In this document: positions 1 through 38,259 of the stretch, piece by piece | Numbering within the stretch: the stretch's first letter is position 1 | Layout of the letters: each line of letters starts with the position of its first letter | DNA from: a virus | Lineage: Duplodnaviria > Caudoviricetes | DNA length: 38,259 bases | Reading direction: 5' to 3' (one strand) | IMG/VR virus record: IMGVR_UViG_3300037276_000069 | Coordinates: 1-38,259 of that record | Notes under the pieces: model-generated | What the model was told of the DNA's origin: nothing | What the model saw: only the letters and a program-made list of their open reading frames with translations | The model's database searches: none | Translations under genes and position numbers: made by a program

Positions 1-422
1 TCAATTCATCTGGCACTTACGTTGCGCAGGCTGGAATTACTGAAGTACAAGTTCGCCTACGCGGAGGAGCTGGAGGAGGATCTGGCGGTGGTGGCGGTGG
101 TGGCGGATCAACAGTAGCTGGCGGTGGCGGTGGCGGTGGCGGAGCGGCCGGCGGGTCAGCTAGTTCTATTTATTATTCAGCTACACTAACGCCTTCGACA
201 TCTTATGCAATTGTAATTGGAGCTGGCGGTGCAGGAGCAAGTGGTGGCGCTGGCGCAACAGCAAATGCTGGCGGTGGAACGGGTGTCCAGGGCTCTAATG
301 GAAATAACGGCGGCACAACATCATTTGGTACATTGTTCAGCGTGGCCGGAAGTATGGCTACAGTAGTTGAAACAGTTGGCGGTGGCTTTCCCGGCAGTGG
401 ATTCTCTGGTGGTTCTGGAATT
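1..422. repeat. Terminal overlap, copy 1 (imperfect direct repeat of 37838-38259); indicates a circular or permuted genome of ~37,837 bp
   Basis: TCAATTCATCTGGCAC...GGTTCTGGAATT at 1-422 recurs at 37838-38259 without indels. I count 14 substitutions. Confidence 0.95.
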
Positions 423-911
423 GGAAATGCGATTTCTTATCCTAATTTTTTTCAAGGTGATTATTCATATTATGCTGAAGTTGGAAATGGTTTATACGCT
501 GGGGCATCCGGGAATGGTGGAGAAAATGGATCAGCTGGTACTGCTGCAACTAACTTCACAGAGGAATCTGCACCTTATTACTTATTAGAATATAGTCAAA
601 CTGTCACTGGCACAGGAGGAACAGCTACGGCTGGTGACACTAATGGTGGCGGTGGCGGTGGTGGTGGCGTGCCATTGCCAGGAGATATGGCATCTTCTGG
701 CGGCACAAGTGGTGCGAATGGTGCTGTGGCGGGTGCCAATGGTGTGAATGCATCTGCTGCTGGAATTAATGGAACAAATGGACTAGGGGGGTTCGGTGGT
801 GCTGGTGGTTCAGGTGGTGGTGCGCTTGCAGTCACCGGAACTGCTGGTGGAAATGGATCAGCTGGTGGCAATGGATCGCATGGCCTCGTTGTAATAGAAT
901 GGGTGGAGTAA
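1..911 (+). CDS. C-terminal part of glycine-rich tail fibre/adhesin (gene begins at 37216 and crosses the junction)
   Basis: Frame 3 is open from base 3 to the stop at 911. It has Gly-rich repeats and ends in GNGSHGLVVIEW, typical of Gly-rich phage fibres. It is in frame with the 37216 ORF through the overlap (~510 aa in total). Confidence 0.85.
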   Translation, partial: NSSGTYVAQAGITEVQVRLRGGAGGGSGGGGGGGGSTVAGGGGGGGGAAGGSASSIYYSATLTPSTSYAIVIGAGGAGASGGAGATANAGGGTGVQGSNGNNGGTTSFGTLFSVAGSMATVVETVGGGFPGSGFSGGSGIGNAISYPNFFQGDYSYYAEVGNGLYAGASGNGGENGSAGTAATNFTEESAPYYLLEYSQTVTGTGGTATAGDTNGGGGGGGGVPLPGDMASSGGTSGANGAVAGANGVNASAAGINGTNGLGGFGGAGGSGGGALAVTGTAGGNGSAGGNGSHGLVVIEWVE

Positions 912-913
912 GC

Positions 914-1315
914 ATGATATACGCAATAATTCAAAACGGAATAATCGTAAATACAATTGTCGTAACGGATGTGTCTTTTCTCTCAAACATTTCAGATGCG
1001 GCAGTTGAACTGGACAGCTATGACCCAATGCCAGGCATAGGATGGACCACAACAGACAATGTTAATTTCTCGCCACCAGTTACGCCTCCGGGGCAGCTCA
1101 TCTGGAAGAACTTCATAGCTACAAAGCAAAACTTAACCCACGGTCAGATGTCCAGACTAATGAAGGACACGCAATCGGTCAGACAAGATTTAATGGCGGG
1201 TAATTTTGCAGACGCTCTAACCGATGTCGGGTTGCTTGCGATTGACGGAACCATACTAACCGCTAGCGATATCACAAGCCTAACAAATACCATACAAGCG
1301 CAGATTGATTCATGA
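914..1315 (+). CDS. Putative tail fibre assembly/chaperone protein
   Basis: The N-terminus MIYAIIQNGIIVNTIVV...PGIGWT resembles small proteins that usually follow Gly-rich fibres. ATG at 914 directly follows the fibre stop. Confidence 0.6.
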   Translation: MIYAIIQNGIIVNTIVVTDVSFLSNISDAAVELDSYDPMPGIGWTTTDNVNFSPPVTPPGQLIWKNFIATKQNLTHGQMSRLMKDTQSVRQDLMAGNFADALTDVGLLAIDGTILTASDITSLTNTIQAQIDS

Positions 1316-1521
1316 TGGACTGGTTACACTTTGCAGAGTGGCTGTTTTACGGAGTCTTAAGCGGTGCAGCCCTTTACGGAGTCCACGTCCTGGGGAAGCT
1401 CCAGGAATCAGTCGAACTGCTTAACGTAAGGATCGCGGTCATAGTCGAGAAGGTAACCTCCCACGAAAAAATCCTCGACAGACATGAGACCTCCATAGCA
1501 GACTTAAAGGCCAAGACTTAA
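1312..1521 (+). CDS. Single-TM membrane protein with coiled coil (holin/XhlA-like candidate)
   Basis: N-terminal hydrophobic helix (WLFYGVLSGAALYGVHVL) followed by a heptad-like tail; lies in the lysis-type cluster. Confidence 0.5.
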   Translation: MMDWLHFAEWLFYGVLSGAALYGVHVLGKLQESVELLNVRIAVIVEKVTSHEKILDRHETSIADLKAKT

Positions 1522-1537
1522 CCTTAAGGAGAACCCC

Positions 1538-1756
1538 ATGGCAGTAGATCTTTCCGCCCTAACAGCAGTGCTTGCGAAACTTGAGTCCGATGACCTTGCG
1601 ATCCTGGAATCCTCTCTGGTTCCTGCGCTGCTGGGATTAGCCGTCTCCGCAACCCCAGTAGCTTACCAGCCTCTGGAGAATGCGATCATCTCTGCCCTGC
1701 AACCAGTTCTTCAAACGGAACTTGCAGCCCTATTGGCAAAAATCCCAAGTCCGTAA
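1538..1756 (+). CDS. Hypothetical hydrophobic protein
   Basis: AAGGAG RBS; Leu/Ala-rich 72 aa. Confidence 0.6.
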   Translation: MAVDLSALTAVLAKLESDDLAILESSLVPALLGLAVSATPVAYQPLENAIISALQPVLQTELAALLAKIPSP

Positions 1757-1769
1757 CTAAGGAGGCTCC

Positions 1770-1979
1770 GTGCTCGTGAGACTACTCAGTGAGTCCGGAG
1801 ACATCTCATGCATGAGAGTGATGTCGCTCTTATCTTTATGCTTTGGCTTTGCTGTCTTTATTTCTGGCTTAGTCGCTGGCCGTGATCTCAGTCAGGTCTC
1901 CGTAATCGTCGGTATCTTCGTCGGCGCCGCTTTCGGCGGTAAGGTCGCACAGAAGTTCGGAGAGACAAGTGGCAAGTAA
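1770..1979 (+). CDS. Two-TM holin-like protein
   Basis: AAGGAGG RBS. S-x-x-R precedes TM1, and TM2 ends in GGKVAQKFGE, a pattern common in small phage holins. Confidence 0.6.
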   Translation: MLVRLLSESGDISCMRVMSLLSLCFGFAVFISGLVAGRDLSQVSVIVGIFVGAAFGGKVAQKFGETSGK

Positions 1980-2367
1980 CTCTGCGATTACTAACGCAGT
2001 AATCTCCCTACTGACTCCAGCTGCCCCAGGCAGTACTGCGAATCAGACCGTGATGACGGCCGAAAGTGACGCAGCCTCAGCTCTTACGACCATAGCCCAG
2101 ACTGCCCTGCTCACAGTACCCTTCACGCAGATCCCTGTCCTTAAGCAGATCATCGACGGTGTGATCTCAGTGATTGTCAATGTGATCGTGAGTAAGGTTG
2201 ACGACGGCGTGTATGACATAATCGCAACTGTACAGAATGCGCATAATGCGGCGAACGTCACCGCAGATCAAGCGTCCTATAATACGAATCCAAATGCTGC
2301 TAATCAGGCGCAACTCGAAAATGACGCAAGTAACACGATCTCATTCGTAGGGAGTAAACCGAGATGA
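1969..2367 (+). CDS. Hypothetical protein, possible inner-membrane spanin partner
   Basis: Translationally coupled between the holin-like gene and the lipoprotein gene; amphipathic/hydrophobic middle segment. Confidence 0.45.
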   Translation: MASNSAITNAVISLLTPAAPGSTANQTVMTAESDAASALTTIAQTALLTVPFTQIPVLKQIIDGVISVIVNVIVSKVDDGVYDIIATVQNAHNAANVTADQASYNTNPNAANQAQLENDASNTISFVGSKPR

Positions 2368-2774
2368 CATACTTAAGTAGGCTAAACAATGTTATAACAG
2401 TACTTTATAGTGTACTAATACTCAGCGGGTGTGCTTCCTTCCCGGACGTCCCAGTCTGCGTTTTCGAAGGCAGTCAGGGTTACTGCGATACGACACTGGA
2501 TGCGAATCAGAGTGAGTCCTTTCACCTGGATGACACTTCGCAGTTCTACACGGACTCAAGCGGGAATAAATTCACATGGGACCAACTCGTCCGTGCCTCC
2601 TACATAGTCCCACCGAATACCTGGTCAGCGATTGAATCCTTCGTCCAGGCTTACTGTCATCAGAACAACGGTGTCGGCTGTAACGGCGTCGGTCAGTGGT
2701 TCGGAGGCGCCACATCTCAAGCCTTAAAAAGTAGAATTCAGACCTCTCAGGAGGCCGTACTAAGAAACCGATGA
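2364..2774 (+). CDS. Lipoprotein, o-spanin (Rz1-like) candidate
   Basis: Signal peptide with lipobox ILSG-C, several downstream Cys, last gene before a terminator-like hairpin. Confidence 0.6.
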   Translation: MTYLSRLNNVITVLYSVLILSGCASFPDVPVCVFEGSQGYCDTTLDANQSESFHLDDTSQFYTDSSGNKFTWDQLVRASYIVPPNTWSAIESFVQAYCHQNNGVGCNGVGQWFGGATSQALKSRIQTSQEAVLRNR

Positions 2775-2805
2775 CTTACGGCTCTGCGTAAGTAAATCAT
2801 TTTTT
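2771..2805 (+). terminator. Probable intrinsic terminator ending the fibre/lysis module
   Basis: Stem ACTTACG (2774-2780)/CGTAAGT (2787-2793), extendable by ATGA/TCAT, followed by a T-run at 2800-2805. Confidence 0.55.
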
Positions 2806-2853
2806 CGTGACAACTGGTAACCACCCGCTTTACTACTCAAGTCACGGGGTAAT

Positions 2854-3885
2854 ATGGAAATTCAATTCGATACAGGTCAGAGCCTTCCCATTTCTTCGGA
2901 AGGCCCAAAGGAAATGCTGTCCGTCTCTCAGCTGCCAAGCGGTAAGACAAAGGTACGTGTGAACTTCAGCTCACTCAGTCTCATGCAGGAATGCTGGCGT
3001 AAGACTGAGTACTCCCTGGTCCGTGGCCTCCGCTCAAACCTAGAATCACCGGCGACACTCTTTGGCTCCGCCATCCATAAGGGACTAGAAGTCTTCTATT
3101 CGGGATCGCGAAGCGAGCGGGTTATCCCGGTTGGTTACTCGGATACGATGGCCATGATCGGATGCGGCTCCTGGCAACCTGAATGGGCGTTCTCCCTTTT
3201 ATTCCGCGCAGCGCAGGCCTTCGTTGCCAGGGCCGCAGCCCTCTCGGCCCTTCCCCCCGATAACAAGAGGTCCATCGCAACGGGAGCCTGGATGCTCCAG
3301 CATTACTTCCTCACTTATATAAATGACCCGTGGGTTGTGCTGTGTGACGAGCAGGGTCCGATTACGGAGCGAAAGTTCTCCCTACCAATCTACGAGGCGG
3401 AAGATCTGGAAATTGAAGGCTTCGGGCAGATTGATGTGATCCTTCGGAACGAACAGACAGGTGTCATCCTTGCAGCAGATCATAAGACTACAAGTATGTT
3501 AGGCACTCAATTCTATCAGAGGCTCAATCCTAATCATCAGTATACGTTCTACACTATGGCTGCACGGGAAGTCTTCGGACTCCAGACTAACTCCTTCCTA
3601 GTCAATGCCCTCCAGGTTAAGGAGAAGCCTAAGACTGCGCGGGGTTCTGTACCGGACTTCGCACGGCAGGTTACTACGAGAACAGAGGAAGACTTCACGG
3701 AGCTCAGATCCGCCCTCATGAAGAATGTTCGTGAGTTCCTCTTCTGCCTTGAGGAAGGTTACTTCCCGCAGACGGCACCCGGACCCTGCTCGAATTATGG
3801 TGGGTGTCAGTATCTTGACATCTGCTCAGCCCCCGCTCAACTTCGCGAAACAATAATCAAAGCACGCTTTCAGGAGAAGACATGA
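2854..3885 (+). CDS. PD-(D/E)XK exonuclease (Cas4/RecB-like)
   Basis: Motifs FGSAIHKGLE, ERKF, GQIDVI, DHKTT and HQYTFY, plus terminal Cys residues (C-W...C-x5-C-x5-C) consistent with an Fe-S-binding Cas4-like fold. Confidence 0.85.
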   Translation: MEIQFDTGQSLPISSEGPKEMLSVSQLPSGKTKVRVNFSSLSLMQECWRKTEYSLVRGLRSNLESPATLFGSAIHKGLEVFYSGSRSERVIPVGYSDTMAMIGCGSWQPEWAFSLLFRAAQAFVARAAALSALPPDNKRSIATGAWMLQHYFLTYINDPWVVLCDEQGPITERKFSLPIYEAEDLEIEGFGQIDVILRNEQTGVILAADHKTTSMLGTQFYQRLNPNHQYTFYTMAAREVFGLQTNSFLVNALQVKEKPKTARGSVPDFARQVTTRTEEDFTELRSALMKNVREFLFCLEEGYFPQTAPGPCSNYGGCQYLDICSAPAQLRETIIKARFQEKT

Positions 3886-4619
3886 AACTCAGTGAACTCA
3901 AGACCACGAACCTAATTAAGTTACTCCTCTACGGTCAGCCCGGAGCAGGTAAGACAGTTTTCGCTTCCTCCTTTCCGGGTCCTATTCTGGTCTTCGACTT
4001 CGACAATAAGATGAGCTCCGCAGCTCGCTTCTTCGCCTCTGACAAGGAGCGCATGAATCAGATCGAAGTGATCTCCCTAGGCGCGGCCCTGAAGACAGAC
4101 CCTATTGACCTGATGACAAAGCATGTCGACCAACTCGTAAAGGAGCAGCAAAGTGGAACCTACACTTACAGGACTCTTGTCGTTGACAGTATTACTACTT
4201 TCAGCGCAGCTTGCCTGCTTCACATTGTACGAACTAATCCGGGTATTAAGAGAGTGGAAACGCAACAAGGCTTTCAGCCGGGGATGCAAGATTACGGTAT
4301 TCTTAAGCGTGAGTTTACTCGCCTTATTCCTGGCCTTCTATCTCTCGACATGAATGTTGTAATGCTCGGCCATGAGTCCCTAGATAAGGATGAAATTACG
4401 GGGGAGCTAATTCGGGGTGTGACTATGGATGGATCCTTCTCGCAGCAGCTGCCCGTTTATTTTGAGGAGGTCTGGCGAGCCTTCGTGAAAGAGGATAAGG
4501 GTGTCCGTTCGTATTGGGCTCAGACTCAGTCTGACGGTAAGTACAAGTGCAGAAGCCAGATTCCAGGTTTACCTGCCCAGATTCCGCTGTCTTATCCAGA
4601 GCTAATTAAACAACGATAA
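3882..4619 (+). CDS. AAA_24/Sak4-like ATPase (ssDNA-annealing recombinase)
   Basis: Walker A YGQPGAGKT, Walker B LVVDSIT, LGHE motif; sits between exonuclease and SSB, the typical Sak4 context. Confidence 0.85.
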   Translation: MKLSELKTTNLIKLLLYGQPGAGKTVFASSFPGPILVFDFDNKMSSAARFFASDKERMNQIEVISLGAALKTDPIDLMTKHVDQLVKEQQSGTYTYRTLVVDSITTFSAACLLHIVRTNPGIKRVETQQGFQPGMQDYGILKREFTRLIPGLLSLDMNVVMLGHESLDKDEITGELIRGVTMDGSFSQQLPVYFEEVWRAFVKEDKGVRSYWAQTQSDGKYKCRSQIPGLPAQIPLSYPELIKQR

Positions 4620-4656
4620 CAAACGGGCATGAGCCCACAACACGAAAGGAATAGTC

Positions 4657-5043
4657 ATGGCACTAATTACGCCTGATTTTTCGGAAGTAACCGAGTCACA
4701 ACCCATTCAGCCAGGAACCTACCCTGCGCGGATCATCGCAGATGAAGTGGGAAACAGTAAGGCAGGAAATCCAATGGTCAAATGGACCTTGAGCCTGTTC
4801 GGCGACCCCGCTTGGAATAACCGTCAGATCTTCCACAGGACTCCAACGACGGGCAAAGGAGCCTTCCGTCTGCAGGAAATCTACAAGGCTGCGATGAACG
4901 AGCCTTTAGCAAAGGGAATGAACTTCGATACAGCGCAACTGATCGGGCGCGAAGTTACCGTAACCCTACAGCAGGGCACGGATCAGGATGGCAATCCGAG
5001 TAAATACCCGGAAGTCAAAGCTATCACCGCTTATAAGCAGTAA
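4657..5043 (+). CDS. DUF669-like single-stranded DNA-binding protein
   Basis: PGTYPARI...SKAGNPMVKW...LIGREVTVT pattern; follows the Sak4-like gene. Confidence 0.75.
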   Translation: MALITPDFSEVTESQPIQPGTYPARIIADEVGNSKAGNPMVKWTLSLFGDPAWNNRQIFHRTPTTGKGAFRLQEIYKAAMNEPLAKGMNFDTAQLIGREVTVTLQQGTDQDGNPSKYPEVKAITAYKQ

Positions 5044-5051
5044 CACACCAT

Positions 5052-5115
5052 GGCTCAGGTCAGTTGATCCTAGCTGCTCTCCCCGGGCACGAAGGATGTC
5101 TTACTGACTTGAGCC
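5052..5115 (+). other. Intergenic multi-stem RNA hairpin between SSB and DNA polymerase
   Basis: GGCTCAGGTCAGT/ACTGACTTGAGCC forms 13 bp with one G-U pair; inner stems ATCCT/AGGAT and TGCTC/GGGCA. Confidence 0.55.
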
Positions 5116-5175
5116 TGATTCTCTCCGGGGATCTTTCTCATCTCGAATAAACAACAGCACTAAAGGGGGCTTTGA

Positions 5176-7374
5176 GTGCGCAGCGTCTGTGTGATTTCCG
5201 ATCGTCCTCTGACGGGAATCTGGGAGCGAGACTTTCTTCTCCGTAAGCTCCTCGGCGCCGGAATACGTCCTGAGGAGATCACCTGGTCAGACCTCTCCCA
5301 GGTGAGACCTGTAGCTAACGTGACTCTCCTCCTAGGTGAGCGTTGCCTCGCCGCTCTCACTGAGCACTCCGGAATCGACAAGTGGCACTGCTCCGTGATC
5401 ACAGCAAAAGACGGGCGAAAGGTCATCCCCTGTCACGACCTCAGTCGCGTAATGAAGGACTTGAGCCTCCAGGTCTGGGTCGGAATCTGTGCGACGAAAG
5501 CGGCGAAAGAATCAGAAACCCCAGACCTTAAGGAGGTCAAACGTGAGTTCCTTCTCAATCCCCCTCTCCCGGAAACGCTCGATTACCTTCGTGATCGTGT
5601 GGCCAAGGCTGATCTGGTATCAGTCGATATCGAAACGGGAAGGGGTCAGATCAATACGATCGGATTCGCCGTCTCTCCCTACGAGGCAATCGCAATCAAC
5701 GTACTACCTTCACGACTGGCAGCAGGACCTTTCCAACAACTCTGGTCTGCGGTGGAAGAAATATGCTCCTCTTCCCGACCCAAGATCTTCCAGAACTTTA
5801 TATACGAACATCAATACCTTAGCCGATACGGAGTCCGCCTACGAGGAGTGACCCACGATACGATGATCTGCCAGAAGTTCCTCTGGCCCGAATTCGAAAT
5901 GGGTCTCGATGCCATTGGGCGCATGTATACGGACCTTCCTTACTGGAAGGAGGACGGTAAGTCCTGGAATGATATCAGGGACTGGGAAAGGCACTATGAA
6001 TACAACTGTAAGGATACGACGGGCACCTTCGCAGGCTACCTCGGGCAGCGGGCGGATCTTAAGGCCCGCAGCCTCACGGACCTTCATGATAAGTACATCG
6101 TGCGACTTTACCAGGCAGTCGCAGAGATGTGCGCTCGGGGACTTCCTGTCTCTCCGGATCACCTCGCACGACTGCAGAAGGAAGTGGCAACCGAGCTCGG
6201 AGTTACTTCTCTGGCCCTAGCTTCCGAAGCTCCCGGACTCAATCCGAAGTCACCCGCGCAGGTTAAGAAGTTCCTCTCCGGGAAGGGCTACAGCATACCG
6301 AAGAAGTACGATGCGAAGACTAAGACCTACAAGGAGAGTACGGATGAAAAATCCCTCAAGAAGCTCAGACTTAAATACCCTACCGACGGAAGCCTCAGTC
6401 TGCTCCTTCGTACCGCCAAGCTCAATAAAGCCTCTTCCTCTTACCTCAACTTCGACTTCGATCGCGACGATAGAATGCGTTACTCACTTACTGCTGCAGC
6501 AACTGAGACACTCCGGATGGCAGGGTACTGTGATCCCTGGGGCAATGGAGTCAATCCCCAAACTATACCGGGGGGTAATAAAGGTATTAATATTAAAAGC
6601 GCATTTCAGACTAAGCCCGGAACCGTCCTCCTCGCAGTGGACCTTCGCCAGGCAGAGTCTCGATTCGTTGCTTACGACTCAGCCGACCTTAACCTCATTC
6701 AGACTCTCGAAGATCCGCTACGGGACATTCACAGTGAGGTCGCCTGCCAGATACTACAAACTTTAGGTAAGCCTCTCAGCCTTATGACAGATCCGAAGAC
6801 TAAGAAATTCTGGCGACAGCTCGGGAAGAAGTCCGGTCACGGAGCTAATTACAGTATGAAGGAGGCGACTTTCATGGACTCCTGTATTCAGGAGATGGAT
6901 GTCGTCCTGACGAAGCAGGAGGCGACAGGGATCCTCGAGGCCTATCATCAGCTCTTTCCCGGGATTCGCCTGTGGCACAAGAGACTTCGAACGGAACTCG
7001 CTCAGCAGAGGAAGCTCACGACACCTTTCGGCTGGGAACGCTACTTCTACGGGCGCCTAGACGATGATATGTTCAGGCAGGCCTACGCCTTCCGCCCACA
7101 GTCAACTATTCCCTTCATCACTAATAGGCTAATGCTTCATCTCCTGGACCTGCGCGACAGAGGTGAGACAACGTTCGGCCTCCTTCTTCAGTGCCACGAC
7201 TCGTTACTACTTGAATGTCCGCCCGAAGAAGTGGTTACCTTAGCTGAAGCCGCCTCCAAGACGGAGGACTGGCACCCACTGATCGAACTGTCCGGCGGAA
7301 TCTTAGTCATACCGACTGAGACTGAAGTCGGTCCCAACTATGGAGAGATGACTAAATGGACCCCAAAGCAGTAG
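5176..7374 (+). CDS. polA: Family A DNA polymerase with 3'-5' exonuclease and degenerate N-terminal UDG-like domain
   Basis: ExoI SVDIET, ExoII QNFIYE, ExoIII YNCKD; motif A VDLRQAESR, motif B RQLGKKSGHGANY, motif C QCHDSL. Confidence 0.92.
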   Translation: MRSVCVISDRPLTGIWERDFLLRKLLGAGIRPEEITWSDLSQVRPVANVTLLLGERCLAALTEHSGIDKWHCSVITAKDGRKVIPCHDLSRVMKDLSLQVWVGICATKAAKESETPDLKEVKREFLLNPPLPETLDYLRDRVAKADLVSVDIETGRGQINTIGFAVSPYEAIAINVLPSRLAAGPFQQLWSAVEEICSSSRPKIFQNFIYEHQYLSRYGVRLRGVTHDTMICQKFLWPEFEMGLDAIGRMYTDLPYWKEDGKSWNDIRDWERHYEYNCKDTTGTFAGYLGQRADLKARSLTDLHDKYIVRLYQAVAEMCARGLPVSPDHLARLQKEVATELGVTSLALASEAPGLNPKSPAQVKKFLSGKGYSIPKKYDAKTKTYKESTDEKSLKKLRLKYPTDGSLSLLLRTAKLNKASSSYLNFDFDRDDRMRYSLTAAATETLRMAGYCDPWGNGVNPQTIPGGNKGINIKSAFQTKPGTVLLAVDLRQAESRFVAYDSADLNLIQTLEDPLRDIHSEVACQILQTLGKPLSLMTDPKTKKFWRQLGKKSGHGANYSMKEATFMDSCIQEMDVVLTKQEATGILEAYHQLFPGIRLWHKRLRTELAQQRKLTTPFGWERYFYGRLDDDMFRQAYAFRPQSTIPFITNRLMLHLLDLRDRGETTFGLLLQCHDSLLLECPPEEVVTLAEAASKTEDWHPLIELSGGILVIPTETEVGPNYGEMTKWTPKQ

Positions 7375-7550
7375 ACCCTAAGTCTGGTCTTAATGGCGCG
7401 CCTTTCAACGATGAGATGCGCGTGAAGCTTGAACTTCAGCGGGCAATCCTGCAGGTTACGCAGGAATTCCTTAAGGAGAACCGCGCGAAGATCCTGGAGC
7501 GCGCACAGGCCCGCCTGAAGGTCCTGACCGCACAACGTGAGACAACGTGA
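7356..7550 (+). CDS. Hypothetical helical protein
   Basis: 64 aa ORF overlapping the polA end; its stop falls inside the 10-bp repeat array. Confidence 0.5.
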   Translation: MDPKAVDPKSGLNGAPFNDEMRVKLELQRAILQVTQEFLKENRAKILERAQARLKVLTAQRETT

Positions 7551-7580
7551 GACAACGTGAGACAAAGTGAGACAACGTGA
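7531..7580 (+). repeat. Five tandem 10-bp repeats GACAACGTGA (iteron-like)
   Basis: CACAACGTGA GACAACGTGA GACAACGTGA GACAAAGTGA GACAACGTGA; the last copy contains the helicase GTG start. Confidence 0.95.
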
Positions 7581-8797
7581 AACGTCACTTCCCGGACTTC
7601 ATAACGGCTTACCTCGAGCATTCTAGGGACAGCTGGGCCCCGGACCAGTTCCATCTCTGGATGGGCGTGAGTCTCGTCGGCGCTGCCCTTGAGCGTAAGG
7701 TCTGGCTCCCTATTGAGGGTCGTCGGATCTACCCAAACCTGTACATACTGCTCGTGAGTCAGCCTGGCATCGGGAAGAGTACGGCGATTAATCCGGGCCT
7801 CTCCCTGATCCGTAAGGTCCGTTACCGTGATCAGGCCGTCAATACGATGGCCGATCAGACGTCCGAGGCTGCCTTCTATGATCAAATGGCGAGGCAGAAG
7901 ACCTTCACGGCCGGGGGGTATGAGATGACCCAGTGTACGGGCTATCTGGCCCTCTCAGAGGCTTCGAACTCCCTGAAGGACATGGTCGGCGGAGGTTCGA
8001 TCATAGGATCCCTGACTCAGTTCTATGACTGTGACCCTTATTGGAGTAAGCAGACTAAGGGCTCGGGGAAGCAGGAGCTTACGAATATATGCTGTAATCT
8101 GATCGCAGGTTGCACCTTCGCTCACCTCAAGGACATGATCCCTGAGCGCAGTCTTAACGGGGGATTCGCTTCCCGCCTTCTCTACGTAGTCATTGACGAT
8201 AAGCTTCACAGGAAGCCTCAGTGGAGAGACAACGTGGACTTGAAGGAGGAAGCGAGGCTTAAGCTTCAGGAGGATCTCGAGCAGATCCATCACCTTACGG
8301 GGCCTATGACGGCAGACCCGGAGTTCCGAGACAACTGGAGAGCCTGGATAACGAAGACTGAGGATTACAGGCAGGGACTTAAGTCGCAGAAGATGCAGCA
8401 GCTCCTGGCCCGGAAGACCTCGAACGTTGAGAAGTTAGCAATCGCTTACTGCGTTTCCGAGTCAAATGACTTGCACCTTAAGATGAGGCACTGGGAACGT
8501 GCGGTCGAGCGCTATGAGCTCCTGGAGCAGAAATTCGGACGTGTCCTGACGGCCGCATATAATGCCGAGGATCAGGCCTCCGCGACAAACAGTGTAGTGC
8601 AGTTTATTGCCCAGAATCCCCGGGAGGCTAACCTTGCCGGAATTAAAAGGCACCTAATCAATCAGCAAATGGATGCTACGAAGGCCGATGTTATTGTAAA
8701 GAACCTAGTAGAGGCAGCACTAGTCAGTAAGAGCTCAATCGACCCTCTCGGCAGTCCTGTTTACAAACTTCTCGTTAATCCGAATGATCACCTCTGA
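7577..8797 (+). CDS. DUF3987-like P-loop helicase
   Basis: YPNLYILLVSQPGIGKSTAI Walker A, degenerate Walker B (ALSE), GGFASRLLYV arginine-finger-like motif, possible C-terminal winged helix. Confidence 0.8.
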   Translation: MKRHFPDFITAYLEHSRDSWAPDQFHLWMGVSLVGAALERKVWLPIEGRRIYPNLYILLVSQPGIGKSTAINPGLSLIRKVRYRDQAVNTMADQTSEAAFYDQMARQKTFTAGGYEMTQCTGYLALSEASNSLKDMVGGGSIIGSLTQFYDCDPYWSKQTKGSGKQELTNICCNLIAGCTFAHLKDMIPERSLNGGFASRLLYVVIDDKLHRKPQWRDNVDLKEEARLKLQEDLEQIHHLTGPMTADPEFRDNWRAWITKTEDYRQGLKSQKMQQLLARKTSNVEKLAIAYCVSESNDLHLKMRHWERAVERYELLEQKFGRVLTAAYNAEDQASATNSVVQFIAQNPREANLAGIKRHLINQQMDATKADVIVKNLVEAALVSKSSIDPLGSPVYKLLVNPNDHL

Positions 8798-8932
8798 GTC
8801 TTCCGTCACTTCCTCGATATGCAGGAAGATGAGGCGTGAGGCGAATTGCTGCGCGAGAGATTCGACTTCGAACTGGAGCGCCGTCGCTAACCTGTGAAAG
8901 CGGTTGCGCACTTCGTCCGAAGCGTAGGTCAC
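8735..8932 (-). CDS. Hypothetical protein, possible last gene of the structural operon
   Basis: GTG overlaps the stop of 8929-10245. It overlaps the helicase 3' end convergently by ~60 bp. Confidence 0.35.
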   Translation of the reverse strand: MTYASDEVRNRFHRLATALQFEVESLAQQFASRLIFLHIEEVTEDSEVIIRINEKFVNRTAERVD

Positions 8933-10245
8933 GGGTTTGTCCTCTTAAGATCATTCTCACCCTGTCGTCCGTGAATTACTGACAGACCTAGGGCTCCCGG
9001 AGCTGCCGATGACATGACTGCGCCGGCACCGCTCGCTCCGCGAATCACAGGGGCCATTAGTGTGTTACCGAGGGAAGGTCCTGCGAGGTTAGGCCCTGGC
9101 TTTGCGAATGATTTCATAGCAGTGAGGTTCTGTGCCTGACCAAGTACGTTCGTGCCTAAGCTCTGATCAAGCTCCGTAAGGTCCGCAACGCTTCTCGGAT
9201 TCTCACCCGAACCTGCCTTGAGTAGGGAAGCCTCAGTCTTACCCGGAGTCGTCAGGGCCTTATTCATCCGCTTCGTAAGGTTAAGGACGGCAGCCTGCTG
9301 CTCATTCATTGCTGCGACTTCCGGAGCAGCCTTATTGATCTGCTGACGGAGAACTGCCTGCGCATCTCTTGCCGCATCCTGATTGAGGATGTGACCTTCT
9401 CCCTCGAAGGCACGATCCTGTAAGTCCTGCTTAAATTTATTCGCATCGAGGAGACTGATCTCCCCGTGCTCATTAGCCATTGACTGCATGTCTGTCTTAA
9501 GGCCCAGGAGATCTTTCGTCGCAGCCTCACGAGCCTGGTCGGAGATCCCACTCTTATTCGAGAGCCTGACGAGACCGTCATCAAGGGCCTTCGTCGCATC
9601 GTTGATGTTGATGGTCTGACTCGCCCGCTTCTCAAGGGCATCGTCCGTGTAAGAGGTAAGCTGATTATGAAAGGCCTGCTTATCCTTGAGGAGCTGCGCT
9701 CGGATCTGATCGGCCGCAGTCGCGACGTTACCGTCAGCTGACTTACTCATGCCGATGACTTCCTGTGCCCGTTTCGCATAAGTCTTAATTGCCGAAGCTG
9801 CAGCGTCTACGTAAGGCAGATGACTTACTCCTTTTGCGAGAAGACCTCCTACGGCCTCTAGAGAAGGGCCTATGATTTTACTGCCTGTGAATTCAGCCCC
9901 CGCACCTTCGAGACCTGCGAGGCCTACTGCCTTCGCAGCGGACTCAGGAGTCACATCCGCGCCTGAGGCGGCCTTCATACCTTGAGATAGGCCTTCACCG
10001 AGGGCGCTACCGATAGCAGCTCCTGGGATACCCGCTGCAACGCCACCGGCTATCATTCCGGCTGTCTTCGCATGATCCTGGATGAACTGCTTCGTATCGT
10101 CCGCCTTCCCCTTCATTTCCTCGGGAGAGGTAAGTTCCTGCATACGTTCGTTCAGGGGGGAATCATCTGTCTTCGCAGCTGCGTGAGCCTTCTGATATTG
10201 AGCGTACTGATAATCCTGGTAAGCCTTGTCTTCCGCTGCTCCCAT
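8929..10245 (-). CDS. Internal virion/DNA ejection protein
   Basis: Ala/Gly-rich hydrophobic segment (GMIAGGVAAGIPGAAIGSALG) then a long helical region; end of a podovirus-type operon. Confidence 0.65.
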   Translation of the reverse strand: MGAAEDKAYQDYQYAQYQKAHAAAKTDDSPLNERMQELTSPEEMKGKADDTKQFIQDHAKTAGMIAGGVAAGIPGAAIGSALGEGLSQGMKAASGADVTPESAAKAVGLAGLEGAGAEFTGSKIIGPSLEAVGGLLAKGVSHLPYVDAAASAIKTYAKRAQEVIGMSKSADGNVATAADQIRAQLLKDKQAFHNQLTSYTDDALEKRASQTININDATKALDDGLVRLSNKSGISDQAREAATKDLLGLKTDMQSMANEHGEISLLDANKFKQDLQDRAFEGEGHILNQDAARDAQAVLRQQINKAAPEVAAMNEQQAAVLNLTKRMNKALTTPGKTEASLLKAGSGENPRSVADLTELDQSLGTNVLGQAQNLTAMKSFAKPGPNLAGPSLGNTLMAPVIRGASGAGAVMSSAAPGALGLSVIHGRQGENDLKRTNP

Positions 10246-11378
10246 TACTGGTCTCCTGCCATATGTTTGAGGAAATCTTCCTTACTCAGTCCTGCAGGCA
10301 TGCTGAGGTAATCCGGAACGGCGGCGGTCTTCTTAGGGGCTGGAGCCTGAGCGGGAGCGGCTTGCGCATTCCCTCCGCCTCCGAACAAACTGCTATGTAC
10401 GTCCGGTGCATATTGCCTTAACTTACGACGAGCGACGGCTTCTGTCTCGGGATTTGCCGTTGAGTAAGTAGAGTAAAGGTCACTGGCGCGATCCGAGATT
10501 GCATGGTGAATGTCGTCATTAACCCCGTTGATGCGTCCGCGAAGCTGGTCGATTAGATGCCGTCCGGAGTCTGACTTTCGCAGGTCAGCCAGGTCACCGG
10601 CCTTCATACGCAGGTTATTAAACTCAGTCTCGAAGGTTTCAGGAAGTTCTCGTGAGATCTTACCCTCCGTCGCTGCTCCGCCCGCCGCGACCGCATTAAT
10701 GTAGTCATTATAAGCTAGGTTAAGGTCCTTCGCAGTAACGGGGAGTTTCGGATTCTCAAGGATGTTCTGGGACCTCTTCAGAGAGTTCACATTCGTCTGA
10801 CTCATCTTGATGATCGGGTCCGTATCGAAGGACTTACCGGCTCCAATAGCCTGATTCCCCTTCATCACATCGACCCGTCCTTCCATTGACTGAGCCTTCA
10901 GCTGACCTGCGAGGACAGTTGCCTTCTCCTGCAGGACATTATGAAGGAAGTCCATCTGCGGACCCGTTGCGCTGTTCATAAAGTCACCTAGGTCTTTAGC
11001 CTTCTTCGGATCTACAATGTCGGGTGCAATAGCTGCGATATGAGCTGCCATCCCCTGCGCATAAGTTGGATCCTTCTTAAAAAGTTCTGCAAAGTCAGGA
11101 TTCGCATTCGGATAGACCTGTTTGAGCTGAGGTGCCATCGTGTCAATAGCCATCTTCTTCGCATGCCCCTCAGGCATGGCACTGAGCTGACTGATCTGTC
11201 CGGTCAGCCATTGGGCCTTATTCATCTCATGCTGATCCTTGTCCTCTTCGAGCTTCTGCCTCGCCGCCTGCGTCTGCTGAACGATCTGATAAGCGTTGAG
11301 GGCGTCCCCCGCCGTATGGCCTGCTGTCTGTATGGCCTGTCCCGCCGCTGCGTTAAGGTCCTCACCTAATTCTGCCAT
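10245..11378 (-). CDS. Internal virion/DNA ejection protein
   Basis: Helical Ala/Gln-rich protein coupled to both neighbours. Confidence 0.6.
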   Translation of the reverse strand: MAELGEDLNAAAGQAIQTAGHTAGDALNAYQIVQQTQAARQKLEEDKDQHEMNKAQWLTGQISQLSAMPEGHAKKMAIDTMAPQLKQVYPNANPDFAELFKKDPTYAQGMAAHIAAIAPDIVDPKKAKDLGDFMNSATGPQMDFLHNVLQEKATVLAGQLKAQSMEGRVDVMKGNQAIGAGKSFDTDPIIKMSQTNVNSLKRSQNILENPKLPVTAKDLNLAYNDYINAVAAGGAATEGKISRELPETFETEFNNLRMKAGDLADLRKSDSGRHLIDQLRGRINGVNDDIHHAISDRASDLYSTYSTANPETEAVARRKLRQYAPDVHSSLFGGGGNAQAAPAQAPAPKKTAAVPDYLSMPAGLSKEDFLKHMAGDQ

Positions 11379-11668
11379 TACTTCCTCCCGTACTTCTTAA
11401 GTATCTTATGATAGTGAATTTCTTTCTGTGCCTCGGCGTCGAATTTAGCCATAAGCTTGTCGACACCGGGGACGTTTCTGTAACTCGCCCCGAACCTCTG
11501 CTTGAGTGCGTTCTGGAGTCTCAGCCGTCCGAGCGGGTGAAACTCAAGCTTAGGCATCTGCTCTCCCAGGAGCTCTTGCAAGTGATGAAGCTCAATGCCG
11601 TGCTCCTTGAAGCGCTCACCGTCTTTGCCCATGATCTCATTGAGTGACGTATTAACCTTCTTACTCAT
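11378..11668 (-). CDS. Hypothetical basic protein
   Basis: 96 aa, start and stop overlap the neighbouring genes. Confidence 0.6.
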   Translation of the reverse strand: MSKKVNTSLNEIMGKDGERFKEHGIELHHLQELLGEQMPKLEFHPLGRLRLQNALKQRFGASYRNVPGVDKLMAKFDAEAQKEIHYHKILKKYGRK

Positions 11669-13068
11669 GCGATCTTCCGTCTGATGCTCTCATGGTGATT
11701 AATTATGCCCCGTGGGTTTTTCGGATCAGGTCTAACCTTCCCGCCCTTGTAGTAACCGGCGCCGCCCGCAGATTTAGTCTTACCCTTATCACCGGAGAAC
11801 CAGTTGTCGACTGAGTCTGCAAGGCTCTCAAGAGTACTTGAGGAGGCCGGAGCTGACGGTTGCCCGTAAACGGACTGCATCTTCTTCGCATCCTCTGCTG
11901 AGGGAACGGTAACCTTCCCGCCATCGTCATAATTTGCCTTCACACGTCCGCCTTGGGCGAACATCTTATCAACAAACTTATGAGCTGCCTTCTTATTCTT
12001 CATAGACTTAAGGGGGATTACCCCTTCGCCGGGAGTTGCGTGAATGGTAGTCGTGTCGTTAGCTAATGTGTTCTTCCCGGGGTGCTTGGCCATACCCGGA
12101 ATGACTCCGCCTCCGGCGAAGCCCCCTGCTACAGACGAAGGTACGTTCGGAGTCATATTCCCGAAGTCGCTGAAGTTTTGCCCCAGGGTATTACTGCCCG
12201 GTGATTGAGTCATAAGACTGTTGTCAACCTTCGGAGCGGAGTTCGATTTAAAGGCGCCTGCAATTTGAGGCGCTGCCGTCGCGAGGTTACTCAGTGTCGA
12301 GGCGTTCTGCTGCGCTCCCAGGATCGGACCAATCTGCTCACGTCCTGCTGCTGCGACACCCATCTGCTGTGCCGGGCTCTCAAGCTGCGTGAAACCTTCA
12401 ATGAGTTTTGCCTTCTGCGCATCCGGTGACTGTGTCTGTATGTTCGAGAGGCGCTCATTCGCAGCGGAGATCGCATTACCCATCTGACTCCCTTCAAGAG
12501 GGATGTCCTTAATCTGATCCATATAGGCAGCATTTGTCTGCGTAGTCAGCTGTGATGTCTGCGCATCGAAGGCTGCGAGCTGCTTCATTCCCGCTGCTGA
12601 GGAGGCAAATCCCGGTGACTGCTGATTAAGCGTGTCAACCATTTGCTGACGCTGGAGCTGTCTCTGGTTATTAAGGTTCTGGATTGCAGGAGCTGACTTC
12701 CCTTGTAGGAGGTCATTCAACTGCTTTCCTGACTCCAGGAGTGCCGGGTTGAGCTGACTGGCAACCTGTTCCTGCCTGCTAACATTAGCCTCCTGAGCCT
12801 GCAGGGACTGCCCGTAGGCTGCCATCTGCTGCGGCGTCCCTATGAGGCTAAGGGCTTGATCTTCGTTCTTCTGAACGTCCTGCTTCCAGGCATCGGCCTT
12901 CGCTTGCTGCTCCTTCGCCGCCTGTGCTGCTGCTTCTGCCGGGTCGGCTGACATTGATCCCATGACTCCGCCGAGGACGGCTCCGCCGAGTGTCCCGTAA
13001 GGACCTAAGGCAGCACCTGCTGCTGCTCCTGACACTGCTCCCGAGGCTATTTGTGATCCGCTACCCAT
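11665..13068 (-). CDS. DNA pilot/ejection protein (P22 gp7-like position)
   Basis: Gly/Ala-rich hydrophobic N-terminus, Gln-rich coiled coil, C-terminal aromatic-x-x-GG-x-V/I repeats. Confidence 0.7.
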   Translation of the reverse strand: MGSGSQIASGAVSGAAAGAALGPYGTLGGAVLGGVMGSMSADPAEAAAQAAKEQQAKADAWKQDVQKNEDQALSLIGTPQQMAAYGQSLQAQEANVSRQEQVASQLNPALLESGKQLNDLLQGKSAPAIQNLNNQRQLQRQQMVDTLNQQSPGFASSAAGMKQLAAFDAQTSQLTTQTNAAYMDQIKDIPLEGSQMGNAISAANERLSNIQTQSPDAQKAKLIEGFTQLESPAQQMGVAAAGREQIGPILGAQQNASTLSNLATAAPQIAGAFKSNSAPKVDNSLMTQSPGSNTLGQNFSDFGNMTPNVPSSVAGGFAGGGVIPGMAKHPGKNTLANDTTTIHATPGEGVIPLKSMKNKKAAHKFVDKMFAQGGRVKANYDDGGKVTVPSAEDAKKMQSVYGQPSAPASSSTLESLADSVDNWFSGDKGKTKSAGGAGYYKGGKVRPDPKNPRGIINHHESIRRKIA

Positions 13069-13079
13069 AAGTTTCCCCC

Positions 13080-15533
13080 TTACCCTGTCCAGCCAAGCAT
13101 AGGTATCATAGCGTCAATAGTGACGAAGATACTCACGCCAGTCGTACTGGTTGCAAAGTTAATTGTAGAGCCACTGCTCCAGGCGTTGTCACCGCCACCG
13201 TTTTCCTGAATATTATTAAAAAGTTGCGTCGAACTGTAGACCATTACCTCACCGTTAAGCATGTAAGGAGAGCTTGTCGGATACTCGCCACCGAAGCGTC
13301 CTACGGATGATTGCGGGGAGGCCGGAGTCTGCGTTGAGCCTGTGAGCGCCGTATTAATAGCAGGAGCACCTGAGAATAGATTAAATATATAAGTTCCGGA
13401 ACCTGCCGAACCCGCAGCGCTTTGACTGTAGCTCCATCGTAGGTGCATGGAATCTCCAATCCTCCTCCAGCGGGCTGTATTCTCGATAAGGGTTCCGAAT
13501 GTCGGAGGTGAGCTTGTCGCCGTGACAAGGACTCCGGAAGCCATCGCAGCCGCTGGGAAGTTAATCCAGTCCTGCGGGTAAGTGTGCTCACGGATGACCC
13601 ATTGTAGCCCCGTGCTGAAGAAGGAGATGAGCTCCCCGTTCGTAGCAAGGGTAACGGTTTGATTATTATTAATCCCTCCGGTCTGCCCGAAGGTTACGGC
13701 TGTTGAGGTCTGAAGACTGAAGACGGGCTGACTCAGGGTTGCTGTTGTCGCTGTACTTGCCGTAACTGTCGTTCCGCGTGGAATGCCCGTCCCGGAGACA
13801 AGTAATCCTGAGGTCAGTCCTGCGGTTGAGGCTAGGGAAGTAATGAGATTCGTCGCCGTAAGGTTACTCCAGCTTCCCGTAGTCGTGAGGATCGCAGGTT
13901 CGAAGACTTTCAGGGTACAGATGTTATAGTCTGAGCTTATCTTGAAGTAGGTGATTGTCTGACCTTTACAGGCGGCTACCGGAGGTAGGATCTGTGTGAA
14001 GCTGCCTCCTGACGTGTCGATAGGGAAAAACCATGGGGAAGTTCTGATAAGGTCAGGAAGAGGTGACCCTGTACTAGCCGTAGTCGTAGCCTGGACAACC
14101 CCTGACGTATCATTTCGGTAGAAGGATTCGACGGAAGCGAAGGAATTTGACCCGCTTGCATAAGCATAACCTACGCAGCGCCACGTCTGGTAGGGATGGT
14201 AGAAGCCTTGCAGGTCCCCTCTGCGGTCATAAGGAGCGATGGAGTCAATCCATTGCTGCCCGATTAGGTCAATGTAGAAGTAGTAGAAGTTTCCTGAGGT
14301 TACGGTGACACCAGAAACGTTGCTAGTTCCGGCCTGCCAGTTGAGGTAACCCTCATCGAAGCGAAGAATGCTTCCGTAGACATTAAGACCGCAGCCTATG
14401 TAACGACTGCGTATGAGCTGATTCGAGGTCTGATCTATGGTTAATTCGACGGAGTTCAGGGTTGAGTATCCCTCGAAGAAGTCAAGGGATCTTGCCCCTA
14501 CACAGTGAGAGGTGTCCTGGATACAGTAACCGATCAAAGTAGCATTTGCGGCGATGAACTGCGTACCGGAGTAGATTTTCCAGTAATTCACAGTCATGTC
14601 GAACCAGTAGTCCCCTGTATTGGGCGAAGTAGGTGCGACACCTCCGAAGGTAGGGTTATCGTAAGTCAGTGCCAGTCCGCTAGCTGTAGTGGCGAAGATC
14701 CAGGTTAGCTTCATGAGCTGAATGGTATCTCCGCTAGTGATACCCGCACGGACGACAGGTGCACTTGAGCTGTTGTAGAAGAAACCGCGGCGACATTCGG
14801 TGATCTGATTAACGGTCGCGCCGTTGATTACGGGCTGGATCAGGCGACCCATGAAATACTCACCTGAAGTCTGGTTCTTGTAAGCGCAGATCTGTCCTGC
14901 CAGGTTTGCAATTGCAGAGCCTACGGTCGCGAGAGTAATGACGGAACCGAACTCCCCTGCAATTTTAGTCCAGGGCTGCGCACTCATACTCGTATCATTG
15001 ACGATGGCCGTATTATTGGCATTAGTCGCAACGGTCAGCGAGGTGACAGCCGTATTCGCCGCGATGGAGTAGGAGGCTCCTGCGATGGAGTAAACTAGTG
15101 GAGTTGAGGCTGCATTGACAGTAATTGTCGTACTCGTCCCGGCAGGGACCAGGTAGTCCGGCTGTGAGCTCCCGGCGGTCCCATTCGTCTGTCCTGAGGC
15201 CACTTTATTTTGAAGGGAGGCCGCACCGAGTGCCGAGTTTAGCTGACTTAGGGAGGTCACAGGAGCCTGGTACCAGAAGGTCTGACCCGTAATCTCTGCG
15301 ATAACGAAGCGAAGGCGGGCAAGTTCGGCCGCGACTGAAGTCGCAAGGGACTCCGTTCCGACTCCTCCGGGAGAGGTCTGTATCTGCATCTGTGCAACGG
15401 TGTCTGAGTAACCGTCCATATACTGAGAGTTGAAGAAATTCAGGATGTTATTAAATTCAGCGTTAAGTGCTGCCGAGGTCAAAGTCTGCTGAAATCCCCA
15501 GGTTGTAATCCTATTAAATAAAGCTCCGCCCAT
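13080..15533 (-). CDS. Tail fibre/tail spike protein
   Basis: N-terminal LTSAALNAEFNNI attachment motif, APTSPNTGDYWFD motif, Ser/Thr-rich beta modules and a C-terminal ARWRRIGD beta-sandwich. Confidence 0.8.
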   Translation of the reverse strand: MGGALFNRITTWGFQQTLTSAALNAEFNNILNFFNSQYMDGYSDTVAQMQIQTSPGGVGTESLATSVAAELARLRFVIAEITGQTFWYQAPVTSLSQLNSALGAASLQNKVASGQTNGTAGSSQPDYLVPAGTSTTITVNAASTPLVYSIAGASYSIAANTAVTSLTVATNANNTAIVNDTSMSAQPWTKIAGEFGSVITLATVGSAIANLAGQICAYKNQTSGEYFMGRLIQPVINGATVNQITECRRGFFYNSSSAPVVRAGITSGDTIQLMKLTWIFATTASGLALTYDNPTFGGVAPTSPNTGDYWFDMTVNYWKIYSGTQFIAANATLIGYCIQDTSHCVGARSLDFFEGYSTLNSVELTIDQTSNQLIRSRYIGCGLNVYGSILRFDEGYLNWQAGTSNVSGVTVTSGNFYYFYIDLIGQQWIDSIAPYDRRGDLQGFYHPYQTWRCVGYAYASGSNSFASVESFYRNDTSGVVQATTTASTGSPLPDLIRTSPWFFPIDTSGGSFTQILPPVAACKGQTITYFKISSDYNICTLKVFEPAILTTTGSWSNLTATNLITSLASTAGLTSGLLVSGTGIPRGTTVTASTATTATLSQPVFSLQTSTAVTFGQTGGINNNQTVTLATNGELISFFSTGLQWVIREHTYPQDWINFPAAAMASGVLVTATSSPPTFGTLIENTARWRRIGDSMHLRWSYSQSAAGSAGSGTYIFNLFSGAPAINTALTGSTQTPASPQSSVGRFGGEYPTSSPYMLNGEVMVYSSTQLFNNIQENGGGDNAWSSGSTINFATSTTGVSIFVTIDAMIPMLGWTG

Positions 15534-15545
15534 GATCTCTCCTTC

Positions 15546-17159
15546 TTATAATGTCACCGTAGCATCCTCGCCAAGTATACGGAAACCTATGGCGAGTTGG
15601 CTAACTTTAAAGTTTTGGTAAGCCACGGAGTTATAGCAAACGAGGCTGATCCTTCGCCCCGCTCCCCGTAGGTCAATTAATATGGTCTGCTCATCCGGCG
15701 AGCCTAGGATGCTCTGGTCAAGGACGAATGAGTCTAGGTAATTCGTGTCGATGGTCTGAGCGCAGGTCACGGTCTGGCTGAATTTCCCGTCGATCCAGAC
15801 GTCAATGCTCAGGTTCTGAAGACCGTCCGGCGTAAAGGTCACGGCCAGGCGCTCGAACTCCTTTTGCTTCATAGCGAAGGAAGGGTCTAGGTGACGGAAG
15901 TCCAGGTACGGTGTCTGAAAGAGGGCCTGGTAGCCTGCCCCGTTAACGGTCCTGGTCTCAGAGTCCGCAAAGTAGACAAATCCGTCCGTCCCCCCGTAGA
16001 TGGGCTTGAGGATATTATTAATGTCACGGCGGGAGGCCAGGCAGTCGGCCTGAAGGTGAGTCCAGAAGCCCCATTTTGGAACCTGCGGATCGCTCAGGCT
16101 GATGTGCACCATACTGTCATTGTAGGTCAGGTAAGACTGCTTAGTCGTGAAGAAACCATGCCCCTTGTCTTCGTAATAAAGGGCCTGCATGAAGGGGGTT
16201 CCGGCTGGAGTCGTATTCTGTCTGTAGAACTGATTAACCCTTGCCGTCTTAAACATATCGGCCTGGCTGAAGTTCGAGTCGTAGAAGGTAGCTGAGTAAT
16301 TCGTGAGGGAGCCGGTTACGTTTCCTACGACCAGGTTGTCATTCATCTGCGCTACGGAGTTCTGTGAGGCTATCCCGAAGCCTGAGCTCAGTTTCGTAAA
16401 GTACCAGTTACTCGCGTCCGGATCCGTATCTACGAGACGGTAGACGAAGTCCCCCTGCTTAAATACGAAGAGGGTATTTTTGTAGACGAATCCCCCGACT
16501 ATATTTCCGCCCTCACCCTGCCCTGCAGTGATCGAGAGGAAGGAGCTTGTCGTCTGGAAATCCTCGTGATCAGTCGTATTCGAAGCATAGCCGATACTCT
16601 TAGCGAAACACCAGAGGCGTCCCCTGTGTAGAAGTCCGAAGAGGGGGAAGTTTGAGTTGAGGTTGTCTCCTGAAATATTAGGATTAGCCCAGTCGACGGA
16701 AGGCTCTGCGATTAAGGTGCTGAAGTTATTATCCCCAGTAATTACACGGACTTGGGCCTTACCTCCTGAGAAGAAGAAAACCTTCTTCGGATTTCCCGCT
16801 GATTCCTGCCCGGCTATGACGAACTGACTCCTGTTGTCGAGGGTTCCGAGCCCCGTAGTAATGGGCACATTGAAGGAGAAGGTCTTATCGCCATAATCCT
16901 TCCATAGCTTACCGTCTGCGGTCGCAACGAGCATCCTCTGCTGAATGTATGTGTACCAGTAGTCGGTAAGGGCTACGAGGCCCCCAGTCAGCGCGACATT
17001 GTTGTAACGGTAAGCGCCCGGGGCCTTTTGCAGGAAGCCCGGAGCATAGTCGATGTTCTGCGAGCGGATCAGCGCCGTAGGCGGGATCTGTGAGGACGGT
17101 AAGTCTGTCATGAGGCCCTGGCTCCCTAATGGAAGTGTGGCCCAGTTTCCTTCATACAT
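15546..17159 (-). CDS. Tail nozzle/head-closure protein (P22 gp10 or T7 gp12-like beta-propeller)
   Basis: 537 aa, beta-rich with propeller-like repeats (HRGRLWCF, YKNTLFVFK); lies between adaptor and fibre. Confidence 0.75.
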   Translation of the reverse strand: MYEGNWATLPLGSQGLMTDLPSSQIPPTALIRSQNIDYAPGFLQKAPGAYRYNNVALTGGLVALTDYWYTYIQQRMLVATADGKLWKDYGDKTFSFNVPITTGLGTLDNRSQFVIAGQESAGNPKKVFFFSGGKAQVRVITGDNNFSTLIAEPSVDWANPNISGDNLNSNFPLFGLLHRGRLWCFAKSIGYASNTTDHEDFQTTSSFLSITAGQGEGGNIVGGFVYKNTLFVFKQGDFVYRLVDTDPDASNWYFTKLSSGFGIASQNSVAQMNDNLVVGNVTGSLTNYSATFYDSNFSQADMFKTARVNQFYRQNTTPAGTPFMQALYYEDKGHGFFTTKQSYLTYNDSMVHISLSDPQVPKWGFWTHLQADCLASRRDINNILKPIYGGTDGFVYFADSETRTVNGAGYQALFQTPYLDFRHLDPSFAMKQKEFERLAVTFTPDGLQNLSIDVWIDGKFSQTVTCAQTIDTNYLDSFVLDQSILGSPDEQTILIDLRGAGRRISLVCYNSVAYQNFKVSQLAIGFRILGEDATVTL

Positions 17160-17308
17160 TGCTGCGCTCCGTGTGTGCTGTGTTCGTAAAGTTTTTTAAG
17201 CCATAAGATCTCACTCAGGCTCAGGCTAAAGAGCCACGTCTCGAGGATTTTGACCTCTTCCTCCGAGTAACCTTCGTCGTTGTACTCTAGGGCGTCCGTG
17301 TTACTCAT
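17126..17308 (-). CDS. Hypothetical acidic protein
   Basis: 60 aa ORF filling the gap between adaptor and nozzle genes. Confidence 0.4.
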   Translation of the reverse strand: MSNTDALEYNDEGYSEEEVKILETWLFSLSLSEILWLKKLYEHSTHGAQQCMKETGPHFH

Positions 17309-17320
17309 ATCAAATATTTC

Positions 17321-18700
17321 CTACTCCTCGGCGTTATAGCCATAGTCATTCACACGGTAACGTCTCTTTCCCGGCATGAGGTCAGGACGTGCGATCACGT
17401 TTCCGAAGTTCAGTGAGGCCTTCTCCTGCTCCCGGCGGTTATTTTTAAGCATAGCCTGGAGGGTCTGTTGCGCGATCTGAAGGTACTCAGAAGCCTTCGA
17501 ATCTGTCTTGTCCTTAAGGAGGTAGAATGCGGCCCCGTACTCAAGGATACGGATGTACTTCCGTGGGACCAGGGGAATGGAGTACTGACTGTTGAAGAGG
17601 TCCTTCGGTTCCGGCGTATGGTCAAATTCGATTCGCATCGTATTTAGGTTCGTATTCGGGATGATATAACGGTTGAAGCGCACGGTCTGCGTGTAGTTAC
17701 TCTTCTCCTGAAGGACTGTGAAGCACTCCGGAGCTCCTGCCCGCAGGGCGATTAGGGGGTAACTGCGGTCAAAGGCTATGGGATCAAGGAGAGCGATCTG
17801 TCCGGTGCTCTGGCCGAGGAAGGCTGAGGCCCCGAAGAAGATCCGAGCGGCCTGCGTGAAGCGGGCGACAGTTGAGTCCGGGTAAGGTCCCGTGTAGGAA
17901 GCGGATCCTGTGAGGTTTGCATAGTCGAAGCCCAGGAGACTCCAACCTGACCTGTAATAGTTAGCCGAGGCCCCCTGCGGCTGAAAGATCGGGGATCCTG
18001 AGCCGTTAAGGGCTGAGCTCACCGTGAAGAGGCGCTGATTCGTGTCGTAGGTGCAGGAGTAAGTATTTCCTGAAGTTCCTGCGGCGTTAAGTGCCGTAGC
18101 GACGGCTGTCGCAAGAGCTGCTTGTGCGTAACTCCCTGCCGGAATAGTTGCCGTAAGGACGGTCGTCCCCGTTTCGATGAAGTCTAGGGTGTTATTTGAG
18201 GAATCGACGATCATGTTAGTCCGGATAACCGGATAGTCTAGCTGAAACATCCGGAAGGTCGTACTTCCCGTGAATTGATTAAAGGCATTGTCTAACTGGA
18301 AGGAGGTCTGTCCTGAGGTGTGCTGAATGATTCGGTAGATCTCGGGACCTGAGTCAAGCTTGATGTGCCAACCTTGGACGGAGATGTTACTTGAATTCTG
18401 CTGAGGGGCCTGACTGAAGGTCCCTGAGACTGACCCGTAAGTCAGACTTGCTGAGCCTGAGGTGATAGCAGGATTGAGCTGAAGAATGATAGGATCCTTA
18501 GCACGAGCCCAGGTCCATGACTCATCGACTTCCGTGTCAAGCTCTGTCCCACCTACGATAAGATTGTGATGAATTTGATTAAGGTAGAGGAGAGCCTGTG
18601 CGACTCGTGTCGGGTTCGGAGTCCCTACGTCTGAGGAAACCTCGCCACATCTGCGTAAGACCCCATCGACAAGATCTGCTGTATTTCTAAAATTAGCCAT
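17321..18700 (-). CDS. Head-tail adaptor (tail tubular protein A-like) with inserted beta domains
   Basis: Helical N-terminus (DLVDGVLRRCGE...LYLNQ...WTW) and C-terminus (PLVPRKYIRILEYGAAFYL) flank Ser/Thr-rich inserts. Confidence 0.7.
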   Translation of the reverse strand: MANFRNTADLVDGVLRRCGEVSSDVGTPNPTRVAQALLYLNQIHHNLIVGGTELDTEVDESWTWARAKDPIILQLNPAITSGSASLTYGSVSGTFSQAPQQNSSNISVQGWHIKLDSGPEIYRIIQHTSGQTSFQLDNAFNQFTGSTTFRMFQLDYPVIRTNMIVDSSNNTLDFIETGTTVLTATIPAGSYAQAALATAVATALNAAGTSGNTYSCTYDTNQRLFTVSSALNGSGSPIFQPQGASANYYRSGWSLLGFDYANLTGSASYTGPYPDSTVARFTQAARIFFGASAFLGQSTGQIALLDPIAFDRSYPLIALRAGAPECFTVLQEKSNYTQTVRFNRYIIPNTNLNTMRIEFDHTPEPKDLFNSQYSIPLVPRKYIRILEYGAAFYLLKDKTDSKASEYLQIAQQTLQAMLKNNRREQEKASLNFGNVIARPDLMPGKRRYRVNDYGYNAEE

Positions 18701-18749
18701 AGGCCCTTTCCTTTTAGTTCAACGGAAGCTGGGCCCTGACTTCTGCTAG

Positions 18750-19199
18750 TTACTTCTTAGCCTGCTTCGCGTTATTTTGTAGCAATGACTCCTGGTCTAA
18801 TAGTAGCTGTTCGTTCTCTAACTTCAAGGCAGCTAGCTCCTGGGCCAGGGACTTATTCTCTTCGATCAGTTCGTGTGCATTCTCCATTGCGGACTTCAGG
18901 TATTGAGCCGAGGGAACGTCTGCGTGCGTATCACTGACCTTCTGCCAATGACTGTTCTTACCGTCCTTGACGATCTGCCAGCGGCCCTGCTCCTGCCCTC
19001 CGGTCGTAAACATGTTTCCGGAACCTACGGGACGTTCTAGGAGCTTCAAGTCGCCGATGCAATGCATCGCGTAAGGCTGATGCGCTACGAGACGGCCTGT
19101 CTTAGTGTCTCTAATGTGCGTACGGAAATCGAAGATGCCTTCTTGCTTCTCCGGATGTTCGATGATCTTAGGCTGAGGTACGGGCATTTGCTGGGACAT
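18750..19199 (-). CDS. Hypothetical protein with C-terminal coiled coil
   Basis: AGGAGG RBS; 149 aa within the structural operon. Confidence 0.7.
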   Translation of the reverse strand: MSQQMPVPQPKIIEHPEKQEGIFDFRTHIRDTKTGRLVAHQPYAMHCIGDLKLLERPVGSGNMFTTGGQEQGRWQIVKDGKNSHWQKVSDTHADVPSAQYLKSAMENAHELIEENKSLAQELAALKLENEQLLLDQESLLQNNAKQAKK

Positions 19200-19233
19200 T
19201 GATCCTCCTTAAGGGTGTTAGGAGAGGATAGGG

Positions 19234-19581
19234 TTACCAGCCGAGTACTTCAACTATTACGGCTACGGCGCCTGGTGTCACGGTATTCGCTACCTCGACC
19301 ACTGTCGCCAGATTGGCTCCGTTATTCGTAACGTACAGTTGAAGTTTATTAGTCGTATTGTTGATGTTGCAGACGTAACCTGTAGTCCCGTTGTCGATGA
19401 CATTGCAGGCATAGATAGTGTTAGGGACACCCATGCTGCCTAGGGTGAGGGGAATGCCCCCGGTAGGGTAAGTTTGTCCGGCGGCTAAAGTTAGACTGCA
19501 TATGTTTAGGACCTTAGAGTTACCCAATCGAGACTTATTAGTAATGGAGTAAGTAACGGAGCCTGCGCTTAATGCTGTCAT
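19234..19581 (-). CDS. Putative head decoration/cement protein
   Basis: Small beta-rich protein with YPTGG motif downstream of the capsid gene. Confidence 0.6.
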   Translation of the reverse strand: MTALSAGSVTYSITNKSRLGNSKVLNICSLTLAAGQTYPTGGIPLTLGSMGVPNTIYACNVIDNGTTGYVCNINNTTNKLQLYVTNNGANLATVVEVANTVTPGAVAVIVEVLGW

Positions 19582-19619
19582 ATTTCCTCCCGGAAATCTT
19601 CCCTTGCGGGTACGTTTTT

Positions 19620-19648
19620 CCTAGGGGCCCCTTTCGGAGACCCCCAGG
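19620..19648 (-). other. GC-rich intergenic hairpin in the structural mRNA
   Basis: The minus-strand RNA CCUGGGGGUCUC-CGAAA-GGGGCCCCUAGG forms 12 bp including G-U pairs. It is followed by A's, not U's. Confidence 0.5.
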
Positions 19649-19663
19649 CAATTAATCTCTTAC

Positions 19664-20140
19664 TTAGTTTCCTACGTTCTGAGAAGCTGCTACTAGAAGG
19701 GCCTGATTCGCATTAGCGTCAGGTGACATTTCGTAGATGCAACCAATGAAACCTGCTCCTGTAGCAGTATTCCCGTCTACTGCCTGAACGCTCACTTCTA
19801 GGCTCAGCTCATAGCCTGCCTGAATACGAACGTTGTCTGAGCAGCTAGCGTAGATGACCTGTCCTGCTGTTGAGCCGGAAGGTACAGTCACGCTGACTAC
19901 AGTTACGGCACCTGTGGCAGAGCCGTAGGTCGGGCGAGACTTCACAGCTACTTGCGGAGCCGTGCTGTTCGCACTTACCGCAGTAGTTACGAAGAACATC
20001 GCACGCTTGATGCTGATTGGAGACATTACTGCGTAACCCTGCCACTGAGCGGCGGATGCTGCTAGGTTGGCTGCGGTCTGATAGCCGGCGCTCTTAGGAG
20101 CGACAGCTAAGTTTATAAATTCCATTTCAGGATATGACAT
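19664..20140 (-). CDS. Putative minor capsid/decoration protein
   Basis: Beta-rich Ala/Thr/Val protein immediately after the major capsid gene; GGAGG RBS. Confidence 0.6.
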   Translation of the reverse strand: MSYPEMEFINLAVAPKSAGYQTAANLAASAAQWQGYAVMSPISIKRAMFFVTTAVSANSTAPQVAVKSRPTYGSATGAVTVVSVTVPSGSTAGQVIYASCSDNVRIQAGYELSLEVSVQAVDGNTATGAGFIGCIYEMSPDANANQALLVAASQNVGN

Positions 20141-20152
20141 ATGTTCCTCCGA

Positions 20153-21097
20153 TTAGACTGAAGTTAAGTAAATTGATCGAGCTTCACCTGCGTTAGCAGA
20201 GTCGTACCAGATCTGACCGAATCCGTAGATGCCGTACCACGCAACGCCTAGTGAGCGGCCGTAGTCTGTCGGGATCTTCGCGCGCAACTCAGGGTCCAGG
20301 GCTACTGCCATGGTTGCTGCGTCAGCGCCGAAGAATACTGCCTCACCTACTGAGTTCGTACCCTTGGCGTTACTCAGGGAAACCGTGTCATTCACTTCTA
20401 CGAAGCGGATGTTCTCAAGGCGGCCGATTTCCGAGTTGTACTTGGCTTCCGGGTCTGTGTATTTCTTCCAGTCAATCCAGGCTGGATCTTGCAGGAGGGT
20501 ACGCTTCGCAGTAGTACTGATTGCGCAGACGTAATCTTCGCCGTCGAATGGTTCCATGTAGTAAGTGCTGAACATGTTATCGCGAATCTGTTCGATATGA
20601 TACATATTAGGGTTCACGGTTGCAGTACCTGCTGTCGCATTCGTAGTGATGCTGATTGAGCTGATACCTGTGCAGGCTGCGCGAATCTGGCCCGTCTTGA
20701 AAGCGGCTGCGACTGCGCGGTCAAAGCTGATGCGCATCTGACGCATAAGCATCTTTTGGATCTTCGAATTGATGTCGAAGTAAGCCAAGTCTTCGCTTAG
20801 TGAGGTGAAAGGGATCGAGCGTCCGTTCTCCGCTACTACGATCGCCTGAGTGCTCAGGACGAAGGCATCTTCTGACATCGGCTGACCCTCACTCAGTAAG
20901 GCTGAGGTCGGAACAGTGATGTTCGAGATACGAGTAACGTTCAGGGTGTCTCCTGAGTTGCGTCCGTAGCCCGGCTCTGCATCGACGAATTGATGGAAGA
21001 GGGACTGTAGGACCGAAGCTTCTCGGATCTGTGCTGAAAGTTTGTGATTCTTATAGACGCCGTTGGGGGAGTCTAAGGTCCATGTAAACGTAGCCAT
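20153..21097 (-). CDS. Major capsid protein (HK97 fold, N4-gp56-like)
   Basis: 314 aa after the scaffold gene; LSEG, EIGRLENIRFVE and DYGRSLGVAWY motifs. Confidence 0.88.
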   Translation of the reverse strand: MATFTWTLDSPNGVYKNHKLSAQIREASVLQSLFHQFVDAEPGYGRNSGDTLNVTRISNITVPTSALLSEGQPMSEDAFVLSTQAIVVAENGRSIPFTSLSEDLAYFDINSKIQKMLMRQMRISFDRAVAAAFKTGQIRAACTGISSISITTNATAGTATVNPNMYHIEQIRDNMFSTYYMEPFDGEDYVCAISTTAKRTLLQDPAWIDWKKYTDPEAKYNSEIGRLENIRFVEVNDTVSLSNAKGTNSVGEAVFFGADAATMAVALDPELRAKIPTDYGRSLGVAWYGIYGFGQIWYDSANAGEARSIYLTSV

Positions 21098-21153
21098 TAT
21101 AGCCTCCTGTTAGGGTTTCGCAGGAGGCTCCGCGTCGTCTTCTTCCCGGGAAC

Positions 21154-22068
21154 TTACATTCCCAGTCTCTTACGCGCGGCGGATCGTCCTGCCGATGTCT
21201 TCATGGTCTTCGTTTGTCCTATGAAATTCAAGGGCTTATCTTCGGTCTTCTCAGTGGTTACCGTTCGCCCGCTCCCTTGCGATGTCGCCTGCTTAGTCCG
21301 CCTCAGCTCCTGTTTTGGCATTTTATCCTCCAGTATTGTGTTGACCTCTTTGCGCGCCTCTTCGGCAATGATTCGTAGGGCCTTCTTCGTCTCGACGTGC
21401 TTCAGGGTTTCAAACTTCTCTCTGAAGACCATGTCTACGATCCTCTTAGCAGAGTGTAAGTCCGGGTAATCGTTGAAGAAGTCTGACCATGTTTTATCGT
21501 GCCTCGTCTGTGCGTCCCTCTTCGCCTCGAAGACCTGCGCCGCCTTCTCGATGATCTTAGCTTCCCGCTCTCTCAGGTACTTCGCCGGATTCGCATAATA
21601 CTCGGCCGGGATCTCATCCGTCTCTTCAGGTGCGACAAACTGGTTACCTTTTGACTCCCTTTGCGCTGCCTCGACTCCCTGCCGGAATGCGTCAGCGGTC
21701 ATCCTTTCGCGCTCAAGTTCCTGGGCGTAGGTCAAGGCCTCTCGCTGCGTCCGGAACTTTCGGTCCCCTATCTGTATGTCTCCCTCTTCTTCCGCTATCT
21801 CATGGGTCTCAGCGTCCTCACCTGCCGTCTCCTCAGAGGCTAACTGCTCTTCCGGCGCTCCTGGCAGGCTAAGGTCAAGTCCGAAAGACTCTTCTGCCTC
21901 AGCTGCTGCTCGCACTCCCTCAGAAGGTGATCCAGGACCTCGCTCTCCCGGCTCTGCTTCTGCTTCGACTTCTGCGACGGACTTGAAACCCCTGCGCTGT
22001 CCTTGTTTCGTGAGCTGTTCTCGGGCTTGCGTCTGTTCCATTTCCACATCGTTACTCTCCTGAGCCAT
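21154..22068 (-). CDS. Capsid scaffolding protein
   Basis: Acidic, helical, low complexity, basic C-terminus; directly upstream of the capsid gene. Confidence 0.7.
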   Translation of the reverse strand: MAQESNDVEMEQTQAREQLTKQGQRRGFKSVAEVEAEAEPGERGPGSPSEGVRAAAEAEESFGLDLSLPGAPEEQLASEETAGEDAETHEIAEEEGDIQIGDRKFRTQREALTYAQELERERMTADAFRQGVEAAQRESKGNQFVAPEETDEIPAEYYANPAKYLREREAKIIEKAAQVFEAKRDAQTRHDKTWSDFFNDYPDLHSAKRIVDMVFREKFETLKHVETKKALRIIAEEARKEVNTILEDKMPKQELRRTKQATSQGSGRTVTTEKTEDKPLNFIGQTKTMKTSAGRSAARKRLGM

Positions 22069-22375
22069 GAATCTTCCTTTCGATTACTTCTGCTTTCTTA
22101 ATCTTATTTCCTGTCGTCGTGAGCATGTCTTCGATGGCGACTAGGCTTGCGGCCGCTGCCTGCAGTCCTTCGCCTCCCGCCTTATAGACATGAATAATCT
22201 TCGAGATTGCGATCTCGCGTTGCTGCCTGAGCATGGGGAGGAAGATATCTGCCTCCGCGCGCAGAAGCCGCCCCTCGTTGAGAACCTTCTGCTCATGCTC
22301 CGTCGTATCGTATGCTTCTCTAGGCATGACTTCCTCCCAATAACTTAATCTGGCGTTCGCTTTTTCTGCGGACAT
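22052..22375 (-). CDS. Small conserved-position protein between portal and scaffold
   Basis: Helical ORF of up to 107 aa; the true start may be the ATG at 22327. Confidence 0.6.
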   Translation of the reverse strand: MSAEKANARLSYWEEVMPREAYDTTEHEQKVLNEGRLLRAEADIFLPMLRQQREIAISKIIHVYKAGGEGLQAAAASLVAIEDMLTTTGNKIKKAEVIERKIHGSGE

Positions 22376-22592
22376 CTAGAACGGTTTTTATGTGGTAATT
22401 AATGCCGTCGTCTAGCACTACACGAAAGCTGATAGGGACTTTGAGGTCCTTAATCCCTTGGTATTTGTAGGGGCGCTTGTATTCGCTATATAGCGGAACG
22501 ACTAGGTAGTTTCCACGTAGTAAGAAGTGGGAGTAATAATAACCGCGGCAGTTCTTGCCGTCCCATAATTCGTATTGATAGCCCTTAGGCAC
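22320..22592 (-). CDS. Hypothetical Tyr-rich protein
   Basis: GGAGG RBS before GTG at 22592, overlapping the portal stop. Confidence 0.45.
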   Translation of the reverse strand: MPKGYQYELWDGKNCRGYYYSHFLLRGNYLVVPLYSEYKRPYKYQGIKDLKVPISFRVVLDDGINYHIKTVLDVRRKSERQIKLLGGSHA

Positions 22593-24585
22593 GCTTACCT
22601 CCGTAACTTCCCCGTGCAACGTCCGTCGCCATCTGCTGCTGCGGTGAGGCCGCTGAGCCTAACTGCTCTGACTGCGGTCCCGTCGTCGGACTCTGAACCT
22701 GGCTCATCTGGTTAGGCTGTGAGCCCGGAGCTGCCGGAGCTCCTCCGCCCTGCGCCTGCGCATCCGCCTGCTGTTTTGCCATTAGGGCCTGCTCGGTGTG
22801 ACTCCGCTCGAGCTGCTCCGTTGGCATCCCTAGGCAGCGCATAATGTATTCGAGGTACTGACCGAAGTCGTACTTCTGAACGAAGGCTTCCATGAGGGGT
22901 TCTGAAGCTCCGATGGTCTGAGTGAGGGTCGTTGCCTTACGGAAGTCCTGCGCTTTCTGCTGCGTCAGACTCAGTCCGAAGACATCAAAGTGGACTCCGT
23001 GAACGGTGTTCGCGAAGACCTCTTCGGGCGTAAGCTTTGTCAGCTTCATTACGTCATCGACCTCGAGGAGGGAGTGGAGTTCCGCCTCGTCCATGTCGTC
23101 GATATGTTCGCAGCAGGTCATCCAGCTCTTTTCGAGGACCCTCTGAATCCAGTTCTGCTCGATCTGTACGGACATCCCTTTGAACATAGAGCTGATGGTC
23201 TGGTCAGCTGCTACGATCTGCGTTGCCGGAACGTCATTTCGGGGAGCGATCCCCTGTCTAATGTCTGAGGTCAGCATGGCTCGGTTAAGTTCCTGGTTAA
23301 GGAGGTTGTATAGTTGGAGGGAGTCCGGAGGAACCTCTCCGCTCATGAGTGGCTCTAGGACCTTCGCTCCGGGCGGGCACTGACTGTTTACGCCTAGGTT
23401 CGTACCGGGCATAATCCCGTTCTGCACCTGAGCCGGATCCTCGAGCCAGTCCTGTCTGATCTGACTGATCCCGTTGACGGAACGGAGGGCCCCGTCGAGC
23501 ATAAGATTAAAGAGCTCATTCGAAGCTATGTTGTATTTCGTAGCAGCGTCCGCTAAGGCTTTGGGCCATGCTGCGTCAGGACATTCCAGGATCGGAGTCG
23601 TGACAAAGGGACTCTGCTGGTGCCAGAGTGGGTTCGGCGTTGGCTCACGGATGAGCCATTTGTCGTTCGCTAGCGTTACTACGCAGTTGTCGTGGAGGAC
23701 GTTTCCGTCCGTATCTAGGATCTTACCCCAGTGCTCCGTGATCTTAACCCTTCCACGGAAGGAATGGCTGACTTCATTCTGATTAGTCCGCCTCATCTGG
23801 TCGAACTTCTCCTCCGCATCGTCATCCGCATGCCTCTCGACCTTGCAACACATGTCGTAGTCGTAGATGGCGTCGTCGCCCTCCGCTAGGGCTATCATTT
23901 CATGGTAATCCATCCACATGTCTTCGATTTCATAGAGTTTGTCGTGTTCTGAGGAGGGAGTCGGATCCGGGTAGTAGTTGAATTGGCTGACGAGGTCGAG
24001 TTTGAGCTGCCAAACCTTCTTACTTGTCTTATGAAGGATTGCCTTCTTACCGAGGAGGGCCCGTTTCGCCCTGTAGATAGGTGTGTCGACGTAAGTCCCG
24101 CCAACCTTCGTAATTATGAGGCCCCCGAGAAGGCCTGACTTCACTCCTCCGCCGACATGCCTCAGAAAATTAGCCTTAGTAAGCTGTGACTGCGTAATCG
24201 CGTAGACAGTTGCGGGACTGATCTTGAGGAAGTCTGCATTCTTAGGATTCTTCGAGGCTGCTCGCCACCAGGCTCCGCCTATGTCGATTAGGGCCTGCTG
24301 GAAGTATGAGGAGGCTTGCTCGACTGCCATAGGTTGCATTGCTAGGACCTCACGGGACTGACCCGGAATCTTATGTCCGAAGTCATGCCTTCCCCAGTAG
24401 ACGTCGTAGTTCTCGCGGGTCTGCTGGATGCGGTTCCACTTTGCGAGCTTTGCCTCATTCCGGCAGGAGAGGACGAAGCGGATGACCTGTCCGTGGCCGT
24501 CACGAGACCCGTCCCCGGGTTTCCAGGCCGCTAAGTCCACGAAGCCCTCGGGCTTCCCTTCAGTATCTTCTGATTGATCTCTCAT
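22585..24585 (-). CDS. Portal protein
   Basis: 666 aa following TerL; FNYYPDP, KITEHWG, PNPLWH and ATQI motifs and a Gln-rich C-terminal tail as in P22-like portals. Confidence 0.88.
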   Translation of the reverse strand: MRDQSEDTEGKPEGFVDLAAWKPGDGSRDGHGQVIRFVLSCRNEAKLAKWNRIQQTRENYDVYWGRHDFGHKIPGQSREVLAMQPMAVEQASSYFQQALIDIGGAWWRAASKNPKNADFLKISPATVYAITQSQLTKANFLRHVGGGVKSGLLGGLIITKVGGTYVDTPIYRAKRALLGKKAILHKTSKKVWQLKLDLVSQFNYYPDPTPSSEHDKLYEIEDMWMDYHEMIALAEGDDAIYDYDMCCKVERHADDDAEEKFDQMRRTNQNEVSHSFRGRVKITEHWGKILDTDGNVLHDNCVVTLANDKWLIREPTPNPLWHQQSPFVTTPILECPDAAWPKALADAATKYNIASNELFNLMLDGALRSVNGISQIRQDWLEDPAQVQNGIMPGTNLGVNSQCPPGAKVLEPLMSGEVPPDSLQLYNLLNQELNRAMLTSDIRQGIAPRNDVPATQIVAADQTISSMFKGMSVQIEQNWIQRVLEKSWMTCCEHIDDMDEAELHSLLEVDDVMKLTKLTPEEVFANTVHGVHFDVFGLSLTQQKAQDFRKATTLTQTIGASEPLMEAFVQKYDFGQYLEYIMRCLGMPTEQLERSHTEQALMAKQQADAQAQGGGAPAAPGSQPNQMSQVQSPTTGPQSEQLGSAASPQQQMATDVARGSYGGKRA

Positions 24586-24647
24586 CTGGTTACCGTCCTG
24601 TGGTGTTCTGTGTTAGTTCGAAGGGGCCTCACGCTGCCTCACCCGCC

Positions 24648-26237
24648 TCACCCGAAAGAGTAGCCCTCCTGCTTCCGTTTCTGCAAGCGTCCTTCTCGGT
24701 CCTCCCGTGCGAAGGCATATTCCGGTACGGCTATATTGATGTGACCCCTCTTGGTAAGGAGGAGCTGCGCTCCGCCGCAGAGGTACTGCAGGGCATCGTG
24801 CGGATGTGAGTAGTTATTTTTAATGGGGCTGATCTTCCCGGGCTCCAGGGTCAGGTACTTCTCCGGATACCTGTAGCCTCCGGCGAATCCCTTCGCGAGG
24901 GTCGAGCAGTCCTGCGGATGGAGCTGAAGGCCCGCACCCTCCCTCGTCTGAAGCATGAGGAAGTGTTCAACGGCCTTTCGTCGGGGCTCCCAGTTAAGGG
25001 GTCCCGGATTGATGTTCCGGATCCCCGCCTCGTACATGATCCCGGCGCAGGTCCGCTGGTCCGTCTGACTTTCGCCCAGTCCTGCCGGGTCGATATAATG
25101 AATGTAGTCCTTCTTCGGATCCTGCCATTCGGGAAAGTGCTGCTTAATCTCGGCCATGACTCGCGGTGCGAACTTCTCAATGGAGCTGTGCTCCGCTACG
25201 AATTCACGCAGAATGTGAAGGGTCTGACCGCGGAGCTGTGCTACGATACAGGCTGGAGTAAGTCCGAAGTCCCAGCCGCACAGGAGTGGAAGTCCCAGGT
25301 GTGGCTCTTGCTTGTAGGGGGTCTCGTGTCTGCTCTTGCTGTAATCCTCGAAGACGGGCTTACCTTCGAAGGCCTCCCAGTTCCTCTCATACTCGACCAT
25401 ATAGTCTTTAATCGGCATACTCGCCTTAACGGTCTCTTTGAACTGAGGGTCCCTCTTTCCGGGGTGAGCCGTGTAATGGATGTCGAAGATGAGGAAACCG
25501 TTCTTCGGATTCTTCCATATGATTACGGAGTCATCCTTTAGAGGAAATGATTTCGGCGGCGTCTGCGTCTCGTCGATAGGCTCGGAGTTGTCAAGCTGAT
25601 CGTAGACAATTCTTTGGAAGAAGCCGGGACTTCTAGAGGATATGAGAGACATTCGTCCGCCTCCTTCGATGGTAGGAGCTGCGGAGCTGTAGAATTTTTG
25701 AGCCTCGTCCCAGAAGGCACACTCGTCTCCGAGGATCCCGGAGAAACCGTAGGATCGCAATTGATCAGCGCCCATAGGAAATCCCTGAAGCTTCGATTCA
25801 AGTTCTGGAAATATGAGAGCGGCTGGCTTGGCACGCGTCTCCTTGCGCGGAAGAAGTGCGCGAGGGATCTTATCTTCTGGAATATGGTCATAAATGAACT
25901 CCGCTCTTTTGATTAGGTCCGCCGCATCGTCTTCCTTCTTCGAGACGAAGGCATTATCTCTTACCTCATTAAACATGGTGTCCCATAAGTACAGGCCGAT
26001 GTTAGTCCAGCTCATTGTCATACGCCGGGACTTCGGGACTGCGATCCGCTTATTCTTCTGCCAGGCCCGGACGTACAGTTCTAGGTATTGAAACTTAGGG
26101 AGTAACTTAATGGGATTCTTAGCGTCCGTCTGGTCCTTGGAGTAGCAGCATTCCGTAAGGAAGGCCCAGGGATCTGTGCGGTAGCGCGTCAGGTTTTGAA
26201 GGGCCCCCCGGGTTGGCGTCTTTGAGTCTTGAGTCAT
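24648..26237 (-). CDS. terL: Terminase large subunit
   Basis: KSRRMTMSW Walker A variant, ILGDECAF Walker B, ISS coupling motif; nuclease motifs GWDFGL, YIDPAG, HPHDALQY. Confidence 0.93.
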   Translation of the reverse strand: MTQDSKTPTRGALQNLTRYRTDPWAFLTECCYSKDQTDAKNPIKLLPKFQYLELYVRAWQKNKRIAVPKSRRMTMSWTNIGLYLWDTMFNEVRDNAFVSKKEDDAADLIKRAEFIYDHIPEDKIPRALLPRKETRAKPAALIFPELESKLQGFPMGADQLRSYGFSGILGDECAFWDEAQKFYSSAAPTIEGGGRMSLISSRSPGFFQRIVYDQLDNSEPIDETQTPPKSFPLKDDSVIIWKNPKNGFLIFDIHYTAHPGKRDPQFKETVKASMPIKDYMVEYERNWEAFEGKPVFEDYSKSRHETPYKQEPHLGLPLLCGWDFGLTPACIVAQLRGQTLHILREFVAEHSSIEKFAPRVMAEIKQHFPEWQDPKKDYIHYIDPAGLGESQTDQRTCAGIMYEAGIRNINPGPLNWEPRRKAVEHFLMLQTREGAGLQLHPQDCSTLAKGFAGGYRYPEKYLTLEPGKISPIKNNYSHPHDALQYLCGGAQLLLTKRGHINIAVPEYAFAREDREGRLQKRKQEGYSFG

Positions 26238-26240
26238 AGC

Positions 26241-26444
26241 TTACCAACCGTACTTTCTTATGAGGTGTCGGATGAGGGCCTTGACGTAACTTTCGTGAAA
26301 GCCCTGCCGGATGAGATCCTTCGTCACTGTAGTGACTCCGTACTTCTTAATGGCAAGTCTGACATCCTCTTTAAGGGAAGGGTCGAAGAAGGCCGTGATC
26401 GTATTCTCATGAGCGTGAGTAGGATAAGGGGGAAAGTCAGTCAC
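26241..26444 (-). CDS. Hypothetical protein
   Basis: 67 aa between TerS candidate and TerL. Confidence 0.5.
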   Translation of the reverse strand: MTDFPPYPTHAHENTITAFFDPSLKEDVRLAIKKYGVTTVTKDLIRQGFHESYVKALIRHLIRKYGW

Positions 26445-27144
26445 CGGGTATGTTCTCCTCTACCCAGCGTTCCATTTCGGATTTAGCTGGTGTTACGTCC
26501 TTCGTTTCGGTCAAAAGCCTAGCGTCAGGCCCGCCTTCGGCGGTCTGCCTCAGGAGCTCAAGCTCCGCGAAGAGCTGCCGGAGGGTGTGATCTCCGGAGA
26601 GAGCGACCTCCTGCTTAGGCTTACCCGTACTCTTCTCAAGGATCCATTGAGCGGCGGACCAGCGCTCGGAGGTCTTCGCTCCGCTGAGATCGCCATCGAC
26701 AAGTTGACGGGCAAGGGCAAGGGCTGCCGGCGCGGCTAAGTCAAACTGCTTCGCCATATTAGCGCCCCAGTACTCCTCCTTAATCTGCTTCGTCTTACGT
26801 ATGACTGCTGTGCGGGAGAGGAGGAGGGTTACCTGGTAGTCCGGGAGGCCTAACTCCGAGGCTACGTCCGAGGGAGAGGCGCCGGAGGCGACCATCCAGG
26901 CTGCGAGGGAATCCCTTAGGCCCTGCTCCAGGTCCGAAGGTTCTCCAGGGGTCTCACCCGGACTCACCAACGGGGAAGGCGCGACTGGAGCCTCTTCCGG
27001 CGAAGGTAGGCGGTAACCGGTTAGCTCATAAAGCTCCTGCTGTTCGGGCGTAAGATCGGGTCCGGTAACATCTTCCGTCATAACCCTCATTCTGCGGGGA
27101 GGGACGGGGAAGAAGCAAATAAGTGGTGAGACATACTGCGTCAT
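26437..27144 (-). CDS. terS: Putative terminase small subunit
   Basis: HTH-like ASGASPSDVASELGL and AAQWILEKSTGKPKQEV oligomerisation-type motif, upstream of TerL. The true start may be near 27081. Confidence 0.65.
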   Translation of the reverse strand: MTQYVSPLICFFPVPPRRMRVMTEDVTGPDLTPEQQELYELTGYRLPSPEEAPVAPSPLVSPGETPGEPSDLEQGLRDSLAAWMVASGASPSDVASELGLPDYQVTLLLSRTAVIRKTKQIKEEYWGANMAKQFDLAAPAALALARQLVDGDLSGAKTSERWSAAQWILEKSTGKPKQEVALSGDHTLRQLFAELELLRQTAEGGPDARLLTETKDVTPAKSEMERWVEENIPGD

Positions 27145-27169
27145 AAGTCAAAACTCACGCAGCTCTCGT

Positions 27170-27222
27170 GGGGTACCCTAGTAGTAGAGGGCAAGGGACT
27201 GAAGGCTCTCTTAGGGTACCCC
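27170..27222. repeat. Inverted repeat/hairpin upstream of terS (candidate packaging signal)
   Basis: GGGGTACCCTAG/TTAGGGTACCCC (11/12) with inner GAGGGC/GCTCTC. Confidence 0.55.
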
Positions 27223-27360
27223 CGGGGTGCCGCCTGCACGCACCATGCCGGAGGATTTCCCCTGTCCTTCCGCGGCCTTACGTTGTCTCACCGCGTCAGC
27301 AGGCAGATCAGATCAGATGAAGATGCAGATGGTCTCGCGCTTGTCAAGAGTTATTCTCCG

Positions 27361-27398
27361 GGTCCTCCCCCTGCAAGACTCGTGCCGTGGGGAGGACC
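27361..27398. repeat. Perfect 10-bp inverted repeat enclosing a sigma54-type promoter
   Basis: GGTCCTCCCC (27361-27370)/GGGGAGGACC (27389-27398). Confidence 0.8.
27372..27387 (-). promoter_or_regulatory. Sigma54 (-24/-12) promoter candidate facing the terS/structural operon
   Basis: Minus strand CGGCACGAGTCTTGCA gives GG-N10-GC and matches the consensus TGGCACG-N4-TTGCW apart from the first base. Confidence 0.65.
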
Positions 27399-27536
27399 TG
27401 ACAAAGTGCAGCAATGACGCACAGTTACGTCACACCGCGCCGCAAACCCCAAAGCCCTCACAACGTAGCCGCTGACCATTATGGCACTAGAGTCTTATAA
27501 ACCATAGCGTGTCCTTTTTCCCTTGACAATCTGCGT

Positions 27537-27552
27537 TGGCACGAGAATTGCC
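27537..27552 (+). promoter_or_regulatory. Sigma54 (-24/-12) promoter candidate facing the early genes
   Basis: TGGCACGAGAATTGCC, a near-perfect consensus with exact GG-N10-GC spacing. Confidence 0.7.
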
Positions 27553-27615
27553 TGATTTTGACTAAAAGACAAAGTGAGACGCGGTGCGACCGGAATGTGT
27601 GTGCGTATGTATTTC

Positions 27616-27638
27616 TTTTTTTTTTTTTTTTTTTTTTT
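27616..27638 (+). repeat. T23 homopolymer
   Basis: 23 consecutive T in the divergent intergenic region. Confidence 0.9.
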
Positions 27639-27794
27639 ACACTATGTGTCACACTCACCACAACCGGCGCGACGCACTGCATTAGCCACGGCGCGCACTC
27701 AAAAGAACATGCTACAGTTTATAGTAGCCTAGTGCCATAAGAGCGTGTAATAGGTATATAATTGATTTGAGGTTACAGCCTTACAGGAGGACAT

Positions 27795-28229
27795 ATGTTA
27801 GAAGACATGAGAGAACGCGTCGAGGCCCTTATAGCTAGGCATTCACCGCCGAGGCGCGAGGCCCGTACGTGGGATGAGCTCGTACGTATCGTAGGTGAGT
27901 ATATTAAGAAGGCCCATCCTAACGGATTTCCTTGGGTATTCGTAGGCAAGCAGTATTATGCACAGTGTCGCAGACTCGGCCAGACTGTGGAGGCCCTAGG
28001 AGATGCCCTGGAAGGGTCGGGCTTCAGTATCCTGACCCTGACGGATAACAACAGGCGTGTCGTTATGCATAAGGATAAGGTTACGGAGTTCTTCGCACGC
28101 CTACGTGAGGAGTTCTCTGAGGAGACTCATAGTGATACGGAGATATGGCAGGAGATGCTGCACCGTCTCAATGAGCATTACTCTACGGTTTATAACCTTA
28201 AAAGGAGCCGTCGCCGGAAGCATGAGTAA
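27795..28229 (+). CDS. Hypothetical protein, first gene of the rightward early unit
   Basis: AGGAGG RBS; 144 aa with basic tail. Confidence 0.75.
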   Translation: MLEDMRERVEALIARHSPPRREARTWDELVRIVGEYIKKAHPNGFPWVFVGKQYYAQCRRLGQTVEALGDALEGSGFSILTLTDNNRRVVMHKDKVTEFFARLREEFSEETHSDTEIWQEMLHRLNEHYSTVYNLKRSRRRKHE

Positions 28230-28365
28230 GCTTTGGTCACTGCCTGCTTGTTTGACGATCCGCGTAAACCGGTAATTTTAGTAATAATTCATGCAAAACC
28301 TACACTAAGTGCCTGAAAGTTCTACATGAGACCCGTACTCAGGCCCCGTATACAGCACGCAGGGC

Positions 28366-28381
28366 TGGCATTCACTTTGCT
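28366..28381 (+). promoter_or_regulatory. Sigma54 (-24/-12) promoter candidate upstream of the 28406 gene
   Basis: TGGCATTCACTTTGCT, GG-N10-GC, ~25 bp before the ATG and its GAGG RBS. Confidence 0.65.
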
Positions 28382-28405
28382 ATATAGCATAAGTGAGGTG
28401 ACACG

Positions 28406-28723
28406 ATGAATAAGCAAACGATTAAATTCAAAACAGTCTACAGCCACAATGAGGTGACCTTTAGCCTGGACGACCAGCAGGTGACCGTAATGGTCTGCGT
28501 GAGTCGCTATGAGCGTGAGCGTGACGGCTCAGGCCCTGACGGACGCTATTGGTCAATCATCCCTAAGCAGCTGCGTGTGACCTCTTATCTGCGTCCTGAC
28601 GGTAACTGGGACTCTCTGAACCGTGGTGACTTAGCAGTCTTCCAGGACCTGCTTAATATGCAGGTAACTGAGGGGCTGATTGATCTTTACTGCGAAGAGG
28701 ATGAATCCGGGGAGGCCCTATGA
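28406..28723 (+). CDS. Hypothetical protein
   Basis: GAGGTG RBS; coupled to the next ORF. Confidence 0.65.
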   Translation: MNKQTIKFKTVYSHNEVTFSLDDQQVTVMVCVSRYERERDGSGPDGRYWSIIPKQLRVTSYLRPDGNWDSLNRGDLAVFQDLLNMQVTEGLIDLYCEEDESGEAL

Positions 28724-28977
28724 GTCCCCGGGAATATAAGACAGGACGTGCCTTTGTGATGTACCTGATAAGCCTAAAACCGTCCGAAGCAGTGCCCTAT
28801 GTCTATGAGTGTATGAGAACTGGAGATTCCAGCAGTATGGCCTGGTCACTCATGGAAGACGCTTACGGTCCCGACTGGAAGTTTCGCCCCGAGGATATGC
28901 CAGAGAAGATTTATCATGCGATTAATAAGATAGCTGGAGAGATGCTAACCGAGGAGGAGGACCCAACTCATGAGTAA
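28720..28977 (+). CDS. Hypothetical protein
   Basis: GGAGG RBS, ATGA overlap. Confidence 0.65.
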   Translation: MSPREYKTGRAFVMYLISLKPSEAVPYVYECMRTGDSSSMAWSLMEDAYGPDWKFRPEDMPEKIYHAINKIAGEMLTEEEDPTHE

Positions 28978-29188
28978 GGAACTCAAACTTAAGGTCGTCC
29001 TAGCATTCGGTCAGCTCCGGTTCTATCCGGACTGTGAGGTAAGCAAAGGTCTCGCTGAGTTAGCAGACCGGACCTCACTGACCAGAAAGCAAGTGGAACT
29101 CCTCAAGAGACTCGGTTACAGCCTCAGCATTCAAAACGAATTCAACGACCTGATAGATACCCTTAGGTCAGAAACGGAGAGAAAATGA
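28970..29188 (+). CDS. Hypothetical phage protein
   Basis: GGAGGA RBS; FG-x-x-RFYP-x-C...LT...LKRLGY pattern I recognise from small phage early proteins. Confidence 0.7.
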   Translation: MSKELKLKVVLAFGQLRFYPDCEVSKGLAELADRTSLTRKQVELLKRLGYSLSIQNEFNDLIDTLRSETERK

Positions 29189-29589
29189 GACAGACAGAAG
29201 CAACTCAAGGTACGGAGAAGGCCCCACGCGCACGAGCGGCACGCGCAAGTGCTCTGATTCCAGTCGGTGAGACCCCTTCGGACCGAGGAACCTTCGCAGC
29301 GAGGCTCCTTCCTAGCCTCATTCCCCTTTGGCTGGCCTTAGCAGGTCTCTCAGCAGAAGGGCAGACCTTCAGTCAGACGGACTGCCGCAGTTACGGACTC
29401 AGCGGCTCCGTGAGCTGTCAGACAACTAACCTCGGTGGCTCAGACAGCAGTCCCCTCGGAGGAGACATCAATCAGGCAGCTCAGCAGGCCGTGAGACAGC
29501 AGAGCCGTCCGACCGAGATCGCAGTCTGCATGAATAAATGTATGACTCAGGGTGGGGCCCCGTCGCTCTGCGCTAACCTCTGTAATTAG
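29185..29589 (+). CDS. Putative exported Cys-rich protein
   Basis: Hydrophobic LLPSLIPLWLALAGLSAEG segment followed by a domain with 6 Cys. Confidence 0.55.
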   Translation: MRQTEATQGTEKAPRARAARASALIPVGETPSDRGTFAARLLPSLIPLWLALAGLSAEGQTFSQTDCRSYGLSGSVSCQTTNLGGSDSSPLGGDINQAAQQAVRQQSRPTEIAVCMNKCMTQGGAPSLCANLCN

Positions 29590-29615
29590 TTTCCTCATGC
29601 CGAAATTACTTGAAA

Positions 29616-29651
29616 TTGGTTACCACTTAGCCTTAAGAATACGGTAACCAA
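29616..29651. promoter_or_regulatory. Paired TGGTWACCA-type palindromes (operator candidate)
   Basis: TTGGTTACC (29616-29624)/GGTAACCAA (29643-29651) beside a TTGAAA -35-like hexamer, upstream of a DNA-binding gene. Confidence 0.4.
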
Positions 29652-29712
29652 CGGACCTAAGGGTCACTAACAGATACTCAGTCAAGTGACTGGGCGAATA
29701 AGGAGAGACAGT

Positions 29713-30054
29713 ATGTCACGAGGAAAGACACACACCCCGGAGCAGCGGGCACAGATCATCAAGCTCATCACAGAGCATAAGACTATGGGGCCTACGGCCC
29801 TAGCGCACTTTCTGAATAAGCAGGGCCTGGAGACGGGAGGCGGATCCGTCTGGTCAGCGCATTCCGTGAGTAACTTCACTCGTTACTTCAGCCCCAAGGC
29901 GGTGAGACCCCCGGAGAAGACAGACAACCAGCGGGCGGAGCAGATCGCACTGAGCCTGACCCGTGAGATACGTAACCTTACTCTTACGAAAATCCTAGAG
30001 AGTAAGCTCCCGACTAAGAATAAGATCAGTCTCATTACGCAGGTCCTGCCTTAG
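29713..30054 (+). CDS. DNA-binding protein with stand-alone serine-recombinase 'recombinase domain'-like motif
   Basis: ALAHFLNKQGLETGGGSVWSAHSV fits IA-x2-LN-x2-G-x2-T-x2-G-x2-W-x4-V; no catalytic resolvase domain; AGGAG RBS before ATG 29713. Confidence 0.65.
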   Translation: MSRGKTHTPEQRAQIIKLITEHKTMGPTALAHFLNKQGLETGGGSVWSAHSVSNFTRYFSPKAVRPPEKTDNQRAEQIALSLTREIRNLTLTKILESKLPTKNKISLITQVLP

Positions 30055-30055
30055 C

Positions 30056-30274
30056 ATGGGACGTATGAAGGATCTCCTCACGGAAGTCTTCTCAGGGAGT
30101 CCCGTCACGACGGAGCGAATCTTGGAGGAGATCGAAGCCCGCATCGACTACCTCTGCCATAGGGCTAAGTGTTACGACGATTATCCAAAGACAGCAGAAA
30201 GTTACGTAGACAGTCTGACCTTCCTTAGGGAAGTCACACATGACCTAAGGAGGGTTCATGAGCGAGAAGGATAA
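30056..30274 (+). CDS. Hypothetical protein
   Basis: MGRMKDLL start seen in small phage proteins; tightly packed. Confidence 0.6.
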   Translation: MGRMKDLLTEVFSGSPVTTERILEEIEARIDYLCHRAKCYDDYPKTAESYVDSLTFLREVTHDLRRVHEREG

Positions 30275-30665
30275 GGGTATTATTACCATGAGTGGTGTCG
30301 CCGCAAGGGATGAAGTCCATGAGTGGGATAAGACGAAGCATGACGTGAGTATGGGTATTAGTGCCCAGGTCGAACGGAGTAAAAGCAAGGGTGAACTCGC
30401 CGGACGTGCGAATCTGGCCCTCGGTGACCTCGCAGCCTTCATCGGCGCAGCAAACGAGGATCACACGAAGGAACTGACCTACTTGGGCTCAGCCGCCATT
30501 CACATCTGGATCGCACCGACTCTTAATCGGCTGTTCTTCATCAGCCAAACGGCACCCCTTAACGACACTCCAGAAATGGTAGCAGCTGACGCCTTCAGGC
30601 AGCTTCGTGGGGACATGGAGAATCATTACGGGCGGAAACGCAGTCGGAAGAGGAGCGGGATATGA
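30258..30665 (+). CDS. Hypothetical protein
   Basis: AAGGAGG RBS; basic C-terminus. Confidence 0.7.
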   Translation: MSEKDKGIITMSGVAARDEVHEWDKTKHDVSMGISAQVERSKSKGELAGRANLALGDLAAFIGAANEDHTKELTYLGSAAIHIWIAPTLNRLFFISQTAPLNDTPEMVAADAFRQLRGDMENHYGRKRSRKRSGI

Positions 30666-30862
30666 GCTCCGCTAAGCCGAACTCACAAGAGGTGAGACCC
30701 CGGGGCGTGAGACACCTTAAGGCCCTAAAACCCCTCCCGGATAAGGCCTATAGTTGGCAGATCGCAGACTCCTGCGGGGTAATCCTGATCTTCGTCGCGG
30801 CCTGGAGCCTCTGCGAATTACTCTCCTGGGCCCTGGAAAACTTACCTCAGGGGGCCGTATGA
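30662..30862 (+). CDS. Small membrane protein
   Basis: One TM segment (GVILIFVAAWSLCELLSWAL); ATGA overlaps at both ends. Confidence 0.55.
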   Translation: MSSAKPNSQEVRPRGVRHLKALKPLPDKAYSWQIADSCGVILIFVAAWSLCELLSWALENLPQGAV

Positions 30863-31161
30863 GTAAGGAGTCGAAACGGAGGGGCGTAGTCATCCGCGTC
30901 AGTCGTGAAGTCGAAGTCTTCCTCAGGGCGAAGCAGCGTAAGGTTGAGACTTACGATGCACTGCTTCGCAGGTTCTTCGGCCTCCCTACGAAAAAAGGGA
31001 AAGAGCAGCCCCTGCGTACCTTCTATGTCATCCCGGACGAGAGTCACGCGCCACTCTGTTTCACTTCAGCGGCTGTCGCTAAAGGGGAGGCCGTAAGACA
31101 GGCAGTGAGGGCGGGAACGAAGAAGGTTACGAAGGTAATTACTGTTAGAGAGGCTGTGTGA
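30859..31161 (+). CDS. Ribbon-helix-helix-like DNA-binding protein
   Basis: VVIRVSREVEVFLRAK...ETYDALLRRFFG fits the RHH/antitoxin-like pattern; ATG at 30859. Confidence 0.6.
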   Translation: MSKESKRRGVVIRVSREVEVFLRAKQRKVETYDALLRRFFGLPTKKGKEQPLRTFYVIPDESHAPLCFTSAAVAKGEAVRQAVRAGTKKVTKVITVREAV

Positions 31162-31222
31162 GGAATTTATGGAAGCATATGTAATCATGGGACCATCAGC
31201 AGACTAAGCGGAAGGATGGGGA

Positions 31223-31453
31223 ATGAGTACTGAACCAACTGTATGGCGAATTATGCATCCTGATCTTGGTGGTCCTTTGGACGTGGTTGCTGCCTCGGAA
31301 TATAAAAAGATTCGAGAACTATTGGAGCGCGCTTGTAGCACAGTCGTAACTCACGCGATGCAGACCTATTCAAAAGCGGATTCCAAACACTCAAATAATT
31401 TGGCGCAAGAAATTCACGAGGCATTGGGATACGGCAACGGCGACGGCTATTAA
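31223..31453 (+). CDS. Hypothetical protein
   Basis: 76 aa at the start of a more AT-rich accessory block. Confidence 0.5.
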   Translation: MSTEPTVWRIMHPDLGGPLDVVAASEYKKIRELLERACSTVVTHAMQTYSKADSKHSNNLAQEIHEALGYGNGDGY

Positions 31454-31498
31454 TATGCTTAGTCCAAGCACGAACACCAAGCAAACAGAGGAGAAATA

Positions 31499-32179
31499 AT
31501 GCAAGCATTTCACAATAAATCAGAAATTCAAAAAGAATATCTGGACAGAGTTATAGCCCACTCAAAAGCCGATGAGATTATAAAAGGCAAGTATTGGGAA
31601 GACGGCAAGGGCTGTGCTGTTGGATGTACCGTTCATTCCTCTAGCCATAGAGCCTATGAAACAGAACTTGGCATCCCGATGTGGCTGGCCAGAATGGAAG
31701 ATCGAATATTTGAAGGACTTCCGAGTGCAAGGGCAAAAAAATTTCCGTTAGAATTTTTGAGTGCTGTTAATCTTGGAGCGGATTTAGAAAAGATCAAAAT
31801 TCCAATGCTTATTTTCATTTTAGAATCTGCGCGAACCCATACTAAAAACGAGCGTTCATTAAAAGCAATTGATGGCGTTCTTTTGCAATTACGTAAAGAT
31901 GTTTTAGATTTGCCGGCCTTGCGCGAAGCGCGGGCTGCTGCTTATGATGCTGCTGTTTATGATGCTTCTGCTGCTGCTGCTGCTTATGCTTATGCTGCTG
32001 CTTATGATGCTTATGCTTATGCTTCTGCTGCTGCTGCTGCTTATGCTTATGCTTCTGCTGCTGCTGCTGCTGCTGATGCTGCTGCTTATGCTGCTGCTTA
32101 TGCTGCTGATGCTGCTCGCGAAAACGAATATACAAAATTTGCTGATAAATTACTAGAGTTAATTCATGCGTGCAAATAG
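31499..32179 (+). CDS. Hypothetical protein with Ala/Tyr/Asp low-complexity repeat
   Basis: GAGGAG RBS; ordered N-domain (GKGCAVGC, LGIP-x-WLA, IFEGLP) plus a 61-codon Ala-rich tract. Confidence 0.8.
   Translation: MQAFHNKSEIQKEYLDRVIAHSKADEIIKGKYWEDGKGCAVGCTVHSSSHRAYETELGIPMWLARMEDRIFEGLPSARAKKFPLEFLSAVNLGADLEKIKIPMLIFILESARTHTKNERSLKAIDGVLLQLRKDVLDLPALREARAAAYDAAVYDASAAAAAYAYAAAYDAYAYASAAAAAYAYASAAAAAADAAAYAAAYAADAARENEYTKFADKLLELIHACK
31934..32116 (+). repeat. GCT/TAT/GAT trinucleotide low-complexity coding repeat
   Basis: 61 consecutive codons drawn only from GCT, TAT, GAT, TCT and GTT. Confidence 0.9.
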
Positions 32180-32197
32180 TCATAATGGTAGTACCAA

Positions 32198-32503
32198 GTG
32201 ATGAGCAAAAATAGTCCTAATCCGAAAACTGCGACCGAAAAATCACTCGACGAAAGCTTGGCTGAGCTTGAGATAAAAGCCGACCTTTGGCAAGGCATAG
32301 TGACGCATCCAAATTTCATACGTCCAATGAAGGACCTAATCGCCGCACTCCAATTGTGCCGCAAGCAGCGAGAGGAATTGGCAGAATTAATGGATTTGCA
32401 AAAAGAAATTCGACTTAGGATAATTGGCTACAATGACCAAGCCCTCGCGGAACTGTTGACCGAGGGCAATCCAAGTGAGACTAGCACAAAGGGGACAAAG
32501 TGA
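32198..32503 (+). CDS. Hypothetical protein
   Basis: 101 aa helical ORF. Confidence 0.55.
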   Translation: MMSKNSPNPKTATEKSLDESLAELEIKADLWQGIVTHPNFIRPMKDLIAALQLCRKQREELAELMDLQKEIRLRIIGYNDQALAELLTEGNPSETSTKGTK

Positions 32504-32550
32504 AGCCTAGACCTATGTTAAGATGGCACGGCGGTAAATGGATCAAATGA
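32500..32550 (+). pseudogene. 16-codon relic of a Dam-family (D12 class) adenine methyltransferase N-terminus
   Basis: GTG...TGA translates to MKPRPMLRWHGGKWIK*, matching the P-x-L-R/K-W/Y-x-GGK start of Dam-type MTases; coupled to the upstream stop. Confidence 0.6.
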
Positions 32551-32717
32551 AAGGTAGTCCCACAAGAACTAGCGAAGCGAGTGTATCGAGTTACGCGAGC
32601 CGGTTTTCAGGTGTCGCGCAAGAATATGCTGCTAAATCTGCTGAATATGCTGCTGAATATTGCGAAAAAATAATTACTTTATGTCTCGAATGCATTGAGG
32701 CGGTCTGCAATGTCTAA
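32547..32717 (+). CDS. Small or chimeric ORF with an Ala-rich repeat remnant
   Basis: 56 aa containing EYAAKSAEYAAEY; below the ORF-track cutoff; start overlaps the previous stop. Confidence 0.35.
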   Translation: MKGSPTRTSEASVSSYASRFSGVAQEYAAKSAEYAAEYCEKIITLCLECIEAVCNV

Positions 32718-32788
32718 ACTATCTCTAATCACCGTATTAGTATTGGCAGTCCCCAACCGACTGACAATAAGGAAACTAAATGAATAAC

Positions 32789-32900
32789 GGGCCAGTAGCT
32801 CAGCAGAAGAGTATCCGGGCGCTGATCACGCTAACATGCGACCTTCTAGACTCGCATGTAAAACGGAAGGACGGCAGTGCAACTCTGTCCTGGTCCACCA
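32789..32900 (+). ncRNA. tRNA-like RNA with expanded, bifurcated anticodon arm
   Basis: Acceptor GGGCCAG/CTGGTCC plus ACCA; D arm GCTC/GAGT; T arm GGCAG-TGCAACT-CTGTC; variable loop AGGAC; anticodon stem TCCG/CGGA encloses 46 nt with two hairpins. Confidence 0.8.
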
Positions 32901-32933
32901 ATTATCTACCCCAACCGATTGAACGAGGTGAGA

Positions 32934-33173
32934 ATGAAATACGGATGGGAAATAGCAGACGAAGTGCAGCGGTTCGCTAGCGGGTCCGCTGACATGAAAT
33001 TTGTCCCAGCTACCGTGCATGAAGAGTTGCAGAACCGATTCGACAACTTAAAAGCGAAGCTCGTTGCACAAGATAGAATATTTTCTAAAAGCGTAGTGGT
33101 CCCGACTGAAGATTATGCGGAGCTGACCGCTGAGCACAATAAACTTAATGCAAAAGTAATATTTCACAAATAA
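32934..33173 (+). CDS. Hypothetical coiled-coil protein
   Basis: GAGGTG RBS before ATG 32934. Confidence 0.5.
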   Translation: MKYGWEIADEVQRFASGSADMKFVPATVHEELQNRFDNLKAKLVAQDRIFSKSVVVPTEDYAELTAEHNKLNAKVIFHK

Positions 33174-33244
33174 CATTAAGGCAGACTTGGGAATGGCTTC
33201 CTGATGACAGTCGTAGGAGGACGGACACATGAGCAAGATTCAAG

Positions 33245-33649
33245 ATGGTCGTTAAGCTTACGCGCCTTCATCTGAGCTCGCAGGGTATCTTCGGGAAGCT
33301 TGAATTAGCCGACCGTGAGTTCGTCTCCCTCGAGCATGCTTATCTTACTTCCCTCGACACCTATTCCCCAAAGCTAGCCAAGGGAACTTACACTTGCGTC
33401 CGTCATGCACCTCACCGCCTCCCGTACGAAACCTGGGAAGTAACTGGAGTCCCTGACTTCGAGGGTCAGTCCGTAGAGGCTATACTAATCCACATAGGAA
33501 ACTTCCAGGAGGACTCCGAGGGCTGTATCCTCGTAGGAACCTCCCGCAGCCTCGACAATCCGGAAATGATCAAGGGTTCTCGCGCCGCATTTCGTGACCT
33601 AATGATTTTGACTTCCGAGGAGTCGGAACTTACTCTCGTCGTTATTTAG
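33245..33649 (+). CDS. DUF5675-family protein, candidate endolysin
   Basis: LTR...IFGKL...SLE...GTY...ILIHIGN-x3-DSEGCILVG signature with a His/Cys pair reminiscent of L,D-transpeptidase folds; I recognised no other lysin. Confidence 0.75.
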   Translation: MVVKLTRLHLSSQGIFGKLELADREFVSLEHAYLTSLDTYSPKLAKGTYTCVRHAPHRLPYETWEVTGVPDFEGQSVEAILIHIGNFQEDSEGCILVGTSRSLDNPEMIKGSRAAFRDLMILTSEESELTLVVI

Positions 33650-33668
33650 GTAACCACAGGGGGTCTCT

Positions 33669-34376
33669 TTGCGCGTACTCGTATGTACTCCGGCATTCGG
33701 CGGTCAAGTCACAGTCTCTTACATGCTATCCTTCCTCAACTGCGCATCGAAGGCCCAGGCCGAGGGGATTCAGCTGGGGATCTTTACGGTGAGTAATGAG
33801 TCTCTCGTCCCACGCGCTCGAAACTACATAATCTCCTCTTCCCTACAGTCCGAGGTCCCTTGGGACAAGTTCCTCTTCATCGACGCGGACATTCAGTTCT
33901 CCTGGGAGGACGTTAAGCGGTTACTTAGTTCGGGTGAGCAGATTGTCGGAGGGGCATACCCCGTGAAGGCCCTTCCGATTCACCTGAACTACAATCCGAA
34001 GTTCGGAGACGGCCTAAAGTACTTCCCGGACGGACGCAGATCCGTAGCGCAGCATGAGGCCTTTGCAGCGGAGGAAGCGACCTCAGACGGTGAGGCAGAG
34101 GTGAGACACCTTGCGACAGGGTTCCTCCTGATTGACCGCTCAGTCTTCGAGGTCTTACGCCCGAAAGTTCCAAGCTATGTCAATCAGGATATCGTAACGA
34201 AACAGGAAGTTACGAACTGGGACTTCTTCCCGGCCGGCGTCTCTGAGAATCATTACATGAGTGAGGACTGGGGCTTCTGTAACTTAGCCCGCGCGCACGG
34301 CTTTCATATCTACCTAAATACTAAAGTCATAGTTGGCCACGTTGGAAGCCACACTTACCGTCCGGAGCCTAAATGA
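33669..34376 (+). CDS. GT-A fold (GT2-like) glycosyltransferase
   Basis: VCTPAFGG, ESLVPRARN, FLFIDADI (DxD), ATGFLLIDR, SEDWGFC, GHVG. Confidence 0.85.
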   Translation: MRVLVCTPAFGGQVTVSYMLSFLNCASKAQAEGIQLGIFTVSNESLVPRARNYIISSSLQSEVPWDKFLFIDADIQFSWEDVKRLLSSGEQIVGGAYPVKALPIHLNYNPKFGDGLKYFPDGRRSVAQHEAFAAEEATSDGEAEVRHLATGFLLIDRSVFEVLRPKVPSYVNQDIVTKQEVTNWDFFPAGVSENHYMSEDWGFCNLARAHGFHIYLNTKVIVGHVGSHTYRPEPK

Positions 34377-34576
34377 GTCAGGACTCACAGAAGATCATCC
34401 ATGATACGGCAATGGGATTCGCCTTAGCTAACCCACTACTTAAGACCCCCGAAGAGCAGAGAGCTGCAGTCGAAGGCTTCCTTAACGGAGTCCATTGGGC
34501 ATTTAAGGTAGTAATAACGAGCACGGAGAAGTGGACTAATGACGCACCAGCAGAACATCCCCCTACTGAGTCCTAA
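34373..34576 (+). CDS. Hypothetical protein
   Basis: 67 aa, ATGA-coupled. Confidence 0.5.
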   Translation: MSQDSQKIIHDTAMGFALANPLLKTPEEQRAAVEGFLNGVHWAFKVVITSTEKWTNDAPAEHPPTES

Positions 34577-34904
34577 GCCCTTCGGTGAGTACTCACCTGA
34601 GGAGTTCCGAACTTACGTTCAGTCCCTTTACAAGGAGCCGGTCCGATCAGTTCCTAAGGAATTCTCAGCCTCCCTTACGAAGAAGGGGACTCTTACCCTC
34701 AGGGTCACACGAGACCCTAAGTTCCTAGAGCCGAAAGAAGTCGACGCCATAGCTGAATCCATAGGATGGACGAAGCAGGAGACTTGGCTCGCAGTTATTA
34801 AACGGAAGATTACGATAAGGAGATCAAATGTCGCAGGGAGTAAGACCCGATCCAACACCCGTCAACCAGTCCGCTACGGACCTACCCGTCCGGCAGCGAA
34901 GTGA
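34539..34904 (+). CDS. Hypothetical basic protein
   Basis: 121 aa overlapping both neighbours. Confidence 0.5.
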   Translation: MTHQQNIPLLSPKPFGEYSPEEFRTYVQSLYKEPVRSVPKEFSASLTKKGTLTLRVTRDPKFLEPKEVDAIAESIGWTKQETWLAVIKRKITIRRSNVAGSKTRSNTRQPVRYGPTRPAAK

Positions 34905-35937
34905 GGTCGGAACTTACGGACCCACTCACCATTGGAGAGAAGGAACGAAAGTCCGTCACACGGACATTAAGTTCCTCCTAAACTCAGGAGGAATGGGCGA
35001 TTATGTCAACTACACGACAGCCCTCCTCTGGGTAGCGCAGAACCTCCCCTGGGTCCACGGCCAGATCTACGTGAGTTCCTTCTTCATGGACTTCCTGGAG
35101 GTGATCTTCCGGGATTACCCGAAGTGGTCAGTTCATGATGGATCTGCGATCAGGATCGAACCCCATGACTGTTTCATAGGTCCGGAGATTCAGATGGAAG
35201 GTCAGAACATCACAAGGCAGCTCGCCAATGCGACAGGAGCTCACCTCATGGACCTAGGCTTCCAGTACTATACGAATCAACAGGCCGCCCCTCCCGGAGT
35301 CATGCTCCCCCGCCTCCCCGCGACAAGACCCCAGAAGGTTCATTGGGAAGTTAGACCTCACCTAGGCAAGTATGTCGTCTTTACTCCGGGCTCCGTCGTC
35401 CCTGCCCGTGCGACAACGGCAAAGCACCTTAACCCCCTGATCGAATTCTGCGTAAGTCAGGGTCTGACCCCCGTCTTCCTAGGCAAGAACAACTTTGCAC
35501 AGGGAATGAAAGTTAACTTCGATGAGGGTATCCGCTTCGACCTAGGCATAGACCTTCGGGATAAGACTACGATCCTTCAGGCCGCCTCCGTAATGGAGCA
35601 TGCGGTCTGCGTCCTCGGACTCGATAACGGACTTCTTCACCTAGCTGCAGCAACGGATGCTAACGTAATCTTCGGCTATAACATTACGACTATAGCGCAG
35701 AGAGTTCCGCGAAGGAACTGGGGTGAGACCCTTAATCTAGCACTAACTCCTCAAGAACTAGCCTGCACAGCCTGTCAGGCGAACGGGAAGCTTATGATTA
35801 ATCACACTTATCACAAGTGTTATTACGGAGATACGAAGTGTATAGACCTCCTCTTCTCAGGAGGAAGGTTTGAGAAAGCAGTAACCTATTTCAAGGAGAA
35901 GCAAGATGCCATTCAAATCGGAAGCGCAGCGTCGTAA
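34828..35937 (+). CDS. GT-B fold, GT9 (heptosyltransferase-like) glycosyltransferase
   Basis: GGMGD N-terminal motif and DLRDKTTILQAASVM...LGLDNGLLHLAAA, matching the GT9 D-S/N-G-x-x-H-L-A-A motif. Confidence 0.82.
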   Translation: MSQGVRPDPTPVNQSATDLPVRQRSEVGTYGPTHHWREGTKVRHTDIKFLLNSGGMGDYVNYTTALLWVAQNLPWVHGQIYVSSFFMDFLEVIFRDYPKWSVHDGSAIRIEPHDCFIGPEIQMEGQNITRQLANATGAHLMDLGFQYYTNQQAAPPGVMLPRLPATRPQKVHWEVRPHLGKYVVFTPGSVVPARATTAKHLNPLIEFCVSQGLTPVFLGKNNFAQGMKVNFDEGIRFDLGIDLRDKTTILQAASVMEHAVCVLGLDNGLLHLAAATDANVIFGYNITTIAQRVPRRNWGETLNLALTPQELACTACQANGKLMINHTYHKCYYGDTKCIDLLFSGGRFEKAVTYFKEKQDAIQIGSAAS

Positions 35938-36091
35938 ATTCGCCGAGCTAGTTAAGCAGAAGAAAATGGACCAGAGCACATTTAATGAGTGGAATGAGGC
36001 TACGAAGGGGAAACTTCCGGAGCGCCTACCAGGTCCGAAACAGAAGGTCAAGATCGTCAAAACACCCTTGCGGAAGCGAAACAAATACTAG
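35906..36091 (+). CDS. Small basic phage protein (MPFKSEAQRR type)
   Basis: AAGGAG RBS; recurrent phage N-terminus MPFKSxAQRR and KLPER motif. Confidence 0.7.
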   Translation: MPFKSEAQRRKFAELVKQKKMDQSTFNEWNEATKGKLPERLPGPKQKVKIVKTPLRKRNKY

Positions 36092-36135
36092 ACACTTTAG
36101 GGGTAAGTCTTAACTCACTTCCTAAGGGGTAACGT

Positions 36136-36522
36136 ATGAAGTCAAAAGGCAAACTGTCCTCGGACGGTCCTGAAGCACATAAGATGTCTTACGAAAAAGG
36201 TGGCATTAATAAGCAAGTCGAAATGGACGAGGCGAAACCTTCCCTTGAAGGTAAAGGCTCGAAAATCGGCATGAGTCCTAAGAGCTCCGTTAAAAACGGC
36301 GCCTCTATGGAAGCTCACGAAGCTCGTGACATCGAGAAGGGTAAGGGCGGTAAAGGTGGTTCTCCGTTTCCAGGTAAGCCTACCTCAAGCGGTTTCGCAA
36401 CGGGTCCTATGAAGCACGGCGGCGTTGACTCAGGAAAGATCAAAGCTGACGGAAGCATTAAAGGTGAGGCACCAGCTCCAGGCTCGCATCAGGGGCCAAA
36501 GCCTAAGCTAGAAGGCTACTAA
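36136..36522 (+). CDS. Lys/Gly/Ser-rich disordered protein (possible internal head protein)
   Basis: Low-complexity basic composition. Confidence 0.65.
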   Translation: MKSKGKLSSDGPEAHKMSYEKGGINKQVEMDEAKPSLEGKGSKIGMSPKSSVKNGASMEAHEARDIEKGKGGKGGSPFPGKPTSSGFATGPMKHGGVDSGKIKADGSIKGEAPAPGSHQGPKPKLEGY

Positions 36523-36537
36523 GGCTAAGGAGCTGCA

Positions 36538-36861
36538 ATGGGTCTTTCGCCAATCACATTAGCGACTATGACTGTCGGTACGACTGGTGTCTCTATTGCG
36601 CCCTCGGGGCAGCTTTGCGCCTCTGTATACATCGAAGCAGACTCAAATAACACCGGTGCAGTTTATGTCGGGGATTCAAATATTAGTACAACGCGTTTTA
36701 TGACCAACGTATCTGCGCAAGGTGGTATCTGGATTAATGCCGGATATCCAAGCAGACCTGACGCGACGAACCTGCAGTTAAGTGGAATCTATGTAGCAGG
36801 CTCCGTAGCGGGACAGCTGGTCCACGTAACTTACCTCGAACGCCTGGGCGGATTAACCTAA
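36538..36861 (+). CDS. Small beta-rich virion-type protein, paralog 1
   Basis: YIEADSNNTGAVYVGDSN...HVTYLERLGGLT. Confidence 0.75.
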   Translation: MGLSPITLATMTVGTTGVSIAPSGQLCASVYIEADSNNTGAVYVGDSNISTTRFMTNVSAQGGIWINAGYPSRPDATNLQLSGIYVAGSVAGQLVHVTYLERLGGLT

Positions 36862-36870
36862 GGAGAGACT

Positions 36871-37206
36871 ATGGGATTAGGACCAAAGACTATTGCAGCG
36901 ATTACGGCAGCGACCTCAGCAGGAGGCACTCAAGTAGTTTCTACACAGACTCTATGCGTCTCCGCTTACATCGAAGCAGACGGCGGTAACGCCGGAACGA
37001 TCTATGTAGGTGACTCAAACGTCAGCGCTACGCGCTACGTGACTAACTTAGCGGCGGGCAAAGGGATCTGGATTCCTAATGTTTTCATAGGCCCGTCAAG
37101 GCCGGACGCAAGTAACCTTGATCTGAGCCTAGTCTATGTCATCGGTTCCGCAGACACTCAAAAGGTCCATGTTAGTTACTTCGAACGCCTAGGCGGTCTT
37201 ACTTAA
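36871..37206 (+). CDS. Small beta-rich virion-type protein, paralog 2
   Basis: YIEADGGNAGTIYVGDSN...HVSYFERLGGLT. Confidence 0.75.
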   Translation: MGLGPKTIAAITAATSAGGTQVVSTQTLCVSAYIEADGGNAGTIYVGDSNVSATRYVTNLAAGKGIWIPNVFIGPSRPDASNLDLSLVYVIGSADTQKVHVSYFERLGGLT

Positions 37207-37215
37207 GGAGGCCTG

Positions 37216-38259
37216 ATGTGTCAGCTCATAGGCTTACTTCTCGCAGCAGCAGTCAGCCTGCAGGCTTACGGGTTAGGTTCTAATAACTCAGTGAATTATC
37301 CCCCGACTACAAGTAAGGGTTCGGGAGATTCTAGAAATGTTCCTACCTCTAATTTTCAGTTTCCGAACTGTGCGATTACACATACGGGGAACACTGCATC
37401 AATAGGATGTAGTTCTAGCGGTGGGTCCGGAACTGTCACCTCGATAACTGCAGGCCCTGGCCTTAGCGGTGGAACAATTACGACATCAGGAACGATCGCT
37501 CCCAATGCGTCACTATCGTCGGCCCAGACATCAAGTTTTTCTTTCACTGCAAGTACGTCTTATCAAACCTTCATTACGAATACGACAAGCGGTGCAATCT
37601 CTGTAACCCTACCAGCTGCTAGTACAGTTGCAGTAGGAACACAGTTCAACTTCCTTGATGTTGGTGGAGTGAATGAAACTAATCCCGTAACTCTAGTCCG
37701 CAATGGTTCCGATACAATCGGCGGGCTTGGACAGAACAAAATATATTACACCAATTACGGCGAGCTTAGCATTATTTCCAACGGAACAAATGGTTGGTAT
37801 TTAAATCCTATTTCTAATCGCATTACTCGTCTCACATTCAATTCATCTGGCACTTACGTTGCGCAGGCTGGAATTACTGAAGTACAAGTTCGCCTACGCG
37901 GAGGAGCTGGAGGAGGATCTGGCGGTGGTGGCGGTGGTGGCGGATCAACAGTAGCTGGCGGTGGTGGCGGTGCTGGCGGAGCTGCTGGAGGATCAGCTAG
38001 TTCTATTTATTATTCAGCTACACTAACGCCTTCGACATCTTATGCAATTGTAATTGGAGCTGGCGGTGCAGGAGCAAGTGGTGGCGCTGGCGCAACAGCA
38101 ACTGCTGGCGGTGGAATTGGTGTCCAGGGCTCTAATGGAAATAACGGCGGCACAACATCTTTTGGTACATTGTTCAGTGTGGCAGGAAGTATGGCTACAG
38201 TAGTTGAAACAGTTGGCGGTGGCTTTCCCGGCAGTGGATTCTCTGGTGGTTCTGGAATT
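37216..38259 (+). CDS. N-terminal part of glycine-rich tail fibre/adhesin with signal-peptide-like start (absent from the ORF track because it runs off the end)
   Basis: AAGGAGG RBS then ATG 37216: MCQLIGLLLAAAVSLQAYGLGSNN...GTVTSITAGPGLSGGTITTSGTI...SGAISVTLPAA...TFNSSGTY...GGGGG; open to the window end. Confidence 0.85.
   Translation, partial: MCQLIGLLLAAAVSLQAYGLGSNNSVNYPPTTSKGSGDSRNVPTSNFQFPNCAITHTGNTASIGCSSSGGSGTVTSITAGPGLSGGTITTSGTIAPNASLSSAQTSSFSFTASTSYQTFITNTTSGAISVTLPAASTVAVGTQFNFLDVGGVNETNPVTLVRNGSDTIGGLGQNKIYYTNYGELSIISNGTNGWYLNPISNRITRLTFNSSGTYVAQAGITEVQVRLRGGAGGGSGGGGGGGGSTVAGGGGGAGGAAGGSASSIYYSATLTPSTSYAIVIGAGGAGASGGAGATATAGGGIGVQGSNGNNGGTTSFGTLFSVAGSMATVVETVGGGFPGSGFSGGSGI
37838..38259. 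repeat. Terminal overlap, copy 2
   Basis: Colinear with 1-422, ~97% identical. Confidence 0.95.

What the first reader, a model, noticed from the sequence alone, without database searches (positions are those of the whole stretch)
32789..32900. tRNA-shaped RNA with a two-hairpin anticodon arm (GAU-like and amber CUA-like loops)
Seen: an intact tRNA core, with a 7-bp acceptor stem plus encoded ACCA, U8-A9, a D arm, variable loop AGGAC and a T arm (loop TGCAACT). The anticodon stem TCCG (32814-17)/CGGA (32864-67) closes a three-way junction instead of a 7-nt loop. Hairpin 1 is GGCG-CTGATCA-CGCT, whose 7-nt loop reads CU-GAU-CA (Ile-like, non-canonical C37). Hairpin 2 is ACATGCGA-CCTTCTAGAC-TCGCATGT, a perfect 8-bp stem whose loop contains UU-CUA-GA (amber-type loop). 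The 3' end of the insert (AT-GTA-AA) could also give a Tyr loop if part of the insert were removed. Inference: ordinary decay would not keep every core pair and build new perfect stems. Possible roles are a tRNA mimic or decoy for anticodon nucleases (PrrC, VapC, PARIS types), a synthetase or uncharged-tRNA-sensor decoy, an RNase P processing element, or a spliced precursor.
Basis: partly seen in the sequence, partly recalled or inferred. Interest (0 to 1): 0.85.

Follow-up and report, generated by a model that had tools for sequence, protein, structure and literature searches.

The report
Alanine-marked phage tRNA look-alike, two hairpins
A small peat phage carries one 112-base tRNA-shaped gene that keeps the tRNA body and the main marks for loading alanine but has two hairpins in place of the codon-reading loop, so it likely cannot decode and likely serves as a tRNA decoy or carrier; similar look-alikes with unrelated inserts recur in other phages.

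Summary
The structure is real. Window 32789-32900 is a tRNA body (Rfam 37.9 bits) whose 4-bp anticodon stem encloses a 46-nt two-hairpin insert (z -2.8). The acceptor carries the alanine set G1-C72, G2-C71, G3.U70, A73 (60 of 62 Ala tRNAs, 4 of 825 others). The elbow has an A18/G55 double swap also seen in canonical-looking tRNA genes, which argues against decay. No single excision restores a normal arm (0 of 18 registers), and TAG remains a stop, so splicing and amber suppression are unsupported. The 'anticodon-like' loops are post hoc: both also hold 6-nt palindromes at similar odds. A 98%-identical copy sits between unrelated flanks in another metagenome. No diverged homologue was found, so covariation of the insert is untested. 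Long-arm tRNA look-alikes are common in phage contigs (66 distinct in a partial scan), and this scan has noted similar RNAs on other DNA, though not this sequence. Best reading: a non-decoding RNA, predicted to be host-processed and alanylated, acting as a decoy (0.4). New variant of a loosely known kind.

The parts
32789..32900 (+). tRNA-shaped RNA gene, 112 nt, encoded CCA; the only tRNA-like gene in this 38-kb phage record
32789..32795 (+). 5' strand of acceptor stem (G1 G2 G3 C4)
32890..32900 (+). 3' strand of acceptor stem (G69 U70 C71 C72), discriminator A73 and CCA; alanine identity set with G3.U70
32798..32812 (+). D arm; loop has A18-G19 (32805-06) instead of G18-G19
32814..32867 (+). 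remodelled anticodon arm: 4-bp outer stem (32814-17/32864-67) closing a 46-nt three-way junction
32818..32832 (+). hairpin 1, 4 bp, 7-nt loop CUGAUCA (Ile-like word with C37; contains palindrome UGAUCA); flush with the outer stem
32834..32859 (+). hairpin 2, 8 Watson-Crick bp, 10-nt loop CCUUCUAGAC (contains palindrome UCUAGA)
32873..32889 (+). T arm; loop U54 G55 C56 A57 A58, with G55 accompanying A18
32741..32769 (+). leader hairpin, shared from 32743 with the second copy in run X10; role unknown
32751..32764 (+). 14-nt direct repeat, upstream copy
32909..32922 (+). 14-nt direct repeat, downstream copy (one mismatch); the two copies bracket a 158-bp segment holding the RNA gene

Best explanation
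The phage encodes a 112-nt RNA with an intact tRNA body, the main alanine identity marks and a two-hairpin module in place of the anticodon loop; it is predicted to be cut out by host tRNA-processing enzymes and loaded with alanine, likely cannot decode, and most likely acts as a decoy that occupies host tRNA-binding or tRNA-attacking proteins during infection. Steps: (1) shown: body, identity marks, insert fold, no single-cut route to a normal arm, and a near-identical copy between other flanks. (2) Inferred from established knowledge: transcription within the co-oriented early/middle gene run; 5' maturation by RNase P and 3' trimming to the encoded CCA, as for engineered tRNA scaffolds with cargo in the anticodon stem; charging by AlaRS, which has no anticodon determinant. 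(3) Inferred from geometry: hairpin 1 would stack on the 4-bp outer stem to give an 8-bp arm with a second hairpin beside it, which would not fit a decoding site. (4) Hypothesis only: the mature RNA titrates a host factor that reads the elbow, the acceptor end or anticodon-like loops (a tRNA nuclease or modifying toxin, or AlaRS/EF-Tu). My odds: maintained non-decoding mimic about 0.75; alanylated if expressed about 0.7; decoy as its job about 0.4.
For: Body. Tertiary letters U8, A9, A14, G15, G19, A21, G46, C48, U54, C56, A58 are kept. G55 goes with loss of the D-loop GG in 9 of 11 tRNAs, against 26 of 862 with U55 (Fisher p 5e-12; relatedness not modelled, but the nine span different isotypes). 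Alanine set: 60 of 62 Ala against 4 of 825 non-Ala tRNAs. PMC9976931 (passages) lists A73, G2-C71, G3.U70, G4-C69 and G20, with no anticodon element. PMC5389517 (section 15): non-canonical allo-tRNAs with G3:U70, given an amber anticodon, inserted mainly Ala and Ser in E. coli. PMC3753655 (passages): tRNA bodies with cargo in the anticodon arm are recognised by E. coli factors and expressed. Non-decoding: 0 of 18 registers. Moves as a unit: a 606-nt contig of run X10 matches 32743-32901 at 156 of 159 and diverges one base after the CCA. Recurrence of the design: 8 other viral RNAs with the alanine acceptor and a non-restorable arm.
Against: No diverged homologue of the insert was found, so selection on the two hairpins rests on one sequence. 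The closest sampled relative (major capsid protein 85% identical) lacks the RNA and the whole surrounding 2.5-kb block. Alanine identity is not enriched among long-arm phage RNAs: 0 of 66, against 21 of 712 canonical tRNAs (p 0.25). The nearest sampled scaffold is an Ile tRNA, only one point above Ala, Met and Thr, so G3.U70 could be one tolerated transition. Two minor alanine determinants (G4-C69, G20) are absent. Nothing in the data points to a specific host target. The PARIS precedent (PMC11455837, passages) is a working, cleavage-resistant phage tRNA, not a decoy.
Confidence: 0.4

Rival explanations
1. The tRNA body is only a chassis for processing and stability; the two-hairpin insert is the working part, binding a phage or host protein or dimerising through its self-complementary loops.
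For: Insert more structured than shuffles. Both loops hold 6-nt palindromes, chance 0.08-0.18%. Many phage tRNA bodies carry unrelated folded inserts. Engineered precedent in PMC3753655.
Against: The palindrome pattern is post hoc. An antisense version finds no target above chance: the longest complement in the genome is 11 nt, and 72 of 200 shuffles reach 11 or more. No homologues to show a conserved loop.
Confidence: 0.2
2. A recently acquired, neutral or decaying relic of a tRNA gene with a chance-folded insertion.
For: Absent from the 7 terminase-related records searched and from the syntenic place in G002. The only other copy is 98% identical, too close to show selection. Flanked by a 14-nt direct repeat, as after an insertion.
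Against: All 20 core pairs are intact although the body scores only 44 of 63 against the nearest sampled tRNA. Paired A18/G55 swap. An 8-bp stem is rare in shuffles. The shared stretch ends one base after the CCA.
Confidence: 0.15
3. A processing signal: RNase P and 3' nucleases cut around the tRNA shape and so split or stabilise the polycistronic message between the upstream genes and the gene starting at 32934.
For: It lies on the coding strand between co-oriented genes, with no terminator-like site on that strand in 31000-34500. It has an RNase P-type top half with encoded ACCA (sequence; enzyme requirements recalled).
Against: Does not explain the structured insert or the alanine marks. 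The neighbours differ in the second copy.
Confidence: 0.1
4. A dedicated alanine donor for a non-ribosomal aminoacyl transferase that decorates a cell-surface or phage glycan.
For: Alanine acceptor without a usable anticodon. Glycosyltransferase-like genes lie 0.8-3 kb downstream.
Against: No Fem, MprF or GNAT family hit among 56 phage ORFs. G002 and G004 have relatives of the sugar gene(s) but no such RNA. 0 descriptor hits in 80 loci around relatives of the 33723 gene.
Confidence: 0.07
5. An intron-bearing precursor that is spliced to a working tRNA, like the 'enigmatic' Lak phage tRNA introns.
For: 30 of 66 long-arm viral RNAs can be restored by one excision. An Ala loop word (CU-CGC-AU) lies in the 3' strand of hairpin 2, matching the acceptor (sequence).
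Against: 0 of 18 registers pass here. The Ala word occurs in 11.7% of shuffles and has no flanking stem. No ligase or endonuclease family for RNA among the 56 ORFs scanned.
Confidence: 0.06
6. The stretch is a protein gene (66-aa ORF 32780-32980) and the tRNA shape is incidental.
For: Open frame across the element with a Shine-Dalgarno-like AAGGA upstream.
Against: Only its own sequence is found among 5.8 billion proteins of near length. It overlaps the next gene out of frame. The X10 copy diverges at 32901, mid-ORF. The chance of the cloverleaf is negligible.
Confidence: 0.02

Closest known systems
'Enigmatic' intron-bearing tRNA genes of Lak megaphages (Devoto et al., bioRxiv 10.1101/356790; passages read; supplementary Table S6 not seen)
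   Same: Phage tRNA gene longer than normal, with extra sequence in the anticodon region; not classed by standard tools.
   Different: Those were assigned an isotype after removing one intron, and some have intron-less alleles; here no single cut restores an arm. Here it is a lone gene in a 38-kb phage, not part of a tRNA array in a >540-kb phage.
tRNA-Ala (Rfam RF00005) and its identity set (PMC9976931, passages)
   Same: G1-C72, G2-C71, G3.U70, A73, CCA, 7/5 acceptor/T branch, D arm, 5-nt variable loop.
   Different: No 5-bp stem with a 7-nt anticodon loop; C4-G69 and A20 instead of G4-C69 and G20; A18/G55.
allo-tRNAs and irregular tRNAs of Acidobacteria and soil or peat metagenomes (Mukai et al., PMC5389517; sections 15 and 16 read; supplements not read)
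   Same: Non-canonical tRNA shapes, some with G3:U70, some proposed to be charged but not used in translation.
   Different: Allo-tRNAs are defined by an 8/4 or 9/3 branch and keep an anticodon loop; this RNA is 7/5 and has a junction instead of the loop.
tmRNA tRNA-like domain; TLD-only ssrA of mycobacteriophage DS6A (PMC4131195, passages)
   Same: Alanine-type acceptor on a non-decoding RNA; a phage precedent for which titration of a host factor (SmpB) was suggested.
   Different: It has a full D stem, which TLDs lack (recalled); no tag frame or pseudoknots; no tmRNA family hit near its cut-off.
Engineered tRNA scaffold (PMC3753655, passages)
   Same: Same architecture: acceptor, D and T arms kept, cargo grafted on a shortened anticodon stem.
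   Different: That is a laboratory construct; this is natural, and its cargo has no known function.
T4 RNAC and RNAD stable RNAs (NC_000866 annotation; PMC3014915, one passage)
   Same: Phage non-coding RNAs of 120-140 nt from a tRNA region, roles unknown; RNAC has a T-arm-like hairpin near its 3' end.
   Different: Neither reaches an Rfam tRNA hit, and RNAD does not form a 7-bp acceptor with T arm in my test; no sign of homology.

Membership tests
canonical tRNA (RF00005) | 7-bp acceptor, D arm, 5-bp T stem with 7-nt loop, CCA | tested here: met
   the T-stem register is disfavoured in the 2D ensemble
canonical tRNA (RF00005) | 5-bp anticodon stem with 7-nt loop, Y32-U33, purine 37 | tested here: not met
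   4-bp stem closing 46 nt
tRNA-Ala identity | G3.U70, G1-C72, G2-C71, A73 | tested here: met
tRNA-Ala identity | minor determinants G4-C69 and G20 | tested here: not met
   C4-G69 and A20; 23 of 62 sampled Ala tRNAs also start GGGC
tRNA-Ala identity | alanylation by AlaRS | not testable with these tools
   needs an aminoacylation assay
intron-bearing phage tRNA (Lak type) | one excision restores a canonical anticodon arm | tested here: not met
   0 of 18 registers; the test passes 30 of 66 other viral RNAs and fails this one
intron-bearing phage tRNA (Lak type) | intron-less allele of the same gene exists | tested here: inconclusive
   none; searches are incomplete
amber suppressor tRNA | CUA centred in a 7-nt loop, and TAG recoding in the genome | tested here: not met
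   10-nt loop; TAG ends 7 of 49 genes
tmRNA / TLD-only RNA | no D stem; tag reading frame with pseudoknots (features recalled) | tested here: not met
   4-bp D stem present; best tmRNA-type hit 11.9 bits against cut-off 47
allo-tRNA | 8/4 or 9/3 acceptor/T branch | tested here: not met
   7/5 branch
C4-type antisense RNA | loops complementary to target sites in the phage's own transcripts; Rfam family hit | tested here: not met
   complementarity at chance level; no such Rfam hit
Acidobacteriota alanine-acceptor long-loop RNAs (group seen here) | scores like members on model R1; ~27-nt loop | tested here: not met
   50 bits, against 91-93 for two training members and up to 77 for ordinary tRNAs
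anti-defence tRNA decoy (hypothetical) | binds or is cut by a host tRNA-targeting protein and protects translation | not testable with these tools
   host and target unknown

The most novel reading that the evidence does not exclude
A phage-made, alanine-charged tRNA decoy that carries two bait hairpins on a natural tRNA scaffold and travels between phages as a stand-alone cassette, one of an undescribed group of lone alanine-acceptor, non-decoding RNAs in small and mid-sized phages that neutralise host tRNA-targeting defence by titration instead of by replacing the cut tRNA.
Probability: 0.15. Interest if true: 0.8.

Novelty: new variant of a known kind. Interest (0 to 1): 0.42.

Why it matters
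Phage tRNA genes are usually read as supplements or as cleavage-resistant replacements for host tRNAs. RNAs like this cannot be either as encoded, and standard tools miss them (ARAGORN and the fast Rfam scan both did). If it is matured and alanylated, it gives a small, self-contained test of whether phages use tRNA bodies as decoys or cargo carriers, a question left open for the Lak 'enigmatic introns' and the T4 stable RNAs. The interest is tempered because it is one sequence without covariation, and the general design recurs widely.

Tried and rejected
Homologue searches, none giving a diverged copy of the insert: pattern scans of viral contigs (119 loci, 35 of 64 parts scanned, 124 loci, 9 of 64 parts, 14 loci, 32 loci, 21 loci), metagenome contigs (9 loci, all ordinary tRNAs), genome contigs (120 loci, 59 of 64 parts), blastn of 50,697 phage records (best E 2), and the insert pattern in 1 of 523 fetched loci, its own. 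These tools may leave out records very near the window. Related phages: 9 terminase loci; 7 of the 9 records could be searched, and only G006 had tRNA matches, two ordinary ones and a weak fragment; blastn 0 of 5; descriptor 0 hits; Rfam 0 hits in three stretches. The GT9-like protein found no viral relative. No RNA holder listed among 19 runs, which says nothing on expression. Runs X4, X5, X6, X7 and X16 do not cover the element. The promoter and terminator scan was at chance level (5 found, 4.0 expected). Four stop triplets of the insert share one frame (0.6% of shuffles); I rejected a mini-tmRNA reading because the pattern is post hoc, the D stem is intact and the domain is only 46 nt. The pooled loop figures used a loop window off by one base and are replaced. 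The Atlas search of the upstream Ala-rich protein named no family. Relatives of the downstream 79-aa gene were not searched, so loci linked through that gene remain unexamined. Ten paper searches (listings only, except for the papers named) showed no description of this RNA or of a two-hairpin anticodon junction in phages; the library lacks most subscription papers, and the supplements of Devoto et al. and Mukai et al. may hold similar sequences.

Full report
Setting. The window is a 38,259-base phage record, estimated 91% complete. It has a family A DNA polymerase, primase/helicase, exonuclease, Sak4-like annealing protein, terminase, head-tail adaptor and major head protein. The best-matching runs are peat metagenomes. 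The element lies on the coding strand among small unknown ORFs, one base after the stop of a 25-codon ORF (32710-32787) and 33 bases before a 79-aa ORF (32934). The closest relative found, G002 (major head protein 85% identical), joins the homologues of the genes on either side directly and lacks the 2.5-kb block holding the RNA. The host is unknown.

Observation. The described structure is there. Rfam's tRNA model aligns both ends and skips 46 nt (37.9 bits, E 2.5e-6); ARAGORN and the fast Rfam scan find nothing. A cloverleaf descriptor hits once in the window and 0 times in 60 resampled windows. The whole RNA folds at z -2.1 and the insert alone at z -2.8; 0.2% of 2000 shuffles have an 8-bp Watson-Crick stem. 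The inner helices have pair probabilities of 0.87-1.0. The T stem is the weak point in two dimensions: a slipped register is 2.5 kcal/mol better. Contigs of two runs reproduce the sequence exactly (one may be the source).

The body looks maintained. All 20 pairs of the acceptor, D, outer anticodon and T stems form, and the letters of the usual tertiary contacts are kept (contacts recalled). Two conserved letters are changed, G18 to A and U55 to G, and these touch in the tRNA elbow (recalled). ARAGORN called 1,020 distinct tRNAs in the loci fetched up to then; 887 could be parsed and 133 were dropped. Of 11 with G55, 9 lack the D-loop GG, against 26 of 862 with U55 (p 5e-12). The double change is therefore a natural paired swap and not random damage. 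The body is not close to any sampled tRNA: the best score is 44 of 63 to an Ile tRNA, then 43 to Ala, Met and Thr tRNAs, so its parent is unresolved.

Alanine marks. The acceptor has G1-C72, G2-C71, G3.U70 and A73. This set is in 60 of 62 Ala tRNAs and 4 of 825 others (my patterns enriched the sample for Ala, which does not affect the second figure much). A review lists A73, G2-C71, G3.U70, G4-C69 and G20 for bacterial alanine identity, with no anticodon element (PMC9976931, passages); the last two are absent here. Odd-shaped natural tRNAs with G3:U70 inserted mainly Ala and Ser in E. coli (PMC5389517, section 15). Charging is thus predicted, not shown. Against a special role for alanine: 0 of 66 long-arm viral RNAs from an acceptor-blind scan carry the set, against 21 of 712 canonical tRNAs, and a single transition from an Ile-type acceptor would create it.

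It is unlikely to decode or be spliced. Removing 37 nt at any of 18 positions never gives a 5-bp stem with Y32, U33 and purine 37. A slightly looser test passes 30 of 66 other long-arm viral RNAs and fails this one. TAG ends 7 of 49 genes counted, including the polymerase (one ORF was dropped for a frame slip), so the phage is not amber-recoded. Both loops fit YU-NNN-NA (0.3% with genome-drawn loops, 0.8% with pooled letters). Loop 1 fails the purine-37 rule, loop 2 has 10 nt and an equally good UCU register, and both loops also contain self-complementary hexamers (0.18% and 0.08%). These are after-the-fact patterns on one sequence. No antisense target stands above chance.

It moves as a unit. 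In viral-metagenome run X10 a 606-nt contig matches 32743-32901 with 3 differences and no gaps, and has unrelated sequence on both sides, diverging one base after the CCA. The one listed difference (32785) is outside the RNA; the other two are unlisted and probably lie near the ends of the match (inferred from the tool's listing rule), so the insert appears identical. At 98% identity this shows mobility, not selection. In the window a 14-nt direct repeat brackets the gene, and the shared leader folds into a hairpin.

The wider class. The design is common: an acceptor-blind scan estimated about 960 matching viral stretches, and the 124 loci returned hold 66 distinct single RNAs, 36 of them not restorable. 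A scan demanding the alanine acceptor returned 14 viral loci. Four are tandem or chance matches, two are true Ala(UGC) tRNAs with a hairpin intron, and eight have unrelated, non-restorable arms; one of these also has an alternative longer reading that passes. The five of these eight given to ARAGORN have no ordinary tRNA in their loci; the other three sit among tRNAs. In genomes the same pattern shows 11 Acidobacteriota loci with a shorter, different loop; the window RNA is not a member. Earlier notes of this scan describe similar look-alikes on other DNA, none on this sequence or genome; they are leads, not support.

Mechanism and comparison. I commit to a non-decoding RNA, predicted to be matured by host enzymes as engineered scaffolds are (PMC3753655, passages), predicted to accept alanine, and most likely used as a decoy for a host tRNA-binding protein (0.4). 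The chief rivals are a chassis for a functional cargo (0.2) and a neutral relic (0.15). It works like a tRNA mimic but fails a defining feature of canonical tRNA, Lak-type intron tRNA (bioRxiv 10.1101/356790, passages), tmRNA or TLD-only RNA (PMC4131195, passages), allo-tRNA and C4-type antisense RNA. Verdict: a real, apparently undescribed variant of phage tRNA look-alikes; interest 0.42.

Noticed in passing
L376:4001-4096, L392:4001-4097, L394:4001-4097(-), L405, L410, L435, L442, L456, L469, L481, L487 (Acidobacteriota genomes): Eleven 95-101-nt tRNA-shaped RNAs with an alanine acceptor (demanded by the pattern) and a ~27-nt enlarged anticodon loop; 12 of 21 pairs covary. In L392 and L442 a PIN gene and an IS1595 transposase lie on the 3' side, in L394 a transposase, in L405 a weak PIN hit and an antitoxin-like gene. 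It recalls the irregular tRNAs beside toxin-antitoxin genes in PMC5389517 but has a 7/5 branch.
   Followed up: partly
L152, L160, L173, L189, L221, L250, L256, L505, L520, L523 (viral contigs): Phage tRNA genes whose anticodon-loop inserts contain a T-arm-like hairpin; those tested are restorable by one excision. Possibly a recurring intron type.
   Followed up: no
L164, L227, L232, L257 (viral contigs): tRNA genes with a normal anticodon arm plus a second anticodon-like hairpin in the variable region; L227 has a CUA loop.
   Followed up: no
L417:3598-4385, L489:74-711, L426:4001-4258: Runs of several long (100-128 nt) tRNA-like genes in two cyanobacterial genomes and one unclassified genome.
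   Followed up: no
window 31499-32179 and 32538-32717: ORF of a widespread unnamed viral family ending in a low-complexity Ala/Tyr/Asp repeat written almost wholly with GCT codons, 0.6 kb upstream of the RNA; a second short ORF has a similar repeat.
   Followed up: partly
window 27479-27740: 40-nt imperfect inverted repeat around a long T tract, between the divergent structural and early gene blocks; candidate origin or control region.
   Followed up: no
window 33245-35937: DUF5675 gene followed by two glycosyltransferase-like genes (phrog_1574; GT9 family); the glycosyltransferase pair is syntenic in G002.
   Followed up: partly
L124:971-1938 (G003): The terminase match is split by about 1 kb, suggesting an intron or intein.
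   Followed up: no
window 32818-32863: All four stop triplets of the insert (UGA, UAA, UAG, UAA) fall in one frame; 0.6% of shuffles do so; post hoc.
   Followed up: partly
L149, L151, L157, L163, L169, L180, L212, L225, L230 (viral contigs): A much-repeated 109-115-nt tRNA-shaped RNA with a non-restorable middle and an A-tract of varying length.
   Followed up: no
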